This document shows, piece by piece, positions 1 through 64,000 of a stretch of DNA of 64,000 nucleotides. The notes beneath the pieces were generated by a model, which saw nothing but the letters and a program-made list of their open reading frames with translations, made no database searches and was not told the origin of the DNA. The stretch comes from a virus (Duplodnaviria > Caudoviricetes). Within the stretch, counting starts at the first letter, position 1. The number at the start of each line of letters is the position of its first letter. A program made the position numbers and the translations under genes. The stretch is taken from positions 1-64,000 of IMG/VR virus record IMGVR_UViG_3300027740_000003, one strand, 5' to 3'.

Positions 1-1900
1 TCTCCAAAAATTCTTTTTCTGATATTAATTTGGTTCCATTTTTCTTTGCAGCTTGAAGCTTAGCACTGTTCCCCAAAGGATCTTCACAAATCAGGTACGA
101 TAAACCTTTTCCAACACTAGATTTTACAGAACCCCCGTGCTCAATAATCATTGCTTGCATTTTTGCCCGTGGCATCGAAAGAGAACCAGTAATACATAAA
201 GACTTACCAGTTAAAATTCCTACAATCTTTCCTTTTATCTTTACGCCCGCAGCTATAATGTTATCAATTCTATCTTTGTTCTCTTTTAACCCATTATAAA
301 ACTGCTCTGCTTTGATTAACCCAAAGCCAGTTATGTTCTCAAACTCAGATATGGTCATATTCTGAATCTTATTCAATGAATCATAACCAGCATCAATAAT
401 CAATTTGACAGAAGATGTTGCTATTCCTTCAATACATAATCCTCCAAGGAAATTCTCCAAAGAAATCTCGCGGAACTTGTCTAATTCTGTAATAAGATTT
501 ACGGCACTCTTATTACCCATTCTGTCTAAAGACTCTATGTCCTCTACTTTAAGTTTATAGATATCAGCAACATCAGAAACTAAACCGGAAGCAATAAGTT
601 TCTTTAGAATAGCTTCTCCCCACTCTAGGATATTAAGTTCACCAATCCATTTGTTAAGTCTGCCGACAACTTGGCCGGGACAAGACTGTTTATTTGTACA
701 AATAAGATATTCTCCCTGACGAATAGTGTTAGACCCACAAGTAGGACATTTAGTAGGAGAATCTGCAATTGTTCCTGTTGATTTGACAACAGATTTACAG
801 ACCGGGATGACGTCATTCGCACGAGAAATAACAGCTTCCGCACCAATATCAATTCCAAGATTCTCTACATTAGATACATTATATAGGCTGGCTCTTCTAA
901 TTTCTGCACCAAGCAAGAAAATTGGGTCAAATTCGGCAACGGGAGTTATTCTTCCAGTATCACCAACTTGCCATATGATGTTTCTAATGGTTGTTCTTGC
1001 TTCAGGAGCCTCGAATTTGAATGCAATTTGGCCTTTTGGCCTGTGATTTTTTTCACCAAGGGCTTTTTGAGTAGCGATATCATTGATTCTTACGACAAGT
1101 CCATCAATGTCATAATCTAATAAGGCTCTGATGCTATCCATGTAGTCTCGCCAAAGCTTAGTTGCATCGGTATAATCTCCTACTACTGTCCATTTAGGAG
1201 CAGACAGATTAAGGCTCTGAATAAACTCTAGTTGCTCAACCTCTGTGTTAAAGTCTTTTCCCTCAACGGTATAGCAAAGGACACTTAGATGTTCTACTCC
1301 TTCTCCAGATATCCTTTTTGCCAATCCAGAGGCTGCATTTCTAGGATTAGCTAGTTCTGGAAAGTATTGTTTCCAATCAGAATGTTTTAAAACAATTTCA
1401 CCACGAATATATCCTGTAAAAGGAGCGTTTAGTTTTACTGGAACCCCTTTCATTCTTCGGACATTACGTGTAATATCTTCTCCAATTTGTGAATCTCCCC
1501 GGGTTGCCCCCTGAACAAATACTCCATCTTTATATTCTAAAGAAATAGATATTCCATCAAGCTTATCTATTACTAATAATTTGCCATCACCACATTCATT
1601 ATACCACTTTTTTAATTCTTCTGGTAAATTGCATTTGTTAAGGCTTTGCATCGCCTGTTGTAAAACTACTTTTTCCCATTTGCCATCTTTTGGAGGGGGA
1701 GCTCCAACCCTAGACAAAGCATCTTTGCATCGAACAAGAAGTTTTTCTTCTTTTTTATTAGTGGGAACTAATTTGTCAGTTAGATGTTTAAGAGTGTCTT
1801 TTAAACCATCGTATTCTTGATCAGATACAATCTGATTATGCTTGTTGTAATAAGCGTCATCATATTCATCAATCTTATCTACAAGCTGTTTGACGTCCAT
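1..1900 (-). CDS. ligA: NAD-dependent DNA ligase (3' end runs off the window)
   Basis: Not in the ORF track (no stop in window). Manual translation from ATG at 1900: MDVKQLVDKIDEYDDAYYN..., KLDGISISLEYKDGVFVQGATRGD..GEDITRNV (adenylation motif), CPTC..C..C zinc finger, C-terminal BRCT (GKSLCITGSL...SVGKGLSYLI...KLQAAKKNG). Confidence 0.95.
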   Translation of the reverse strand, partial: MDVKQLVDKIDEYDDAYYNKHNQIVSDQEYDGLKDTLKHLTDKLVPTNKKEEKLLVRCKDALSRVGAPPPKDGKWEKVVLQQAMQSLNKCNLPEELKKWYNECGDGKLLVIDKLDGISISLEYKDGVFVQGATRGDSQIGEDITRNVRRMKGVPVKLNAPFTGYIRGEIVLKHSDWKQYFPELANPRNAASGLAKRISGEGVEHLSVLCYTVEGKDFNTEVEQLEFIQSLNLSAPKWTVVGDYTDATKLWRDYMDSIRALLDYDIDGLVVRINDIATQKALGEKNHRPKGQIAFKFEAPEARTTIRNIIWQVGDTGRITPVAEFDPIFLLGAEIRRASLYNVSNVENLGIDIGAEAVISRANDVIPVCKSVVKSTGTIADSPTKCPTCGSNTIRQGEYLICTNKQSCPGQVVGRLNKWIGELNILEWGEAILKKLIASGLVSDVADIYKLKVEDIESLDRMGNKSAVNLITELDKFREISLENFLGGLCIEGIATSSVKLIIDAGYDSLNKIQNMTISEFENITGFGLIKAEQFYNGLKENKDRIDNIIAAGVKIKGKIVGILTGKSLCITGSLSMPRAKMQAMIIEHGGSVKSSVGKGLSYLICEDPLGNSAKLQAAKKNGTKLISEKEFLE

Positions 1901-2077
1901 TTATGGCTCCGCGATAAATCCAAATTCTAAAGACCCAACTCTAGAACAAAGCGAGGTTATCTTCCGCTCAAGATCTTCTACTTTTTTCTGTAGATTTTTT
2001 ATTTGATCGTCCTTGTCCATCAAAGAATATTCCAATTGACTTATTCTTTCGTCAATGGTTTTTTCATACTGCGACAT
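1901..2077 (-). CDS. 58-aa coiled-coil hypothetical protein
   Basis: Manual translation MSQYEKTIDERISQLEYSLMDKDDQIKNLQKKVEDLERK...; fills the gap between neighbours. Confidence 0.6.
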   Translation of the reverse strand: MSQYEKTIDERISQLEYSLMDKDDQIKNLQKKVEDLERKITSLCSRVGSLEFGFIAEP

Positions 2078-2086
2078 CAGATTAAC

Positions 2087-3241
2087 CTATATTTTGTATG
2101 CTAATGCTTCTGTTATCATTCCAAGCGTAGCAAAGTCTACCAAATCAGAATTTAACAAGTCTCTAACTGTTTTTACTACAACGGTTGTTCTTTCCGAATC
2201 AGCTTCGACTCCACGCACCTGGTCTTTTGTATCAATTAAATGTTGAATATCTTTATCTGATATTGGTGCACAGAACAATTCCTGCTTGTGAATAGAAAAA
2301 GTTCCCATTCCTTGTCTATTGCTCATCTGAGATAAGTCTGACGGCTTGATTTCAATACCCGTTTCCTCACGAATTTCGTCAATAATTACCTTCTCAGGGC
2401 TATTTTTGGTTGTTGAAGAGCCTCCTGGAAGCTCATATACAAAACCATCCTTAGATGTATTGCCAGGAGAACGGAATTCTCTTACCAAAACAACCCTAGT
2501 TTCAAGAAAACTTTTTCCTTGCTCATATAATACAGCCTGAACAACCGGGGTTCTTCTAATAATGAACTCATTAACCTTAATTCTGTTCTCTTCAGGTATA
2601 AATACCTTTACATGAATAGCAAATGAGAACAAAAATCCGTTGCCAACCAAGAATGACCATAGAGGCTTGGCATATTTTAATTCATGCCCGGCCTTTTTTT
2701 GGACAGAATACCACTCTTTAAAGGCAGAATGGTTCCAAAAAATGGACGGAACCCACATTTCTCCATCATTTCTTGGAGTTGCCGGGGTTCTATCAATAGC
2801 TTCTTTACAAGCGTCCTCCAAAGATGAATGAACCTTAATTTTCTTTTCTTTTGCTGTCCAATCAAGATAATTCATCTTTGGAGCATCATCCGGTCTGCCA
2901 TAAACAACCCGGCCAGAACTACAATACAAACCAAACTCTACGTTGGTTGTAAATGCAGGCATATCTTGAAGCTCTCTTGGTACCCAAAAGAGAATTATAT
3001 CAGCAGATTGCATTGCAAGACGTTCCCATTTGATTTGATCGTCTGCACTGAAATCCTTTCCCTCGGGCCCGTCTTCATACTCAGGAACATATACTGTTCC
3101 GTCGTACCCCAGCTTTTCCAGCAAAGCTAACGCCTCGGGACGCCAAGATTTTACATTGGGATCCCTCGGAGTTGGGCCGGCCAGAAATAGGCTTCTAGAT
3201 ATAGAAGTCGGGAAGGAACTGCAAGAATACCTAATATCCAT
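2087..3241 (-). CDS. Nucleoside 2-deoxyribosyltransferase-like domain fused to NUDIX hydrolase
   Basis: N-term LFLAGPTPR..SWR..A, QIKWE..AM..ADIILFWVPR...TTNVEFG; C-term ELPGG...EIREETGI NUDIX-like box. Confidence 0.8.
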   Translation of the reverse strand: MDIRYSCSSFPTSISRSLFLAGPTPRDPNVKSWRPEALALLEKLGYDGTVYVPEYEDGPEGKDFSADDQIKWERLAMQSADIILFWVPRELQDMPAFTTNVEFGLYCSSGRVVYGRPDDAPKMNYLDWTAKEKKIKVHSSLEDACKEAIDRTPATPRNDGEMWVPSIFWNHSAFKEWYSVQKKAGHELKYAKPLWSFLVGNGFLFSFAIHVKVFIPEENRIKVNEFIIRRTPVVQAVLYEQGKSFLETRVVLVREFRSPGNTSKDGFVYELPGGSSTTKNSPEKVIIDEIREETGIEIKPSDLSQMSNRQGMGTFSIHKQELFCAPISDKDIQHLIDTKDQVRGVEADSERTTVVVKTVRDLLNSDLVDFATLGMITEALAYKI

Positions 3242-3246
3242 TTATT

Positions 3247-4107
3247 TCACCATTTGTCGTCATCATCATATCCGTTATCATGACAACTATAACCGTCATC
3301 ATCATAATCATCATCATCTTCGTCTTCTTCGTCTTCCTCATCATAGTCTGCGGAAGCTCCATATAGAGGAGACTCTTTATACTCTGCTTTGATCTCTTCC
3401 AGCACAGTAAATGCACACACTCTCATTTTTGCTTGATTATAATCTGTTGGGACGGCAACAACGTCTTTTGGATTTACTTTAACAGCAACCAACCGCCCAC
3501 TACCAGAATGGTAAAAATTACAAGCATATTCGTAATTAGCAACGTGAAGACCATAAGAACATGTTTGAGTAGGGTCTTCATTTACCCTGTTCCTAGGCAT
3601 AGAAACTTCAGCACCAATACTGTTATCAACTTTATTGGTGTAAAAGTCTTTAAAATTATCACTAACTCTACGATATGCTAGAAAACATCCATCGACAGTA
3701 AGAGGATGATTGTTCTTTTCCAAGAAATCATGTAGTTGTTGAACGCTACGATAGGATGGGTTTAGATTAAGATTAGCCCAGAACCTAAGCAAAGGCTCTA
3801 CCGGAAGGTTGTTCTTGGCAAAATCAAGAATTCTCATTGAGAGAGAATATGGCAAAGCCTCGTCGCCAACATATACCACATCCCCTTTTACAGTAAAGGT
3901 TGAACTAAACTTATCTGAAATTGGTTTGGTGGGAGTCAGTAAATCAGGAATGATTTCCCAATTTTTATCTGCAATTGCTTTAACCACTTCAGCAAATAAC
4001 TTATCTGTGGTTAGAACCGAACGAGGTTGCCCATCTGGGCAAGTAATAGTAATCTGCTTGTCGGTCTTGATGAAAGGAAGTCCAGTTTTTTGCCAATCAG
4101 TATTCAT
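3247..4107 (-). CDS. rIIB: rIIB-like protein
   Basis: LHDFLEKNNHPLTVDGCFLAYRRV, MPRNRVNEDPTQTCSYGLHV, VKVNPKDVVAVPTDYNQAKMRVC; acidic tail; follows rIIA. Start moved to ATG at 4107. Confidence 0.88.
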   Translation of the reverse strand: MNTDWQKTGLPFIKTDKQITITCPDGQPRSVLTTDKLFAEVVKAIADKNWEIIPDLLTPTKPISDKFSSTFTVKGDVVYVGDEALPYSLSMRILDFAKNNLPVEPLLRFWANLNLNPSYRSVQQLHDFLEKNNHPLTVDGCFLAYRRVSDNFKDFYTNKVDNSIGAEVSMPRNRVNEDPTQTCSYGLHVANYEYACNFYHSGSGRLVAVKVNPKDVVAVPTDYNQAKMRVCAFTVLEEIKAEYKESPLYGASADYDEEDEEDEDDDDYDDDGYSCHDNGYDDDDKW

Positions 4108-6322
4108 TTTCTTCTCCGTCTGTTGTTGCAATGTAGCCATTCGCCGACTGTCTGTCAAGCTCGGCATCAATCAAACACACATATTTTAATATAGCTTCAA
4201 ATTGATGGTCTATATCAATCGAAATCATTTTTAATATAGGGTATAATTCGTTTATTTTATCTTTTAAAGCAAATAGTGGTAGGTTTTCCTTGTCTTTACA
4301 TGATACATCTATTCCAGCAATTTTCATTAATTTTAATAATTGTTCATATTTTTTATTGTTTTCATATATTTGTTTTGATAATTTAACATATTCGTATAAC
4401 GCCCCTTCACAATGAACGGAGGTTATTTTTTCTATTTTTTTTATTAGAAAATGGCTATAATAATGAGTGTTGAAATTGTCTAAATATCCAGCACCGATTT
4501 GTTCAGAAAATTCTATTAGTTGCTCAGATGTTAGATTGTTTTCTACTAGTTTAGAATCTATTTCATTTTTAATATAATCTTTTAATTGGATCCAGCCTGT
4601 TCCAATATCGTTTTTATCTTTTTGTCTAATTGCAAATACTTTAATATCTTTGAAATATTCAATTAGGAACAACATGTTTTCATATGAAATATCTTTTTCA
4701 CCAGAAGTAATAACATTGTTTTGGCCAGAGGTAATAACGTATATTCCATTACCTTGTTCAACATCAATCTCAGCAGGCTGCCAATAATGATCACATTTCC
4801 TGCCACCTTGATATGTTAGATTAAACACAAAAGCTTTAGCCAAACTTCGACCACTAGTAGTTCTATTTCTTTTTTGTTTAATTTTCTTCGGAGCATCAAT
4901 TGATGATAGTAAAATTGGGTTTAAAATGTTTAAATCGAAATTATTATGCTTTTCAAATGATTTTAATCCCTGCTCGACGTCTAATTTAGAAAATGTAATA
5001 ACTTGAACTAAATTGTTGTCATGTGGATTATATCCATTTAACTCCATAAAATATTCTATTCGACTTCTGGCAATACTAGAGTCGCTAAGATCATTAATAA
5101 TGATTTGCATTATAGTATTAATAGTAGAGCCTTCTCTACTTGACACTTGTTTTTTATATTGTCTATTATTTCTAGCCCAAAATGCCTCGACATGATATTT
5201 TACATCATCTTCTTTTATCGCAGGATATTCAATTTTCAAGTTATGTTTTACTTTGATTCCATTCCATTCTGGAATATAATCATCAGGTAAAGCAAATTGA
5301 AAATTTCTTTCAATTTCTATATTGTTTTTTACTGCCTCAATATAAGACGGGGCATTGCCAATTTTATCTATAGCAAGCGCTTTGACCTCAGATAAAATTT
5401 GATCTAATCGTGTATTTATTATCTTCTGAGTTTTGGTATCATATTGCAACTCTTCCCTGTTTGCCGAAAGAGTCATCTCTCCATTATTAACAAAGAACTC
5501 AGACTGTCTAACAACTTCTCTTTTTAGAGAAATATTTTCCCCAGATAAAAATATGTTATCTGGATTTAAAGGATAGGCAATTCCGTCAATAATTGCCAAA
5601 GATCTTCTGTTATAATAACCCGAATATTTGCACAATCTATATTCTTTGGTTTCAAAGAAAGACTGTAGTTTATCTGGCCAGTGGGGAACGCCATTTCCTT
5701 TTAGGATGGGAAGAACGTTCCAATATTGGCACACCTCTACTGTTGCTTGGGCGAATTTTTTCCAATCATCCGGAGCAACAACTAATGAAATTTCTGTTCC
5801 AGTTTCTTCGTCTGTTGGGGACTCTGCTATGAGTCGCATTTTCCCAGTAGATGAAGCATCTATATAAGCAATATAAATTCTTTTTACATTAGAGCCGTCT
5901 TGACAAGGGTTCTTTGTAGTTGTAGTAATACTGAATTGATCAGAATAGGCAAAAGGAGTCTTGGCGCCTAGACCAAAACCACCAGTTTGAAAATCATCAT
6001 CATTTTTAGTGCTTATTCCATAACGAATAAACACGCCGGCCATTCTTTGATGAGAAATGCCTGGGCCATAATCTTTAACAACATAATGCTCATCAAAAGC
6101 ATTTGGTATATGAATTTCAATTGGCCTATCTGGTGTTCCAATTTCTCTATGAGCATCCCTTGCATTGCAGGAGATCTCTCTTGCAATAGCTTTAATTGGA
6201 TTAGAATACATTGAATTGCGAAGGATAACCATAATCCTTCCAATGTTTCCAATTTGGAACTCTTCCTCATAAAGGCAGGCCCCGCCAGTTTCAACACTTG
6301 GTTTATAATCCTCGATCCTCAT
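4097..6322 (-). CDS. rIIA: rIIA-like protein (N-terminal GHKL ATPase)
   Basis: MYSNPIKAIAREISCNARDAH, VKDYGPGI, STK..., GGFGLGAKTPFAYSDQF; paired with rIIB. Confidence 0.9.
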   Translation of the reverse strand: MRIEDYKPSVETGGACLYEEEFQIGNIGRIMVILRNSMYSNPIKAIAREISCNARDAHREIGTPDRPIEIHIPNAFDEHYVVKDYGPGISHQRMAGVFIRYGISTKNDDDFQTGGFGLGAKTPFAYSDQFSITTTTKNPCQDGSNVKRIYIAYIDASSTGKMRLIAESPTDEETGTEISLVVAPDDWKKFAQATVEVCQYWNVLPILKGNGVPHWPDKLQSFFETKEYRLCKYSGYYNRRSLAIIDGIAYPLNPDNIFLSGENISLKREVVRQSEFFVNNGEMTLSANREELQYDTKTQKIINTRLDQILSEVKALAIDKIGNAPSYIEAVKNNIEIERNFQFALPDDYIPEWNGIKVKHNLKIEYPAIKEDDVKYHVEAFWARNNRQYKKQVSSREGSTINTIMQIIINDLSDSSIARSRIEYFMELNGYNPHDNNLVQVITFSKLDVEQGLKSFEKHNNFDLNILNPILLSSIDAPKKIKQKRNRTTSGRSLAKAFVFNLTYQGGRKCDHYWQPAEIDVEQGNGIYVITSGQNNVITSGEKDISYENMLFLIEYFKDIKVFAIRQKDKNDIGTGWIQLKDYIKNEIDSKLVENNLTSEQLIEFSEQIGAGYLDNFNTHYYSHFLIKKIEKITSVHCEGALYEYVKLSKQIYENNKKYEQLLKLMKIAGIDVSCKDKENLPLFALKDKINELYPILKMISIDIDHQFEAILKYVCLIDAELDRQSANGYIATTDGEENEY
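4130..4158 (-). promoter_or_regulatory. sigma70-type promoter inside the 3' end of rIIA, serving rIIB
   Basis: TTGACA-17-TACATT. Confidence 0.65.
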
Positions 6323-6328
6323 GCGGAC

Positions 6329-6357
6329 AAGGTAAGCACTCCCGCTCGGTCTGTCAA
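6329..6357 (-). promoter_or_regulatory. sigma70-type promoter, rIIA (leaderless geometry)
   Basis: TTGACA-17-TACCTT, then 6 nt to ATG. Confidence 0.7.
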
Positions 6358-6399
6358 TGGCCAGAGTTTAATCTACATATCTATATCTAGAACGCCAAT

Positions 6400-6801
6400 T
6401 TATCCATAATAATCCGTGTCCCCATATCTATTTTTTAACTGATCAATAACAACATAACACACAGGCGGGTTTAACTTTGCCAATTTTTTATTTTCTTTAT
6501 GCGTCCTATACTGTTTTAAAGCCTGCTCTTTTGTTTTAAATATCCAACAATGTATTGTGCCATAGTATAATTCCGGGTTGCCATTTGTTGTATCTAAACA
6601 AACCCAACACATTGTTCCAATTAATTTTTTATTATATTTTGAAACAAGAAACGGATTATTTGTTTGTTCTAATATAGAATCGATAGATCTATGTGCAGTA
6701 TAATAATTGTTATTTGTTTCCCCGTCAACCCAAAAAATTTCCGGAAGAGCCATTGGATAATAGTTCATTTTCTCTAATGGTTTCGTATTTAACTTTAACA
6801 T
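6400..6801 (-). CDS. Hypothetical protein
   Basis: 133-aa ORF abutting the kinase gene. Confidence 0.6.
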   Translation of the reverse strand: MLKLNTKPLEKMNYYPMALPEIFWVDGETNNNYYTAHRSIDSILEQTNNPFLVSKYNKKLIGTMCWVCLDTTNGNPELYYGTIHCWIFKTKEQALKQYRTHKENKKLAKLNPPVCYVVIDQLKNRYGDTDYYG

Positions 6802-8492
6802 TATCTCATCTTTATTGAATAGGCCTTGTTGCCTTTATAGAACATTGTTTGAACACCACACGAGAATAACCTCATATCTCCGTCCAGAACATCATCCTCG
6901 ACTTCTTTTGCCTGATTATTATTTCTCTGTGCTGGAAACAATACTAACTTATCGTCCTCGTTTAGATGAGCACAAATCCCATTGTCAAGTACAGTAAAGT
7001 TTATACCAGAATAGTTAACGTCTTTATATTCTTTAATATCATATCCGTCATATGCAGAGGCCAGCCTTATTATATATTTATTGTATTTGCCGCCTTTGTT
7101 TGTGATAACCATTAATACTTTTCTTTCAAATTTGGCATCAATAATCTTTTGCCCATCAAGTTCTTTTATATTTAATTGGTAATGTTTACCACTATCAGGA
7201 AAGAAAGACACATATGTCGAACCAAGAAGGTTTTGTATTACACATCCGTCAAATAATTTTGAACCATAAGGCAATACATTAGCAACTTGAGACGAACCTG
7301 CAATTATATTATTCCCAATATCGGTTAGGTTAAGCTCATATATTGCATTGTTGCTTTTTATATATAATCTATTATCATATTTCATTATTTCAGACGCACT
7401 TAATATTGTTGGAACATCTGTTTTATTTGTAAGATTTTTTAGTTTAAGTAATCCATTGTCTATATTAGCAGCAATAATAGTATTTCTTCCAGGCAAACAT
7501 ATAATTTTAGAATCCAATGGTGCAGGATAGGTTTTTCCATTAATAATAGCACCATTGGTTGTTAAAACCGCTTTGGTTGGACTCCAGATTATATCAATAA
7601 TATCTGAATTAAAACTGTCCAATTCAACTATTTCAAATAGATTGCTGCCATTAACAGTTTTAACAACAATGGCCACATTAGCCACAGAGAAAGGATCGTT
7701 TGGTGGGGCCTCTCTTTTACCATCCTTTAGAACCCCTTTAAACCAATTCAGATAAGCTTCTGGGATTACGGTGAGGGGGTAGCATACCGCCGGCAAAGAT
7801 ACGTTAGAATCGAAAATAGACACGTTCCTGTCCATTCTTTCTTCCCAGGAACCAATCGTAGGATGTTTTCCTTTATAAGGATGAATCCCAACAAATAGGT
7901 TAAATGAAATGATAGCAAAAGAAAACCAATCAGAACCTGTTGTCCATTTATTATTTTTAACCTGTCTGTCTCTAATGTTTTCCATAATTGCTGTGGCCGG
8001 AAAACTCTTTGTTTGATAAGAGTCTACATCAATTCCATACAATTTTGTTGCATCTTCTGTTATTAAATAATTAAGCTCATTTAAATCAACAATAAGAATA
8101 TTGTTTTTATGACAAAAAGAAACTATATTTTGTAATTTTCTAACTAATTCTAATATTGTTTGTTCAGATATATTATTTCTTTTCCTATAAGTTCTAGTAA
8201 AAGCTTTACATAAGGCTACAGTATCTTTCACATAGCGCATAGTGTAGCCAACATTATGGCCTTTTGAATCTAGAAGAATATTATCTGGTTTTATGATAAT
8301 ACTTCCCGGGGAAGGTTCGTGGGTCAGAACAGAAAGTTCTTGTATTTTCCCTAAAGGAATAGCTTTTTTATGATCTAGGTAGACCTTGTAAGCTATTCCA
8401 TTACGAACAAAAACTTGACCTTCGCCACCTTGGGCTAGAAGATCTTGTTGGGTTAGATTAATTTCACCCTGCCCTTGAACAACAAGTTTCAT
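6801..8492 (-). CDS. Ser/Thr protein kinase, YegI/TerY-P-associated type
   Basis: LAQGGEGQVF Gly loop, AYKVY, VDLNELNYLI catalytic loop, GIDVDSYQ, SDWFSFAI, GIHPYKG. Confidence 0.85.
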   Translation of the reverse strand: MKLVVQGQGEINLTQQDLLAQGGEGQVFVRNGIAYKVYLDHKKAIPLGKIQELSVLTHEPSPGSIIIKPDNILLDSKGHNVGYTMRYVKDTVALCKAFTRTYRKRNNISEQTILELVRKLQNIVSFCHKNNILIVDLNELNYLITEDATKLYGIDVDSYQTKSFPATAIMENIRDRQVKNNKWTTGSDWFSFAIISFNLFVGIHPYKGKHPTIGSWEERMDRNVSIFDSNVSLPAVCYPLTVIPEAYLNWFKGVLKDGKREAPPNDPFSVANVAIVVKTVNGSNLFEIVELDSFNSDIIDIIWSPTKAVLTTNGAIINGKTYPAPLDSKIICLPGRNTIIAANIDNGLLKLKNLTNKTDVPTILSASEIMKYDNRLYIKSNNAIYELNLTDIGNNIIAGSSQVANVLPYGSKLFDGCVIQNLLGSTYVSFFPDSGKHYQLNIKELDGQKIIDAKFERKVLMVITNKGGKYNKYIIRLASAYDGYDIKEYKDVNYSGINFTVLDNGICAHLNEDDKLVLFPAQRNNNQAKEVEDDVLDGDMRLFSCGVQTMFYKGNKAYSIKMR

Positions 8493-9192
8493 TTTTCAGT
8501 ATTTCCTTTTCACTTTCCTCAATAATCTTTTCCCATTCGGGAAGCATTTCTTCATTATATTCTTGCTCAGCTACCCTAATTTTCTTGGCAACATTCTTAT
8601 TTCTGCTATATATTCTATACAAAAGACAAAACATTATTAATGTTTGTACCAAAGCAATTATTGCTAAAAACATTATATTGATCAAAAACAATACGACCGT
8701 TGCTAGAATTAGCAATAAAGCTATTGATATGTTAATATACTTTAATATATTAAGTTTTTTATTTAATTGGTTTAGCCTATTTATTTTTTGTTTGGCCGAT
8801 TCTCGTTTGCATATAAAGTTCCAATCTTTTCTGTAATAAGTTATTTGTTCATCACAATTCTCACACGATACATAAAAAAGATCACTATATTCATTATATG
8901 TCCAAGACAATTTATAAACTTTACACTTTTTACTACAATTACAAAACGGTTTATTTAAAACAAAAACCAATTTATAATTATCACTAGAAGTTTTGTCATC
9001 TATTATTTTTACATCATTTTTGTTAATATAAATGTTTTTTAAACAACTTTTACATTTTAAACAGAAAGAATCTTTTAAAGAATAGTTTGCGTGTCTATTA
9101 GGAATCCAAACTACTAAGCTTTGTTGTTCTTTTGAACAATCACAAAAATTATAAGGAATATTGAAATGTAATGTTAATGGAACATTGGTCAT
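8464..9192 (-). CDS. Membrane protein with Cys-rich N-terminus and two-helix TM segment
   Basis: Several CxC/CxxC pairs; hydrophobic ISIALLLILATVVLFLINIMFLAIIALVQTLIMFCLL. Confidence 0.65.
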   Translation of the reverse strand: MTNVPLTLHFNIPYNFCDCSKEQQSLVVWIPNRHANYSLKDSFCLKCKSCLKNIYINKNDVKIIDDKTSSDNYKLVFVLNKPFCNCSKKCKVYKLSWTYNEYSDLFYVSCENCDEQITYYRKDWNFICKRESAKQKINRLNQLNKKLNILKYINISIALLLILATVVLFLINIMFLAIIALVQTLIMFCLLYRIYSRNKNVAKKIRVAEQEYNEEMLPEWEKIIEESEKEILKNETCCSRAG

Positions 9193-9827
9193 TTTGCAAC
9201 TACCATTTCTGTCTCATAACAATTTTCCAGCTCTTCTAACATTGGTTCATCATCTATTTTGATTCTAATATTTTTATTATACTCTTCAATAATTTTATCA
9301 TATTGTTGCACCAATAGTTCGTTTAATTTTAATTCATTTTTGGCAATATTTTCTAAACAGAACCTGTATTTTGCATAATAAACATAGTATAAAATAACAA
9401 CTAGTGTTGTAAGAAATACTACTCCTATTGGAATTGTGTATAAACTAATAAACAAAGGAGGAATTGATAAAAGGAAAAAAAATATGCATAAAACAAACGC
9501 ATCTATCATTGTGGATTTTTTATCTTTTTTATTCTTCTCAAGTTTGTTTTTGATATCTTCAATCTCTTTCTCTAACTTATCTTCAGTTTTAGTTTCTTTT
9601 TTATCATCTTCTTTATTTAAATTTGTTTCTTTTGTTATTATAAAGTCCGCAAAAGTATTATTATATGCTCTTTTTACTATTAGACCCCGGTTTTTAAAAT
9701 ATTCTTCTGTTTCTTCGGAAGCAATGCCATTATAAAAATATGATAACTCTCCTAATTTAATAGATTTAACAATACCATTTTCAATTTTCTCTATTTGTTT
9801 CTCTACAGTTTCGCTATATGCTGACAT
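9189..9827 (-). CDS. Membrane protein (coiled coil + two TM helices)
   Basis: Hydrophobic AFVLCIFFFLLSIPPLFISLYTIPIGVVFLTTLVVILYYVYY. Confidence 0.65.
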   Translation of the reverse strand: MSAYSETVEKQIEKIENGIVKSIKLGELSYFYNGIASEETEEYFKNRGLIVKRAYNNTFADFIITKETNLNKEDDKKETKTEDKLEKEIEDIKNKLEKNKKDKKSTMIDAFVLCIFFFLLSIPPLFISLYTIPIGVVFLTTLVVILYYVYYAKYRFCLENIAKNELKLNELLVQQYDKIIEEYNKNIRIKIDDEPMLEELENCYETEMVVAK

Positions 9828-10627
9828 TTTGATTCCTCATATTGCTCTTGATCTGATTCGGCAATAATTTTATCCCATTCAGGTTCCATAATTTTATTAT
9901 ATTCATCCTCTGCTATTCTAACTTTCTTTTTATTTGGTTTATAAAAAAGAAAATATCCAATGACAGATGTAAACAATGTTGCAACAACAAAAGCTACAAC
10001 GCTTGCTGGTATAGATAAAACAAAAAACATAGACGTTAGAATTGCATATGTTAATATAAAATATCCTGGTATAACATATAATTTATTAATTCTAAATTCA
10101 TTTTTAGCAACAGCTAGCTTGTCTTCTGGAGATAAAGAAAAACAACTGCCATCAAGACATTTGGTTAAATAATTTGTTTCATTATATTTAATATCTTTAT
10201 CAAAAAAAAGATTATTTACTTTATCAATAAGTTTTTTTAACCAATTCGTTTCTTCATATTTGAGAGATTTAAGAGCTTCATCAAGCTGTTTTTCCACTTC
10301 TTCGTGTGGAATTAATTTAGGTCTATTATTTAGATCATACCGGAACATGTTTTCTATAGCGTCATGTGGTTCTAATTGTTTTAGAGAAAGATTGTTGCTC
10401 AAACGAATTTTTTCTAAAGATTTAATCATAGCAGACTCTTCATGGTCTGACATAATTAAATCAATAATCAAACGTTCCTCTTCTTGAGCTGTCATAATAT
10501 GGCGTTTCGTTTCTTGTGTTGTTATTTTTGGTTGAATAGAAGAATCTATCTTCAATACTTTATTGCGTTTTCTTTCTACCTCTTCAAGAGAAATAAAAAG
10601 CGTCGGAGGAGGCGGAAGCATTCCCAT
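9803..10627 (-). CDS. Membrane protein, C-terminally paralogous to 8464..9192
   Basis: Two TM helices then KKVRIAEDEYNKIMEPEWDKIIAES. Confidence 0.65.
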   Translation of the reverse strand: MGMLPPPPTLFISLEEVERKRNKVLKIDSSIQPKITTQETKRHIMTAQEEERLIIDLIMSDHEESAMIKSLEKIRLSNNLSLKQLEPHDAIENMFRYDLNNRPKLIPHEEVEKQLDEALKSLKYEETNWLKKLIDKVNNLFFDKDIKYNETNYLTKCLDGSCFSLSPEDKLAVAKNEFRINKLYVIPGYFILTYAILTSMFFVLSIPASVVAFVVATLFTSVIGYFLFYKPNKKKVRIAEDEYNKIMEPEWDKIIAESDQEQYEESKCQHIAKL

Positions 10628-10694
10628 ATTATTTCCTATATATTTCTTTTCAAGTCGGCCTGAACAATTTTTACATACTACATTGCAACCGGAA

Positions 10695-12626
10695 TTATAA
10701 CTCTTCTAATTCTTCTTCCATTCCGGAACTAAGAATAGGCCATCTGCACCAACTCCTAGGATCTAAATTCTCATCATCAAAATGGAAGCTTGGAGCGTAC
10801 CTTTCTCGTTTCCATTGATTCCGACTCCATAGTCTGAAGAACTTCTTAATCCACTCTTTTAATTTTTCATCTTCTGTTCCAGGAAATTCATTCATCGCTC
10901 TAAAATAATCAAAACATTCTTTGGGAGAAAGCTTATCTCGAATTGCTTTTTCCTCAATTGCTTCCAATGCCCAATATGGCATTAAATCATCTTCGTCTAT
11001 TTGATTCTGATCTAATGGACGAAGCTCAGCACTTGGACAAAGGTTTTTATAAAACTCTAAAGGTCTTGAATATTCTTTTTTGGACAAATAATCAAGCCAA
11101 GAAAGAACAAACTCTTTATCAATCCCGGCAATAGGAGCTAATCCTCCACAAGTATCGCCATCCATTGTTGCATATCCAACAGCTGCTTCGCTTCTATTGC
11201 TTGTGGTCAACAATAAAGCGTTTTTGATATTGGCCAACAACCATACGCTTGGAACCCTTACTCTAGCTTGAATATTCTGTAAAGCAACGTCATCCTTCTC
11301 CCAAACTAATTCTCTGCCAATCATTTCTTCAATTTTGAACAAATAATCATTTATAACATTATCAACATAAATCAAATAAAATTTAGCCCCCAGTTCGGCA
11401 GATAATTTTCTAGCAGAATGTAAAGTTTCTAAATCATTATTTTTTGTTTTTTGATATACACAAGTTAATATTTTTTCCAAAATATTTTTTTTATTTGTTC
11501 CATATTTTATCCCAAAGTAATTAAATATTGCTTCTGGATTTTCACACATAACATTTTCAACCATTTTGTGAACCATAATAGCCACAGCGCTGCTATCCGC
11601 TCCTCCACTTAATGAAAGCACAAATCCATTAGACTTGCTTTTTCTCATATAATCCCACAAAGCAAGCGAAGACGCAGCACTGAATTCTTCAAACTTATTC
11701 AAAGAGATCTGTGCGACAAACTTGTTTTCATTATCAAAAGTGGCTTGTGGAAATTTAACAGAGGCAGTTTTAGAATTAATGCAATCTTCTGGACGATACA
11801 TTCCATTTGCACACTGTGCCGTTCTTGTCTGGTCAATGTCAACAATAGCTGTAGATAAATAATGATCTTTAAAAGAAAACCTTTTCCCACATGACAACAG
11901 ATTTCCATTGCTAGCAATGATCGTATCTCCGTCATAGATGATTCTGCCAGCTTCATTGCCTAACAAATTAGCATAAATATAAGTACAGCGAAATGCTCTA
12001 GACCCCTCTAGAACAAATCGCTCTCTTATTTCGGATTTTCCAAATGCAAAATGGCTTGCACTAGGATTCAGAATGATATCCACACCATGAGAAGCTAACT
12101 TGATTCCCGGTCTATCAGCAACCCAGGCATCTTCACATATTTCAAACCCAATTTTAATTCCATCAATGTCTAAAATAGAATCGCCAATATAACAGCCTTT
12201 AACCATAGAAGAACAACCGTCCTTCCACGGTTTAAACCAACGGGATTCATAATGAATTCCATCGGATGCCAGGTTTTTCTTAGCGGCAATATAAAGAACT
12301 TTACTAATAGCAAATTCTTTTTTCCCAATAACCGCAGAACAATTATACAAAGCATTATTCCATCGGACAGGTAAACCAACCGAAAAAATAACACCAGTAT
12401 CTAATCGTTCTAGTCTTTCAAGAACTTCCCAGGCTTTTTCAGCCACATGATTGGATAAAAAAACATCTTCACAACCATATCCTGTGATGCAAAGCTCAGG
12501 AAGGCACAATAAACCAACCCCTCTTGCTTCAGCTTCTTTAATTGCCGCAACAATACGGTTATAATTCCCCTCCCAATCAAGGGGAATTTGGTTTACAGAG
12601 GCGGCTCCGACCTTAATTAGTCTCAT
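10695..12626 (-). CDS. nadE: Glutamine-dependent NAD+ synthetase
   Basis: Nitrilase domain (LPELCITGY, AAKKNL, FEICEDAW) plus synthetase domain (LSLSGGADS, NIQARVR, TSNRSEAAVGYATMDGD, PSAEL). Confidence 0.95.
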   Translation of the reverse strand: MRLIKVGAASVNQIPLDWEGNYNRIVAAIKEAEARGVGLLCLPELCITGYGCEDVFLSNHVAEKAWEVLERLERLDTGVIFSVGLPVRWNNALYNCSAVIGKKEFAISKVLYIAAKKNLASDGIHYESRWFKPWKDGCSSMVKGCYIGDSILDIDGIKIGFEICEDAWVADRPGIKLASHGVDIILNPSASHFAFGKSEIRERFVLEGSRAFRCTYIYANLLGNEAGRIIYDGDTIIASNGNLLSCGKRFSFKDHYLSTAIVDIDQTRTAQCANGMYRPEDCINSKTASVKFPQATFDNENKFVAQISLNKFEEFSAASSLALWDYMRKSKSNGFVLSLSGGADSSAVAIMVHKMVENVMCENPEAIFNYFGIKYGTNKKNILEKILTCVYQKTKNNDLETLHSARKLSAELGAKFYLIYVDNVINDYLFKIEEMIGRELVWEKDDVALQNIQARVRVPSVWLLANIKNALLLTTSNRSEAAVGYATMDGDTCGGLAPIAGIDKEFVLSWLDYLSKKEYSRPLEFYKNLCPSAELRPLDQNQIDEDDLMPYWALEAIEEKAIRDKLSPKECFDYFRAMNEFPGTEDEKLKEWIKKFFRLWSRNQWKRERYAPSFHFDDENLDPRSWCRWPILSSGMEEELEEL

Positions 12627-12632
12627 GCGACC

Positions 12633-12660
12633 AGTATAACCACCATGCCAGCCGTGTCAA
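12633..12660 (-). promoter_or_regulatory. sigma70-type promoter, nadE (leaderless geometry)
   Basis: TTGACA-16-TATACT, then 6 nt to ATG. Confidence 0.7.
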
Positions 12661-12695
12661 GGGGCCGCCCATAGTTGTTATTATTCAATAATCTT

Positions 12696-14009
12696 TCATT
12701 TCTTTATCTGTTGCATCCACCAGGCCCTGGACCGGTCCATTATTGCTTTGGCAACCTGTTTCCACTGTAAACCTGATTCCTCTAGCTCGGCAACGCTCTC
12801 CCTCTGCACATCCTGGCCGAATTCTTTTAGAAATTGACCAATATTTTTCATGTCAATTCCCCCAACCTTCTGTGCAATCTGTTCTAATCTATTATCTGTA
12901 CAAAACAACTCAACAAATTCGTTGATAGTAGAGACAAATTCTGGATTAATCTGTGCTGGTTGCTTTGAATTAACTACTTTATGTGCCTCTCCTTTGGCTT
13001 TAAATACCAAATCTGTATAATCTTGTTTGCTGATTAAAGTTTTGCCATCTAGAATAGGATACATTACAACCCCTTCCCCTATTCCTTCTATTCCAAATGT
13101 TTCTTTTACCCAAGGATCACATTTCTCCACATCGGCTACCATTTGGTTGATAACTTCTGTTGACTTTTTTAATTGATCCTCATCAAAATAGTCTAACTCA
13201 ATTTCGTTCCCATACCAAGGAATGATATAAACATCAGGCTCATTGTGTGGGCCAATGATTTTGGCAATTTCTGCCGGATCTGTTTCTAAATATCCATCAA
13301 TGGAACCAATTTGAATAGCAAAGATGGCCATAATCCGTTTATCAATCTTTGAAATGGCACATCTTTTTTGAATGGATTGTCCACAAAACTCTCCAAAAAT
13401 AACCAAATGATCTTTAATGCCCAAGCTATCTGCGTTCTTTCTAACATTAAGAAAAAAGTTATATTTAGCTACTGTCCAGGCAGCTGACCCCATGTTGTCT
13501 TCTTTGACACTGATGACTCTAGCATGACTTTGAGGGATAACTTTCAAACCATCATAATCAGATGGAGTCAGTTGAATACCAATATTCGTACCGTCAGCTT
13601 TGCATTTTGCCCGGTAAATGACCTTTCTTTCAAGCCCTTGTTTTTGCAAATCTCTTCGTACATTAAATAGGGACTCGATATGTGGCCAAGCAATTAAACT
13701 ACCGGCAGCCGGTTCTGGCTTGCAATATTCTTCTGACAAATCCGTTCCTTCTGAAGCTCCAGTTTTGCCTAATGCCATTCCATAAGAAGGGATATTTCTA
13801 ATTTTATGTGTTCTAATCGCCGTTCCATCTTTTAGTATAGATCCTGCCAAAACGATGGTGGCAATATCCCCAACCTCATATACGTTTTCTAGATTTGCTA
13901 CAATCTGAATTGGATCTGTTTTTTGAGGACAAACGAATTGGTATAGTTTTAAAGCATCGGCATTAGGATGCTTTTCGGCTTTAATACAACGCATTGCTAT
14001 TGCTGTCAT
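12696..14009 (-). CDS. RNA ligase (Rnl2-like) with N-terminal tRNA-binding OB domain
   Basis: N-term EKHPNADAL...QIV...GD...IRNIPSYGM (PheT-like OB); KADGTN (motif I), FGEFCG, EGIGEGVV, FKAKGEAH. Confidence 0.8.
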   Translation of the reverse strand: MTAIAMRCIKAEKHPNADALKLYQFVCPQKTDPIQIVANLENVYEVGDIATIVLAGSILKDGTAIRTHKIRNIPSYGMALGKTGASEGTDLSEEYCKPEPAAGSLIAWPHIESLFNVRRDLQKQGLERKVIYRAKCKADGTNIGIQLTPSDYDGLKVIPQSHARVISVKEDNMGSAAWTVAKYNFFLNVRKNADSLGIKDHLVIFGEFCGQSIQKRCAISKIDKRIMAIFAIQIGSIDGYLETDPAEIAKIIGPHNEPDVYIIPWYGNEIELDYFDEDQLKKSTEVINQMVADVEKCDPWVKETFGIEGIGEGVVMYPILDGKTLISKQDYTDLVFKAKGEAHKVVNSKQPAQINPEFVSTINEFVELFCTDNRLEQIAQKVGGIDMKNIGQFLKEFGQDVQRESVAELEESGLQWKQVAKAIMDRSRAWWMQQIKK

Positions 14010-14010
14010 T

Positions 14011-14805
14011 TTATTCTCCTAAATATATTCCTGCCACTGAAACATCATCGTAGTTTTCCCAGCCCAACTTTGGCATATCTTTTATAAATCTTTTTACTCT
14101 CCTCTTTATAAACTCTCCTTGATATCCTTTGAATGCCAATAGTTCTTTTAATACCTCATGATATGTTATCGGAACATTACCTTTGCTACTGTCCGATACT
14201 ACTTTTTTGGTAAAAGACTTTACTCCATCAGACATCAATAGTATTGCTTTATAAGCAAGTCTGTCAACATAAAAATATTGAAAACGTTCTTTTTGTTCTG
14301 TAATTGTTCCATCTTTGGTACTGCTGATAATAGCTTTGGTACCATATTTTTCTATATATTTATCTTCCCTTTCTTTATTTAAAGAATAAGAAAGATACCA
14401 CGGGGCTCCTGATGGATATTCTATATCTATAATATCTAGAGAATCATCATTGTTAATAAAACCCAATACCCCGTCTCCAATAACTTGAATCCAAACAAGT
14501 ATATCATCGGATATCACGGACAACAACGTAGCATCTAAACAGTCCGTGTCAACTCCCGGAAAACAAGAACATATACGCGCCGCATTATCAATAAACTTTT
14601 TGTCAAATAGGTTTTCGTGAGTTGTTGCTATTCTTTCCTCGGCAGAACATACTAGAATCCTTGCTCCAATATCTGTATGTTCCGAGCTGGAACATCCATC
14701 CGAAATAATTGCATATGATGCTCCCATGTTTGTTCTGCCACATCTAGAATAATCCTCACATACATTGTGAGACTTACCAGTAAAGAAAAAACAATCTGAA
14801 TGCAT
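14011..14805 (-). CDS. PP2C-family protein phosphatase
   Basis: GKSHNVCEDY, AIISDGCSSS, IGDG, LLMSDG, YDDVSV; start set at ATG 14805. Confidence 0.85.
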   Translation of the reverse strand: MHSDCFFFTGKSHNVCEDYSRCGRTNMGASYAIISDGCSSSEHTDIGARILVCSAEERIATTHENLFDKKFIDNAARICSCFPGVDTDCLDATLLSVISDDILVWIQVIGDGVLGFINNDDSLDIIDIEYPSGAPWYLSYSLNKEREDKYIEKYGTKAIISSTKDGTITEQKERFQYFYVDRLAYKAILLMSDGVKSFTKKVVSDSSKGNVPITYHEVLKELLAFKGYQGEFIKRRVKRFIKDMPKLGWENYDDVSVAGIYLGE

Positions 14806-15030
14806 ATTGCCCCTAATAATAATTGAACCCGCCAATTAAACGGGTTCAATTATTCAAATATATAAACGTCTATTCCGCAGATTCTAAATCTTGGTTCCGT
14901 ATTCTCTTTTTTGTAATTATAGAAAAAGAAATAACGTTTCCAAGAACGGTTCCACTCCTTTGGATTAGTATAACCAATCCAAAGGTTATTGGAAATAAAC
15001 CACATTATTGATTGGCCAGTTTTTGGCATA

Positions 15031-15786
15031 TCAAATCGTCAACGAACCATTAATGTTAATAACCTGTGATGGTCCGCCAGTTCCAAGACTTTGGCTCTGC
15101 GAAGAAATACTCTTGGAAATAAACTTGTTTAACTTAGCTAACGTAGATGCTGAAGCGTCATTTAGCTTAACAAGCTGATCAAACTTACCTTCCTTCTCAA
15201 GCTTATCAAGATAAGTAGGGCTAATGCTAGACGAATTTACTGCAACAAGTATGGTAAGAATGGATTCTAAAGCCTCTTCTTTAACACAAGAATCCTTTGC
15301 GTTTCCCACTCCTTGAGATCCAAACTTGGATACATTGTCCTCACCGTCCGTAATTACAATTACAATACCGTTAACATCAACGTCATTGGCATTTAATTGC
15401 TTGGCATAGTTTTTAATACCCTCAACTGCATCAATTGAAGCATCAAAACAAGCCGTGCTTCCACCACAGGACAGGACTCCAGAATAATCATTGATCTGAC
15501 AGTTTTCCAACAGTTTAAATCCATGAACTTCTTCTGGGGTATTGGCAAATTTAATTACCCTAACCATAAGGTTGTCTGCTCTAGGAGAATACTGAAGCGC
15601 TTTAATTGCTTCCTTGGTACACTTCTCCAGCTCTGATTGAAAAGATGCAACAGAACCACTTACATCAACAACAATTGTTGCTAAAGTATATTCGGATGCC
15701 CCAAGCTGGTCCATCCGAACACCAGAGAATCCGAAATGGCCAACGTTGGCATTTTCTTCCATTGTATTGTCATTTAATCGAGGCAT
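15031..15786 (-). CDS. vWA-domain protein (TerY-like)
   Basis: MIDAS VDVSGSV, GGSTA, VITDGEDN. Confidence 0.8.
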   Translation of the reverse strand: MPRLNDNTMEENANVGHFGFSGVRMDQLGASEYTLATIVVDVSGSVASFQSELEKCTKEAIKALQYSPRADNLMVRVIKFANTPEEVHGFKLLENCQINDYSGVLSCGGSTACFDASIDAVEGIKNYAKQLNANDVDVNGIVIVITDGEDNVSKFGSQGVGNAKDSCVKEEALESILTILVAVNSSSISPTYLDKLEKEGKFDQLVKLNDASASTLAKLNKFISKSISSQSQSLGTGGPSQVININGSLTI

Positions 15787-15799
15787 TGTATTATTCCTT

Positions 15800-16453
15800 T
15801 TACTTCAATTCTTCTTGTTCTTCATCTGTTAAAAACGATTCGTTAGCATCAGCATCATTTGTTAATCTCATTCGAGACATTCCACGGCTCAAATTAGTAT
15901 AAACCGCTTTTGTTCCAACACGGTTGGCAGAATAATTATATGCATTTTGCGGAGCTATACCTAAAGAAGTGGCTTGTGCTGATTGAAAATCAGGATCCCC
16001 TCCTCCAAGGAACACAAATGACCACTGGTATTTGTCGGTCTGATGGTGCACCATCTCTTCCACTTTTTCTGCAAGGAATTCCTGCGAAGAATTCTCCTGC
16101 CCATCTGTAATAATTAAAAATACTACTTTTCCTGGTCGTTTATCTTCCTCTGTATTTGCTAGCCTTTCGCCAACAGTATTAATTGTCTTCCCAACCGCAT
16201 CTAACAAAGCAGTCATTCCTCTCGGAACATATGTTGTTGTGTCCAACGGCTTTACATCATTGATGTCTACACCGTTGTAATCAATTTGATACTGATCATC
16301 AAATTGAACCAATGTTAAGATTGCTTTGCCTTCCAATTTTTGCTGTTCAGTTAAGAAATTATTGAAACCGCCAATGGTTTCATTAACCAGACATGACATA
16401 GAACCAGAACGATCTATGATTGCTACAATTTCTGTTAGATTTTTATCTGTCAT
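15800..16453 (-). CDS. vWA-domain protein
   Basis: IDRSGSM, PRGMTALLDA, IITDGQEN. Confidence 0.88.
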   Translation of the reverse strand: MTDKNLTEIVAIIDRSGSMSCLVNETIGGFNNFLTEQQKLEGKAILTLVQFDDQYQIDYNGVDINDVKPLDTTTYVPRGMTALLDAVGKTINTVGERLANTEEDKRPGKVVFLIITDGQENSSQEFLAEKVEEMVHHQTDKYQWSFVFLGGGDPDFQSAQATSLGIAPQNAYNYSANRVGTKAVYTNLSRGMSRMRLTNDADANESFLTDEEQEELK

Positions 16454-16458
16454 TTGTA

Positions 16459-17253
16459 TTACCTCAAAAACTTATCTGTGGTTGAAAGCTGCATTCCTTT
16501 GGAAACCATCTCTTTGATGAAATCCTCCTGGAGTTTTTCAAAACCAGGAACTGGACTTGTTGCATCTGTTAGAAGAACAAGCTTCTTAATGTAAGAAGCA
16601 TCATTGAACTGTGTTGCTAGGTCGCGAATACTATTAGCAAGACAATGTGATCCTGCTTCGCCAGCAACAACAATCAAATCGGCAGTCATTAGTGTTTGAA
16701 CTAATGCTGTATTAACCTGTGTTGACGGATCTTTGGGATCAGGAACGTCAGCCTGGAAGATTGAGTAATGCTCAGTCTTGATGTTGCTCCCTTTGGTGAC
16801 GTAATCGACTACAGCGAATTCCTCTTCCCATTTACAAAGAGCATCAAACAAAACTGGAACAACAGTGTGTCCACGGCTAGAAATGAGGCAGTGAGCTGGC
16901 CATACACATAATGGGTACCTGCCATTCTTTTCCAATTGCTTTACATAATCCAAAGAGTGTCTTTGGAAACTAGGTTGTGTCGCCATCCATCGACCAGATT
17001 CTACATCACTAACCGAGATAACTGTGAACGGACTTGGATGATCTCCGTTGCTGTTTCTCCACCAAATTGGATGAGCAATATGAACAGGATGATGACTGTC
17101 TAAAGTGATATGGATATCGTCTAATTTAGACGAACATCGTAGAACGAAATCTGTAAGCCTTGCCATGTCATCATCGGCACCTGGAACAAACAAAGCTCCA
17201 CTGGGTTCCGAAAAATCAATTTGCGGATCAATTACGAAGAGATGAACTTTCAT
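16459..17253 (-). CDS. pncA: Nicotinamidase/isochorismatase-family hydrolase (PncA-like)
   Basis: VIDPQIDF (Asp), LDSHHPVH (metal ligands), VTKGSN (Lys), EAGSHCL (Cys). Confidence 0.8.
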   Translation of the reverse strand: MKVHLFVIDPQIDFSEPSGALFVPGADDDMARLTDFVLRCSSKLDDIHITLDSHHPVHIAHPIWWRNSNGDHPSPFTVISVSDVESGRWMATQPSFQRHSLDYVKQLEKNGRYPLCVWPAHCLISSRGHTVVPVLFDALCKWEEEFAVVDYVTKGSNIKTEHYSIFQADVPDPKDPSTQVNTALVQTLMTADLIVVAGEAGSHCLANSIRDLATQFNDASYIKKLVLLTDATSPVPGFEKLQEDFIKEMVSKGMQLSTTDKFLR

Positions 17254-17286
17254 TTCATTATTCCTTTTTTCTCTAGTGTCCAGAAC

Positions 17287-17315
17287 ATCATAGTCATCCG
17301 GGCCCGTTCTGTCAA
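17287..17315 (-). promoter_or_regulatory. sigma70-type promoter for the pncA-vWA-vWA-PP2C-ligase unit
   Basis: TTGACA-17-TATGAT. Confidence 0.75.
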
Positions 17316-17361
17316 GCTCCGGATGGCCAGGAATACTTTTGTATTATTTTAGGAGGAAGAT

Positions 17362-18198
17362 ATGGGCATTATTCAAACAATTAAATCAACAATCGTGAAA
17401 CCAACAATTAAAATTGGAGGATGGCTTCCAGATCCTGCCAATAAAATATATTGGAAATTTGATAAATCTATTCTTTCTTTAATAGAAAGCAAAATACAAT
17501 ATAAAAGTGGTCAAAATGTTGATCTTCGTCCATATTCAAGTCCTCGACATAATCAAGGATCTACATCAAGTTGTGTTGGAAACGGTTTAATAAAAGCTCT
17601 TGAAATAAAAAGAATTATTCAACACGGTCATTCAGCTCATGTTGATTTATCTAGATCTTTTTTATATTACTACGCTAGGGCTAGAAAAAATCCACCCATG
17701 ACAAATGAAGATTCGGGTTGCTACATATATATTGCATGTGATGTAATGAGAAATATTGGAGTGTGCTCAGAAAGCCTACATCCTTTTTCAACAAAAACAA
17801 TAAACAAATGTCCATCTCAAATGGCAGCAAGAGAATGCAGATTAAACAGAATCAAATCTCATTTCAAAATTAAGTCTCAAGGCAATGAAAGATTAGATGA
17901 TATTATTTTTAATCTACAGGCTGGAAATCCTGTTGTATTTGGAACAACTGTTGGTCAAGATTGGATAGATTATAAAGGTGGAACCTTGGGTGTTGAAACA
18001 AGGCCTATTGGTGGCCATGCGCTTACTGTTGTCGGACATATAAACGGTCTGTTTATAATTGAAAATAGCTGGGGAGGAGGATCTTCTTGGGGGGAAGACG
18101 GTTTTGCATATGTTAAACCAGAAGTATTAACACATCCATCAACTAGAGATCTTTGGGTAATTGTAGATGGTTCTGAAGCTTGGACGGAGAAGAAATGA
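17362..18198 (+). CDS. Papain-like C1 cysteine peptidase
   Basis: NQGSTSSCVGN, GGHAL, IENSWG triad; AGGAGG RBS upstream. Confidence 0.9.
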   Translation: MGIIQTIKSTIVKPTIKIGGWLPDPANKIYWKFDKSILSLIESKIQYKSGQNVDLRPYSSPRHNQGSTSSCVGNGLIKALEIKRIIQHGHSAHVDLSRSFLYYYARARKNPPMTNEDSGCYIYIACDVMRNIGVCSESLHPFSTKTINKCPSQMAARECRLNRIKSHFKIKSQGNERLDDIIFNLQAGNPVVFGTTVGQDWIDYKGGTLGVETRPIGGHALTVVGHINGLFIIENSWGGGSSWGEDGFAYVKPEVLTHPSTRDLWVIVDGSEAWTEKK

Positions 18199-18551
18199 AA
18201 AACATATTAACAATAATTCTTAGTGCTTTTATAATTGGATGCGCTTCATGTAGTGGCGGGAATGACGATCCTAAACCATATATAGATATAGTTGATGATC
18301 TAGAAGACTGTGAGCCGGCTTGTTTTAATGCCGGACAGCTAGATTGCCCAGAGGGAGAAGATTTAGTATATCCTGGAACCACATGTATTGGTGATGGAGA
18401 TTGTGTTGATGGAGAATGTATTAATGGACAATGCACAGAAACATGTGAAAAACTTTGTGAAGAATTTGTTCATGAAGGGATTAGACAAGGATTAGAATGC
18501 TGGATAACAATGACCGCTTGTGAAGAAATTGAATCCGTTTGCAAAGGTTAA
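18195..18551 (+). CDS. Cys-rich putative lipoprotein
   Basis: MKNILTIILSAFIIG-C lipobox, many Cys, ATGA overlap with the peptidase stop. Confidence 0.65.
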   Translation: MKNILTIILSAFIIGCASCSGGNDDPKPYIDIVDDLEDCEPACFNAGQLDCPEGEDLVYPGTTCIGDGDCVDGECINGQCTETCEKLCEEFVHEGIRQGLECWITMTACEEIESVCKG

Positions 18552-19096
18552 TACCTTCCATGATATGAAGCTCCGGGAGTTTTATGATCTCCTATAGTGG
18601 TTGGTCTTTCGCTACGGTTGGAATTTTCCCAATTTTCGTTTATTATTTTCCATCTCATTTCAATTAGAGCACGCAGCTCTAAACAAAAACTCTCTGTTGC
18701 TGATAATGCTAAACTTAGGTTGTGTAGCAAATCTGGTTCGATCTGATCTATAAAATCTTTATAATTTTGTGAATCACTAAGTTTAGACAAATCATTGATT
18801 ATTTGGGGAATATTAGTCCATGTATTCCATTTGCGGGTATATTCCAAACAACCTTCTTTATTTTCAAATGCCTCTTTAAGCCTACTGTTTACATCTGGTT
18901 TAACTTTTTCTAAAGCTTTTTCTAATTCTTTGTAAATTAACGCCTTGTCTTCAACTGACCAATTACTAGAATTTTTCATAACAAAACCAATATGCTGAAC
19001 AAAATCTAAAGCCCCGCTTCCATTTTCAGCACAATATTTATTTACAATTCTTTTTAACTCTGTTTCTAACTCTTTTATATTCATTTTATTTTCCAT
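18548..19096 (-). CDS. Hypothetical protein
   Basis: 182-aa ORF. Confidence 0.6.
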   Translation of the reverse strand: MENKMNIKELETELKRIVNKYCAENGSGALDFVQHIGFVMKNSSNWSVEDKALIYKELEKALEKVKPDVNSRLKEAFENKEGCLEYTRKWNTWTNIPQIINDLSKLSDSQNYKDFIDQIEPDLLHNLSLALSATESFCLELRALIEMRWKIINENWENSNRSERPTTIGDHKTPGASYHGRY

Positions 19097-19110
19097 TTAA
19101 ATTGTATGTG

Positions 19111-19431
19111 TTATCCAATTATATCTATTATAGAAAGCTCTTCATCTGATGCTTCTTTGAAGAAAAGCATGTCATCTTCGTCTACAATCATAGATAGCCC
19201 CAATTTATTATCAGACTTGCAATAATACCCATTCTCGTATCTTAAATTATGCTTAGACTTACAATAATATCCTTTCTCGTATTTTAAATACGAAGACTCA
19301 CCCTTCTCTATAGAGGTCAATTGCCACAATACATTATTAAAACACTCTCTAAAATATCCACTGAAATATTTTTCACAAATATAATCCTTTCTTTCATCGT
19401 CAAGAATATATTTCTTTTGTAATGTTTGCAT
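19111..19431 (-). CDS. Hypothetical protein ending EELSIIDIIG
   Basis: 106-aa ORF; variant of the shared C-terminal tag. Confidence 0.6.
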   Translation of the reverse strand: MQTLQKKYILDDERKDYICEKYFSGYFRECFNNVLWQLTSIEKGESSYLKYEKGYYCKSKHNLRYENGYYCKSDNKLGLSMIVDEDDMLFFKEASDEELSIIDIIG

Positions 19432-19709
19432 TATTCGATTATATCTTTTATTATTTTACAAGTTTTACATAAATCTTTCATTTTAACAAACGAAAAGAAA
19501 ACACATTCTATATAATCTATAGACACATAGGTATCAGTATCAGATTTAAATTCAATATATTTTCTACAACATGAGGAACAGGCAGTATAATACAATACAA
19601 AATCTGTGTCAAATAATATGTTAAAAAATACCCTAGCTAATAAAAGCATCGGAAAAATTACTAATATTATAATTAAAAGAACGTTAATTACATAAAATAT
19701 AATATTCAT
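19431..19709 (-). CDS. Membrane-anchored Cys-rich protein ending IIKDIIE
   Basis: N-terminal TM, CxxC pairs, tag. Confidence 0.6.
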   Translation of the reverse strand: MNIIFYVINVLLIIILVIFPMLLLARVFFNILFDTDFVLYYTACSSCCRKYIEFKSDTDTYVSIDYIECVFFSFVKMKDLCKTCKIIKDIIE

Positions 19710-19712
19710 TTG

Positions 19713-19982
19713 TTATTCGATTATATCTTTTATTTTAACACATTCAAAACACAAATCTTCATTATTTAATTTTCTGGAAAACTTCCTACAAGAAGAGCAC
19801 CTGAATGTTAAAAAGTTTTTAATATATTCTATTATATTTATTTCCTGTTTTCCTTTACAATATCTGCAAGTTTTAAACTTGAGAGGAGTTGACTTGAAAG
19901 AACTATACGCAATTCCTTGAAGACAAAAAGGACAAATTCCGTTAAGATAATAAAATATAGATAGAATAGTACAATTAATCAT
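19713..19982 (-). CDS. Zn-finger-like protein ending KIKDIIE
   Basis: CPFC..CRYC..CSSC..CFEC, tag. Confidence 0.6.
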   Translation of the reverse strand: MINCTILSIFYYLNGICPFCLQGIAYSSFKSTPLKFKTCRYCKGKQEINIIEYIKNFLTFRCSSCRKFSRKLNNEDLCFECVKIKDIIE

Positions 19983-21330
19983 CTAAATCTTTTTCTTCTA
20001 AATCATCATCGTCATCCTCATCCTCAGAATACTTCCCAACAAATGAGTTCATATCATCAATATATTTAACAACCTCATCAAACGAGGTATACTTCAATTG
20101 AATAAGAACTTCTTTCAACCAAGCCCCGGTCATTTTTTCTGATTTCTCTGCAATAATATTTAACAAATCATCTTCTATATTTACATTAAATATCTTTGCA
20201 TATCCTTTAAGTATATCTAATCTTTCATTTTGATCGGGAAGATTAAATCTAACAATAGTATCTATCCTTCCAGGACGAAGAAAAGACTCTTCCATTTCTT
20301 CTGTCTTATTTGCTGTTAAAATAATAGAAACATTTGAATTGGTTTGTTTAATATGATCTAGAGTTGTAAGAAGCTCTGGTATTTTATAACTATGAGCCTT
20401 ATCAACATCGTCTACAATAATAAAATTGGGAGACAGCACATCAAATAAGAACCTAAGATTCGTTTCCGAAGTATTATGAAGCATATTAGCTCCCATTCTG
20501 ATAATCTTTCCACCAGATTCTGTAGCAAATCTTAAAGCCAAAGTGGTTTTGCCGGTTCCTGGTTTGCCCAGGAACAAATAGGTTCTAGATATATTGTCAA
20601 GAACAATCCTGCCATGCTTTTCTTTAAGTTCTTTTAGCCTTTCTGAGGCTCCTCCAAAAGCAGGAGGGTTAGGATAAGGGAAAGTTGAATAGCCGTATTC
20701 TTCGCCTCCAATGCTTGGGATTGAGCATACCTCAATCCTACCATCGTTCTTGTCCCAAATCATCTGGGACAGTTTCTTAAAATCAACACCTTTCGAATGG
20801 AAAAATACATCCCTGTAAATATATTCCCCGGCAAGATCTACCTCAACCAGAATAAAATCACCAATATCTTTATGTTTCAAAACAAGAATAGACTGATGAT
20901 CTTCAATAGGATCTCTGTCTACAACATCAAATACATCTAACATTCCGGTGGAAACAAACATATTAACAAAATGTTTATTGTTTTTAAATACGGCATCGTA
21001 TTTATTGCAAATAATCTGCATCTTACTTCTTTTGTCTCCCATAGACATAATTTTATTAATTATATTAGCAACTTTAATGCCTCCAGTAAATATATTATCT
21101 TGTTTATTAGGAAGGCTGGTAGATATTTCCGAGGCCACATTGAGTAAAGTAAAAGCATTAGATTTCAAATAAAACCAAGCCTTTTTTGTCAACGAATCAT
21201 TAGATTGTTTTTTATCACGTTTTGTTGGAGCTTCATTTTTCAATGAAGGATCATATCTGTCATTTTCAATGATAGCACGAACGTCTTCCATTATTTCAAT
21301 CCATTCTTTACGATTTGTTTGTGTTTCCAA
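19975..21330 (-). CDS. AAA+ ATPase
   Basis: GKPGTGKT, IIVDDVD, RPGRID second region of homology; acidic tail. Confidence 0.9.
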   Translation of the reverse strand: METQTNRKEWIEIMEDVRAIIENDRYDPSLKNEAPTKRDKKQSNDSLTKKAWFYLKSNAFTLLNVASEISTSLPNKQDNIFTGGIKVANIINKIMSMGDKRSKMQIICNKYDAVFKNNKHFVNMFVSTGMLDVFDVVDRDPIEDHQSILVLKHKDIGDFILVEVDLAGEYIYRDVFFHSKGVDFKKLSQMIWDKNDGRIEVCSIPSIGGEEYGYSTFPYPNPPAFGGASERLKELKEKHGRIVLDNISRTYLFLGKPGTGKTTLALRFATESGGKIIRMGANMLHNTSETNLRFLFDVLSPNFIIVDDVDKAHSYKIPELLTTLDHIKQTNSNVSIILTANKTEEMEESFLRPGRIDTIVRFNLPDQNERLDILKGYAKIFNVNIEDDLLNIIAEKSEKMTGAWLKEVLIQLKYTSFDEVVKYIDDMNSFVGKYSEDEDDDDDLEEKDLDD

Positions 21331-21944
21331 TGTTCATCTGTTTGAACATGGTTTTTTCTCACATACTTAGCAATAGATGTTTGGAACTGTTCATCAAAGA
21401 AACCTCCCTCGATTCTAATAACCAACCCTTCTCTTTCGTCCCCATAAAAAGATGGCCTCTTAGCCTCTTCAAGAATATAGTTTTCTAATTGTTTCTCGGA
21501 AAAGAACCATTTGTTTTTTGCAATAACTGGAACAGTTAATAATCCAAGGCTTTCAGCTATTGTTTCAACTGTAGGCCACATATACCAAGCGGATTCTTTG
21601 TCATCATCGTATCTTGCTGCAAAAATCATCAGGTATGCAGGCAATGAATCATAATAAATAGAATGTTGTGCAAATAACCATTCTCCATATATAGAAACAT
21701 TCTTTGGAAGAATATATTTAATAGAAGCGTGAATTGATTTTAATTGATCAAATGAAGGATGGTTAGGAGAACCCGAATGGCTTCTAGCAAAACAATTATC
21801 TTTGGAAAGAAAGACATTAGACCCGTCTAATTTTTCCGTAATTATCAATGGTTTGTTCAGCAGGCACGAGACATTATGCATAATTTTATCATCATTACTT
21901 GCTCCTGGGGAGAATGGAAGATGATATGTTCGTGGGTATTTCAT
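21291..21944 (-). CDS. Compact RNA ligase-family nucleotidyltransferase
   Basis: KYPRTYHLPFSPG, TEKLDGSN, YGEWLFA, EGLVIR, AKYVR. Confidence 0.8.
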   Translation of the reverse strand: MKYPRTYHLPFSPGASNDDKIMHNVSCLLNKPLIITEKLDGSNVFLSKDNCFARSHSGSPNHPSFDQLKSIHASIKYILPKNVSIYGEWLFAQHSIYYDSLPAYLMIFAARYDDDKESAWYMWPTVETIAESLGLLTVPVIAKNKWFFSEKQLENYILEEAKRPSFYGDEREGLVIRIEGGFFDEQFQTSIAKYVRKNHVQTDEHWKHKQIVKNGLK

Positions 21945-21989
21945 TGAATTATATTCCTGATTTTAATGCTGCATTGACGATTATGATTT

Positions 21990-22181
21990 TTAGTGTCCTG
22001 TCCAAAAATCAATGTATAGCGGCGACCCATAATTAGCATAATCACCATAACTATTATTATAGTTGTTATAGCCATTGTTGGCATCATCTAATATTCTTTC
22101 AATAGGAGATAATACTTCTATAATATCAGTTTTGTTAGCCAAACGTTTTAAGGCTGTTTGTCGTTTTATATATGTTTTCAT
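21990..22181 (-). CDS. 63-aa hypothetical protein (repeat copy 1)
   Basis: Identical to 22578..22769. Confidence 0.55.
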   Translation of the reverse strand: MKTYIKRQTALKRLANKTDIIEVLSPIERILDDANNGYNNYNNSYGDYANYGSPLYIDFWTGH

Positions 22182-22255
22182 ATTATTCCTTGTTATTGAA
22201 TTTATTTGGTCAATAATTATTCTGCTCTATTATACCCATTATCATTAGTTTAACT

Positions 22256-22465
22256 TCACAATATAATATCTTTAATTATTAATTCGTCTTTTAAAGACTG
22301 CAAGTTGAATGATTTGGGGAAAAGGTGGTCATATAATTTAGATTCTTTTATTATAATATCATTTCCTTGTTTATTTTTCAAAATCGGAAACGACTCTGAA
22401 AGCAATAAAGCATAATCAATTTTATTTTTCAGAAGTTTTTTCCTAGTATTAGCTCCAAACTCCAT
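22256..22465 (-). CDS. Hypothetical protein ending DELIIKDIIL (possibly 5'-truncated)
   Basis: Frame stays open upstream of the ATG to the repeat junction. Confidence 0.5.
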   Translation of the reverse strand: MEFGANTRKKLLKNKIDYALLLSESFPILKNKQGNDIIIKESKLYDHLFPKSFNLQSLKDELIIKDIIL

Positions 22466-22577
22466 CCCTTTTGTGAAAAAAGAAAGATATTTTAATTCTG
22501 AATTGAAGATGATATGTTCGTGGGTATTTCATTGAATTATATTCCTGATTTTAATGCTGCATTGACGATTATGATTT

Positions 22578-22769
22578 TTAGTGTCCTGTCCAAAAATCAA
22601 TGTATAGCGGCGACCCATAATTAGCATAATCACCATAACTATTATTATAGTTGTTATAGCCATTGTTGGCATCATCTAATATTCTTTCAATAGGAGATAA
22701 TACTTCTATAATATCAGTTTTGTTAGCCAAACGTTTTAAGGCTGTTTGTCGTTTTATATATGTTTTCAT
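22578..22769 (-). CDS. 63-aa hypothetical protein (repeat copy 2)
   Basis: Identical to 21990..22181. Confidence 0.55.
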   Translation of the reverse strand: MKTYIKRQTALKRLANKTDIIEVLSPIERILDDANNGYNNYNNSYGDYANYGSPLYIDFWTGH

Positions 22770-22946
22770 ATTATTCCTTGTTATTGAATTTATTTGGTCA
22801 ATAATTATTCTGCTCTATTATACCCATTATCATTAGTTTAACTTCACAATATAATATCTTTAATTATTAATTCGTCTTTTAAAGACTGCAAGTTGAATGA
22901 TTTGGGGAAAAGGTGGTCATATAATTTAGATTCTTTTATTATAATA

Positions 22947-23282
22947 TCATTTCCTTTCTGTTGTCCCAACAGATCCTGCCGCTCTATAAGCTGCTAAAAC
23001 TGTTATATGATTTATAGATTTTTCAGGACACAAAGAAATTCCACGTTTTATATTTGAAAATATATTTGTTGTAATTTTAAATTGTAATGATTTATTTCTA
23101 TTATTAGGATTAATAGGAAATTCAATAAAACTATCTAAATCTGTTAGACAGGTTTCTTCTGATAATTTCTTTAGTCCCGATTTGTTTAATAAATAAACGG
23201 TGTCAAAAATGATTGGAATATATTTAATATAATTATGATCATCTCTAATATAGAGATAGTCAACAGTATATTCACCCATCAC
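22947..23282 (-). CDS. Hypothetical protein terminating at the repeat junction
   Basis: 111-aa ORF; stop lies just inside repeat copy 2. Confidence 0.5.
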   Translation of the reverse strand: MMGEYTVDYLYIRDDHNYIKYIPIIFDTVYLLNKSGLKKLSEETCLTDLDSFIEFPINPNNRNKSLQFKITTNIFSNIKRGISLCPEKSINHITVLAAYRAAGSVGTTERK

Positions 23283-23532
23283 TTACTACCACCTCTCCAA
23301 TTGGAATAGACAAAACCTCTGTGTTCGACGATATCAACACAAGATTTTCCTCAGTAATTTTTAGGAACTCAAACTCATCCCCATTATAAAGAACTTTGAT
23401 TCCAGGTTTGAAAAATTGATTGCTCAATATCTTCTCTGCATCATACCAGTTGCTTTCAGCAGTAGAAGATCTGTTGTTAATAGATCTTATCTGCCACAAT
23501 TTGTATGCAAGCTCTCTAACAGATTGTTCCAT
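23272..23532 (-). CDS. Hypothetical protein
   Basis: 86 aa; RELAYKLWQ...NWYDAE resembles DUF2934-like motif. Confidence 0.55.
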   Translation of the reverse strand: MEQSVRELAYKLWQIRSINNRSSTAESNWYDAEKILSNQFFKPGIKVLYNGDEFEFLKITEENLVLISSNTEVLSIPIGEVVVSDG

Positions 23533-23900
23533 TAATTAATTGGTCCGTTCTTTTTTGGATCATATCCGGCTGTAGTAGCCTGGCTATTATTCATCATAGC
23601 TTCAAACATACTCTTGCTATTATTCATTAGCCTTTCGTTCATTTTAGCCTCTTCTCGATCTAAATCGAGAACACCAGCAATATTGTCAACCAAATTATAA
23701 ATGCACCACAAAGCAAATAGAGCTTTGTGCTTTGGAGAAAACATAACTGCTCCAACAAGCAGTCCTGTTTTCAACCCATTCTTGAACCATAAATCGCGAA
23801 TACCAAATGCTTTTTCTAAACCGAAATTAGCAAACAATTTTCTATTCATAAAATGACTTGCTAATGTTTTTGCATTTTTAATCAGGTTATCCTTGTCCAT
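23532..23900 (-). CDS. Hypothetical protein
   Basis: 122-aa ORF in an overlapping-gene chain. Confidence 0.6.
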   Translation of the reverse strand: MDKDNLIKNAKTLASHFMNRKLFANFGLEKAFGIRDLWFKNGLKTGLLVGAVMFSPKHKALFALWCIYNLVDNIAGVLDLDREEAKMNERLMNNSKSMFEAMMNNSQATTAGYDPKKNGPIN

Positions 23901-24231
23901 ATTTTTTATCTTTCAGTTCATTGAGTATTGAAAAAATGGAGACATATTCGCCACTTTTCTTGTGTTTGAGAACATAATCACCTTCGTCCCCTTTGTCAAG
24001 GCAGAACTCACTGATAGAAGGCATATATGGTGCTTTAGGAATAATAAGCTCTTCTGCGTATGTCTGAGGAGAAGGAGATGGATCCGTTGACCTAATTAGT
24101 TGAATAGGCACTCGTTTTCCAGAATACATTTCAAATGCTTCGGCAATTAATATATGTTCCTCCGGACTAACATTAACTTGATCGAAGAAATACCTGAGGT
24201 ATTCTATTTCATTGGCAATAGGTTTGCTCAT
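23887..24231 (-). CDS. Hypothetical protein
   Basis: 114-aa ORF. Confidence 0.6.
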   Translation of the reverse strand: MSKPIANEIEYLRYFFDQVNVSPEEHILIAEAFEMYSGKRVPIQLIRSTDPSPSPQTYAEELIIPKAPYMPSISEFCLDKGDEGDYVLKHKKSGEYVSIFSILNELKDKKYGQG

Positions 24232-24251
24232 ATAATTATGGAATAATATTC

Positions 24252-24923
24252 TTAGAAACCTGCCCCTAATGCAATTCCTGCCCAGGGATTAATATCCTCT
24301 GTCCTGGCTGCATAAGCTAATGCCCCAACGATACCAACTGTGAATGTTTTGCCAAGTGGCTGATAAATTGTTCCACTCAATGTTAGGTCTTGTATCCCTA
24401 ACTCTAAACCCTCATATCCAGAAATGCCACCGGTTAGTTTAATATTTGCTGCGCCGAAAGATGAAGCAAGACCAGAATAAGCATATGCCCCTTTTGTTAT
24501 TACAGGATCAACTGCCACCCCGGCTACTGGATATATAAACAAAGAATTATATGCAGATATATCAATGCTAACTTCGTGCATATAATCATCAACAGGATCT
24601 AATAAAACATATGCAGTATAAAATAGTTTTAGTTCCAAATTTTTTGTTGGACTAATAGTATAACCAATTCTAGGATCTACTTCGTGTGCATTTCCTTTAG
24701 TTGGGAAATAACCTAAGAAACCGCCAGACAAAGACCCAAGTTTAATATCTACCAAGGATTGAAAATTTGGATCAAACAAATCTTCAGACAGAAGATCTCC
24801 TCGCCATACATATGAGCTAGCAGTAAGAACTTCTACATATCCTTCGGTTTCTGCTTGGGCCTGGAAAGAATTTAAACCAATTAATGAAACAATAGCAATG
24901 ATGATATTATTTTTCATTTTCAA
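24252..24923 (-). CDS. Outer-membrane beta-barrel protein (TIGR02001/Gcw_chp-like)
   Basis: Signal peptide ending AQA, SSYVWRG motif, alternating amphipathic strands, terminal Phe. Confidence 0.7.
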   Translation of the reverse strand: MKMKNNIIIAIVSLIGLNSFQAQAETEGYVEVLTASSYVWRGDLLSEDLFDPNFQSLVDIKLGSLSGGFLGYFPTKGNAHEVDPRIGYTISPTKNLELKLFYTAYVLLDPVDDYMHEVSIDISAYNSLFIYPVAGVAVDPVITKGAYAYSGLASSFGAANIKLTGGISGYEGLELGIQDLTLSGTIYQPLGKTFTVGIVGALAYAARTEDINPWAGIALGAGF

Positions 24924-25377
24924 TTTCTTTAATCATGGAATCTACAATGATCCTAGCTTTATGTTTAGACATAATAGCCAACATAGCCTGATATTTGCTT
25001 TTTATTGCAGCAAGTTGTTCTAATGTAAGTTTAGAATTCTTTTTAAGATTATTACAATCAAAACACATTGTTTGTAAATTGTTTTGTTTTGTCGGTCCGC
25101 CTTTGGAATAAGGAACAACATGATCTTTTGTCATAAGGATAAGCTCACCATTTTCTTCTGCATATAGATTAAAATGGGGAACAAATTCTGATTCCTGATG
25201 TTTCTGTAAAAGAAATACGGTTCCTTTTATTCCACAACATACACAGCTTGGATTGTTCTTGAAACAAAATAATCTAGCAGATGAGGTTTTAATATTTTTT
25301 CCATCATAAGGATATGTTCCATTAAAAGAAACATATGGAAAAATTTCCTCTGGATCAAATTTTGCAATAGTGATCAT
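24907..25377 (-). CDS. HNH endonuclease-family protein
   Basis: CVCCG, MTKDHVVPYSKGG...NLQTMCFDCNNLK. Confidence 0.85.
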   Translation of the reverse strand: MITIAKFDPEEIFPYVSFNGTYPYDGKNIKTSSARLFCFKNNPSCVCCGIKGTVFLLQKHQESEFVPHFNLYAEENGELILMTKDHVVPYSKGGPTKQNNLQTMCFDCNNLKKNSKLTLEQLAAIKSKYQAMLAIMSKHKARIIVDSMIKEIENEK

Positions 25378-25648
25378 ATTATTATTTTTGCATCTATATA
25401 TGATTAGAACTATATTAGATTTAGTCTATGATTATATGTCTTTGAAAAAGGAAGGCAAAGATACCCTTGAGTGTAGGCGCAACTTTGCCAAAGCACTAAT
25501 GGCTTTTATTGATTTCCGCGTCGGAGCAGATGAAAAAGAATTAAAAACAGATGTTATTGATCTGCTCTCCAATGCACCTATCCCAGGATCAGAAAACTTC
25601 GACGAAGAATATAAAGAATGGTATGAAAAAACTAAAGAAATATTCTAG
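25370..25648 (+). CDS. Hypothetical protein on the opposite strand
   Basis: 92-aa ORF occupying a gap between minus-strand genes. Confidence 0.5.
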   Translation: MIILLFLHLYMIRTILDLVYDYMSLKKEGKDTLECRRNFAKALMAFIDFRVGADEKELKTDVIDLLSNAPIPGSENFDEEYKEWYEKTKEIF

Positions 25649-25656
25649 TTTAAACA

Positions 25657-26256
25657 TCATGGCGGCAGAACGCACCTAACATTATCTTCCCACCTATTCC
25701 CTTTTTTATATAGGAGATCGTACTTCTTTACAATGTTTTTAAAAGTATTTGCAACACAATGCAAAGAATAATACGGACTCATACAGACGCCTACACCCGC
25801 GCATCTATTTAAATCTATATTAAGGTTCTTTGGAAGAACTCTAATCGTTTTAGATTCATTCCAATCAACAAATGCGTTCCATTTCTTATATGTCTCATAA
25901 TAAGAAAAATCTGCGTTGTCTTTAAAATTACACGAACCGGCTTTGATTATACTGTCTCTAATCCAGAGATAAGATCCTTCTTTCCTCCAATTAACATATG
26001 AAACCCAAGACCCACATCCGAGTCTTTGAATTTTCTTGTGGTATAAATCAGAATGTCTGTCCACATTTACCAGAATTTTTGCACCAGAACTGTTAACATA
26101 AGGCAATAGTTGCTGGTGATTCATTACAGAACGAATTTCAATGCCACGCTTTTTAGCTAGAATAATTATATTTTCAACAAATGGCTCGGCACAATAAGGA
26201 TATTCATTAAAATAATCCATATCTATAGATAGATAGAATCTTTTATTGAATTTCAT
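25657..26256 (-). CDS. UPF0489/arginase-fold-like protein
   Basis: LSIDMDYF, NVDRHSDL. Confidence 0.55.
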   Translation of the reverse strand: MKFNKRFYLSIDMDYFNEYPYCAEPFVENIIILAKKRGIEIRSVMNHQQLLPYVNSSGAKILVNVDRHSDLYHKKIQRLGCGSWVSYVNWRKEGSYLWIRDSIIKAGSCNFKDNADFSYYETYKKWNAFVDWNESKTIRVLPKNLNIDLNRCAGVGVCMSPYYSLHCVANTFKNIVKKYDLLYKKGNRWEDNVRCVLPP

Positions 26257-27053
26257 AGTGGTAGATACTGTCCTTTTTGAAGGAAGCCTAAGAATCCGTC
26301 TTTAAAAGATTTTTCTTTCCACTCATCCCAATTGTTTCCAACATTATCCTGGTAATGATATAACCACATCTTGGCTTTAATTTCACTTGGAAGAGAGTTT
26401 AAATCAGAATAATGAGCATGAACTCCGCTTTTAATTGGGCCGCTATTAGAATAGATTGTTTCACAATCATGTAGTATTATATCTGCTTCCTTGTAATAAG
26501 CTTTCATGCTTGTTTCAGGAGCAAACATTACATCTGTAGAAATATAAACCCTCTTGTTAGTTTCTGGAGCAGTAAACATTAGTCCAAAAGAATCTACAAT
26601 GGCATACTTGGAAACAATGTGAAGCGACTGTACAAGATCAAATTTGGTTCCCTGCCATTCAAAGAATCCATTTTTTGATACAGGATGAAGTTCAAAATAT
26701 GTATCAAGCCTTGCCTCAATACCTTCAAGGCTTTCCATTCCGGCAGATAGTTTATTGTTCCACAATCTTTGAAGCAAATATTGTTCGCCATATAGTTTTG
26801 GTTTGCCACAGTTTGGATCAAAATATGTTTTGAAACCAAGCCATTCTGCATTCCCATGATCGTCGTGCAAATGCGAAACATATACCCCATCAATTTCTTT
26901 ATAAGACCTGCCTGCATCACGCATTGCAAAACGAATATCAGACCCACAATCAACAAGAAGATACTTCCCATCTGCCTCCAAAAGAAAATTACTATGATAA
27001 TTGTTCTCAGTAAAAGCTGAACCCGTCCCCAGACAAATTAGTTTCATGCCCAT
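26253..27053 (-). CDS. MBL-fold metallo-hydrolase (RNase Z/phosphodiesterase-like)
   Basis: LGTGSAF, LLVDCGSD, SHLHDDH, ILHDC, VHAHY, LYHY. Confidence 0.85.
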   Translation of the reverse strand: MGMKLICLGTGSAFTENNYHSNFLLEADGKYLLVDCGSDIRFAMRDAGRSYKEIDGVYVSHLHDDHGNAEWLGFKTYFDPNCGKPKLYGEQYLLQRLWNNKLSAGMESLEGIEARLDTYFELHPVSKNGFFEWQGTKFDLVQSLHIVSKYAIVDSFGLMFTAPETNKRVYISTDVMFAPETSMKAYYKEADIILHDCETIYSNSGPIKSGVHAHYSDLNSLPSEIKAKMWLYHYQDNVGNNWDEWKEKSFKDGFLGFLQKGQYLPL

Positions 27054-27598
27054 GCTTCATTCCTTATTTTGCACTGTGTGCAAATGTAGTTTTCAACAGG
27101 ATCAATATATGGATTATTATATCCACATTTGATACAAATATTTGTGCCGTCGTTAACAGAGCTGCAACTATTAGCAATTGTGGCAATTTCAAAATCTGTA
27201 TATACTGGAACATTTGTATTGTATTTGACAATACTAGAATGAGAATCTGTAATAAATTTTAGATTTGAAATTCCAACACTAGATTCATATATACAATCAT
27301 ATTTATAATAGTTAAGAAAACAATTATTAGCAAAACAATATTTTGTTTTTATGGGCGAAAAATCATCATCAAGAATTTGAGCCAATCTTGCTTGAACAAT
27401 AAAATCACAATCATCTTCATCATTACATTTATAATAAATGTTATTGACATTTGGTTCTGATTTTAGATTAGTGATGTAGGAAAATCCCTGAATAAAATAA
27501 AGTTTACATTGTTTCTTTCCCCATTGGAATACATCACAAGGTGGTGCTTTTTTAAAAGCAATTTTCCAACCACCCATTGAACATTGAATAATTTCCAT
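27044..27598 (-). CDS. Hypothetical protein with C-terminal zinc ribbon
   Basis: CIKCG...CTQC; start reset to ATG 27598 downstream of the promoter. Confidence 0.55.
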   Translation of the reverse strand: MEIIQCSMGGWKIAFKKAPPCDVFQWGKKQCKLYFIQGFSYITNLKSEPNVNNIYYKCNDEDDCDFIVQARLAQILDDDFSPIKTKYCFANNCFLNYYKYDCIYESSVGISNLKFITDSHSSIVKYNTNVPVYTDFEIATIANSCSSVNDGTNICIKCGYNNPYIDPVENYICTQCKIRNEAWA

Positions 27599-27632
27599 GT
27601 GTTTTATTCTCCAGCGGCACGTTGTCTGGATC

Positions 27633-27661
27633 AGCCTAAGCCTTCCCAAACCATCTGTCAA
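27633..27661 (-). promoter_or_regulatory. sigma70-type promoter
   Basis: TTGACA-17-TAGGCT. Confidence 0.65.
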
Positions 27662-27676
27662 GACCTAAGATACAGC

Positions 27677-27710
27677 AACGCCTCCGGTACTGTGTGGCAC
27701 CGGAGGCGTT
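27677..27710. terminator. GC-rich hairpin, probable terminator
   Basis: AACGCCTCCGGT...ACCGGAGGCGTT 12-bp perfect stem just after 27727..28059. Confidence 0.7.
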
Positions 27711-27726
27711 ATGTTTTGCTTTTGAA

Positions 27727-28059
27727 TTACGCGGCAACAGACTCGGCCTCGGGGTTGACCTCCGGCTCTTCCTCAGTGGGACTGCCTTCTGTTAGGTCCC
27801 ATTCCTTGATCCCACCAGCCCGACCCTTCGAAACGAAAAACTCATGCTCTCCGGGAAGGTCAAAAGCCTTGCTTGCCATGGCACACTTGACGTCAGCCGG
27901 GGTCCAAGCACAAGGATCATCTGGTCCAAGCTGAAGCTCAGCATTAATGCCCGCGGCAACCTCGGGGCCAAGAAGGCCCCGGCTATAACCGTTAGCAGCC
28001 AGCAGCCCCAGAAGAACCTTACGTCCTGCATCACAATGATTACTATCGAACTTTGCCAT
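27727..28059 (-). CDS. Small GC-richer hypothetical protein, possibly nucleic-acid binding
   Basis: Strong RBS GAGGAG, own promoter and hairpin; SKGRAGGI motif, acidic tail. Confidence 0.7.
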   Translation of the reverse strand: MAKFDSNHCDAGRKVLLGLLAANGYSRGLLGPEVAAGINAELQLGPDDPCAWTPADVKCAMASKAFDLPGEHEFFVSKGRAGGIKEWDLTEGSPTEEEPEVNPEAESVAA

Positions 28060-28150
28060 TTTGTTTTCTCCTCTTTCTCTTTTATTAATTTGGTTATTCA
28101 GAACAATAAGAGGAGGCTCTGGTTGAGTCCGTCGTTCCTCTTACAACATC

Positions 28151-28179
28151 AATCTAGGTCGTCTTGCTCCTTCTGTCAA
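28151..28179 (-). promoter_or_regulatory. sigma70-type promoter
   Basis: TTGACA-17-TAGATT. Confidence 0.7.
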
Positions 28180-28546
28180 CGGCCCCCGCGTTTTTTCTTT
28201 CGAGACACGGTTTCTGGAGAGCAGCGCCAAACACAACTCCACGAGATCTTTTAGGAAACGGCAGCCTGGTTCCTTCCGCTGCGGCTTTTTCATTTTCAAT
28301 AGCAATTGTTTTCATTGCTATAATTTCCATCGGAGCATTATTTATATTTATTCCACAAGCGTGGTGTGGTTTAAATTCTTCAGATATATTAACTTCCATT
28401 CCACAATAAATACATTTGCTACCAATCCAAGTTGTATTTTTATAAAACCTGTTTGCATTTACTGGTAAAACGAAACAACCCAGCTCATGGCCGTTTCTTG
28501 CAGCCATAAGCCGGGCGTTTCTTTTTAACCTATCGATTCTTTTCAC
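28154..28546 (-). CDS. Hypothetical protein
   Basis: 130-aa ORF, GHEL...CIYCG. Confidence 0.55.
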   Translation of the reverse strand: MKRIDRLKRNARLMAARNGHELGCFVLPVNANRFYKNTTWIGSKCIYCGMEVNISEEFKPHHACGININNAPMEIIAMKTIAIENEKAAAEGTRLPFPKRSRGVVFGAALQKPCLERKNAGAVDRRSKTT

Positions 28547-28549
28547 TGA

Positions 28550-29077
28550 TTACTCGTTATCATACAGCACATCATCAAGCTCAATGAAATCAAAACATCG
28601 ATTCTCATCCTTGAGAGCCTTCCACCAACCACGATCCATAGTCTCGGAGAAGAATGCTAGCGTAATGTTCAGATCAGGATCGTCTGCCTTGGCAGCCTTG
28701 ATCACTGGAAGCATATCCAAACTGTCAGAAACGATTACAATAGTATCGCTATCTGATGTGGCAAGCTGATATGCAATCTGTGCATCAAAGCGATAGTCCA
28801 CAGTATGCTCCTGATATCTTACATCTCGACTCTGGGACTTGTTTACATTCCACCCAAGCTCTTCTAACCCTTTAACAAAGGACTCTTGCTCTGGGTTCTT
28901 TGCGGAATACAGAGTATACCAAACATTACTATCCCACTTCTCAACATTCATGGCCTGAAGCAGACCACTGTTGAGTTGTGAATAGTTAATGCTTCGCCGA
29001 ACCCTACCAGGATTACAGCCGCTTCGTGCCGCATAGAGTGCTGTTAGATCACCAAATACACTAATTGTCTTACTCAT
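28550..29077 (-). CDS. NYN/LabA-like PIN-fold protein
   Basis: VFGDLTALY, FDAQIA, IVIVSDSLDMLPVI. Confidence 0.6.
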   Translation of the reverse strand: MSKTISVFGDLTALYAARSGCNPGRVRRSINYSQLNSGLLQAMNVEKWDSNVWYTLYSAKNPEQESFVKGLEELGWNVNKSQSRDVRYQEHTVDYRFDAQIAYQLATSDSDTIVIVSDSLDMLPVIKAAKADDPDLNITLAFFSETMDRGWWKALKDENRCFDFIELDDVLYDNE

Positions 29078-29105
29078 TTTTTGTTTCTTTCTGTTTAATT
29101 ACTTG

Positions 29106-29957
29106 TTAATTACCCTTTTTGGGAACCCTTTTAACCTGTGTCTTCTTTACCGGATTGTCAATGGGGAATCTGTATCCTTTTGACACAGGGACGTCATTTT
29201 TTAAACTTTCTTCTAGTGCAGAAAAGATATCTACAACTGGTGCCGCTGCAACTGTTCCAGGAGTAATTACAGCTTTAGGATCTTTCTTTTTATCCTCAAC
29301 CGCTTTTAATACCCTCTCAGCAAATTTATCGTGATATTTGCAAGCTTCAAACCTTGGCATACTAAGTTTATCAATCAACCGACATGCCATGTTTGTTTCT
29401 GCTTCAGTCGTTCCAATGTCAGCATAGTTATCTTCATAATCCCTTACTTCATTGATGTAATACAATGTATGTAAAAGTAATCCGCCTTTATATGGTCGGA
29501 GAAGAACAAGATGATCTTTGCCTCGATTGGTCCAATAACCAACAGCAGCTTTATTTTTCAAAGCCATTGAGTCGGCAAGTAGTTTGAAAGCCCGGTCAGC
29601 TCCTTTGTCTGGTTTAACATAACAAGAAGATTCGACATGAATCAAATCTACACTTTCTACCGGAACAAAGTTTTCAATTTCAACCGCACCTTTTGTTCCT
29701 GTTGATTCTAAAGCAGCAATTTCTTCTTTTGTAAAGACAACAAACTTTCCGGTTTCATATTCGAAACCAGAATTGCATTCAATTCTTTTAACTTCTTTAT
29801 CAGAAATAGGATCGAATGCTTCTTGTTTTAAAGCGTTGCCTTCTGGGGTAATTTTTTTGAACCTAATTGTTTCTGAACTTGCTGCTTTGTAATATTTTAC
29901 AGGAATAGAAAGTTTGCCAAAAGAAATTGGACCCGATGCTACTGCTCTGTCTGCCAT
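29106..29957 (-). CDS. ku: Prokaryotic Ku DNA-end-binding protein
   Basis: GPISFGKLSIPVKYYKA, GFEYETGKFVVFTKEEI, IENFVP, YVKPD, LLHTLYYINEVR, YHDKF. Confidence 0.92.
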   Translation of the reverse strand: MADRAVASGPISFGKLSIPVKYYKAASSETIRFKKITPEGNALKQEAFDPISDKEVKRIECNSGFEYETGKFVVFTKEEIAALESTGTKGAVEIENFVPVESVDLIHVESSCYVKPDKGADRAFKLLADSMALKNKAAVGYWTNRGKDHLVLLRPYKGGLLLHTLYYINEVRDYEDNYADIGTTEAETNMACRLIDKLSMPRFEACKYHDKFAERVLKAVEDKKKDPKAVITPGTVAAAPVVDIFSALEESLKNDVPVSKGYRFPIDNPVKKTQVKRVPKKGN

Positions 29958-29967
29958 AATGTCCTCT

Positions 29968-29995
29968 ACTGTAAGCCTACCGCCGACCTTGTCAA
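29968..29995 (-). promoter_or_regulatory. sigma70-type promoter, ku
   Basis: TTGACA-16-TACAGT. Confidence 0.65.
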
Positions 29996-30006
29996 GTGTG
30001 GCCGGC

Positions 30007-30441
30007 TTACTTATTTACCTTAATATGAAAGTGTCTCTCAAACTCTTTTACAAGAGAAGGATCTAAACTAGATACAAACTTCTCCTTGGCATCCTCTGCT
30101 TGCTTTTCTCGAAACTCTTGTTCTTTTTTAATCTTTTCAGCATCAAAAAACATATTTGATTCTTGGATTGATTCACAAATATCTATTTCTAAAACCTTCC
30201 AATAAACCGATGTACTATCCCAACCGCCAGTCATAAAAGAAAATTCAGGCAAGCCATCTTTATTACTGTCTACAATATTCCCACATCTACATCTACAACT
30301 AATCTCTTTCCTAATTTTAGCAAGAGCCTCCTTTGCTAAAGGCAATGAGGCAAATACATTCTTAGCCCCACTAATCTCACACCTATTTGCCGAAACAATA
30401 TATGCTTTTTTCATTATATACCTGCTCAACACAACAAACAA
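30007..30441 (-). CDS. Hypothetical protein
   Basis: 144-aa ORF. Confidence 0.55.
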   Translation of the reverse strand: MFVVLSRYIMKKAYIVSANRCEISGAKNVFASLPLAKEALAKIRKEISCRCRCGNIVDSNKDGLPEFSFMTGGWDSTSVYWKVLEIDICESIQESNMFFDAEKIKKEQEFREKQAEDAKEKFVSSLDPSLVKEFERHFHIKVNK

Positions 30442-30629
30442 AGCCCAATTGCTGAAAGAATATATGCCAGTGGATTAATCTGACCCAAACAAATACCAGC
30501 AACAATTAGTCCTAAAATAATTGCCCAACTCAATAGTGAAAGAAAAACATCAGACAACGCCTGAACAATTGTTCCCCCAACAATTAAAAGAAAAACTCCT
30601 ACAATAATAATTCCAACAACAGTAGCCAT
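30426..30629 (-). CDS. Small membrane protein
   Basis: 67 aa, almost entirely hydrophobic. Confidence 0.6.
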   Translation of the reverse strand: MATVVGIIIVGVFLLIVGGTIVQALSDVFLSLLSWAIILGLIVAGICLGQINPLAYILSAIGLCLLC

Positions 30630-30630
30630 A

Positions 30631-31110
30631 TTATTCCTTGTTTAATATAAATAATGCTGCAAAGACATGCTTCTCCTGCAACCCAAATATATAATCTGTT
30701 TTAATAAGATATGAAAATAGATTTCCCATATCATCTCCATCATCAATAATTACAAATTTGTCAACAGCATTGGTTTTTAACCACTCTTTTATTTCAGAAC
30801 CTCTATCTATAACCCTCGTAGAACTTCCTAGCTCCGGAGTAATCCCTATTATTCTGTCTTGATACGCAAATCCTTTTTCTAGCAATGCTGTTTTAATTTC
30901 ATCCAAAGATAACATTTTTCTCCAAGAACTAGAGATTACTATGCTTGCATCAGTTCTATCACAAAGAGAATTAAGTTGGATAATGTTGTCGTTAGAAATG
31001 TAATTCGAAGGATGTTTTTCCATTTCTTTTGCGGAAAATGTTTTATACTGCTCTTTCAAATAGAGCTCGTTGTTTAAAACGCCGTCAATGTCAAGAAATA
31101 TAACCTTCAC
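30631..31110 (-). CDS. HAD-domain protein (Swiss-army-knife RNA-repair-associated type)
   Basis: IFLDIDGVLN, IVISSSWR, RGSEIKEWL, FVIIDD. Confidence 0.85.
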   Translation of the reverse strand: MKVIFLDIDGVLNNELYLKEQYKTFSAKEMEKHPSNYISNDNIIQLNSLCDRTDASIVISSSWRKMLSLDEIKTALLEKGFAYQDRIIGITPELGSSTRVIDRGSEIKEWLKTNAVDKFVIIDDGDDMGNLFSYLIKTDYIFGLQEKHVFAALFILNKE

Positions 31111-31192
31111 AAATCACCCGTTAGCCAACATATATAAATAGAAAGACCAATGCAGAATATAATAAAAGCAATACTATTCAACAATTGAAGAA

Positions 31193-31477
31193 TCATAGTC
31201 TGTTAAGCATTTTAATTAGTCTCTTGCAAACAATTCTTGCCACATCATAACTAGGATGATCAAAATAATTTGACCAAGAAACAATGGTTTGCAACGTTAT
31301 ACCTAATTCTTTTGCCAATTCAATTTCATCAATATCATTTTCTTCACAAATAATAATTACTCTATTTAACAGAACGGAAAATTCTGTCGAATCATAATTG
31401 CTTGAAAGTAAATGTTCTAACTGAACAATAAGCTCTACAATTTCATTCTTCTTATTGAGAGTCTCGGAATCGGTCAT
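31193..31477 (-). CDS. Protein with C-terminal XRE-like HTH
   Basis: IELAKELGITLQTIVSW; start reset to ATG 31477. Confidence 0.6.
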   Translation of the reverse strand: MTDSETLNKKNEIVELIVQLEHLLSSNYDSTEFSVLLNRVIIICEENDIDEIELAKELGITLQTIVSWSNYFDHPSYDVARIVCKRLIKMLNRL

Positions 31478-31499
31478 ATCTAATCCCTTTAACTCCGTT

Positions 31500-31528
31500 A
31501 ACATAAGTCTTTTGGGCCGTCTTGTCAA
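31500..31528 (-). promoter_or_regulatory. sigma70-type promoter
   Basis: TTGACA-17-TATGTT; -35 inside GTCTTG-A-CAAGAC palindrome. Confidence 0.65.
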
Positions 31529-31752
31529 GACCCAGGCTCTTCTTCGGTCGATGGGCCGGGAACATCAACAGGCTCTTTGTCAGAAACAATTCCGGAATTT
31601 GGAGGAACCCAGTCCTCCTTCATAGAAGTAAATTGCTCGGCCGGAACCTGATAGTTGTTTAACGAGGATGGCATTGGTTCAGGAATAAATCCCTCATCTC
31701 GGAAGGACGAAACTGTAATTGCGGCAAGTAGAAGAATTGTTCCTGTTGTCAT
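31525..31752 (-). CDS. Small protein with N-terminal hydrophobic segment
   Basis: MTTGTILLLAAITVSSF...; start reset to ATG 31752. Confidence 0.5.
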   Translation of the reverse strand: MTTGTILLLAAITVSSFRDEGFIPEPMPSSLNNYQVPAEQFTSMKEDWVPPNSGIVSDKEPVDVPGPSTEEEPGS

Positions 31753-31758
31753 GTGATA

Positions 31759-31788
31759 AATATAACCAGCCAATACCGCCTCTGTCAA
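31759..31788 (-). promoter_or_regulatory. sigma70-type promoter (leaderless geometry)
   Basis: TTGACA-18-TATATT, then 6 nt to ATG. Confidence 0.6.
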
Positions 31789-31865
31789 TGCCCTTGGCTG
31801 CCAAAATGACGAAAGGGAGAAGGTTTTGAGCCTCCTCCCCTCACCTGCCCCCGAAAGCCTCTCTG

Positions 31866-32171
31866 TTAGGCCGCTACGACGTCGGAATCGTTATCCTTTG
31901 CTGCCTTCTTGGCCCGCCGGGCTCCCGTTGCCACTGTCCTACTTGGGCTTACATAGTCCTTTGGTTTGATGCCGGCCTTTTTAAGAATCTTATATTCTTC
32001 TAAAAGCCCCAGGGCAAACAATGCTGAAATAGCAACCTCAGCACCTTTACTAGTAATACCAAGAGCTTGCAATACAACTTTACGGCTTGTAGGCTCTCCT
32101 GCATCAAGCCTCCGCTGAATTTCTGTTTTAACCGATGCTACGAAATTTGTATCAAATATTTCCATCTTCAA
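31866..32171 (-). CDS. Small basic hypothetical protein
   Basis: 101 aa, Ala/Lys-rich tail, followed by a GC hairpin. Confidence 0.65.
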   Translation of the reverse strand: MKMEIFDTNFVASVKTEIQRRLDAGEPTSRKVVLQALGITSKGAEVAISALFALGLLEEYKILKKAGIKPKDYVSPSRTVATGARRAKKAAKDNDSDVVAA

Positions 32172-32228
32172 TTATCCTTTGTTTTAGACGTGTTGTCTTC
32201 GGCAAAATGATTAGATGGTAAAAACTAG

Positions 32229-32429
32229 CTACTCGACACAGATTTTTGCAATTAATGCTTTCAACGCTTCTTCCTCAGATTGATACAATGTAGTTTCGGC
32301 AACCACCTTTCCTCCTATTTCAATAGAGGCTCTCCAACCAATTTTGTTAGCAAAAGCACACTTATCAATGCAGATATCGTCTACATGGCAATCAAATAAT
32401 TCAGCAATTGTTTTAAGAAGATCTTTCAC
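32229..32429 (-). CDS. Hypothetical protein
   Basis: 66-aa ORF overlapping the ABC ATPase stop. Confidence 0.55.
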   Translation of the reverse strand: MKDLLKTIAELFDCHVDDICIDKCAFANKIGWRASIEIGGKVVAETTLYQSEEEALKALIAKICVE

Positions 32430-33229
32430 GACATGTAGTCTTCAATTTCTTGAACCATTGATGTGAACTCTGGAGATCTTTTCATCTTTCTATTTCTTTC
32501 TAACGGCAATGGAGAGACAAACTTCTTGGTAATATTCGCCGGCTTGCCGCCCATAACATAAATGTCATCACCAAGATATACTGCCTCCGAGATATCATGC
32601 GTTACCATGATAATTGTAGGCTCAATGTGAATCCAAATCTTGGCTAACAAATCCTGCATTTGAGTCCTAGTCTCAATGTCTAATGCTCCAAAAGGTTCGT
32701 CCATTAACAATATTTTAGAATCGTAAGCAAGACTCCTAGCAATTGCAACTCTTTGTAATTGTCCTCCAGATAGATTAGGATACTTTGCAAATTTGTTCTC
32801 CTGGCCCTCTAATCCAACTTTGACAATCATCTCCATTGCTTTTTCATTGCGTTCCTTCTTTGGAACACCACGATAACGTAATCCTAAAGAAACATTGTCT
32901 AGGACCGTCATGTGCTCCAATGAAGAATATTTTTGGAATACCATTCCTACTCTGTCATCCTCCTTGCGGGGCCTCCCACAAATCAAAACTTCACCAGATG
33001 TAGGGCTTCTCAAACCTGAGATATATGAAAGGATATGCGTTTTTCCAGATCCAGAGGCCCCAAGCACAACAATGAACTCACCTTTGCCTGGCAAATCTTC
33101 AATAAGAAGATTCAGTCCATCGATAACAACATTCTCTTTTCCGTCCTGATAATATACTTGGCGAACATTTTTCAGCTCAACAAGATCGGGAAGCTCCGTA
33201 TTAATCATCTCTACAGGTTGTGTTGTCAT
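32426..33229 (-). CDS. ABC transporter ATP-binding subunit (TauB/SsuB-like)
   Basis: GASGSGKT, LSGGQLQR, LLMDEPFGALD, VTHD. Confidence 0.95.
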   Translation of the reverse strand: MTTQPVEMINTELPDLVELKNVRQVYYQDGKENVVIDGLNLLIEDLPGKGEFIVVLGASGSGKTHILSYISGLRSPTSGEVLICGRPRKEDDRVGMVFQKYSSLEHMTVLDNVSLGLRYRGVPKKERNEKAMEMIVKVGLEGQENKFAKYPNLSGGQLQRVAIARSLAYDSKILLMDEPFGALDIETRTQMQDLLAKIWIHIEPTIIMVTHDISEAVYLGDDIYVMGGKPANITKKFVSPLPLERNRKMKRSPEFTSMVQEIEDYMS

Positions 33230-33238
33230 ATATACCTT

Positions 33239-34024
33239 TTAAACATATTTATATGGGAAAATTGTTTTGTCAAGCAATTGAAACAGTTTATCTTGAATGA
33301 ATCCAACAAAGACAATCACAAACAATAGGGCAAATACTTTGTCTATCCTGCCTTGCCGAGCACAAACAAACAACATTCCACCGATTCCTCCTGTGTTATT
33401 TACCATCTCGGCAACAATAACATAGGTCCATGATATGGCAACCAGAACACGAATGTCATTCATCAGCTGGCCAATAACATGAGGAAAGAAAACCGTCCTG
33501 AACATCTGCCATCTGTTTGCTGACAGAGTAAAGGCCGTTTGTTGATATACTTCCGGAACCTCTAAAACCCTTTGAACAACAACAGGCAGAAGATAAACCA
33601 TGATTCCGAAAGCCAGAAACTGAACCTTCATCGTGTTGTCAATACCAAACCACACAATGAACAGCCCCGTCACAGCAGTTAGCGGTATAAACCTAATGGA
33701 GTCTATAGACCTGCTAAACATGCTCTTAAAGATCGGAAACAGCCCAATCAGGAAACCAATTGGCAAACAGATTGCAATAGCTTCTATGTATCCCATTCCG
33801 TTAAGATACATGGAGTATATGAGATTCCTTACCATTGCGTCTTTGAAGTGTAGGTCTGGCAAAGAAGCAACCACTGACATAGGAGACGGCAGCAACTTGT
33901 CGGACACAACGCCAATTGAGCTAATCAACCACCAGGTTCCTAAAAGAAGAAGGATACCGGCAACCTCCAAGGCTGCCGATACCCTCTTGTCTAGGATCCC
34001 TCTTATCGAGAAAAGGGTTTCCAT
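33239..34024 (-). CDS. ABC transporter permease (TauC/SsuC-like)
   Basis: LLPSPMSV, RFIPLTA, multiple TM helices, VVAEMV. Confidence 0.92.
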   Translation of the reverse strand: METLFSIRGILDKRVSAALEVAGILLLLGTWWLISSIGVVSDKLLPSPMSVVASLPDLHFKDAMVRNLIYSMYLNGMGYIEAIAICLPIGFLIGLFPIFKSMFSRSIDSIRFIPLTAVTGLFIVWFGIDNTMKVQFLAFGIMVYLLPVVVQRVLEVPEVYQQTAFTLSANRWQMFRTVFFPHVIGQLMNDIRVLVAISWTYVIVAEMVNNTGGIGGMLFVCARQGRIDKVFALLFVIVFVGFIQDKLFQLLDKTIFPYKYV

Positions 34025-34032
34025 TTTATTTT

Positions 34033-35580
34033 TTAGTTCTCCAGGATTTGGAAATCTGTTCTTCGGTTTCTGGCACGACAGATTTCAGTATCATCGCTGC
34101 ACTGTGGCTTGTCAGGTCCATTGCCTACCACTACAAACCTGTTCTGATCCATCTTATGAGTCTCCACAAGATAGCTTACAACAGTCTGTGCCCTGGCCTT
34201 GCTGATCTTCCTATTGACATCAGCACTTCCTGTAGAATCCGTATTGCCCTCAATTCGAATTCGTGATGTGGGGAATGCCTTTGCTTGCTCAACGAACATC
34301 ATATCAATGATTCCTTTGGCATTCTCGTCAAGCTCAGAGCTTCCATGGGCAAAAGACACCCTAACCGGCTTACTAGCAACCGCTTTTGCCGCTACTTCCA
34401 CCTTGGTTGGTGCTGTAAATGCAGCCTTCTTCTCAGCAACCATGCCAATCTCCTGCTCTAAGTTTATCTCTTTGATGAAGGCTGTGTCTACAATCTGAGC
34501 CCAAGGCAGAGATCCGCTGGCCAGATTAAGCTTTCCATATACCGTTGTCATCTTCTCATACAGATCCTTGCCAGTGACGCCAGTATAGCCAGGATTCAAG
34601 CCAAAGAAGTCCAGGTTGTCTCCATATGTAGTAAGCCTAACATTATTGATTGCTCCAATACAGAACTCAGCATCAACCGAAGAGCCCAGTCCATCAGCAA
34701 GTACCTTGGCCGCCTTTGCCTTCACCTCATTGGAAGCATTAATTTCTGCCGCTCCTTTTAGCCAACCACGAACAAGCTTCACAAGCTCTGGCCTGCGTTT
34801 ATTATAGGTAGATTCCTTGATAAAGAACCCATCAGAGATGATATGAGTGGCTTGTTTGGTATTCACAAGGATTTTTGCTCCTGAAACAGCCTGGACACAA
34901 GCGGCATCATCAGGGCTCCAAACCACAGCGGCATCAACTTTGCCAGCCTTGAATGCTGCGGCAGCATCAATTGCTGAGTTTACCTTGACAACATTAACAT
35001 CCATTATTGATAGGCCTGCCATATCGAGCATCCAAAGCAAGAATGTATGTGATGGAGTCGCTTCGGCCACAGCAATCTTCTTTCCAGCAAGATCACCAAC
35101 AGCACCAACATTACCCTTGGTCACGATAGCGTCTCCACCGCGGGACCAATCAGCTTGGAAAAGCCACTTAACCGGCTCACCAAAACTACCCGACTCGGTT
35201 GGAAAGGAATCTATGGTAGACCACATCAGATCCATCTTGCCTGCCTTAAAAGCAGCTCGAGAGGCAGCAAAATCATCCATTACAGAGAAGTTAACACAGA
35301 TGTCGTCTTGATGATATCTCGAATTGGGATTATCTTTAAACCCTCCGTTCCACCACTGGCCACCGATATATCCTCCCCACGTCACCACCCCAATCTCTAA
35401 GCATTTATTCGTGGTTGTAGAAGCTGTTGCAGAAGCAGAGCCTCTCATCATACCAGAAACATCCTGAGCCTTATCTCCTTCTGGAAGAACCAGGGGACGA
35501 AGGAAAATGATGCTACCAACAATCGCGGAAGCAACAAGGACCGTGATTGCAATCTTACCAGCTGGTTTAATTTTTGCCAT
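34033..35580 (-). CDS. NMT1/SsuA-like substrate-binding protein fused to C-terminal OmpA-like domain
   Basis: N-term TM anchor; QADWSRGGDAIV, LAGKKIAV; OmpA: FAHGSSEL, IEGNTDSTG, NRKISKARA, NRRTDF. Confidence 0.88.
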   Translation of the reverse strand: MAKIKPAGKIAITVLVASAIVGSIIFLRPLVLPEGDKAQDVSGMMRGSASATASTTTNKCLEIGVVTWGGYIGGQWWNGGFKDNPNSRYHQDDICVNFSVMDDFAASRAAFKAGKMDLMWSTIDSFPTESGSFGEPVKWLFQADWSRGGDAIVTKGNVGAVGDLAGKKIAVAEATPSHTFLLWMLDMAGLSIMDVNVVKVNSAIDAAAAFKAGKVDAAVVWSPDDAACVQAVSGAKILVNTKQATHIISDGFFIKESTYNKRRPELVKLVRGWLKGAAEINASNEVKAKAAKVLADGLGSSVDAEFCIGAINNVRLTTYGDNLDFFGLNPGYTGVTGKDLYEKMTTVYGKLNLASGSLPWAQIVDTAFIKEINLEQEIGMVAEKKAAFTAPTKVEVAAKAVASKPVRVSFAHGSSELDENAKGIIDMMFVEQAKAFPTSRIRIEGNTDSTGSADVNRKISKARAQTVVSYLVETHKMDQNRFVVVGNGPDKPQCSDDTEICRARNRRTDFQILEN

Positions 35581-35614
35581 TATTTATTGTTCTACCTTTC
35601 TTTATCTTCTTAAT

Positions 35615-36631
35615 TCACTTAAGAAAAATCTTTGAAAACTCATTTGAGCTTGCTTCTGTTTCAGCTTGATATTGTTCAGCCTCAACTAAAGATGCCGAAG
35701 AACTATCGACACGAACCTTGCCAGTTAGATCTCCTGCTTTGTAAGAAAGGATTTCTGAACCGTTCTTTTCCCACTGTTCTAACAGAGCCAGGCCGTCCTC
35801 ATTGAACACACCGTTCTGCAAATCCATGGACAGCATAAAGTCTTTGCTGGTATCCATGAACCGATCCATTTCACCAAGTTTCATAGCAATATCATTGGCG
35901 GTGTATTCCATTGTCTGCTCAAACATTGCTTTGGCTTTATCGCCTTCAATAAGAGCCTCCGCACCCTTCATTGCTTTAAAAGAAGCCGTAATGCTCTTAT
36001 ATTCTATCTCACGAATATAAACCTCATGCTTCGTATCTTCGTACAGATCATTAAGATTGCTTTTCATCTTGCTTAGAATTCTTAGAATGTTTTCAGTCTT
36101 ATCAAGAATTACTGAAAGTTTCTCGGCAAAATGCTTTTCTCGGGCTGCCATATTGGCTTTTAGAGCCGCCTGATTTGGTTGCCCAGCTTTCTTGGCGGCA
36201 TTTGCTAACTTAATGTATTGCTCAATGTTCTGTAGTCTCTCAGTAATATTTCTCTCAAGACTAACTTTCTGGCCGCTAACTTCTTTGATATGCTTTTCAA
36301 CTTTGGCCAAACGTTCTTGCATTTCTTCTAGATAATTTTTTAGAATACCAATTGGGTCAACCGCAATAACCCAGCCAGTAAGCCAGCGCATTGCGCTTTG
36401 GAACAAAGAGGAACAAACGAACCTAAACTTATCATTCATCAACAGAGTAAAGATGGCAAACAGTCCGGCCCCGAGCAAGCTGGCATAAAGAAGATTAGAA
36501 AGGATAACGATAATTACTGGAAGCAGATACCAGCAAGCAACACCAGCACCAACAACGCCTGCTCCAATGAAAATTAGGCCAGTATTGCCCTCAGGCTTCT
36601 CGAAAAAACTCTTGATTTTAGGCTGTTCCAT
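35615..36631 (-). CDS. Membrane-anchored PspA/IM30-like coiled-coil protein
   Basis: N-terminal TM hairpin; LKNYLEEMQERL...YIKLANAAKKAGQPNQAAL resembles PspA helices. Confidence 0.6.
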   Translation of the reverse strand: MEQPKIKSFFEKPEGNTGLIFIGAGVVGAGVACWYLLPVIIVILSNLLYASLLGAGLFAIFTLLMNDKFRFVCSSLFQSAMRWLTGWVIAVDPIGILKNYLEEMQERLAKVEKHIKEVSGQKVSLERNITERLQNIEQYIKLANAAKKAGQPNQAALKANMAAREKHFAEKLSVILDKTENILRILSKMKSNLNDLYEDTKHEVYIREIEYKSITASFKAMKGAEALIEGDKAKAMFEQTMEYTANDIAMKLGEMDRFMDTSKDFMLSMDLQNGVFNEDGLALLEQWEKNGSEILSYKAGDLTGKVRVDSSSASLVEAEQYQAETEASSNEFSKIFLK

Positions 36632-36638
36632 ATTTTCC

Positions 36639-37277
36639 TTACTTAAGGTATGTTTCCATTTTCTGTTGGTCTTGTTGCAATCTTGCTAGAATATCTGCCT
36701 TGGTAGCTTCAAAAGCTGAAACCTTTTGCTGCACAGCGATTCTTTCCTGTGAAACCTCAGCCAACATATTTTCTCTACCAATACGAAGTTCCTGAATCTC
36801 TTTCGTAAGTTTTTCGATCTCTTGGGCTTTTTGCTGCATTGTATTGTTTACATCAGCAATTTTCTTCTCCTTAGTAGCAATTTCTGCATTAGGAGAGGTT
36901 TCAATGAACTTATTGAACTCAACGGCTTTTTTATTTACAACGCCGACGTAGTGAGTGATTGAATCAACCAGAGATTTTTTGTCTACATTGCCCATAACCT
37001 GAGCTGTGGCGAACACCGCTTGGTATTTTTGCTCCTCTGTCATTGGCATCCCTGCCATTTTTGCCAGGGAGTCTTTGAATTCAAAGTAATCGAAGCCGGG
37101 CAGATTACCCGCAACAATTGCTTCTTCAAAAATCTTAACAATTTCAGGATCGGCTTGTCCAGGAATAACGGGAACCACAGCAATGGGGGTCGGCTTTTCT
37201 GGTGCTTTAGTTTTTGGTGCCTCTTTCTTTTCCTCATCACCGGTTTCGACAAACAGACTAGTAAATTTTTTGAACAC
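36639..37277 (-). CDS. Coiled-coil hypothetical protein of the ABC/OmpA cluster
   Basis: 212 aa, GFDYFEFK, heptad C-terminus, co-oriented with tight spacing. Confidence 0.7.
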   Translation of the reverse strand: MFKKFTSLFVETGDEEKKEAPKTKAPEKPTPIAVVPVIPGQADPEIVKIFEEAIVAGNLPGFDYFEFKDSLAKMAGMPMTEEQKYQAVFATAQVMGNVDKKSLVDSITHYVGVVNKKAVEFNKFIETSPNAEIATKEKKIADVNNTMQQKAQEIEKLTKEIQELRIGRENMLAEVSQERIAVQQKVSAFEATKADILARLQQDQQKMETYLK

Positions 37278-37287
37278 TATATTTTAC

Positions 37288-37557
37288 TCACTTTCCTTCT
37301 GGAACATCGGCCAGTCTTGTTTTTGCGTTATGTATTGCACACTGAGCTTTGTCTAAAAGTTTTTTAAAGTCGGGAGCTTGTATAATTACTTCAAGAATAT
37401 CGTCTTGATCTATTGTTCCGTTATAATTAATAGAAATAGTTTGTTCTAGTTTTTGATCTAGAACGACACAAACTTTAATACCGTTGATATCAACGGATCC
37501 AAGTTCTATTGTTTTTGTTGTAGTATTTTTTGTGGTGGACACTGTTAATTTGCTCAA
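37288..37557 (-). CDS. Hypothetical protein
   Basis: 89-aa ORF. Confidence 0.5.
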   Translation of the reverse strand: MSKLTVSTTKNTTTKTIELGSVDINGIKVCVVLDQKLEQTISINYNGTIDQDDILEVIIQAPDFKKLLDKAQCAIHNAKTRLADVPEGK

Positions 37558-37776
37558 TTAGGGGATGGCAACCGCCGCCAGTGGTAAAAAACTAAAGACT
37601 TAACAAAATGAGGAATTAACATTTTTATCCAACTTTACTTTAACGAACCATCTTCATATAACAAATACATCTTGAATTCCGGAATTCAAATTTCCGGAAT
37701 CATCTTTTTAAGATTTTGCTTATTAGTTTCGATTCCCGTTTTCTCAATACAAAAAGGATCAGAAAATTTAATCATA

Positions 37777-38514
37777 CTACAAATCTGCCAGCATATTAAC
37801 AATCCCAGGATTAACATTCTGTTCAATCCATGGAATTAAATCATGGCGAATCCTGTTTCTAGTATATTTGTTAGTAGAGTTAGACGCATCTTCCGACCAG
37901 GAAAGGTTCCAAATTGCTGCGTATCTTTCAATATCTTTTCTTGTTAACTTAAGCATGGGACGCTTGAACACAACGCCTCCCCACTCTAGATCTTTTAGAT
38001 CTTTTACCTCATATCCTTTGAGGAATTTAAACAGTTTCGTTTCAACATTGTCATTGGCATTATGAGCCAAAAGTCCAATCCCACCATAATCTACAGCAAT
38101 CACATCAGATAAAACATTATACCTGGCGTCTCTTGCTAAAGCCTGGATATTACTGTTTTTTTTATCAATATTTACAGTGAGAATTTTTACATCAAATCCA
38201 AGCTCTAGTCCTAGATTAGAAATAAAAGAAATGTCAGTATCTGTTTCTTCTTTGGAACGAAGCTGATGGTTAACATAGATAAGACATTTTTTAATAGGAA
38301 TATTAGATATAAATGTTTTAGATGTAATTGAAAAAGCGTGAGCCATTACTGTTGAATCAATTCCTCCCGAACACGCAATGGCAATAGGAATATAGTGTTC
38401 ACCAACAATAGAATTTAGAAAAAGTCTAAATGACGAATAAATATTCCTGCAAAATTTTTTATCATCTGTTGTAATTTTGTCGGGCCACAAAATATTTTGT
38501 CTGTCTGGTTTCAT
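37777..38514 (-). CDS. tilS: tRNA(Ile)-lysidine synthetase, N-terminal catalytic domain only
   Basis: IACSGGIDST PP-loop, VNHQLR, ARDARY, AHNANDNVET, RPML, DASN, RNRIRH. Confidence 0.9.
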   Translation of the reverse strand: MKPDRQNILWPDKITTDDKKFCRNIYSSFRLFLNSIVGEHYIPIAIACSGGIDSTVMAHAFSITSKTFISNIPIKKCLIYVNHQLRSKEETDTDISFISNLGLELGFDVKILTVNIDKKNSNIQALARDARYNVLSDVIAVDYGGIGLLAHNANDNVETKLFKFLKGYEVKDLKDLEWGGVVFKRPMLKLTRKDIERYAAIWNLSWSEDASNSTNKYTRNRIRHDLIPWIEQNVNPGIVNMLADL

Positions 38515-38521
38515 AATTTAG

Positions 38522-38594
38522 TAGCCCTTGTTGGGATCGAACCAACGACCGATCGATTATGAGTCGATTGCTCTAACCACTGAGCTAAAGGGCC
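38522..38594 (-). tRNA. tRNA with CAT anticodon, Ile2 type; CCA not encoded
   Basis: Cloverleaf GGCCCTT TA GCTC AGTGGTTA GAGC A ATCGA CTCATAA TCGAT CGGTC GTTGG TTCGATC CCAAC AAGGGCT A; C4-G69 and C5-G68. Confidence 0.92.
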
Positions 38595-38640
38595 ATATTG
38601 TTAGGGTTTCAGAAAAGCTTGTTGACTCTCGAACGCCAAC

Positions 38641-38668
38641 AACCTAAGGCTCGGATGGGCCTTGTCAA
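38641..38668 (-). promoter_or_regulatory. sigma70-type promoter for tRNA-tilS
   Basis: TTGACA-16-TAGGTT; -35 centred in GATGGGGCCTTG-A-CAAGGCCCATC. Confidence 0.65.
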
Positions 38669-38726
38669 GGCCCCATCATTTACAGTTTATTAGATAGTTG
38701 TGCACTAATATTCCGGCATAAATTAT

Positions 38727-39329
38727 ATGATGTTAAACAAGTTAGAAACATTAGCCAATATTTTTTATGTGGTTGGTAGCGACACTATTCGGTTTGACCA
38801 AATAGAAACGCCAGAAAATTTTCTTAAATGGATGGACCGCATAGAATACGGATGGTTAGATAGTTATAACAAAAAAATGAAAGGTGATGATAAGTTTGGG
38901 GAATTTTGGTGGGATAATTATTTATTTGCAACTCCAACATTAGTTGTTAAATATCTAATTGGCACCTGTTATGAACAGGCAATTTTAGAACATTATGTAT
39001 TCGATCGTAAATTATACCTGGAAAACAAAGTGTTTTTCGCGGCTGATTCTAATAATAAGTTTGATATTTTGGACACCAACGCTAATACCCATATGTTTCT
39101 AGTATACCAACAGGATGGAAAATGGTATTGGTTTGAACATAGTTGGGATAAAGAAAAAGGTATACATGGACCTTTTGATAATATCAACGATATTCAAGAA
39201 GCTTATAAAAAGAAAACAGGCTCTAAAAATTTCTTCTTTAAAGAAATTGATCCTAAAAAATATACCAAAAGAATTGATGCAAAAGAATTTTATAAGTCAG
39301 TAGGTTTTCTTGATTATATCAATTCATGA
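38727..39329 (+). CDS. Hypothetical protein, possible transglutaminase-like fold
   Basis: GTCYEQ...THMFLVY...WFEHSW (Cys-His-Glu spacing). Confidence 0.5.
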   Translation: MMLNKLETLANIFYVVGSDTIRFDQIETPENFLKWMDRIEYGWLDSYNKKMKGDDKFGEFWWDNYLFATPTLVVKYLIGTCYEQAILEHYVFDRKLYLENKVFFAADSNNKFDILDTNANTHMFLVYQQDGKWYWFEHSWDKEKGIHGPFDNINDIQEAYKKKTGSKNFFFKEIDPKKYTKRIDAKEFYKSVGFLDYINS

Positions 39330-39371
39330 CTTGATATAATACTGCTCCTTAATATTTAAAGCCACGTCATA

Positions 39372-39616
39372 TCACTTTTCGTTGGATAATGTGATTGTTT
39401 CATTTGGATCCAAAATTCTCCATGTTGATAGATCATCAACATCAATCCAATGTTCTTTAATATGTCCTATATTACATTTTGTAGAGTCTTTAGATACAAC
39501 AATTCCCTTCGCTGGCGAAATAAATAATACCACAAATTTTTCTTTAATATTTTCGGCCAGTATTGGAAATTTTATTTTTCTATTTCTTGTAGATTGTTTT
39601 TAACAGAACTAATCAT
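39372..39616 (-). pseudogene. Frameshifted small gene
   Basis: ATG at 39616 and a long open frame ending TGA 39372 are joined by adding one A to an A5 run near 39597-39601; span is 245 nt. Confidence 0.5.
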
Positions 39617-39617
39617 T

Positions 39618-39800
39618 TTATTTATTCTCCGTATATTCGTAATATCCTACAACATTGCAACAGTCTTCAATGAATTCATATGCATTTTCGATAACACTAT
39701 CTGTTTGTGCTATCTTTTCAGAGCAATTAATTTGCTCTTGTTGAATAAAGTTCTCGACAACATTCCACAGATCAGTTAGTTGTTTCTCGGTTGGTTTCAT
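39618..39800 (-). CDS. Hypothetical protein
   Basis: 60-aa ORF, ATGA overlap. Confidence 0.65.
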   Translation of the reverse strand: MKPTEKQLTDLWNVVENFIQQEQINCSEKIAQTDSVIENAYEFIEDCCNVVGYYEYTENK

Positions 39801-40312
39801 TCTATTATGTCTTTAATTGTTTTTTCGTCATATGTTAGAACATAATTATCTTTACAAACTAGATTAAATAAATCACCAACTGCCGCTGGTCCAACAAATT
39901 TATTTGTAATATTAGGATGAAGTAAAATTTCAGAATAATTTTCTTCTATTTCTGAATCTGAAACTGAATAATAATAACTTCTTCTTATTTTTATAAAAAT
40001 ACTAAGTTCGCCATAACTCGAAATAAACAGCCCAATGTTTTTTATTTTTGCAGCATCAAAACTTGTTTTAAGTTTGCCATAACTACAAAATAAATTTACA
40101 TTAAAATTAATAGTTATAAAATAATGTTCGGTACCAGACAAATCATAACCAACAGTAAATTCTTTTGTATATTTTTTCAATTCTGGAACAAATAACTTAA
40201 CAGTTTGTTTTATTAATTCTAATCTGTACCTATCAGCTTCAATACATTTATATAATCCATTTTCATCTAATAAATTGTTTTTATTATCATTTAACGTTTT
40301 ATGTAATTTCAT
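39797..40312 (-). CDS. Hypothetical protein ending DEKTIKDIIE
   Basis: 171-aa ORF with tag. Confidence 0.6.
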   Translation of the reverse strand: MKLHKTLNDNKNNLLDENGLYKCIEADRYRLELIKQTVKLFVPELKKYTKEFTVGYDLSGTEHYFITINFNVNLFCSYGKLKTSFDAAKIKNIGLFISSYGELSIFIKIRRSYYYSVSDSEIEENYSEILLHPNITNKFVGPAAVGDLFNLVCKDNYVLTYDEKTIKDIIE

Positions 40313-40315
40313 TGT

Positions 40316-40654
40316 TCATCCAAATGTGAATCCGAAAGATTCTTCTAAACCCTCTGGTGTTTTATCTAATTTTCTACACTGACCGAAATGACCATCTTCC
40401 ATATAAGCTTTCCAATACGAAATCACTTCATCTAAAGTTCCAGCGCCTTGATAGCACTTTTCAATAACGGCATAATTCCAACGACATTCAAATGGATCTC
40501 CGTGATAATAATGTTCTCTAATCTTCTTCCCCGCATCGTTTAAATACTTTTCGGCATCTTCTAATTTGAAGAACCAAATCTTCTTTCCCCATTCAGAAAT
40601 GCAATTATCTTTTATATTGAAAGAAGTTATAACAAATATAAAATCATTCGTCAT
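40316..40654 (-). CDS. Hypothetical protein
   Basis: 112 aa, YAVIEK motif. Confidence 0.65.
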   Translation of the reverse strand: MTNDFIFVITSFNIKDNCISEWGKKIWFFKLEDAEKYLNDAGKKIREHYYHGDPFECRWNYAVIEKCYQGAGTLDEVISYWKAYMEDGHFGQCRKLDKTPEGLEESFGFTFG

Positions 40655-41085
40655 TTGATGATACCGTTTTCAACAACAAGGGCTATCAATTCGTCTCTGG
40701 ATAATTCTGAAGCTTTGGAATAGGTTTTCTCTTTCTCAGTGGGTTTTACTTTTTTAGCAAAGGGGAAATAATATTCTTCTCCGGAAGCAATTGCGTTTTT
40801 GGTAATTGTTCTATAACAGATCTTTCTTTCCAATACTTTTGCCGCTTCATCTAGTATTGTAAGTCTGGCTCCTTTTAAATGATGTCCGTCTTTTATAAGA
40901 TATTTTATTAGATTTCTTAAATTATCATCTGACCAATCGTCAAAACTTTCTTTAATTGCATCCTCTGCTAAGCCATATAGAGAGACTATATAATTTGCCG
41001 TATATTCGAAATCATCCTCAGGAGATGTTTTCAAAGCCTCTAGCTTGTTTCTTTGCAAGAATTGTTCTACGTCATCAAAGTTCAT
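40651..41085 (-). CDS. Hypothetical protein
   Basis: 144-aa ORF. Confidence 0.6.
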   Translation of the reverse strand: MNFDDVEQFLQRNKLEALKTSPEDDFEYTANYIVSLYGLAEDAIKESFDDWSDDNLRNLIKYLIKDGHHLKGARLTILDEAAKVLERKICYRTITKNAIASGEEYYFPFAKKVKPTEKEKTYSKASELSRDELIALVVENGIIK

Positions 41086-41366
41086 ATCAACTCATCAATC
41101 TTATCTGAACTTGCTTCAAGTTCTTTTTCTACAACAATGAACGCTTCTGTTTCAGAAATAAGTTTTGCAAGACGACAGTCGGGTTTATGATTTTCATCAT
41201 AATCAGGACTATGATCTCCAAACGTATAAAAACATGTTGGGCAGCACTCTATATATTCAGGATGACAATGACAGGCGGTATTTTTTCTACCAGAATATTG
41301 TGCAAACTCTTTTACAAAATATAAAAGATCTTCAAGAATATCTATGTTTGTCCTAACGTTGTCCAT
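41082..41366 (-). CDS. Cys/His-rich hypothetical protein
   Basis: CHCH..CCPTC...H...C. Confidence 0.6.
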   Translation of the reverse strand: MDNVRTNIDILEDLLYFVKEFAQYSGRKNTACHCHPEYIECCPTCFYTFGDHSPDYDENHKPDCRLAKLISETEAFIVVEKELEASSDKIDELI

Positions 41367-41368
41367 GT

Positions 41369-41908
41369 CTATCTTTCATTCCAAACAACTTTTGCCTTTA
41401 AAACAATTGTATCATTATTAAATGATGAACAACAATCACAAACCCCTCCGGCTTTATTAATGTCCCCAATGAGATATTGTTCTACTTCGTCTTCGTTTTT
41501 AATTTTAATTAATACTCCTGGTCTGCATAATTCCGAATGATAGAATGAGATTTTTGCTCTTTCTTTAATTCTATTATCATCAAACATATTATAATTTCTA
41601 TTCCACTCATCCAGTTCTGGAATAGAACTATGTGAGTTTAAAAAATCCTTTATCTCTGTTAGTTTTATTAACAATTTGTCTGCTTCTTGAGTTGCTTCGA
41701 ATGGAATAAATATATTAGTATCCTCTGGATAAGAGGCCACATATCGTTCCACGCCCCATTTGTCTTTAAAAGCTTGGCCTAATTCTTCTGTTGTAGCTCC
41801 AAACTTTTCTCTAACAACCTTATTAATGGCTTCAACTGGGAAGGGTTTATCAAAAGATGAACCTATATCTTTAAACCATGGAAGATTAACTTCAATCCAA
41901 TCAGACAT
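41369..41908 (-). CDS. Hypothetical protein
   Basis: 179 aa, LIGDIN..GGVCDCC. Confidence 0.6.
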   Translation of the reverse strand: MSDWIEVNLPWFKDIGSSFDKPFPVEAINKVVREKFGATTEELGQAFKDKWGVERYVASYPEDTNIFIPFEATQEADKLLIKLTEIKDFLNSHSSIPELDEWNRNYNMFDDNRIKERAKISFYHSELCRPGVLIKIKNEDEVEQYLIGDINKAGGVCDCCSSFNNDTIVLKAKVVWNER

Positions 41909-41909
41909 A

Positions 41910-42407
41910 TTATATTGTTCTCAGTTCTTTTCTTACATCCATTAATACTTTGCCAAGCAAATTGGTTCCTTTCCATTTGCTTTCATCCTGTGCTTCCGGA
42001 TCGCCTTCCGCCAACCCAATCCCCCATATTTTATCATATGGAGAAGCTTCCACTAGAACTTTATTTTCCGTATCTAATAGTTGTTTTGATAACCAACTGT
42101 TTTGTGCAAACTTGTGCTGAACAGCCAAGTACATAGCTGGAATACATTTTAGTTTCCACACTTCCGGATCAAAGTTTTTAACTTGTCTTCCTAATTTCTT
42201 GCATTGAATTGGGGTATTATTTACATTGCACATCTTTAAAATATCATTGGCAGTTTCTGTGTCTGAAAATGAAATAGCTTTCAACCACATATAGGATTGC
42301 TCTGACCAATAAAAATGATGCCCCTCCATATCAAATTGAGCGGGATAAAAATTGGAATATATATCCTCTTCTCCCCAGAACAAAACATACTTATCTGTTG
42401 TGATCAT
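41910..42407 (-). CDS. NADAR (YbiA/DUF1768) family protein
   Basis: YSNFY, SEQSYMWLKA, KKLGRQVKNFD, KFAQN, LVEASPYDKIWGIG, GTNLLGKVLM. Confidence 0.92.
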   Translation of the reverse strand: MITTDKYVLFWGEEDIYSNFYPAQFDMEGHHFYWSEQSYMWLKAISFSDTETANDILKMCNVNNTPIQCKKLGRQVKNFDPEVWKLKCIPAMYLAVQHKFAQNSWLSKQLLDTENKVLVEASPYDKIWGIGLAEGDPEAQDESKWKGTNLLGKVLMDVRKELRTI

Positions 42408-42564
42408 TGTGGTCCTTATTTATTGTAAGTAGCGAGAAGATTTTTGTATAGCAAAGAACGCAAAGATGATGTTTTTGTACCAAGTTATTGTTGGGCGGCC
42501 CAAATAATAGACCTCCAGGTTCTTTTAATTCAGAACCACATCTAATACAATCTACTTTAATCAT
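42391..42564 (-). CDS. Small zinc-ribbon protein (57 aa)
   Basis: Manual translation MIKVDCIRCG...HHLCVLCY. Confidence 0.55.
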   Translation of the reverse strand: MIKVDCIRCGSELKEPGGLLFGPPNNNLVQKHHLCVLCYTKIFSLLTINKDHNDHNR

Positions 42565-42566
42565 CT

Positions 42567-42884
42567 TTATATTTCTTTATCTGCTTCCTGCAATGCTGCA
42601 ATTAAATGTTCCACATCTTCTTTGCTCATTACGATCTCGCCACAATCACCATACCGAGACTTGTATCCAATAACATGTTTAATTGCTTGCCACAATCTTT
42701 TATACCATTGCCAATTATAATTGAGATGATATCTGATATACATCTGTTCATAATCTTTTTCATTCTTTTTTGGCCGCCAAGAAAATCCAATAATGTGTTC
42801 CAATTCGCCACAAGTACATTGAACAATATAACTTTTCTCATCTTGCCATTTAGGATCTTTCCTAATCTTTTTAAATATGCTCAT
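42567..42884 (-). CDS. Hypothetical protein
   Basis: CTCGELEH, WYKRLWQAIKHVIGYKSRYG; start reset to ATG 42884. Confidence 0.6.
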   Translation of the reverse strand: MSIFKKIRKDPKWQDEKSYIVQCTCGELEHIIGFSWRPKKNEKDYEQMYIRYHLNYNWQWYKRLWQAIKHVIGYKSRYGDCGEIVMSKEDVEHLIAALQEADKEI

Positions 42885-42889
42885 TGAGT

Positions 42890-43771
42890 TTACCTTGATT
42901 GAAGAAGTGAGATTTTTTGCAAAACACAAGAAGTATGTTTGTTGCACAACCTGCTGTTAAAAAATAGCTCTGGAACCACACTGCATTTTGCAATATCTAA
43001 TGGACAGATAATCTTTTCACCATCAGGAAATATGTTTCCAAACCTACAACGTTTTACCGTATCAAAGCTTTGCGATTTTGTTCTCAATACTCCCCGTGTA
43101 GCAATATCAATTCGTGGAATGTTCCCACTATATAAATTAATAAATGTTTGTGCTATGTTTGCATAATCGTCATTAGAAATAGTATCTGGCGTATCCTCCC
43201 AATAATCGTTAGTAATAGCAATGTCTCGGATTGAACTAAGATATAACGATGTACAATTAAACCTAGCTTCTGCTTGTGCAGCAAGATCGTATAAACAAGA
43301 AACATTATCTTTGCGCAACATTAATACTATCTTCGTTGGCCAATCTGTTTCTTGAACTTTAGATAACGGCTTTTCGGATGTATCAGATCCTAGAACCCCA
43401 ATACGCAAATCTACATTTGTATTAGGAAGATTTTTAATAGATTCTAGGTGTCTTCCATTGGTGTATATTGTTGTCAATAGATTGCGTTTAATATTCTCAG
43501 AAATAATATCACCAAGCTGTGGATGAAGAAGAGGTTCGCCTCCAAGCAGAGTTATTTTCCCAATATGTTGTGAATACTTATCAAGAATACTACGATAAGT
43601 AGCAAGGCTCATGTCTTGATTATCTAATTTGTGGCCATAAAAACAACCTTTACACCTAAGATTACAACGATTAGTAATGAATACTTGAAGTGTATTTACG
43701 GGCAGTACAGAAATTTCTTGCCATTTTGATTGATCATAATCCAAAATATATGATTGTTTAGATGCAGTCAT
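42890..43771 (-). CDS. Radical SAM protein
   Basis: ITNRCNLRCKGCFY (CxxxCxxC), LLGGEPLLHP, YTNG; Cys-rich C-terminus. Confidence 0.9.
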   Translation of the reverse strand: MTASKQSYILDYDQSKWQEISVLPVNTLQVFITNRCNLRCKGCFYGHKLDNQDMSLATYRSILDKYSQHIGKITLLGGEPLLHPQLGDIISENIKRNLLTTIYTNGRHLESIKNLPNTNVDLRIGVLGSDTSEKPLSKVQETDWPTKIVLMLRKDNVSCLYDLAAQAEARFNCTSLYLSSIRDIAITNDYWEDTPDTISNDDYANIAQTFINLYSGNIPRIDIATRGVLRTKSQSFDTVKRCRFGNIFPDGEKIICPLDIAKCSVVPELFFNSRLCNKHTSCVLQKISLLQSR

Positions 43772-44906
43772 TTTGAACAGACTCTTTCAACCACCCTAGA
43801 TATGTTTTGTCATTACAAACGGCCTTGCTTGGATCAACAGATAGTTTTGCAACTGGCCTGCCGTTTAGTTTTACTAATTTCATTACAATATTTAATGGTT
43901 TTACGCCAGGAATATCATTGGTTAAATGAGTTCCAATTCCATATATGGTTTTGATTCTGCCGTCAGTTTTAGTCTCAATCTGTTGGGCTTTTTTTACAGT
44001 TAATGCGTTGCTAAAAATAGCCGTTTTTCTTTTAGGATCAATGCCACAATTAGAATACATCTCTAGCATTCTATTTAGCCAAACAATCTCATCTCCACTA
44101 TCTTGTCTTACTCCGTCAAAAGTCTTTGCCAAAGAACCAGAAAAGTCTTTTACGAATTTATCTGTACCCAAAGTATCACTAAGAGCAATGCCCAGTTGCC
44201 CATTATATTCTTGTTGCCAGATCTCCAACATTCTTTTCTGAGAATCCATTGGATGAAACAACGCTTGGCCGGCAGAGATCCATTCATGAGCCATTGTGCC
44301 AACGGCAGGAATGTTATTCTGAGCGGCAAAAAGAACATTGCTTGTTCCAATGAATGTGCTTCTTGGAAGAGAAGAAGCTAGTGTTTTAACAACTTGTTCT
44401 TGCCAATACCCAGCTCTTCTTCTTCTTGTTCCCATATCAACTAACTTGATAGGGTTTGCTAATAGCGAAACAATTTTATCATTAAGAATAGCTGTGCCAG
44501 AATTTGCAGCGCAAAATGAATTAAAATATAATTCACTTACAGTGGCGAGAACTGGAACCTCGTACCAAATGGTATTGATCCATGGGCCTTTAATCGTAAT
44601 ATCAAGAAAACCTTGGTCATCAGAGATTTCAACATAACGTTGCGGATTTAGTTTAAAGTTGTCAATATAATCTAGAAAATCTTTGCTGATCCATTTGATG
44701 TTTTCTAATTGGCTAGTAGGTTTAGAAACCGTGGCCCATGTTGAAATCTCATTTATCAAATGATTTTTTAAAAATCCCAGTTCCGTTTCTGCGCCCCGAC
44801 AAATAAATTGATACTCAGCTGTTGCTCCAGGGAAATGATGGAACACAGCTTGAGCCATCGAAAATTTATAAGCGTCTTGATCTAAGAAATTATTCCAAAT
44901 TGCCAT
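43758..44906 (-). CDS. pncB: Nicotinate phosphoribosyltransferase
   Basis: DQDAYKFSM, DMGTRRR, GTSNV, GTMAHEW, LSDT, GVRQDSGD, YGIGTHLT, VMKL. Confidence 0.92.
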   Translation of the reverse strand: MAIWNNFLDQDAYKFSMAQAVFHHFPGATAEYQFICRGAETELGFLKNHLINEISTWATVSKPTSQLENIKWISKDFLDYIDNFKLNPQRYVEISDDQGFLDITIKGPWINTIWYEVPVLATVSELYFNSFCAANSGTAILNDKIVSLLANPIKLVDMGTRRRRAGYWQEQVVKTLASSLPRSTFIGTSNVLFAAQNNIPAVGTMAHEWISAGQALFHPMDSQKRMLEIWQQEYNGQLGIALSDTLGTDKFVKDFSGSLAKTFDGVRQDSGDEIVWLNRMLEMYSNCGIDPKRKTAIFSNALTVKKAQQIETKTDGRIKTIYGIGTHLTNDIPGVKPLNIVMKLVKLNGRPVAKLSVDPSKAVCNDKTYLGWLKESVQNDCI

Positions 44907-45079
44907 ATTAATTCACTTCTTTGTTGGTATAGTGTAAACTATATATGCCATAATTATAGAAGAAAATATAAAACAAAGTAGTTGTTCTTTTGTCGCAACA
45001 CCCATATAACACAATGTCATATAGCTTGCGACATTAATGAAATAGAAAATAAAAGACATTAAATAAAGAAAAATGCATA

Positions 45080-45439
45080 TCAATAATCTTCTTTAATAAG
45101 TTCTACAAGTTTCTCTTCAATGTCAGAAATCTCAGATGCAGTTAATGCATCATCAACTTCACATTTGTTTAGAATATTATTCCAAACAGAACACTCTGCT
45201 GTCCATTCCAGATCCCCTTCTTCTGGATAACAGATCTCTGGTGGACCATATGTTTTAGCTGGAGTATAATATCCCTCCCCTTTAATCAGGAGAATAAGTT
45301 CAACAAAGCTCCAACCATTACCTTCTTCTTCAGGAACTTCCAGATCGTTTTCGAAATAATATTGTTTTGTTGGCTCATAATAAACTCTTTGAATTGGATA
45401 TTCAAAAGAAGCACATCCTGACCAGGCACCATTTGACAT
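45080..45439 (-). CDS. Acidic hypothetical protein
   Basis: Start reset to ATG 45439 behind AGGAG. Confidence 0.55.
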   Translation of the reverse strand: MSNGAWSGCASFEYPIQRVYYEPTKQYYFENDLEVPEEEGNGWSFVELILLIKGEGYYTPAKTYGPPEICYPEEGDLEWTAECSVWNNILNKCEVDDALTASEISDIEEKLVELIKEDY

Positions 45440-45459
45440 AATCTTGCTCCTAGGTGGAC

Positions 45460-45487
45460 AATATAAGCACTCCCAAGCCGTTGTCAA
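45460..45487 (-). promoter_or_regulatory. sigma70-type promoter
   Basis: TTGACA-16-TATATT; -35 centred in AGCCGTTG-A-CAACGGCT. Confidence 0.7.
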
Positions 45488-45516
45488 CGGCTGCCGACGC
45501 AGTAGTAATTTTTATA

Positions 45517-45990
45517 TCACTGGTCTTTAGGATTAGAGTCCTGTTCTGTTTTGTGATAACTAGAATGTGAAGGATATGCTGGGCCAATATATTCTCGTAC
45601 ATCATACTCGTCAATATCAAAACTTATTTTTTTATTTTTAGACTGGAAAATTCCAGTTTTATATTCAAATGTTTCTTTTGAAAACGTTTCCCCATCAACA
45701 ACAACCGTTTTATATATTTTATTTGAATCAACCGGAGCTTCGTCCCAAGATAAAATAATATTTGGATAACTAGAACGATTTACAACAGCAGATCTATTTT
45801 TAATTTTAGAATTATATTCATTTACATAAAAACAACGAAAAACAAACTCTAAATCATTCTTTTCAACAAAATTACAACAAAAATGATATAATGCATCTAA
45901 GCTATTTACATATAATGGAACGAACTCTCTATACTGTTCTTGCAAATAATTAACTCTATCTACATAATCCTCCGCTCTATAGATTTTCAT
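45517..45990 (-). CDS. Hypothetical protein
   Basis: 157-aa ORF. Confidence 0.55.
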   Translation of the reverse strand: MKIYRAEDYVDRVNYLQEQYREFVPLYVNSLDALYHFCCNFVEKNDLEFVFRCFYVNEYNSKIKNRSAVVNRSSYPNIILSWDEAPVDSNKIYKTVVVDGETFSKETFEYKTGIFQSKNKKISFDIDEYDVREYIGPAYPSHSSYHKTEQDSNPKDQ

Positions 45991-45994
45991 TTTA

Positions 45995-46489
45995 TTATAT
46001 CTTTCTTTTTCCTATATTTAGATCTTTATCTTTATCTTTATCTTTATCTTTATCTTTATCTTTATCTTTATCTTTAATTAACTCAAAAGCCTCATGAACA
46101 GATAAAGCTTTTGCTTTTTTAATATCACTATGTTTTGATGTGTTAGTTTTACAAGTTGCTGCTGTTCCTTTTACGATATCTATAAAATCTTGAGAGTGCT
46201 CTCCCGGAATCCACTCAGGAACATTATCCTCTGTTATTGAATCTTCTACTGTTTTTGACTCAATAGAACAGTCTGCAACAATTTCCTCTTCTATATCTGC
46301 TAGTAATTCATAAATCTCCACAAAGGCAGTTTCTAATTCTTTTTGATCATCTACCATTCCAAATACTTTTTTATTAAGTATTTTTAATATTGTCGGAGCT
46401 TTTGCTGACAATAATTGTTTCATCTGCCCTACAGTAGATTGTATAATTTTAATAGCTTCTATTGTTTTCATACTATGAAATGTTTTCAT
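45995..46489 (-). CDS. Hypothetical protein with (KD)9 tract
   Basis: 164-aa ORF. Confidence 0.6.
   Translation of the reverse strand: MKTFHSMKTIEAIKIIQSTVGQMKQLLSAKAPTILKILNKKVFGMVDDQKELETAFVEIYELLADIEEEIVADCSIESKTVEDSITEDNVPEWIPGEHSQDFIDIVKGTAATCKTNTSKHSDIKKAKALSVHEAFELIKDKDKDKDKDKDKDKDKDLNIGKRKI
46023..46076. repeat. Perfect hexanucleotide microsatellite (TCTTTA)9
   Basis: Direct reading. Confidence 0.95.
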
Positions 46490-46498
46490 ACTATGAAA
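46463..46498. repeat. Tandem 18-bp repeat, each unit containing TTTCATA-C-TATGAAA palindrome
   Basis: TGTTTTCATACTATGAAA x2 over the start of 45995..46489. Confidence 0.85.
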
Positions 46499-46645
46499 TG
46501 TGAAAATATTAATAATGATATTTTCGAAACAATCTTTTAAATCGCAGACCTGAGTAATGTTTTGATCTCCAGGTGGGAACTATAAAAATAACCCTCCCTT
46601 TATCATCGCATTCTTTGTCAGGAATAGTGTTCATATATTCAAAAT

Positions 46646-46876
46646 TCATAACAAATACAGGCTACTAACTAAACACAAAGTAAATAACAGCCAACAACCA
46701 ACCACAGCTAAGCTTCTTTTTATTCTTCCACCTAGAACTTCTTTTAGCGTCTTTGTTCCAAATTCTATTTGATCAGATTCAAATTTCCAAATGGAAAAAT
46801 GCCGACCGGTATATAGTACGAGCCAGCTTATGGCCACAAATTCAATTAAAGCCAATACAGCTAATTTAATCATCAT
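46646..46876 (-). CDS. Small two-TM membrane protein
   Basis: Two hydrophobic stretches. Confidence 0.6.
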   Translation of the reverse strand: MMIKLAVLALIEFVAISWLVLYTGRHFSIWKFESDQIEFGTKTLKEVLGGRIKRSLAVVGCWLLFTLCLVSSLYLL

Positions 46877-47114
46877 TTCCTATACACCTTTCAGGATTAC
46901 ACACTATACTGCTGTAAACTCCCCATTCAGCACAAGCTCCAATTGGATGATAACAGTTGTTGGTTGGACAACTGCCGGAAATACAAACCAAACCATCTTC
47001 ACATTGTGAGCTGTCTGTGCAAGGTTTTAAATAACTTTCTTCAGCAGAATTCGTAGCCTCTCCGCTACAGCAGATACAAAACAAGATAACGAATAAACAA
47101 ATGCTACGTACCAT
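46866..47114 (-). CDS. Cys-rich exported protein
   Basis: Hydrophobic N-terminus, CTDSSQCEDGLVCISGSC. Confidence 0.55.
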   Translation of the reverse strand: MVRSICLFVILFCICCSGEATNSAEESYLKPCTDSSQCEDGLVCISGSCPTNNCYHPIGACAEWGVYSSIVCNPERCIGNDD

Positions 47115-47359
47115 GGCTTAACTACCTCCCCAACCGGAACAGATACATCATCAACAATAGATCTATATTTGTAAACTGATTCAATCTCTTTTGGATCAGA
47201 AACAATATGTCTAATTCTAATTACATAATCATCTCCTTCAAAATTAATTTTAGCTAAGCTGGTCCCGTCCCAACATGCTACTTCTACTTGTCGAATCGGG
47301 GGAAGTTCTGTTCTAGAATCTGTTGGAAGAAATGGATAACATGTATAACCAGTAATCAT
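47027..47359 (-). CDS. Hypothetical protein
   Basis: 110 aa, YPF...P.R.V.V..WDG. Confidence 0.5.
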   Translation of the reverse strand: MITGYTCYPFLPTDSRTELPPIRQVEVACWDGTSLAKINFEGDDYVIRIRHIVSDPKEIESVYKYRSIVDDVSVPVGEVVKPWYVAFVYSLSCFVSAVAERLRILLKKVI

Positions 47360-47368
47360 TGTTTGCCT

Positions 47369-47779
47369 CTATTCGATTATATCTTTTGCTATTTTTTCTG
47401 CTTCAGATAATTTCGTTTGTTTAAAATCAACTTCTACCGAATATCCGTTAGAGCTTTCTCCAAGCCAACGAATAGTCAAATACCCTTTAATTGTAGCGAG
47501 TTTGTAGAATGTCCAAACTCCATAGTTTTCTTTTTCAGAATCTTCGTGGACATAATTACTAACCTCTTCTGCCATCACTAAAGGGCTGCCAATAAGATCT
47601 TTAGGATCCCCGCATATATCTTCTATTTCAACCTGCTCGCAACAGTCCTGTTCGTGCTGTAGCTCATATTCAGAACCATCGGAACAAATGAATAATATTC
47701 CGGAACTGCCCTTTTCCAGTCCAGCAATCCTAGTAATGGTTTTTCCAATCATATAAGATATATCAATTTGCTTGTCCAT
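47369..47779 (-). CDS. Conserved phage hypothetical protein ending AEKIAKDIIE
   Basis: HEQDCCEQVEIEDICGD, WTFYKLATIKGYLTIRWLGESSNGYS; tag appended. Confidence 0.7.
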   Translation of the reverse strand: MDKQIDISYMIGKTITRIAGLEKGSSGILFICSDGSEYELQHEQDCCEQVEIEDICGDPKDLIGSPLVMAEEVSNYVHEDSEKENYGVWTFYKLATIKGYLTIRWLGESSNGYSVEVDFKQTKLSEAEKIAKDIIE

Positions 47780-47815
47780 TTTCTATGATTCTTTCTAATG
47801 TTTTATTTAAAAAAT

Positions 47816-47883
47816 GATAGGAAATCGAGAAACCTGTTTTTAATCATTGGTAAATGTAGAAGGAAGGTTTCTTCTGGCCTATC
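47816..47883 (-). ncRNA. Candidate structured ncRNA, unit A
   Basis: GATAGG/CCTATC outer stem, AGAAACC/GGTTTCT inner stem, loop TTCCTTCT..ATTTAC..AAACA. Confidence 0.6.
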
Positions 47884-47892
47884 GTTAGTTGG

Positions 47893-47953
47893 TGATGGGG
47901 AATCGAAAAATCTGTTTCGTAAAATGAGAAGGAAGATTAATCATGGCCCATCA
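47893..47953 (-). ncRNA. Candidate structured ncRNA, unit B
   Basis: TGATGGG/CCCATCA outer stem, AATC/GATT inner stem, same loop motifs as unit A. Confidence 0.6.
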
Positions 47954-47962
47954 TTGTCTTGT

Positions 47963-50002
47963 TCAACCACTTAAAATCTTATTAAGATCTAGTGGAGTGT
48001 AATCTGTTTTCTCCTCGTTTTGGAAGATATATGAAGGTTGTTTTGGACCAACCTTAACTCCTTTATTCGAATATAATACCTGCCCTTTACCTCGACTACG
48101 AACCGACTCTTTGAATAAATCATGTACTGACGGAAGGGTATTTATATATTCCAAGAATGCCGGCATCTGTTCGCTAAGTGTTTGCCCATTCATAGCTGCA
48201 CTTCTAACATTAGACTTCAGATTAGCATCAATATAAATCAGCTCTTTGGTCTTCAAATCAATTAAACAAACATACTTTGTTTTGTACTCTCCAGTAAGTT
48301 TAAACGAAAGCTGACACCGCGATGGTTCAAATAATTTTCCTGCTTGTGGATCAGTTCCCCATTGCAATGCAGCAAAAACATCCTTTGCCGCAGAGAAAGG
48401 AACTCCAGAAAAGCAAAGAATATTCCAGACGGCATATCTAACACCGGATTTTACCAACTTGTCGGGATAGATATCGATTAGTTGTGCTGCTCGACCTTTC
48501 ATATCTGAACTATTACAAGGATCCCCAGAGAAAATAGCAGCATCATGGAAACGATTTGTATTCCAACAACATGCTCCAATCGATTTCCAGTTGGCATCAA
48601 AAAAGTTCCACCCATTATCAAACCAAGTGTTTCCATGTGATTTGTTTTCCCAGTAAGATGCTGTTCGAATAAACTTTACATCGTCTGGAATCTGGAACAC
48701 TGTGCCCCTAGCATAATTTCCTTCATCATTTCCATTTGGAAGCTTGATGGATTCCGTTGCGGGATCTAGGTTGAGAACCTTTGGAACGCGACGAGACAAC
48801 TCTTTCCCAATTGCAGAAGAAATTTTCTTAATACATTCTGCATTTACAGGACGCGGTGAACTAATTTTTAACCTTGCCCAATTTCCCTTGGGAGGAAATA
48901 CCCGATGCTGTCTTAGATTAGCCGTTTCAAGCAAACGCCGAATAGAAACAAGCTGCTGAATTGTTAGTTTAGGAACGATTGAAACAAAAGAACTAGCCGC
49001 ATGTTCCCCAAAGACATCAACAGTATGAACTAGACGCCGCATAAACTCTCCAGGACGAGCCGATAACATATCTAGTACCGCCAGGTCCTTTTGCTTCAAA
49101 AGCTTTTCTACTTTTGAATTAAAAGTTATTAAGCGGTTATTGTAGAGTTTGTCAGCAATATCAACAACGCTAGCATGAGATTCTTTAAAATCTCCGGGGT
49201 GGAGATTGTGAAATAATTTCTTCCATACATTCTTTCTTCTAGCTACATCTTCTGATAGATTATTACACCTATCTAGCATGTCCATTAAGAATCTTCGGGT
49301 CTTTCGATTGAAAGACTTGAACTTAACATTCTCTCGCAATGATACATCACCATCACTTAGTCCAGCTGCTAAACGCAGAACATCAGTAGCTGTCTTTACT
49401 TTAATCTGTATTCCAGAATTAATATAATGTTTAGCAAGACTTACCAGATTTTCTTTAAAAGAAATTTTAGAAAAGTCTACAACATGTTCTTCACTAAGAA
49501 AAAGAACATCTTCAAACTCGCTGTTCTTCCATTTAACTTTAATGGACAGCAATGAGTTCAACACGTTTTGTAATGTGTTTGGTTTCGCAGGCATTAAAGC
49601 AACAGACTTGCGTTCTGTTGGATTCATGTCTTCACGGGGTTTTGTTGGTTCCGTAAAGAGTTCTTTTGGAAAACCCCAATACATAAGGATTTGTGGGATC
49701 CAATATTCAGCTTCGCTCTTTGCTAGAACCTCAGCGGGGAAGTTTTTGTAAACAACAAACTTGCCAATCTTTCGGCTCTCACCAGTGATAAGTTTTAACT
49801 CTTTTTCTACGGCAAACCACCAATTTACTAGAGTAGAATGAGGAAGAACACTGACGGTTTTGTAAAAATCTGGGCTAAGACAATAGCCATAGTATTCCAG
49901 ATTCATTAGAATCGTAGCTAACGCTTCAGTATTTGGCTCTGATGGTTCAGATGTAGGAATCTGAACATAATTGTTTCGCAGTAGAATATTAACGTTATTC
50001 AT
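47963..50002 (-). CDS. Large helical (ROT/TROVE-like) protein with C-terminal TerD-like domain
   Basis: NILLR..LATILMNLEYYGY N-terminus, KENL, RPGEFMRRL, C-terminal FSGD...AAQLIDI...GVRYAVWNILCFSGVPF; start reset to ATG 50002. Confidence 0.65.
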   Translation of the reverse strand: MNNVNILLRNNYVQIPTSEPSEPNTEALATILMNLEYYGYCLSPDFYKTVSVLPHSTLVNWWFAVEKELKLITGESRKIGKFVVYKNFPAEVLAKSEAEYWIPQILMYWGFPKELFTEPTKPREDMNPTERKSVALMPAKPNTLQNVLNSLLSIKVKWKNSEFEDVLFLSEEHVVDFSKISFKENLVSLAKHYINSGIQIKVKTATDVLRLAAGLSDGDVSLRENVKFKSFNRKTRRFLMDMLDRCNNLSEDVARRKNVWKKLFHNLHPGDFKESHASVVDIADKLYNNRLITFNSKVEKLLKQKDLAVLDMLSARPGEFMRRLVHTVDVFGEHAASSFVSIVPKLTIQQLVSIRRLLETANLRQHRVFPPKGNWARLKISSPRPVNAECIKKISSAIGKELSRRVPKVLNLDPATESIKLPNGNDEGNYARGTVFQIPDDVKFIRTASYWENKSHGNTWFDNGWNFFDANWKSIGACCWNTNRFHDAAIFSGDPCNSSDMKGRAAQLIDIYPDKLVKSGVRYAVWNILCFSGVPFSAAKDVFAALQWGTDPQAGKLFEPSRCQLSFKLTGEYKTKYVCLIDLKTKELIYIDANLKSNVRSAAMNGQTLSEQMPAFLEYINTLPSVHDLFKESVRSRGKGQVLYSNKGVKVGPKQPSYIFQNEEKTDYTPLDLNKILSG

Positions 50003-50043
50003 GTTTTGGTCCAAATTGTACTGAGCTCGGCTCGTAGGTATCA

Positions 50044-50072
50044 AGTGTAATCACTTGGGGCCAGGCTGTCAA
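50044..50072 (-). promoter_or_regulatory. sigma70-type promoter for the TROVE-like/TerD gene
   Basis: TTGACA-17-TACACT. Confidence 0.7.
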
Positions 50073-50288
50073 GAGCACGGCCAATTGTTATTTAATATAA
50101 TTTTAAGAACAATATAAACATACACATTTAACATAATAAATGTTATTGTTTTTCTAACAAAAGTAATTATCTTAACAGTAGTTTCTGACCACAAAAAATC
50201 CAATACGTCTGACTCTTCAATAATAGAAAGTTCTAAATGACAAAAATAATAAACACAAACCAAAAGACTAAAAGCAATATTTCAATCA

Positions 50289-50552
50289 TTAGAACGAGTT
50301 TCCATCTGGGCGAAGCATTCTTTCTGGCATGTTTTTGTTATTACATTTTAACCAAGCCTCGATTAATTTTGCATGTTTACAATAATTAGAGCACCTACAT
50401 CCTGGACTATCACAGGACCATTTCTTTTTAGACCGGTGGATAATATAAATTGCTACAGGCTCCTTGTCAAGGTCCCATTTTGATACTTCAAAAGTATCCC
50501 AACGAAGTTCACGAATCAGGTAGCCTACTTCCATTTGGTTCCTATTATTCAA
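50289..50552 (-). CDS. SWIM zinc-finger protein
   Basis: WSCDSPGC...CKHAKLI. Confidence 0.7.
   Translation of the reverse strand: MNNRNQMEVGYLIRELRWDTFEVSKWDLDKEPVAIYIIHRSKKKWSCDSPGCRCSNYCKHAKLIEAWLKCNNKNMPERMLRPDGNSF
50442..50470 (-). promoter_or_regulatory. Possible internal sigma70-type promoter
   Basis: TTGACA-17-TATATT within the SWIM gene. Confidence 0.45.
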
Positions 50553-51063
50553 TAATATCTTTTATAGCCAATTCATCTTCTGATAAGGCTCTAGAGCCGG
50601 CAGGAAACACATATTCTGTTATTCTTTTTATTTTTGGGTTATAGATTTTAATAGAAACTAATTTCTTTTCGGAAATTAATTCCCTGATTATTTTTAAAAA
50701 ATAAGAACATGCATCTTCTTCACCCGGATATTGTTCAAAATCATTTATGTATTCCCCTTGATCAACAATTTCAACAAGCGGGAGTTCAGCATTTGTCATA
50801 AATTTTTGGATAATATTTTTATTCCGTTTATATACATTTTTCACATAATTTTCATTTATGTCAATCCAGAATTTAGGTGTAGTTTTAAACGCCTTTGCTA
50901 AACCTTTTGCGATATTTTCATTTATACAAATTTCATCATAATACAAGTTATACAACTCTTCCGCTGATATACCAGATAATTTTGAAATTTCTTCATCGGA
51001 AAAATTTAAATCTGTCTTTTTTTCACCGAGAACTTCTCCTGGAGATTTTATCTTTCTGTTCAT
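50545..51063 (-). CDS. HigA-like HTH protein with extra C-terminal domain ending DELAIKDIIE
   Basis: SPGEVL...LSGIS...IAKGLAKAFKTTPKFWI. Confidence 0.7.
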   Translation of the reverse strand: MNRKIKSPGEVLGEKKTDLNFSDEEISKLSGISAEELYNLYYDEICINENIAKGLAKAFKTTPKFWIDINENYVKNVYKRNKNIIQKFMTNAELPLVEIVDQGEYINDFEQYPGEEDACSYFLKIIRELISEKKLVSIKIYNPKIKRITEYVFPAGSRALSEDELAIKDIIE

Positions 51064-51094
51064 ATTATTTATCCATACTTTGTTGTGAAAACAA

Positions 51095-51427
51095 TTATGT
51101 TATGATGTCTTTTATCATTAATTCGTCTGGAGATAATTTTCTTAAGTTAGGCAATAGGTTGTTTATAAAATCTGACAAACGCCAATCTCCCTTGTCTTCA
51201 TAAATAACCAATATACTGTTCTGCTTTCTGTTCCGCTTTTTTCTAAAGAATTCCATATAAAATTTAGTAGATTCTAGCCACTTAAAAAAATCAAATTTTA
51301 TTAAATTAAATTTTATTGATATCATTTCATTTTGATGAAAATCAATGCCTAAATTTTTTAAACAACAATCATTAAGAACAACATATTCACCCTCAGATAT
51401 AAAACACTCTAGAATTACTCTGTCCAT
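51095..51427 (-). CDS. Paralog family member 1 (tagged)
   Basis: ILECFISEGEYVVLNDC...LPNLRKLSPDELMIKDIIT. Confidence 0.7.
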   Translation of the reverse strand: MDRVILECFISEGEYVVLNDCCLKNLGIDFHQNEMISIKFNLIKFDFFKWLESTKFYMEFFRKKRNRKQNSILVIYEDKGDWRLSDFINNLLPNLRKLSPDELMIKDIIT

Positions 51428-51450
51428 ACTACGCCTTAAATTTAATTATA

Positions 51451-51786
51451 TTAAGTAATAATGTCTTTTATCATTAGTTCGTCTGGAGTTAGTTTTTTAA
51501 GATTGGGAAGAAGGTTGTTTATAAACGCATCTAAAGTAGGCAAACCATTGATATATTTAGTATTTTCCCAAATAGCAAGATTAAATCTTGCGCCACAAAT
51601 GATTAAAACAAAACTATGTAAAATCATTTTAGGATTGGGGTTTAAAACAATTTTTTCTTCACGAAATTTAACTTGTACCAATTCGTCTTTATTAAACGGA
51701 TAATAGCAACTACAATCATTCAGGACAACATATTCTCCTTCCGATATAAAACACTCTAGAAATATTTTGTCGTTAGGAAATCTCAT
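51451..51786 (-). CDS. Paralog family member 2 (tagged)
   Basis: FLECFISEGEYVVLNDC...LPNLKKLTPDELMIKDIIT. Confidence 0.7.
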   Translation of the reverse strand: MRFPNDKIFLECFISEGEYVVLNDCSCYYPFNKDELVQVKFREEKIVLNPNPKMILHSFVLIICGARFNLAIWENTKYINGLPTLDAFINNLLPNLKKLTPDELMIKDIIT

Positions 51787-52067
51787 GTTATGATGTCTTT
51801 TATCATTAATTCATCTGGAGATAATTTTCTTAAGTTAGGCAATATGTCGTTTATAAAATCTATTAAATGCCGAGTATCAAAATCATAATTAATACAAAAC
51901 CCAGTATATCCATAATCTCTATTTTTTGAGATGATTAAATAGTTTTCATCAATTTTAACTTGTACCAATTCGTTTTCATAAAACGGAAAATAACAATAAC
52001 AATTATTCAGGACAACATATTCTCCGTCCAATATAAAACACTCTAGAATTATTTGTTGGTTATTCAT
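51783..52067 (-). CDS. Paralog family member 3 (tagged)
   Basis: ILECFILDGEYVVLNNC...LPNLRKLSPDELMIKDIIT. Confidence 0.7.
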   Translation of the reverse strand: MNNQQIILECFILDGEYVVLNNCYCYFPFYENELVQVKIDENYLIISKNRDYGYTGFCINYDFDTRHLIDFINDILPNLRKLSPDELMIKDIIT

Positions 52068-52138
52068 GCTATTTGGTTTGCCAACCGGATTCTATTCATA
52101 TTCTATCAAACAACAGCTGTTATTAAAAATTTCAAAGT

Positions 52139-52444
52139 TTAATAATAATGTTTACATTCGCTAACCAAATCATAACTATTTTGCGATGTTGGGTTGTTGT
52201 CTACACGACTATTTGCCGGAAAAATTTTAACAATTAAAACTTCTTCGGGATTATCTTTTGAATAACGAAGAACTGTATAATCTTCATATTTTAAATCTCC
52301 AATATCTAGCTCATTAGGGGCCTGTTCAAATCCTAATTTTTTAGCAAGCTTGTTTGATTCGGCTGGTGTTTTTATTTCATCTGAATAATCATCTTCAGAC
52401 GAAAAGCGTGAAACTCCATAAAATTCCTTTTCGTTCACAATCAT
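52139..52444 (-). CDS. Hypothetical protein
   Basis: 101-aa ORF. Confidence 0.55.
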   Translation of the reverse strand: MIVNEKEFYGVSRFSSEDDYSDEIKTPAESNKLAKKLGFEQAPNELDIGDLKYEDYTVLRYSKDNPEEVLIVKIFPANSRVDNNPTSQNSYDLVSECKHYY

Positions 52445-53169
52445 ATATTTGCCTTTGATTTTAAAATTTCATTAATTGTTTTTTCTTTTTCTGGATCTAA
52501 TTTTGTGATTTCTACAATGTCAACAATTTTACCTATATCATTTGTTTTCAACTCAATACCATAAATTAAACTAACTCCTGGATTATAAATATTTCGTAAT
52601 GTTCCGGTACTGAAATAAAGTTCATAACTAAAACTTTGATCATTAATTGCTTTTTCAGCATTGTAATCTGCTTCTTTTTGACTACAAGCCGCTTCAGTGG
52701 TAAAATAATAATTTTTGTGGGGCTCATTAACTTTATAAGGAGTCTTGTCTAGATTCCTATTATAAGGATCTTCGTCATTTGATAATTTAAAACATTTTCC
52801 ATTATCTGGTAAAAGTTGGGCCCAATTATTTTTTTCTAATTCTAATTCTATATCTTCAAAAGAATTTGATTTGAAATATTCTTCTATATCATTTTTTATT
52901 AGATTATAAAAACCCTCAGTCAGGATTTTATATTTTTTATCGTAGTTGTTGTAAATATGATTTACTGATTCTAAATTGTATTTTTCCAAAAATTTATTAT
53001 ATTTATCTTTATTCGTTGGAATATTATAATTCATTGGAATATTATATTTTTCTATTAAAAACTTTAACATATAAATTATTTCTTCACCGGCTTGTAAAAA
53101 TTTATTAGTTAATTCAGCAAACAAATCATTTTCTTTTTTAGTTATCAACATATTTTTCTTTCTTTTCAT
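52441..53169 (-). CDS. Hypothetical protein
   Basis: 242-aa AT-rich ORF downstream of a promoter. Confidence 0.6.
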   Translation of the reverse strand: MKRKKNMLITKKENDLFAELTNKFLQAGEEIIYMLKFLIEKYNIPMNYNIPTNKDKYNKFLEKYNLESVNHIYNNYDKKYKILTEGFYNLIKNDIEEYFKSNSFEDIELELEKNNWAQLLPDNGKCFKLSNDEDPYNRNLDKTPYKVNEPHKNYYFTTEAACSQKEADYNAEKAINDQSFSYELYFSTGTLRNIYNPGVSLIYGIELKTNDIGKIVDIVEITKLDPEKEKTINEILKSKANI

Positions 53170-53197
53170 TTGCGGTGTTTCCGCGGGGTAGGCAACT

Positions 53198-53225
53198 AAT
53201 CTAGCTGATATTTTTCTTTTGTCAA
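53198..53225 (-). promoter_or_regulatory. sigma70-type promoter
   Basis: TTGACA-16-TAGATT. Confidence 0.6.
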
Positions 53226-53296
53226 GCTCAGACTAAGGTTTTTTTTTGGCTGAAAATTTGTTCAGGTAGTGTGAACAAATGGATACAGGTGGGAGG

Positions 53297-54007
53297 CTAG
53301 AAGGTTTCTTCTGGGGGCGAACCACATTCACACACCTGTTCACCGGCTGAGTTAGAATTTATAATATAGGTGCATATATAGCCGGCAGGGTAATTTTCCC
53401 ATATAAGCTGGGACTCGATAGCTTCGCTTTGGAGCTGAGACAGGGGAAAAATATCATCATCTTCATCATTTAGAGGATCATCAGGATCATAAGGCACACA
53501 TGATGCTTTTTCCCAGCATACATCACCGTGTCCTAGTAGTTGGATATAATTATGCATTCCCACATAATGATAACAGTTCCAATCTGTTGTTATGTCTGAA
53601 TAAGTATTGGTGTTAGTTATTCTAATTGGATTTGTTTCTGTTGTTATGTCTGTTTCTGTAGAAGTTGTTATTTCTGTTGTTGTATTTATCTGAGATTGTG
53701 TTTCGGGGGATGTTTCAATTTGAGATTCTGTTGTTGTTTCTTGGAAGGTTTCTGTTTCGGTGGAAATTGTTATTTCTGTCTCTGTATTTATTTGAGATTC
53801 GGTGAATGTTTCCGGGGAGGTTTCAATTTGAGACGCGGTTTCTGTATTTATTTGGGTTTCAATTTGAGTTTCGGGGAAAGTTTCAGCTCCGGTGGAAGTT
53901 TCCGTTGTTGTTTGGGTTCGGTATTCTATCTCGGGAAAGAGGTAGGTGTCATTTCCACCGCAGGCGGAAAGAGCAACTAGGACCGGAATAATTAGTAGTT
54001 TTTTCAT
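53297..54007 (-). CDS. Lipoprotein with Thr/Glu-rich low-complexity repeats
   Basis: MKKLLIIPVLVALSA-C lipobox; repeated ETSPET/SQIET/TETE units; Cys-containing C-terminal domain. Confidence 0.75.
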   Translation of the reverse strand: MKKLLIIPVLVALSACGGNDTYLFPEIEYRTQTTTETSTGAETFPETQIETQINTETASQIETSPETFTESQINTETEITISTETETFQETTTESQIETSPETQSQINTTTEITTSTETDITTETNPIRITNTNTYSDITTDWNCYHYVGMHNYIQLLGHGDVCWEKASCVPYDPDDPLNDEDDDIFPLSQLQSEAIESQLIWENYPAGYICTYIINSNSAGEQVCECGSPPEETF

Positions 54008-54200
54008 GGTTTTCCTTTTAGATTTTTTTTATTTATCACAAATCACAGGTTTAAATGAATATTCTTCAAATGGTTCAATATTTTGACCACAATAGTCAAT
54101 TGACTCCGCTGGGTGTAAATTCCTAATCGGTTGGTTGGGTATAACAAATAATGTCTGTTGATTTCTCTTTGCTTGTATTAGGTTTTTTAATTTTCATTCT

Positions 54201-54794
54201 TCATTTCCTTGCAACATTTTTTTTAATGAATGGAAGGATTCTTCTGAACGTATAAACATCAACAATAATAAACCTTCTGCCAGACAATATCATCTTATAA
54301 TCACCATCTTGTTTTTTTATACCTAGAACCATACGTCCAAGATCTTTAAATATCCACTCTCTAGTTTCAGAGTTTTCTTTTGATAAAACTTTGGCAGCAT
54401 CTTTATGTTTCGACCAATCTAAAACCGATTCTGTTCCCTGAATAAAAAAACTTGCATCATCATATAAACTACAATAAAGAAGAGTATATCCGTCTATCCA
54501 TACCAAACCTTCCCTCTTTATCTGATCATAAAAAGATGAAGGCAAAATTATTGCAGGAACTTTAATCCCAACACTCCTTGCTGCCGCAATCCTGTGAGAT
54601 CCTGTAATAGAATAATACTTCCACCGTTTTGAATTACGCAATTTAATTACTACTAATGGCCTGTTCTTCCACCCTACATCTAAAAACCTTTTAGACAAAA
54701 CAATAGATCTTAACCTGCAAGTCTCTCCATGTGGCGGACGTATCGAATTAGGATCTAACCATTTCATTTCTGCTATACCCTGTTTCTTTTCCAA
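54201..54794 (-). CDS. ParB/Srx-like domain protein
   Basis: IRPPH, GWKNRPLVV, ITGSHRIAAARSVG..VPA. Confidence 0.7.
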   Translation of the reverse strand: MEKKQGIAEMKWLDPNSIRPPHGETCRLRSIVLSKRFLDVGWKNRPLVVIKLRNSKRWKYYSITGSHRIAAARSVGIKVPAIILPSSFYDQIKREGLVWIDGYTLLYCSLYDDASFFIQGTESVLDWSKHKDAAKVLSKENSETREWIFKDLGRMVLGIKKQDGDYKMILSGRRFIIVDVYTFRRILPFIKKNVARK

Positions 54795-54912
54795 ATTAGA
54801 TCAAAAAGTGTACAATAAGTATAAGTTGCTAAAAATAAGATTAAAGCAAGTATAGCGTCGCCAAATAGAAAATAATGTATACACGCAGCAAACAACGACA
54901 TTACAAAATTCA

Positions 54913-55131
54913 TTAATTTAACTCCACTAGAAGATAGGGCAAACCAGCTCGATAAAAAATATCATTATCATCAGCTACACAATGTGTGATCTTTACTATT
55001 TCAAATGATCCCGAACCGTCCGTGGATTGCACATAATCACCAACCATAGGCCTACAAGCAAATTCAATTGGCCAGTCCCCAAATTCAGGATTGTTATTAA
55101 CTACACACGCCACTCTAATCTTTTCCATCAC
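54913..55131 (-). CDS. Hypothetical protein
   Basis: 72 aa, F..RPMVGDYV. Confidence 0.55.
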   Translation of the reverse strand: MMEKIRVACVVNNNPEFGDWPIEFACRPMVGDYVQSTDGSGSFEIVKITHCVADDNDIFYRAGLPYLLVELN

Positions 55132-56873
55132 GCCTCTTCCTTCTTAGATGCTTCAGGTTTCCCAACCACATATGTCAACCAATTCTTAGCCCTAGTAATT
55201 GCGACATACATTAAGTGTGCCTCTTCTTCATTCGCATCCCTGGGTGCATACGTGTCCACTAATACATAAACGTGAGGCCTCTCCAAACCTTTGAAACGGT
55301 GCGTGCTAGAAAGTGTAATGCATTCCTTCCCATCTTTATCTTCCTTGTTCTCCTCAGGAGAAAACACATTGCACCTATCTAGAATTTCCTGAACAGATTT
55401 GACACTATTCAAAGCCGAATCCAAATCACTAGTTAATGCAACCACAGTCTCCCATTCATCCCTTAGCCTGTCCGCAGCTACTTTATAATCACTTTCCTTC
55501 TTGTTCTGGGAATGATGCCTAAGCCACTCATCATTATAATTCAATACCTCCTGTCCAGTAAACAACCCGCAAACCTCACCCTTCTCCACCAATACATCAT
55601 GTCGCCTCTTCCAACACTTGATCCGATACGAAAGCATCCTTCCATAATCCCGGCCAATAAACTTTACTTTCCTCTGCTGCTTTGCTAGCTGAAAAAATAC
55701 CCTAACCAATGGAGCATTGGTCCTGCTAATCAATACATCACCAGCCTCAATCTTCTCAAGCAACTCTTTGCATTCACATTTATCCACAATTCCCGCTGGT
55801 GCATTGGGCCTTGCCGTAATAATTGGATTAAATTGCTGAGCTTCGTTAATAATCAGTTCATCACACCTCCAGGAACAGGAAAGAGGCAAGCTAACACAAT
55901 TGAATTGCTCAACCATTTCTGGCAAAGCATTGCTGTCTGCACAAGCAAAGCCGAAAATTGCTTGGCAAATATCACCCACGATAAAAATTCTTCCCGAATC
56001 CTTAACGGACTTTGCAACAAGCTCTCGCCTTGCTTTGCTTAGGTCTTGACATTCATCAACAAAAACCTCATCATATTGGTCCACAGCCCAATCATTCACA
56101 ATGGGCAGCCAAATCTCGTCATCGAATGTCAACGCAGCTTTAACGAAAGTCTTTCCTCCTTTGCCTTGACAAATGGTTGTTCCGGCCCTATGCTTTGTGA
56201 ACTCCATGATCTTCAAAGCATACTTGACAAATTCCTTCCTATCATAACCGGTTTCAATATTAAACCGATCCATTAGCTTAATCATTCCTTGTGCACCACT
56301 TGTCAATGTCATCTTAGCTTTGGAGATCAGGTCCATCAAAGCATCTCTGTCATCAGCTTTTTCTTTCTCGGGGCCAAGTTCATTCTCTACCAACCCTCGC
56401 ATATAAGGACCAGAAGAATCCTGAACATCGAATTGCTTTCCTGCCCAGGCTTTCTTTAAGGAACGATAGCCAAGGCCATGACAGGTTAGAACATCAACAT
56501 TATTATATCCAGCAAGCCTTTTTGCTCCTTCTTCTTTGATGGAAACATTAAAAGCCACAAAGAGAATCTTGTGGCTTGGGTTCTTTTCGGAGCACCGAAT
56601 AATACTTTCTACAATGGAGGCCGTTTTTCCCGATCCAGCTACGGCCTCAATACAACCATTTCCTGTTCCATTCTCGACAAAGTCAAAAACAGTTTGGAAT
56701 TGTTCATTCCAGCCATCCTGTGGAACATATCTTGGAAGCCTTTCTTTTGATGCCTCTGGCTTGGCCCAGGAACGGCTTTTGATTCCTCCTGCCCCCTGGG
56801 GGCCGGACTTCTTGAAAGAGCTTCCAGCGGGCGGATAAGAGGCTTTGCGGGCAGCATTAGAATAATAGGCCAT
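55128..56873 (-). CDS. UvrD/Rep-family SF1 helicase
   Basis: AVAGSGKT, VAFN, VFVDECQD, VGDICQAIFGF, SWRC, STHRFKGLE, YVAITRAK. Confidence 0.92.
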   Translation of the reverse strand: MAYYSNAARKASYPPAGSSFKKSGPQGAGGIKSRSWAKPEASKERLPRYVPQDGWNEQFQTVFDFVENGTGNGCIEAVAGSGKTASIVESIIRCSEKNPSHKILFVAFNVSIKEEGAKRLAGYNNVDVLTCHGLGYRSLKKAWAGKQFDVQDSSGPYMRGLVENELGPEKEKADDRDALMDLISKAKMTLTSGAQGMIKLMDRFNIETGYDRKEFVKYALKIMEFTKHRAGTTICQGKGGKTFVKAALTFDDEIWLPIVNDWAVDQYDEVFVDECQDLSKARRELVAKSVKDSGRIFIVGDICQAIFGFACADSNALPEMVEQFNCVSLPLSCSWRCDELIINEAQQFNPIITARPNAPAGIVDKCECKELLEKIEAGDVLISRTNAPLVRVFFQLAKQQRKVKFIGRDYGRMLSYRIKCWKRRHDVLVEKGEVCGLFTGQEVLNYNDEWLRHHSQNKKESDYKVAADRLRDEWETVVALTSDLDSALNSVKSVQEILDRCNVFSPEENKEDKDGKECITLSSTHRFKGLERPHVYVLVDTYAPRDANEEEAHLMYVAITRAKNWLTYVVGKPEASKKEEA

Positions 56874-56986
56874 GGGATCCTTGGGGGTGTGGCGGGTGCA
56901 GCTGTGTCAGCCACAAGTGGCTGCTGGTGTAGCAACACCAGTATAGCCACTCTAGGGAGGGGCGCAAGTGTCGGAGATTGTTTATG

Positions 56987-57340
56987 TTATGGCCGCCAGC
57001 CTGCCGCCAGAGCCTCTCTCATCCAAGGTTTAGTGTCTTTTTCTAGCAACCCATCAGCAATTTTCTCTGTTGCCAGCAAGGCTTTTAGCGGATTTTTAAA
57101 AAACCTTGTTTTCTTTATTGTTCTGAAACGGTTTCTAGTTATAGGATAAAACGATACTTGACCAATATATCCTTTATCATTTCTATCCACTGAACAAAAA
57201 CAACTTTGCGGCCAAACAATGGTTTTAATATTTAATGTCCAGGAGCCATGTTGTAATGGCGGACTTGCCCAAAGATATTTGGTACCTTTTGGCGGAAAGT
57301 AATCTAATTTATATTCTCCACTCATTGTATTTTCTTTCAA
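56987..57340 (-). CDS. Hypothetical protein
   Basis: 117 aa ending WMREALAAGWRP. Confidence 0.6.
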   Translation of the reverse strand: MKENTMSGEYKLDYFPPKGTKYLWASPPLQHGSWTLNIKTIVWPQSCFCSVDRNDKGYIGQVSFYPITRNRFRTIKKTRFFKNPLKALLATEKIADGLLEKDTKPWMREALAAGWRP

Positions 57341-57849
57341 AAATATACAACAGATTGTTGTCGATTGGGGTATAGAATATTAAGGCCGCAGTTCTGGGCT
57401 TCTGGGAAGGTATCTAATGTATAATCATTTCCTTTTGTCTGGCGGGCATTTTTCTTGATATAATCACCACAAGCATCCTTAACAAGGAATACATTTATAG
57501 GTGTATTGTTAATGTGATAATAATTTTTCAAAGAATAAGCTGTTTCAAAAACACAAACACTAGATTGAACGCCACAGATTCTGACGTTATTATTTTGTAA
57601 TACTTTAACTACTTCATCGGAACCATCATCGGTAGTTTTTCTTACAAAGACTTTGTTAGTATATCCTTTGAGAGCTTTTAAAATGTAGTCGTTTGTCCTA
57701 CCATATCCAGCAAAATGGGCAACAACAATTTGCCTATTATATTTTCGGGCCAGAGCAATTTCTCTAAGGATAGGTTCCTTAAGAGAGGGTTGTCTTGCTG
57801 CCAAAAACCCCCGCTGCATATCAATAATAACTAAAGAATATGATTTCAT
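57337..57849 (-). CDS. Isochorismatase-family cysteine hydrolase
   Basis: IIDMQ, RKTTDDGS, ICGVQSSVCV, DACGD. Confidence 0.85.
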   Translation of the reverse strand: MKSYSLVIIDMQRGFLAARQPSLKEPILREIALARKYNRQIVVAHFAGYGRTNDYILKALKGYTNKVFVRKTTDDGSDEVVKVLQNNNVRICGVQSSVCVFETAYSLKNYYHINNTPINVFLVKDACGDYIKKNARQTKGNDYTLDTFPEAQNCGLNILYPNRQQSVVYF

Positions 57850-57852
57850 TAT

Positions 57853-58185
57853 TTAATCACCATCAGATAGTTCTTGTTCTTTTATTTCATAATAAATAAA
57901 AGAGGCATCGTCATTAAATTTCGTGAAATAATCATTTAATAAATATTCAAGAAGACTAAAGTTTGAAGATTTCAATGCAGCTTCTGCATGAAATAAAACT
58001 TCCTCGTAATCATCATTGTTGTCAATTCTTGAATTAAAATTATTTACAATATGAAACAAACATGCTAAAGCAGACGCTTTTGTGTTTTTGATATCAAGAG
58101 TAAAGTTTCCTGAGAAATCCTGATCAAAGAAGCAAACGATGTATACTTTTTTCATTTTATTTCCTTTCATTTTACACGTTAACAA
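57853..58185 (-). CDS. Hypothetical protein
   Basis: 110-aa ORF. Confidence 0.55.
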   Translation of the reverse strand: MLTCKMKGNKMKKVYIVCFFDQDFSGNFTLDIKNTKASALACLFHIVNNFNSRIDNNDDYEEVLFHAEAALKSSNFSLLEYLLNDYFTKFNDDASFIYYEIKEQELSDGD

Positions 58186-58679
58186 TTAAGCTGTAGTTCA
58201 TATAGGTCTTTCATAATTGGAGAATAGAAACATTTAGATTTAATAATATTTGTAATTCTTTGTTTTGCCGAAGTTTTAGACAAAGAGTTAAGATGTATCA
58301 TCTCTTGTTTAACAGCACCAATAGCATCTTGTGTTAAGATATTAATGCCTTTAGCGACATTGCACCATTCACACATAGTTTGCAGATTAGACAATACGTT
58401 TTCCCCACCAAAATAAACCGGAATAATATGATCTTTTGTCATCAAAACAAAAGACCCATCATCTCTTTTGGCATATAGATTAAAGAATGGAGCTCCATCG
58501 GTTTCGACATGTTTTTGCAGTTTGATTATAGTTCCTTTAATTCCACAACATACACAGCAAGGATTTCTTTTAAAGCATTGTAGTTTTAAAGAATTTCTGG
58601 ATATTTTATATTTGCCGTATTTAAATCTGTTTATTGATTCGAAGATTGATTCAGCACTATAAGTTTCTAGAGTAATCAT
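58179..58679 (-). CDS. HNH endonuclease-family protein, paralog of 24907..25377
   Basis: CCVCCG, MTKDHIIP..GG..NLQTMCEWCNVAKG. Confidence 0.85.
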   Translation of the reverse strand: MITLETYSAESIFESINRFKYGKYKISRNSLKLQCFKRNPCCVCCGIKGTIIKLQKHVETDGAPFFNLYAKRDDGSFVLMTKDHIIPVYFGGENVLSNLQTMCEWCNVAKGINILTQDAIGAVKQEMIHLNSLSKTSAKQRITNIIKSKCFYSPIMKDLYELQLNC

Positions 58680-58827
58680 ATATTATGGGCGGGGGAATAT
58701 TGTTTCCAAGTTTTCAATAAGCCCAATAACCCAAGGGGCAAAAATACTTTCAACCAAATAGGTGTAAGGTTGAAGAGGAGTTCCTATGCAATAACTTCGA
58801 ATTATTCTACTCAATGATTCTTGTTCT

Positions 58828-59160
58828 TCATTTGTCAGTTTCATTTTCCAAACCTCCATTAGGACAGGTCCAGCCTTGAATATAGCCTTTAGGATATTTA
58901 TATTTCAATTCAATTAGCACGGCTACAAGATTGTCATAATCATTGCTAGAAACAATTAGACCAAAACGTCCAGGCTCTTGAACAACACAGAATCCTCTTA
59001 CAAGTAGAAATCCAATTATTTTATTGAAAACCCTTTTAGTTGTTTCTACATGTGCTGAGTATTTTTTATTCTTCATCCCAGTCTTCTTCTTTCGGAGCCT
59101 TCTCTTCTTTAGTATCCAATCCGGAATGAGTGCCGGCACCAGAATGCAAAATAGCAGCAA
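58828..59160 (-). CDS. Hypothetical protein (true start probably at MKNKKY)
   Basis: ORF track; N-terminal part overlaps the neighbour. Confidence 0.45.
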   Translation of the reverse strand: MLLFCILVPALIPDWILKKRRLRKKKTGMKNKKYSAHVETTKRVFNKIIGFLLVRGFCVVQEPGRFGLIVSSNDYDNLVAVLIELKYKYPKGYIQGWTCPNGGLENETDK

Positions 59161-59248
59161 GACAGGCAGAACTTCTCACCCGCAATTTGCTGCGTCGCTT
59201 TTTAACTCTACGTATCTTTGCCTTCCGGCTTAATCTGTTCTGGGACAT
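59066..59248 (-). CDS. Small highly basic protein
   Basis: RLSRKAKIRRVKKRRSKLRVR. Confidence 0.5.
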   Translation of the reverse strand: MSQNRLSRKAKIRRVKKRRSKLRVRSSACLAAILHSGAGTHSGLDTKEEKAPKEEDWDEE

Positions 59249-59610
59249 TAGTTAATTCCATAATCATATATTTTCAATCTTCTTTTGGAATCATAACCAA
59301 CCTGGGCACAATCAACATAATCGGTCCACCTAGGAAGATTATTCCTACTACCAACATCAATGTCTAATTTTTCCATTACAAGAATATGTGGCCCACACAT
59401 TCTACATCTTGCATATGGCCAGTCTTTATGTCGTTTAAAAGCAAACGCTTCGTGCCAATTATCATGCAAACCAGATTCACATGTTGGAATTTTTGCTACA
59501 TATCCTTTGCTAAGGTCATATGTTTTTCTAAACCTTCCCTCACCAATAATAGGAAACCTACTACTAAAGTAGGCCTCTAGTTTTTCCAGCTCAATACTAA
59601 GTTCTTCCAT
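59248..59610 (-). CDS. Minimal protein-kinase-like domain
   Basis: IGEGRFRKTY, VAKIP, NWHE, VMEKL, DCAQVG, IYDYG. Confidence 0.55.
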   Translation of the reverse strand: MEELSIELEKLEAYFSSRFPIIGEGRFRKTYDLSKGYVAKIPTCESGLHDNWHEAFAFKRHKDWPYARCRMCGPHILVMEKLDIDVGSRNNLPRWTDYVDCAQVGYDSKRRLKIYDYGIN

Positions 59611-59819
59611 AACAAATGGGTAGTGTATTCTAACAGCCTCTAAGAAAGCACACCTTTATGAACAACATGGTTTGATGACGAACGAGCAGAAGATTGTTCA
59701 CAAATATAGAGGTTCCCCATGTTAGTCTTACGACATTTTTAGATGCTAGCCAAAACATATTAACCGAAACTAATTTGCTCAGGGCAACACCTAAAATTAT
59801 TTTTTCCTTTTTGGTCTTA

Positions 59820-60272
59820 CTACCTTGTGCTATATTCTTTCTTTGCAATCCTAATTAGAGAGAAAAGATCCTTATTTGACAGTTGTTTAATTTGCTCGTT
59901 GGCAGTAATTTCAAATACTGACGGCCTCAGTCCAATCTTGTAATTCTTCTTCCTAATTCCTTTCCTAAGCCAGTCAGGGATTTTATCATTTAAATCTACA
60001 ACGTCAAATTTAAACATATACTCTACTAGAGCTGTGTTTAGAACATCGTTCCAATCACCATTGCAAATAAACTCAATTCTAGATTTAGAAATAAGTTTTG
60101 CTTCAGCTTTCATTCTTCCATTTTTCTTCGTAAAAGTGTCCTCCAAAGAACAGAAAGCAAATGCCGCAACATGCTTCCCAGTCGTATCTCCCTTCTCAGG
60201 TCGGCTAATTGCCACCGTAAGATACCCATTGCCCTTGTTTGTTGGGAAAACTACATAACCATACTTTACCAT
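59820..60272 (-). CDS. Hypothetical protein
   Basis: AFAFCSLEDTFTKKNGR motif. Confidence 0.6.
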   Translation of the reverse strand: MVKYGYVVFPTNKGNGYLTVAISRPEKGDTTGKHVAAFAFCSLEDTFTKKNGRMKAEAKLISKSRIEFICNGDWNDVLNTALVEYMFKFDVVDLNDKIPDWLRKGIRKKNYKIGLRPSVFEITANEQIKQLSNKDLFSLIRIAKKEYSTR

Positions 60273-60290
60273 TGTTTTATTCCTTTCTTT

Positions 60291-60575
60291 CTAGATTAGA
60301 TCGATTTCTTTCATTTGATAGAATGTCAAATGTAATTTTTGAGAAAACTCAACAGCATTAACAATCAATTTGTTATTATCTACTTCTACATCTGAGTCTT
60401 TTTTAATTTGGATTAATTCATACTCGTCAAGAATGAGAAGCAAATCCTCATCAGGATCTTTCAGATGATCTTCAGAAATAGTAGCATTGCCCACAAATTT
60501 TGTTCCATTACAAGTGCAAACTGCAACAGTTCCAGTTTGAGGAAAAACTTTGTTAAAAATATCAATTGCCTTCAT
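60291..60575 (-). CDS. Hypothetical protein
   Basis: 94 aa behind a promoter and GGGAG RBS. Confidence 0.65.
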   Translation of the reverse strand: MKAIDIFNKVFPQTGTVAVCTCNGTKFVGNATISEDHLKDPDEDLLLILDEYELIQIKKDSDVEVDNNKLIVNAVEFSQKLHLTFYQMKEIDLI

Positions 60576-60600
60576 TTGCCATCACTCCCGTCAGAAGCAC

Positions 60601-60628
60601 AATATAAGGCTCACTTGGCCGTTGTCAA
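60601..60628 (-). promoter_or_regulatory. sigma70-type promoter
   Basis: TTGACA-16-TATATT, GGCC-rich flanks. Confidence 0.65.
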
Positions 60629-60647
60629 CAACTTCGGCCGGCCGGAC

Positions 60648-60893
60648 TCACTTGGATACTTTAGCTTCCTGTTTTAGCCGCTCGCCAAACTTAATCAAAT
60701 CATCTGCTAATTCTTCTAATTGTTTTTCATTGTTAACCCAGATAAAATCTGCACGACATGGGTTCTCAATACAAAAATCACCTTCCGGACCTTTGCTTAT
60801 AAAGTTTGCCAGGAAGAGCTTCTTAAAATTAGAATAGTTCTGATGGCTTGACATTGTTTTGTCTTTCTCAACAATCAAATTACTGCAAGACAA
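60648..60893 (-). CDS. Hypothetical protein
   Basis: 81-aa ORF. Confidence 0.5.
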   Translation of the reverse strand: MSCSNLIVEKDKTMSSHQNYSNFKKLFLANFISKGPEGDFCIENPCRADFIWVNNEKQLEELADDLIKFGERLKQEAKVSK

Positions 60894-61735
60894 CTATAGA
60901 ATTCTTCTGGTGAAGTTATAATACTTGCCGTGCCACCATCATTTAATTCAATTATTGTCCAAGATCCGTTGGTTGTTTCAGCTACATCAACGGCAAAAAA
61001 CATACTGGAAACAAAAGGAATAATATTTTCTACAAATTGTTGTGGTGGTTTTTCTGAATTAGAATAATCTCGACTGTCCCAGCGAATACTTTGTGTTAAT
61101 ATTTTCCCTTTATAAACGAACAAACGATGCTCATTTGGTAGAGGAAGATCCGTTTTAGGATGTTTTCCACTGCATTTCAGAGGAACATATTCTCTAAAAA
61201 CAAGCCCTCCTTCTAGATCACAAGATTGCAATCGAAGAAAATTGTTCACTACCCGTTTAATATCAACGGAACTAGATGCAGACGGTATATAACAAGCATC
61301 CTCCCATTCATAACACCGACTTTTTACATAGTCTTTAACTATAAGAGGTTTATCTCCAAACTCAGAAGCAAGTTTACTAACAATCTCGTCTAAATCAAAT
61401 TTAGACCCGGGAAACCAAATTGATTTTGGAGTATTTTTTACACCTAATCTAGGATACCAACAAGGGAACTGATTACAGAATTGGTATTCTTCTAGTTTGG
61501 TAATTAAATTCTTTCCACAATTATTAACACCATCAGCCATTTTTGCATAGTTGTCTAACGATAAAATCCATCCACGATAAAGAACATCTCCTGGGCCAAT
61601 CGGAAGATTATTTTTTCCACCATCACATACTAAACCAACATCAAAACCCGCCTTCTTGGCCGCCTCTATTTCTTTCAAAAAGAACTGGTCTGGATTCTTT
61701 TTAAGAATAGGATCTGTAGGAAATAAAATATACAT
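60875..61735 (-). CDS. ATP-grasp domain protein (R2K-type)
   Basis: LYRGWIL, TPKSIW, IVKDYVKS, GGLVFREYV, EHRLF, FAVDVA, IIELNDG. Confidence 0.8.
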   Translation of the reverse strand: MYILFPTDPILKKNPDQFFLKEIEAAKKAGFDVGLVCDGGKNNLPIGPGDVLYRGWILSLDNYAKMADGVNNCGKNLITKLEEYQFCNQFPCWYPRLGVKNTPKSIWFPGSKFDLDEIVSKLASEFGDKPLIVKDYVKSRCYEWEDACYIPSASSSVDIKRVVNNFLRLQSCDLEGGLVFREYVPLKCSGKHPKTDLPLPNEHRLFVYKGKILTQSIRWDSRDYSNSEKPPQQFVENIIPFVSSMFFAVDVAETTNGSWTIIELNDGGTASIITSPEEFYSCLAVI

Positions 61736-61906
61736 TTTTTAACTACCTATTAGAAATCAACATCCTTGCTGCGCCTTCAGTAGAAAGACCGTTATCAAAC
61801 AACCCTCTAATTCTTTCGTCATTATTGCAAACATCAGATAAACATATTCCAGCTATAAACTGAACCTGTTTGTCTAACTCCGCTTTCCACTTAAGATATT
61901 TTTTAA

Positions 61907-62677
61907 TCATATTGTAAATACTTTTGCAATAGCTGGGTTTCTATATTCAGCTGCCCCGACAAACATTATCATATTATGAGACACGCGATAGGTATATGGC
62001 TTGTGCCTATGTCCTGCAAGGATTGTAAAAGAAGTTTCTGGGAAATCAGCAGCAATATCTGCTAGTTTATTTCCCATTGAGATGTGAACGAACCAAGGAT
62101 CCCATACTCCATCTTTTCTTTCAGGGTCTGGAAAAGGTGGCACATGAGTTGCAAAGTAGATATTTTTGTATTGCTTTGCAATATTTCTGATTTGAAAATC
62201 AGCCTGTTGTGCCAACGTATCAGCTTCTACTTTTGATAGCCTAATGATTTCATCTTTATGGCAAAATTTAAATTCTTCAATTACATGATGGTCGGTCATA
62301 TCTAAAAGATAAGGATTTTCCCCACAACGACAATCATACCATCCATCTGAGCCAACAAGAATTGTTTCATTGTTTAAAACGACTGGTTGGCAAGGAAGAT
62401 AGAAAAGGTTTTCCGTATATTTGCTTATCTTTTTTGCAAGCTCCCTGGTTCCACTAATAGAATTTCCATAACAACAATGATTGCCATTTACAAAATAAAT
62501 AGGCTTCTCAAATCCATCAGCAAGCTCACACAAATTATACTCTAAAGAAGTAGATTCTGCTGTGTCTCCAGTAATAACCAACACATCACCGTGTTTAGAC
62601 AGTTCTTTTCCGAATTCTTTAGGGAAAGATGGAGGTAGAAAATTAAGATGTAGATCTGTACAATGAATAAGTTTCAT
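61907..62677 (-). CDS. Calcineurin-like metallophosphoesterase
   Basis: TDLHL, VITGD, NGNH, THVPP, AGHRH. Confidence 0.88.
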   Translation of the reverse strand: MKLIHCTDLHLNFLPPSFPKEFGKELSKHGDVLVITGDTAESTSLEYNLCELADGFEKPIYFVNGNHCCYGNSISGTRELAKKISKYTENLFYLPCQPVVLNNETILVGSDGWYDCRCGENPYLLDMTDHHVIEEFKFCHKDEIIRLSKVEADTLAQQADFQIRNIAKQYKNIYFATHVPPFPDPERKDGVWDPWFVHISMGNKLADIAADFPETSFTILAGHRHKPYTYRVSHNMIMFVGAAEYRNPAIAKVFTI

Positions 62678-62866
62678 TTTCTAAATTTTCTTTTCTCATC
62701 ATCGGTTAGAACTGGATAGCTTTTGATTTCAAAAGCAACATTCTCTCCTTTAATGCTTGCACGAAGATCAAGTTCATACTGTGTACAATCAGGACAACGA
62801 CATTTACAATCATAATTGTGAGGAATATAATTTTGGAACTGCATAATAATATTCTTTTTTATTGCT

Positions 62867-63325
62867 TTATTTTGGAACAGGAAACAAAATGTATCCGTTA
62901 TCTACTAACAGTTTTCTTATTCTATCATATCCTGTTCTGTCTTGAAGAGCTTTAAGAATTATAACTTGGCTTTCTTTTTTTGGACCGGACCAATAAATTG
63001 CATCGTGAACTAGGTTTAATACATATCTTTCTTCAGAGACTCTCGAAGCTTCACATCTAAACTCTAATTCGTTTAATAAATCTTCTTGGTTCAAATAAAA
63101 TAGTTCACTATAAAAACCGTCTGTCAAATGATGGATTTTGTGAAAAAACTCTTTGGCCGACAAATGATCAATAGGCTCAAGTTCACCACAAATCTTGCAT
63201 CTCCAATACCTAGACTTGAATGTTCCAAACCAGAAAATTATAAGTTTTCTTTTAATCCTAGAAAACATTCTTTTACCAAACATTATTAAAACTCCAGAAT
63301 ATCTAGAATATCTTCTGTATCCCAA
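62867..63325 (-). CDS. Hypothetical protein
   Basis: WRCKICGE...H motif. Confidence 0.55.
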   Translation of the reverse strand: MGYRRYSRYSGVLIMFGKRMFSRIKRKLIIFWFGTFKSRYWRCKICGELEPIDHLSAKEFFHKIHHLTDGFYSELFYLNQEDLLNELEFRCEASRVSEERYVLNLVHDAIYWSGPKKESQVIILKALQDRTGYDRIRKLLVDNGYILFPVPK

Positions 63326-63579
63326 CAGTCCCTATATGATCTGCTAATCGGATTATAAATCTCTCGATATGTTTGAGGATGATTACGTTCCGAATCTGGC
63401 TCAGTCCATTCTGACAATTCCTCAACCGTTTTTCCAACCAACCCAATTTTAGAATATGCTCCGCCAAGTTTTTGAACATCAACAACTTTATTATTAGCAA
63501 TTGTTAAAATGAATTCCGAATGGCACTCATCGTCCAGCACATTGTCAGAAATCCTAGCTTTAATAGTTGCTGTTCTCAT
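63286..63579 (-). CDS. Hypothetical protein
   Basis: 97-aa ORF. Confidence 0.55.
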   Translation of the reverse strand: MRTATIKARISDNVLDDECHSEFILTIANNKVVDVQKLGGAYSKIGLVGKTVEELSEWTEPDSERNHPQTYREIYNPISRSYRDCWDTEDILDILEF

Positions 63580-63956
63580 GTGTTCCTTTTATAAATTTTA
63601 ACTGGAAGAATTTGTTTCTTTCCATCAACTACGACTTCTTTTTCCTCAATATAAAATACTAAATCGGCCGCCACGGTTGCCGCAACGGTTGGTTTTATTT
63701 CTTCCTGCACTTGTTCTTTAGGATACTTGTTTTTGCGTCCTCTAGAATCCTCATCTGATAATGTTTTATAACCAAGACAGGCCCGAATAAATTCTCCAAA
63801 CTGGAAATTGTCCAACGCGGAATCAGGAAAAACCCTGCCGTTTATTTCAACAAGAAGATCTGGAACAAAATTCTTAACTTCTTCTTTTGTTGCATTTTTC
63901 GGCGGTTTGGTTAATCCCAAGATGCCTACGTTAAACAATCCAGCGGTTTTTATCAT
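63576..63956 (-). CDS. Hypothetical protein
   Basis: 126-aa ORF. Confidence 0.55.
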   Translation of the reverse strand: MIKTAGLFNVGILGLTKPPKNATKEEVKNFVPDLLVEINGRVFPDSALDNFQFGEFIRACLGYKTLSDEDSRGRKNKYPKEQVQEEIKPTVAATVAADLVFYIEEKEVVVDGKKQILPVKIYKRNT

Positions 63957-64000
63957 GCGTTCCTTTTAATTTTTCAAAGTATTCTTGGTTAGAGATACAT

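What the first reader, a model, noticed from the sequence alone, without database searches (positions are those of the whole stretch)
47816..50072. Tandem covarying structured ncRNAs directly downstream of a ROT/TROVE-like-TerD gene: candidate new ribonucleoprotein system
Seen (minus strand): unit B UGAUGGG-CCAUGAUU-AAUC-UUCCUUCUCAUUUUACGAAACA-GAUU-UUUCGAUUC-CCCAUCA, then 9 nt, then unit A GAUAGG-CCAGA-AGAAACC-UUCCUUCUACAUUUACCAAUGAUUAAAAACA-GGUUUCU-CGAUUU-CCUAUC. Both stems show compensatory changes (G-C to A-U in the outer stem, U-A to C-G in the inner), while the unpaired CCA / CGAUU internal loop and the UUCCUUCU..AUUUAC..AAACA loop are conserved. Unit B starts 10 nt after the stop of the 680-aa gene, which has its own promoter. 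Known: the helical-repeat + TerD architecture is described (Prok-RING_4-associated) as ROT/TROVE-like with a suspected RNA role, and Ro60/TROVE proteins bind Y RNAs that have a terminal stem, a bulged helix and a pyrimidine-rich loop. Inference: these are cognate Y-like RNAs forming a phage RNP, possibly linked to the RNA repair genes. I do not recognise the motif as a named family.
Basis: partly seen in the sequence, partly recalled or inferred. Interest (0 to 1): 0.88.

Follow-up and report, generated by a model that had tools for sequence, protein, structure and literature searches.

The report
Partner small RNAs of Ro-like TerD protein
Two small folded RNAs behind a giant-phage gene belong to an uncatalogued RNA family that sits beside this uncharacterised Ro60-like/TerD protein in phages and bacteria of many phyla, which points to an undescribed RNA-protein particle built on the plan of Ro60 and its Y RNAs.

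Summary
On the minus strand, 9 nt after the stop of a 679-aa gene, lie two tandem RNAs (47952..47894 and 47883..47816). Both have a 6-bp outer stem, a CCA / AUUY internal loop, a 9-position inner stem and a loop that starts UUCCUUCU.

The motif is not a local curiosity. A covariance model built from 29 copies finds it beside homologues of the gene in all 13 related phage loci and in 76 of 80 bacterial loci. In 44.7 Mb of five whole bacterial genomes every match lies beside such a gene. The 435-kb phage has only these two convincing copies. Covariation is very strong (92% of cells paired against 55% when shuffled). Rfam 15 has no family for it.

A few relatives carry a permuted tRNA-like insert that matches Rfam YrlA (bacterial Y RNA) below threshold. 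The protein has a firm TerD fold at its C-terminus. Its helical N-domain has Ro60 structures as its longest structural matches, but shows no sequence-profile similarity to TROVE.

Best reading: a dedicated RNA partner forming a Ro60/Y-RNA-like particle. Binding and function are inferred, not shown. The proposed link to RNA-repair genes is not supported by conserved neighbourhood. This scan has already reached the same reading on other genomes (at least eight follow-ups).

The parts
50044..50072 (-). Sigma-70-like promoter site TTGACA-17-TACACT upstream of the protein gene. It probably drives the gene and, in this phage, both RNAs.
   Evidence: Consensus scan, 10 of 12 matches. This is a consensus match only. 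No -10-like box lies directly in front of unit B or unit A.
47963..50002 (-). Gene for the 679-aa partner protein (P0001). It has an N-terminal helical-repeat domain (about residues 1-430, Ro60-like by fold) and a C-terminal TerD-fold domain (about residues 437-616).
47894..47952 (-). RNA unit B. Outer stem GAUGGG/CCCAUC (one more U-A pair at 47953/47893), CCA, inner stem UGAUUAAUC/GAUUUUUCG, loop UUCCUUCU (47934-47927) followed by CAUUUUACGAAACA, and 3' internal loop AUUC.
   Evidence: Sequence. Fold. Model R1 at 58.7 bits, E 9e-12.
47816..47883 (-). RNA unit A. Outer stem GAUAGG/CCUAUC, CCA, inner stem GAAGAAACC/GGUUUCUCG, loop UUCCUUCU (47865-47858) followed by ACAUUUACCAAUGAUUAAAAACA, and 3' internal loop AUUU.
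   Evidence: Sequence. Fold. Model R1 at 68.8 bits, E 2e-14.
47809..47814 (-). U6 tract one base after the outer stem of unit A. It is the likely 3' end or terminator of the gene-B-A transcript.
   Evidence: Sequence. 44 of 179 family units have a run of at least 4 U within 10 nt downstream, against 3.9% of random positions. The terminator scan did not flag it.

Best explanation
Units B and A are two copies of a small (about 60-70 nt, up to about 135 nt in relatives) stable structured RNA. This RNA is the dedicated partner of the adjacent helical-repeat/TerD protein, and together they form a ribonucleoprotein on the plan of Ro60 with its Y RNAs.

The conserved 'handle' is inferred to be the protein-binding module. 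It comprises the G-C-closed outer stem, the CYA/CUUU internal loop, the 9-position inner stem and the single-stranded UUCCUUCU(A) tract. The rest of the apical loop is a free, exchangeable module. It is short here, a hairpin in many relatives, and a permuted tRNA mimic (T arm, closed acceptor stem, D arm) in some, as in YrlA. That module could recruit tRNA- or RNA-handling enzymes.

In this phage the two RNAs are probably transcribed with the gene from the promoter at 50072, cut out of the 3' UTR and ended at the U6 tract. In many bacteria each unit has its own -10 box.

Shown here: the RNA structure, by covariation; the exclusive genomic pairing with the gene; the TerD fold.

Inferred: physical binding; a ring-like Ro60 architecture; a role in RNA surveillance or tRNA-related quality control during infection.
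For: Structure:
- 15 pairs. On 29 copies, 90.2% of cells pair against 57% when shuffled and 38-50% when slid, with 163 double-sided changes against 48.
- On 87 distinct copies, 92.4% against 54.7%, with 546 double-sided changes against 163.

Pairing with the gene:
- The motif is present in all 13 phage loci found by the protein alone, upstream or downstream.
- In 10 related phage records, most of the 37 copies lie within about 2 kb of the gene and four lie further away.
- Of 40 IMG/VR loci found by the RNA pattern alone, 35 carry the gene in the same locus.
- 76 of 80 bacterial loci found by the protein alone carry the RNA directly beside it, and in 73 of them it is on the same strand.
- In five whole bacterial genomes (44.7 Mb) all 7 matches lie beside a family gene.
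- No other gene is a conserved neighbour.

Independent RNA genes:
- A -10-like TANNNT lies 4-10 nt upstream of 42% of bacterial units, against 10% of control positions.
- Some copies are on the opposite strand and a few are distal.
- Units sit inside tRNA arrays.

Y-RNA likeness:
- Sub-threshold YrlA matches cover the tRNA-like inserts (44.3 bits, E 9e-7; 39 bits, E 1e-7 in a scan of that 181-nt stretch alone).
- Folds of these units show the T arm, closed acceptor stem and D arm.
- The same gene-adjacent, multi-copy layout with a tRNA mimic plus plain hairpins is described for Rsr and its Y RNAs (PMC4201824).

Protein:
- Ro60 structures are the longest structural matches of the N-domain.
- The helical domain carries invariant or near-invariant arginines (R322; R123, R210, R236).
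Against: No experiment or RNA-seq shows that the RNAs accumulate or bind the protein, and no RNA runs hold this soil-metagenome phage.

The handle has no resemblance to the known Ro60-binding motif (GNCGAA / GGUCCGA; PMC4201824).

The window's own units lack the tRNA-like module and show no promoter of their own, so here they could equally be read as 3'-UTR elements.

The apparent invariance of UUCCUUCU is partly inflated, because I first located copies with that word and with patterns that contain it.
Confidence: 0.75

Rival explanations
1. The elements are cis-regulatory parts of the protein's own mRNA. They would be autoregulatory protein-binding sites, or stabilising or terminating structures in the 5' or 3' UTR, rather than free partner RNAs.
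For: Nearly all copies are on the gene's strand and within about 200 nt of it. In this window they follow the stop codon by 9 nt, show no promoter of their own and end in a U tract. A protein that binds its own UTR would give the same exclusive co-occurrence.
Against: The copies lie upstream in some loci and downstream in others, and number 1 to 6 or more per locus. Three bacterial loci have them on the opposite strand. Distal copies lie 15-400 kb from the gene. One copy sits inside a tRNA array with no gene in the locus. -10 boxes are enriched directly upstream of units. tRNA-like modules make no sense in a UTR operator.
Confidence: 0.12
2. The RNAs act mainly by base pairing. The invariant pyrimidine tract UUCCUUCU would be a seed against a universal purine-rich target, such as Shine-Dalgarno-like sites or a conserved cellular RNA. 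The protein would serve only as chaperone or stabiliser.
For: The tract is single-stranded in every copy and invariant across phyla while the protein drops to about 25% identity. C/U-rich loops are typical seeds of bacterial sRNAs (general knowledge).
Against: No target was found or tested. The module occurs with the same tract in Bacteroidota and cyanobacteria, which use Shine-Dalgarno pairing little (the point about Shine-Dalgarno use is general knowledge). The C-to-A variant (UUACUUCU) is shared by all copies of a locus and so tracks the protein lineage, as expected for protein recognition. The internal-loop nucleotides are just as conserved and have no pairing role.
Confidence: 0.08
3. The pair is a conflict module of the toxin/antitoxin or abortive-infection kind. 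The tandem RNAs would neutralise or gate the protein, as in type III toxin-antitoxin systems.
For: The module is self-contained with two components and no conserved neighbours. Its distribution is patchy (2 of 61 sampled actinomycete genomes). It is present in phages and in bacteria. The RNA copies are tandem.
Against: The copies are not near-identical direct repeats; they diverge freely in the stems. No nuclease or toxin domain is detectable, only helical repeats plus TerD. There is no match in PADLOC. The RNAs may lie after the gene.
Confidence: 0.05

Closest known systems
Ro60 (Rsr) with Y RNAs in bacteria and phages: YrlA/YrlB of Salmonella, Yrn1/Yrn2 of Deinococcus (Rfam RF02553; PMC4201824), Ro60 of Thermus phage phiLo (PDB 9l5y; PMC12135203)
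   Same: One or several small structured RNAs are encoded directly beside the protein gene, sometimes co-transcribed with tRNAs. Each RNA has a basal stem 'handle' plus a variable apical module. Some copies carry a permuted tRNA mimic, and others are plain hairpins with pyrimidine-rich loops. The protein has a helical-repeat domain whose longest structural matches are Ro60, followed by a second globular domain. The pair occurs in bacteria and in large phages.
   Different: There is no sequence similarity to TROVE (Pfam and hhalign both negative). A TerD beta-sandwich stands in place of the vWA/MIDAS domain. The RNA handle (GG-CYA-U ... G-CUUU-CC plus UUCCUUCU) is unrelated to the GNCGAA/GGUCCGA Ro60 site. 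The window's units score nothing against the YrlA model. No RtcB or other repair gene is a conserved neighbour.
MXAN_6230/SCO0854 family RING-domain proteins (NCBIfam NF041916; Pfam Prok-RING_4, PF14447)
   Same: They share the helical domain plus TerD core (E 1.7e-65 to NF041916; Atlas TM 0.83 over residues 1-432).
   Different: The phage protein lacks the RING finger and scores far below the family cut-off (222 against 600 bits). I did not test whether the RING-bearing proteins also have the RNA partner.
TerD-domain proteins of the tellurite-resistance (Ter) system (PDB 3ibz, 2qz7, 2kxt)
   Different: It is fused to a 430-residue helical domain, is not in a ter operon, and is paired with an RNA.

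Membership tests
Ro60 / TROVE proteins (Pfam PF05731) | Sequence match to the TROVE profile | tested here: not met
   P0001 has no Pfam TROVE hit, and neither do its 57 aligned relatives. The 435-kb genome has no TROVE match. hhalign of the N-domain profile against an actinobacterial TROVE profile gives probability 0.1%. That TROVE profile is narrow (Neff 2.3), so the test is not very sensitive.
Ro60 / TROVE proteins (Pfam PF05731) | HEAT-like helical-repeat ring fold | tested here: inconclusive
Ro60 / TROVE proteins (Pfam PF05731) | C-terminal vWA domain with MIDAS motif | tested here: not met
Y RNA / YrlA (Rfam RF02553) | Match to the YrlA covariance model at its gathering score (69 bits) | tested here: not met
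   The window's units give no match even at E up to 10. Relatives with an insert reach 44.3, 39 and 29.6 bits, covering the tRNA-like part only.
Y RNA / YrlA (Rfam RF02553) | tRNA-like domain (T arm, D arm, closed acceptor stem) | tested here: not met
   It is absent from units A and B, whose loops are 22 and 31 nt. It is present in four relatives: L080, L105, L124 and L038.
Y RNA / YrlA (Rfam RF02553) | Ro60-binding motif GNCGAA(N)G near the 5' end (PMC4201824) | tested here: not met
   The 5' strand of the handle reads NNNNGG-CYA-U. In the YrlA alignment the basal stems do not align.
Y RNA / YrlA (Rfam RF02553) | Encoded next to the gene of the protein partner, often in several copies | tested here: met
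Y RNA / YrlA (Rfam RF02553) | Bound and stabilised by the protein in vivo | not testable with these tools
   There are no RNA runs for this phage, and the complex predictor does not take RNA.
TerD domain (Pfam PF02342) | TerD beta-sandwich fold | tested here: met
TerD domain (Pfam PF02342) | Match to the Pfam TerD profile | tested here: inconclusive
   P0001 itself has no hit. 4 of 58 aligned relatives match, best E 6.7e-6.
MXAN_6230/SCO0854 RING proteins (NF041916) | Score over the curated cut-off (600 bits) and presence of the Prok-RING_4 finger | tested here: not met
   221.7 bits, matching profile positions 383-717. No PF14447 hit. The protein is homologous but RING-less.
Intrinsic terminator | Short G+C-rich hairpin followed by a U tract at the end of a transcription unit | tested here: not met
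   The terminator scan does not flag either unit. Two thirds of the same-strand units located by the pattern parser in bacterial loci lie upstream of the gene. Conserved unpaired nucleotides and a 22-60-nt loop do not fit a terminator, although unit A plus its U6 tract may also end transcription.
Type III toxin-antitoxin RNA | Near-identical short direct repeats processed by an adjacent endoribonuclease toxin | tested here: not met
   The units diverge in both stems. The protein has no nuclease domain and no PADLOC match.

The most novel reading that the evidence does not exclude
The particle is not a Ro60 cousin doing RNA quality control but a new kind of RNA-gated sensor or decoy used in phage-host conflict. 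The TerD domain would sense Ca2+ or a nucleotide-derived signal. The invariant UUCCUUCU tract, with or without the tRNA-mimic module, would engage a universal component of the translation apparatus. Untested candidates, by eye only, are the GGAAGGAA of SRP RNA domain IV and enzymes that recognise a tRNA-Arg(UCU)-like CUUCUAA loop. Phages would then carry the module to protect or hijack translation against RNA-targeting defences.
Probability: 0.12. Interest if true: 0.92.

Novelty: new variant of a known kind. Interest (0 to 1): 0.8.

Why it matters
Ro60 with its Y RNAs is the only known particle of this design in bacteria, and its function there is still only partly understood. Here a second, sequence-unrelated protein family has its own covarying RNA family and the same modular logic: a handle plus an exchangeable module that includes tRNA mimics. 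The protein family comprises 2007 clusters at 50% identity and at least 263 species-representative bacterial genomes from many phyla, plus many large phages.

This would add a widespread RNA family to the catalogue and give a function lead for a large 'hypothetical/TerD family' protein group and its RING-bearing relatives. It also offers cultured systems in which the idea can be tested directly: Xanthomonas phages XacN1 and Xoo-sp13, and Brevibacillus, Bacillus, Niallia, Priestia, Paenibacillus, Dactylosporangium and Neolewinella. For phage biology, it suggests that jumbo phages carry, next to their tRNA sets, a dedicated RNA-handling particle.

Tried and rejected
- Rfam 15, at permissive E-values on the window and at gathering or E-value thresholds on 26 related loci, has no family for the handle. 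The only matches are tRNA, tmRNA, one cobalamin riboswitch and sub-threshold YrlA on the tRNA-like inserts.
- Simple terminators. In XacN1, Xoo-sp13 and a gut phage the homologue is followed by a plain terminator only, which at first looked like a refutation. The RNAs there turned out to lie upstream of the gene.
- Conserved protein neighbours: none in phage or bacterial loci, so there is no supported link to RNA repair. The phage does have RNA-ligase-family genes at 21360-21851 and 13311-13604, 26-34 kb away, but no RtcB.
- Expression: only two DNA runs of one soil sample hold the stretch, and there are no RNA runs. I did not lay reads.
- Sequence searches of the protein against PDB sequences, as a single sequence and as a profile, gave nothing. 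PADLOC gave nothing.
- TROVE homology by profile-profile comparison was negative.
- Literature: no paper in the held library combines TerD with Y RNA or covariation apart from the jumbo-phage overview, which only mentions ROT/TROVE proteins in some phages. Its supplements are not held, and the 2016 RNA-repair paper is not held.
- I considered by eye that the tract is an anti-Shine-Dalgarno mimic, an anticodon-loop mimic, or complementary to SRP RNA. None of these was tested, and they are kept only as leads.
- Complex prediction was not attempted, because the tool takes no RNA.
- I did not test whether RING-bearing paralogues have the RNA. None scored above the family cut-off in the 61 actinomycete genomes sampled.
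Full report
WHAT IS THERE

The window is the first 64 kb of a 435-kb IMG/VR jumbo-phage record from a soil metagenome. On the minus strand a 679-aa gene runs from ATG 50002 to TGA 47965-47963. A sigma-70-like site, TTGACA-17-TACACT, lies at 50072-50044.

Nine nucleotides after the stop begins unit B (47952..47894, or 47953..47893 with one more U-A pair). Ten nucleotides later comes unit A (47883..47816), followed by A and U6.

Comparison with relatives adjusts one detail. The inner helix has nine positions, and the internal loop is only CYA on the 5' side and four nucleotides (consensus CUUU; AUUC and AUUU here) on the 3' side.

IS IT MORE THAN CHANCE?

Homologues of the protein were collected without reference to the RNA, from GenBank phages and IMG/VR. 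At first the finding looked refuted, because in XacN1, Xoo-sp13 and a gut phage the gene is followed by a plain terminator.

A scan for the loop word then showed the same element in every one of the 13 loci. It is downstream in four and upstream in the rest, in one to six copies, always on the gene's strand.

An alignment of 29 copies has two helices of 6 and 9 pairs. 90.2% of cells are paired, against 57% in shuffles and 38-50% when the partner is slid. There are 163 double-sided changes against 48 expected, and 13 of 15 pairs show compensatory changes. On 87 distinct copies aligned to the model the figures are 92.4% against 54.7%, and 546 against 163. The stems are free to vary. G5, G6, C7, A9, UUCCUUCU, the A before the 3' strand of the inner helix, UU of the 3' loop and the CC that closes the outer stem hardly vary. 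Part of this invariance is built in, because copies were first located with that word or with patterns that contain it.

HOW SPECIFIC IS THE PAIRING WITH THE GENE?

I built a covariance model, R1, from the 29 copies.
- In the phage's own 435 kb it finds only the two units (E 3e-14 and 1e-11). The next hit is at E 0.02.
- In ten related phage records (3 Mb) it finds 37 copies. Most lie within about 2 kb of the gene and four lie further away.
- Going the other way, two pattern scans of IMG/VR for the RNA alone gave 40 loci. 35 of them hold the gene in the same stored stretch. Two of the other five are distal copies in contigs that carry the gene elsewhere, and two more are very short or cut at the locus end.
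- In species-representative bacterial genomes, 263 loci encode a relative (Actinomycetota, Myxococcota, Cyanobacteria, Bacteroidota, Bacillota, Planctomycetota, Proteobacteria and others). Of the best 80 loci, 76 have an R1 match directly up- or downstream. In three of these the match is on the opposite strand.
- In five whole bacterial genomes totalling 44.7 Mb, all seven R1 matches lie beside one of the six family genes.
- No other protein-coding neighbour is conserved, in phages or in bacteria.

The unit of inheritance is therefore the gene plus its RNA(s).

More distant cultured phages (RcXuper, LpeD, Weasels2, WXIN; 23-25% protein identity) have weaker matches in the unannotated gap beside the gene. 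Three of them carry a loop variant, UUACUUCU or AUACUUCU; the WXIN match is the weakest and has neither form. The variant is shared by all copies of a locus, for example all six units in L124.

IS IT A KNOWN RNA?

Rfam 15 gives nothing for the handle, at permissive thresholds on the window and on 26 related loci.

A few family members, however, carry a long insert in the apical loop: L080:108-240(-), L105:5081-5214, L124:5495-5640 and L038:4303-4435. The insert consists of a T arm, a closed 6-7-bp acceptor-like stem, and U/G-A followed by a canonical D arm. This is a tRNA opened at the anticodon, exactly the architecture of YrlA, the bacterial Y RNA.

Rfam's YrlA model matches these inserts below its gathering score: 44.3 bits (E 9e-7), 39 bits (E 1e-7 in a scan of that 181-nt stretch alone) and 29.6 bits. 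The basal stems do not align. Chen et al. (PMC4201824) describe the following for Rsr/Ro60:
- Y RNAs encoded next to the gene;
- co-transcription with a tRNA in Deinococcus;
- a protein-binding motif GNCGAA.

Their search was limited to genomes with an annotated TROVE protein, so this family would have been missed.

Our RNAs share the layout but not the binding motif. They also share the company of tRNAs. 17 of 41 phage loci have tRNA genes, two have a tmRNA, and in L058 a unit ends 4 nt before a tRNA-Met inside a 16-tRNA array.

THE PROTEIN

Pfam finds nothing significant, PHROGs places it in family 33734 of unknown function, and PADLOC finds nothing. It belongs to a large family: 2007 50%-identity clusters at E up to 0.001.

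NCBIfam NF041916 (MXAN_6230/SCO0854 RING-domain proteins) matches at E 1.7e-65, far below its cut-off. The protein is therefore a RING-less relative of those proteins. The Atlas gives TM 0.83 to that cluster.

I therefore call the protein Ro60-like in architecture, with TerD in place of vWA. It is not a member of the TROVE family.

HOW IT MOST LIKELY WORKS

Shown: a structured RNA under strong purifying selection for two helices and about 20 unpaired nucleotides, inherited only together with this gene.

Inferred: the handle is the protein's binding site, and the apical loop is a free module that in some lineages mimics tRNA. The particle would act on RNA, by analogy with Ro60/Y RNA, which gates Ro60 and tethers it to PNPase (PMC4201824).

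In bacteria many units have their own -10 box 4-10 nt upstream (42% against 10% at control positions). A quarter of units are followed by a U run (against 4%).

In this phage I see no such box. The two RNAs are probably made from the gene's transcript and released from its 3' UTR, ending at the U6 tract.

The function in infection is not known. The neighbourhood here consists of NAD salvage genes, NADAR, radical SAM, a UvrD-like helicase and DUF7448, and it is not conserved with the module. The RNA-ligase-family genes of the window lie 26-34 kb away, and there is no RtcB.

RIVALS

A cis-regulatory role in the gene's own mRNA fits this window. It does not fit the family as a whole, which shows both sides of the gene, opposite-strand and distal copies, own promoters, tRNA modules and copies inside tRNA arrays.

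A base-pairing role for the pyrimidine tract cannot be excluded, but it has no target. It also fits less well with the locus-wide C-to-A variant.

A toxin-antitoxin-like module has no support from domains or from the nature of the repeats.

NOVELTY

I found no description in Rfam 15 or in the held literature. [quoted passage not shown]

Earlier follow-ups of this same scan, on at least eight other genomes, reached the same reading. These are AI notes, not independent evidence. My tests were made before I read them and they agree.

I class the finding as a new variant of a known kind: the Ro60/Y-RNA design realised with another protein family and another RNA handle.

Noticed in passing
L058:3862-3925 (IMG/VR 3300014206_000056): A copy of the RNA sits inside an array of 16 tRNA genes and ends 4 nt before tRNA-Met (3930). 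No partner gene is present in the 11.9-kb locus. This suggests processing together with tRNAs and a partner gene encoded elsewhere.
   Followed up: partly
L059:2877-3299 (Rhodobacter phage RcXuper, OP186293.1 about 3230-3652): ARAGORN calls a permuted tmRNA in a 1.9-kb stretch that the record leaves unannotated, between a tRNA cluster and the partner gene. A weak R1 match (3453-3521) follows it.
   Followed up: no
L080:108-240(-), L105:5081-5214, L124:5495-5640, L038:4303-4435: These family members carry a permuted tRNA-like insert (T arm, closed acceptor stem, D arm) in the apical loop. The insert matches Rfam YrlA below threshold.
   Followed up: yes
L124, L061 (LpeD), L062 (Weasels2), L059 (RcXuper): The loop tract reads UUACUUCU or AUACUUCU instead of UUCCUUCU in all copies of these loci. 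The variant follows the locus and hence the protein lineage. I did not test co-evolution on a tree.
   Followed up: partly
L008:1590-3764: The partner gene is split into two ORFs (1590-2777 and 2799-3764). The cause could be a frameshift, a stop codon or an assembly error.
   Followed up: no
window 47798-47974 (+): A 58-aa ORF on the opposite strand overlaps both RNA units. It is probably spurious, and gene callers may annotate it.
   Followed up: no
window 37777-38594 (-): A tRNA with anticodon CAT (38521-38594) lies directly upstream of a PP-loop (TilS-like) gene (37777-38514). An earlier first-reader note reads this pair as tRNA-Ile2 plus lysidine synthetase.
   Followed up: no
window 13311-13604 and 21360-21851 (-): Matches to the RNA ligase family (PF09414) lie 26-34 kb from the RNA-protein module. 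The 435-kb genome has no RtcB and no TROVE protein.
   Followed up: partly
window 41910-44906 and 57337-57849 (-): These stretches hold NADAR, a radical SAM protein, nicotinate phosphoribosyltransferase and an isochorismatase-fold protein. Together they form an NAD-related gene set near the module, and it is not conserved with the module in other loci.
   Followed up: no
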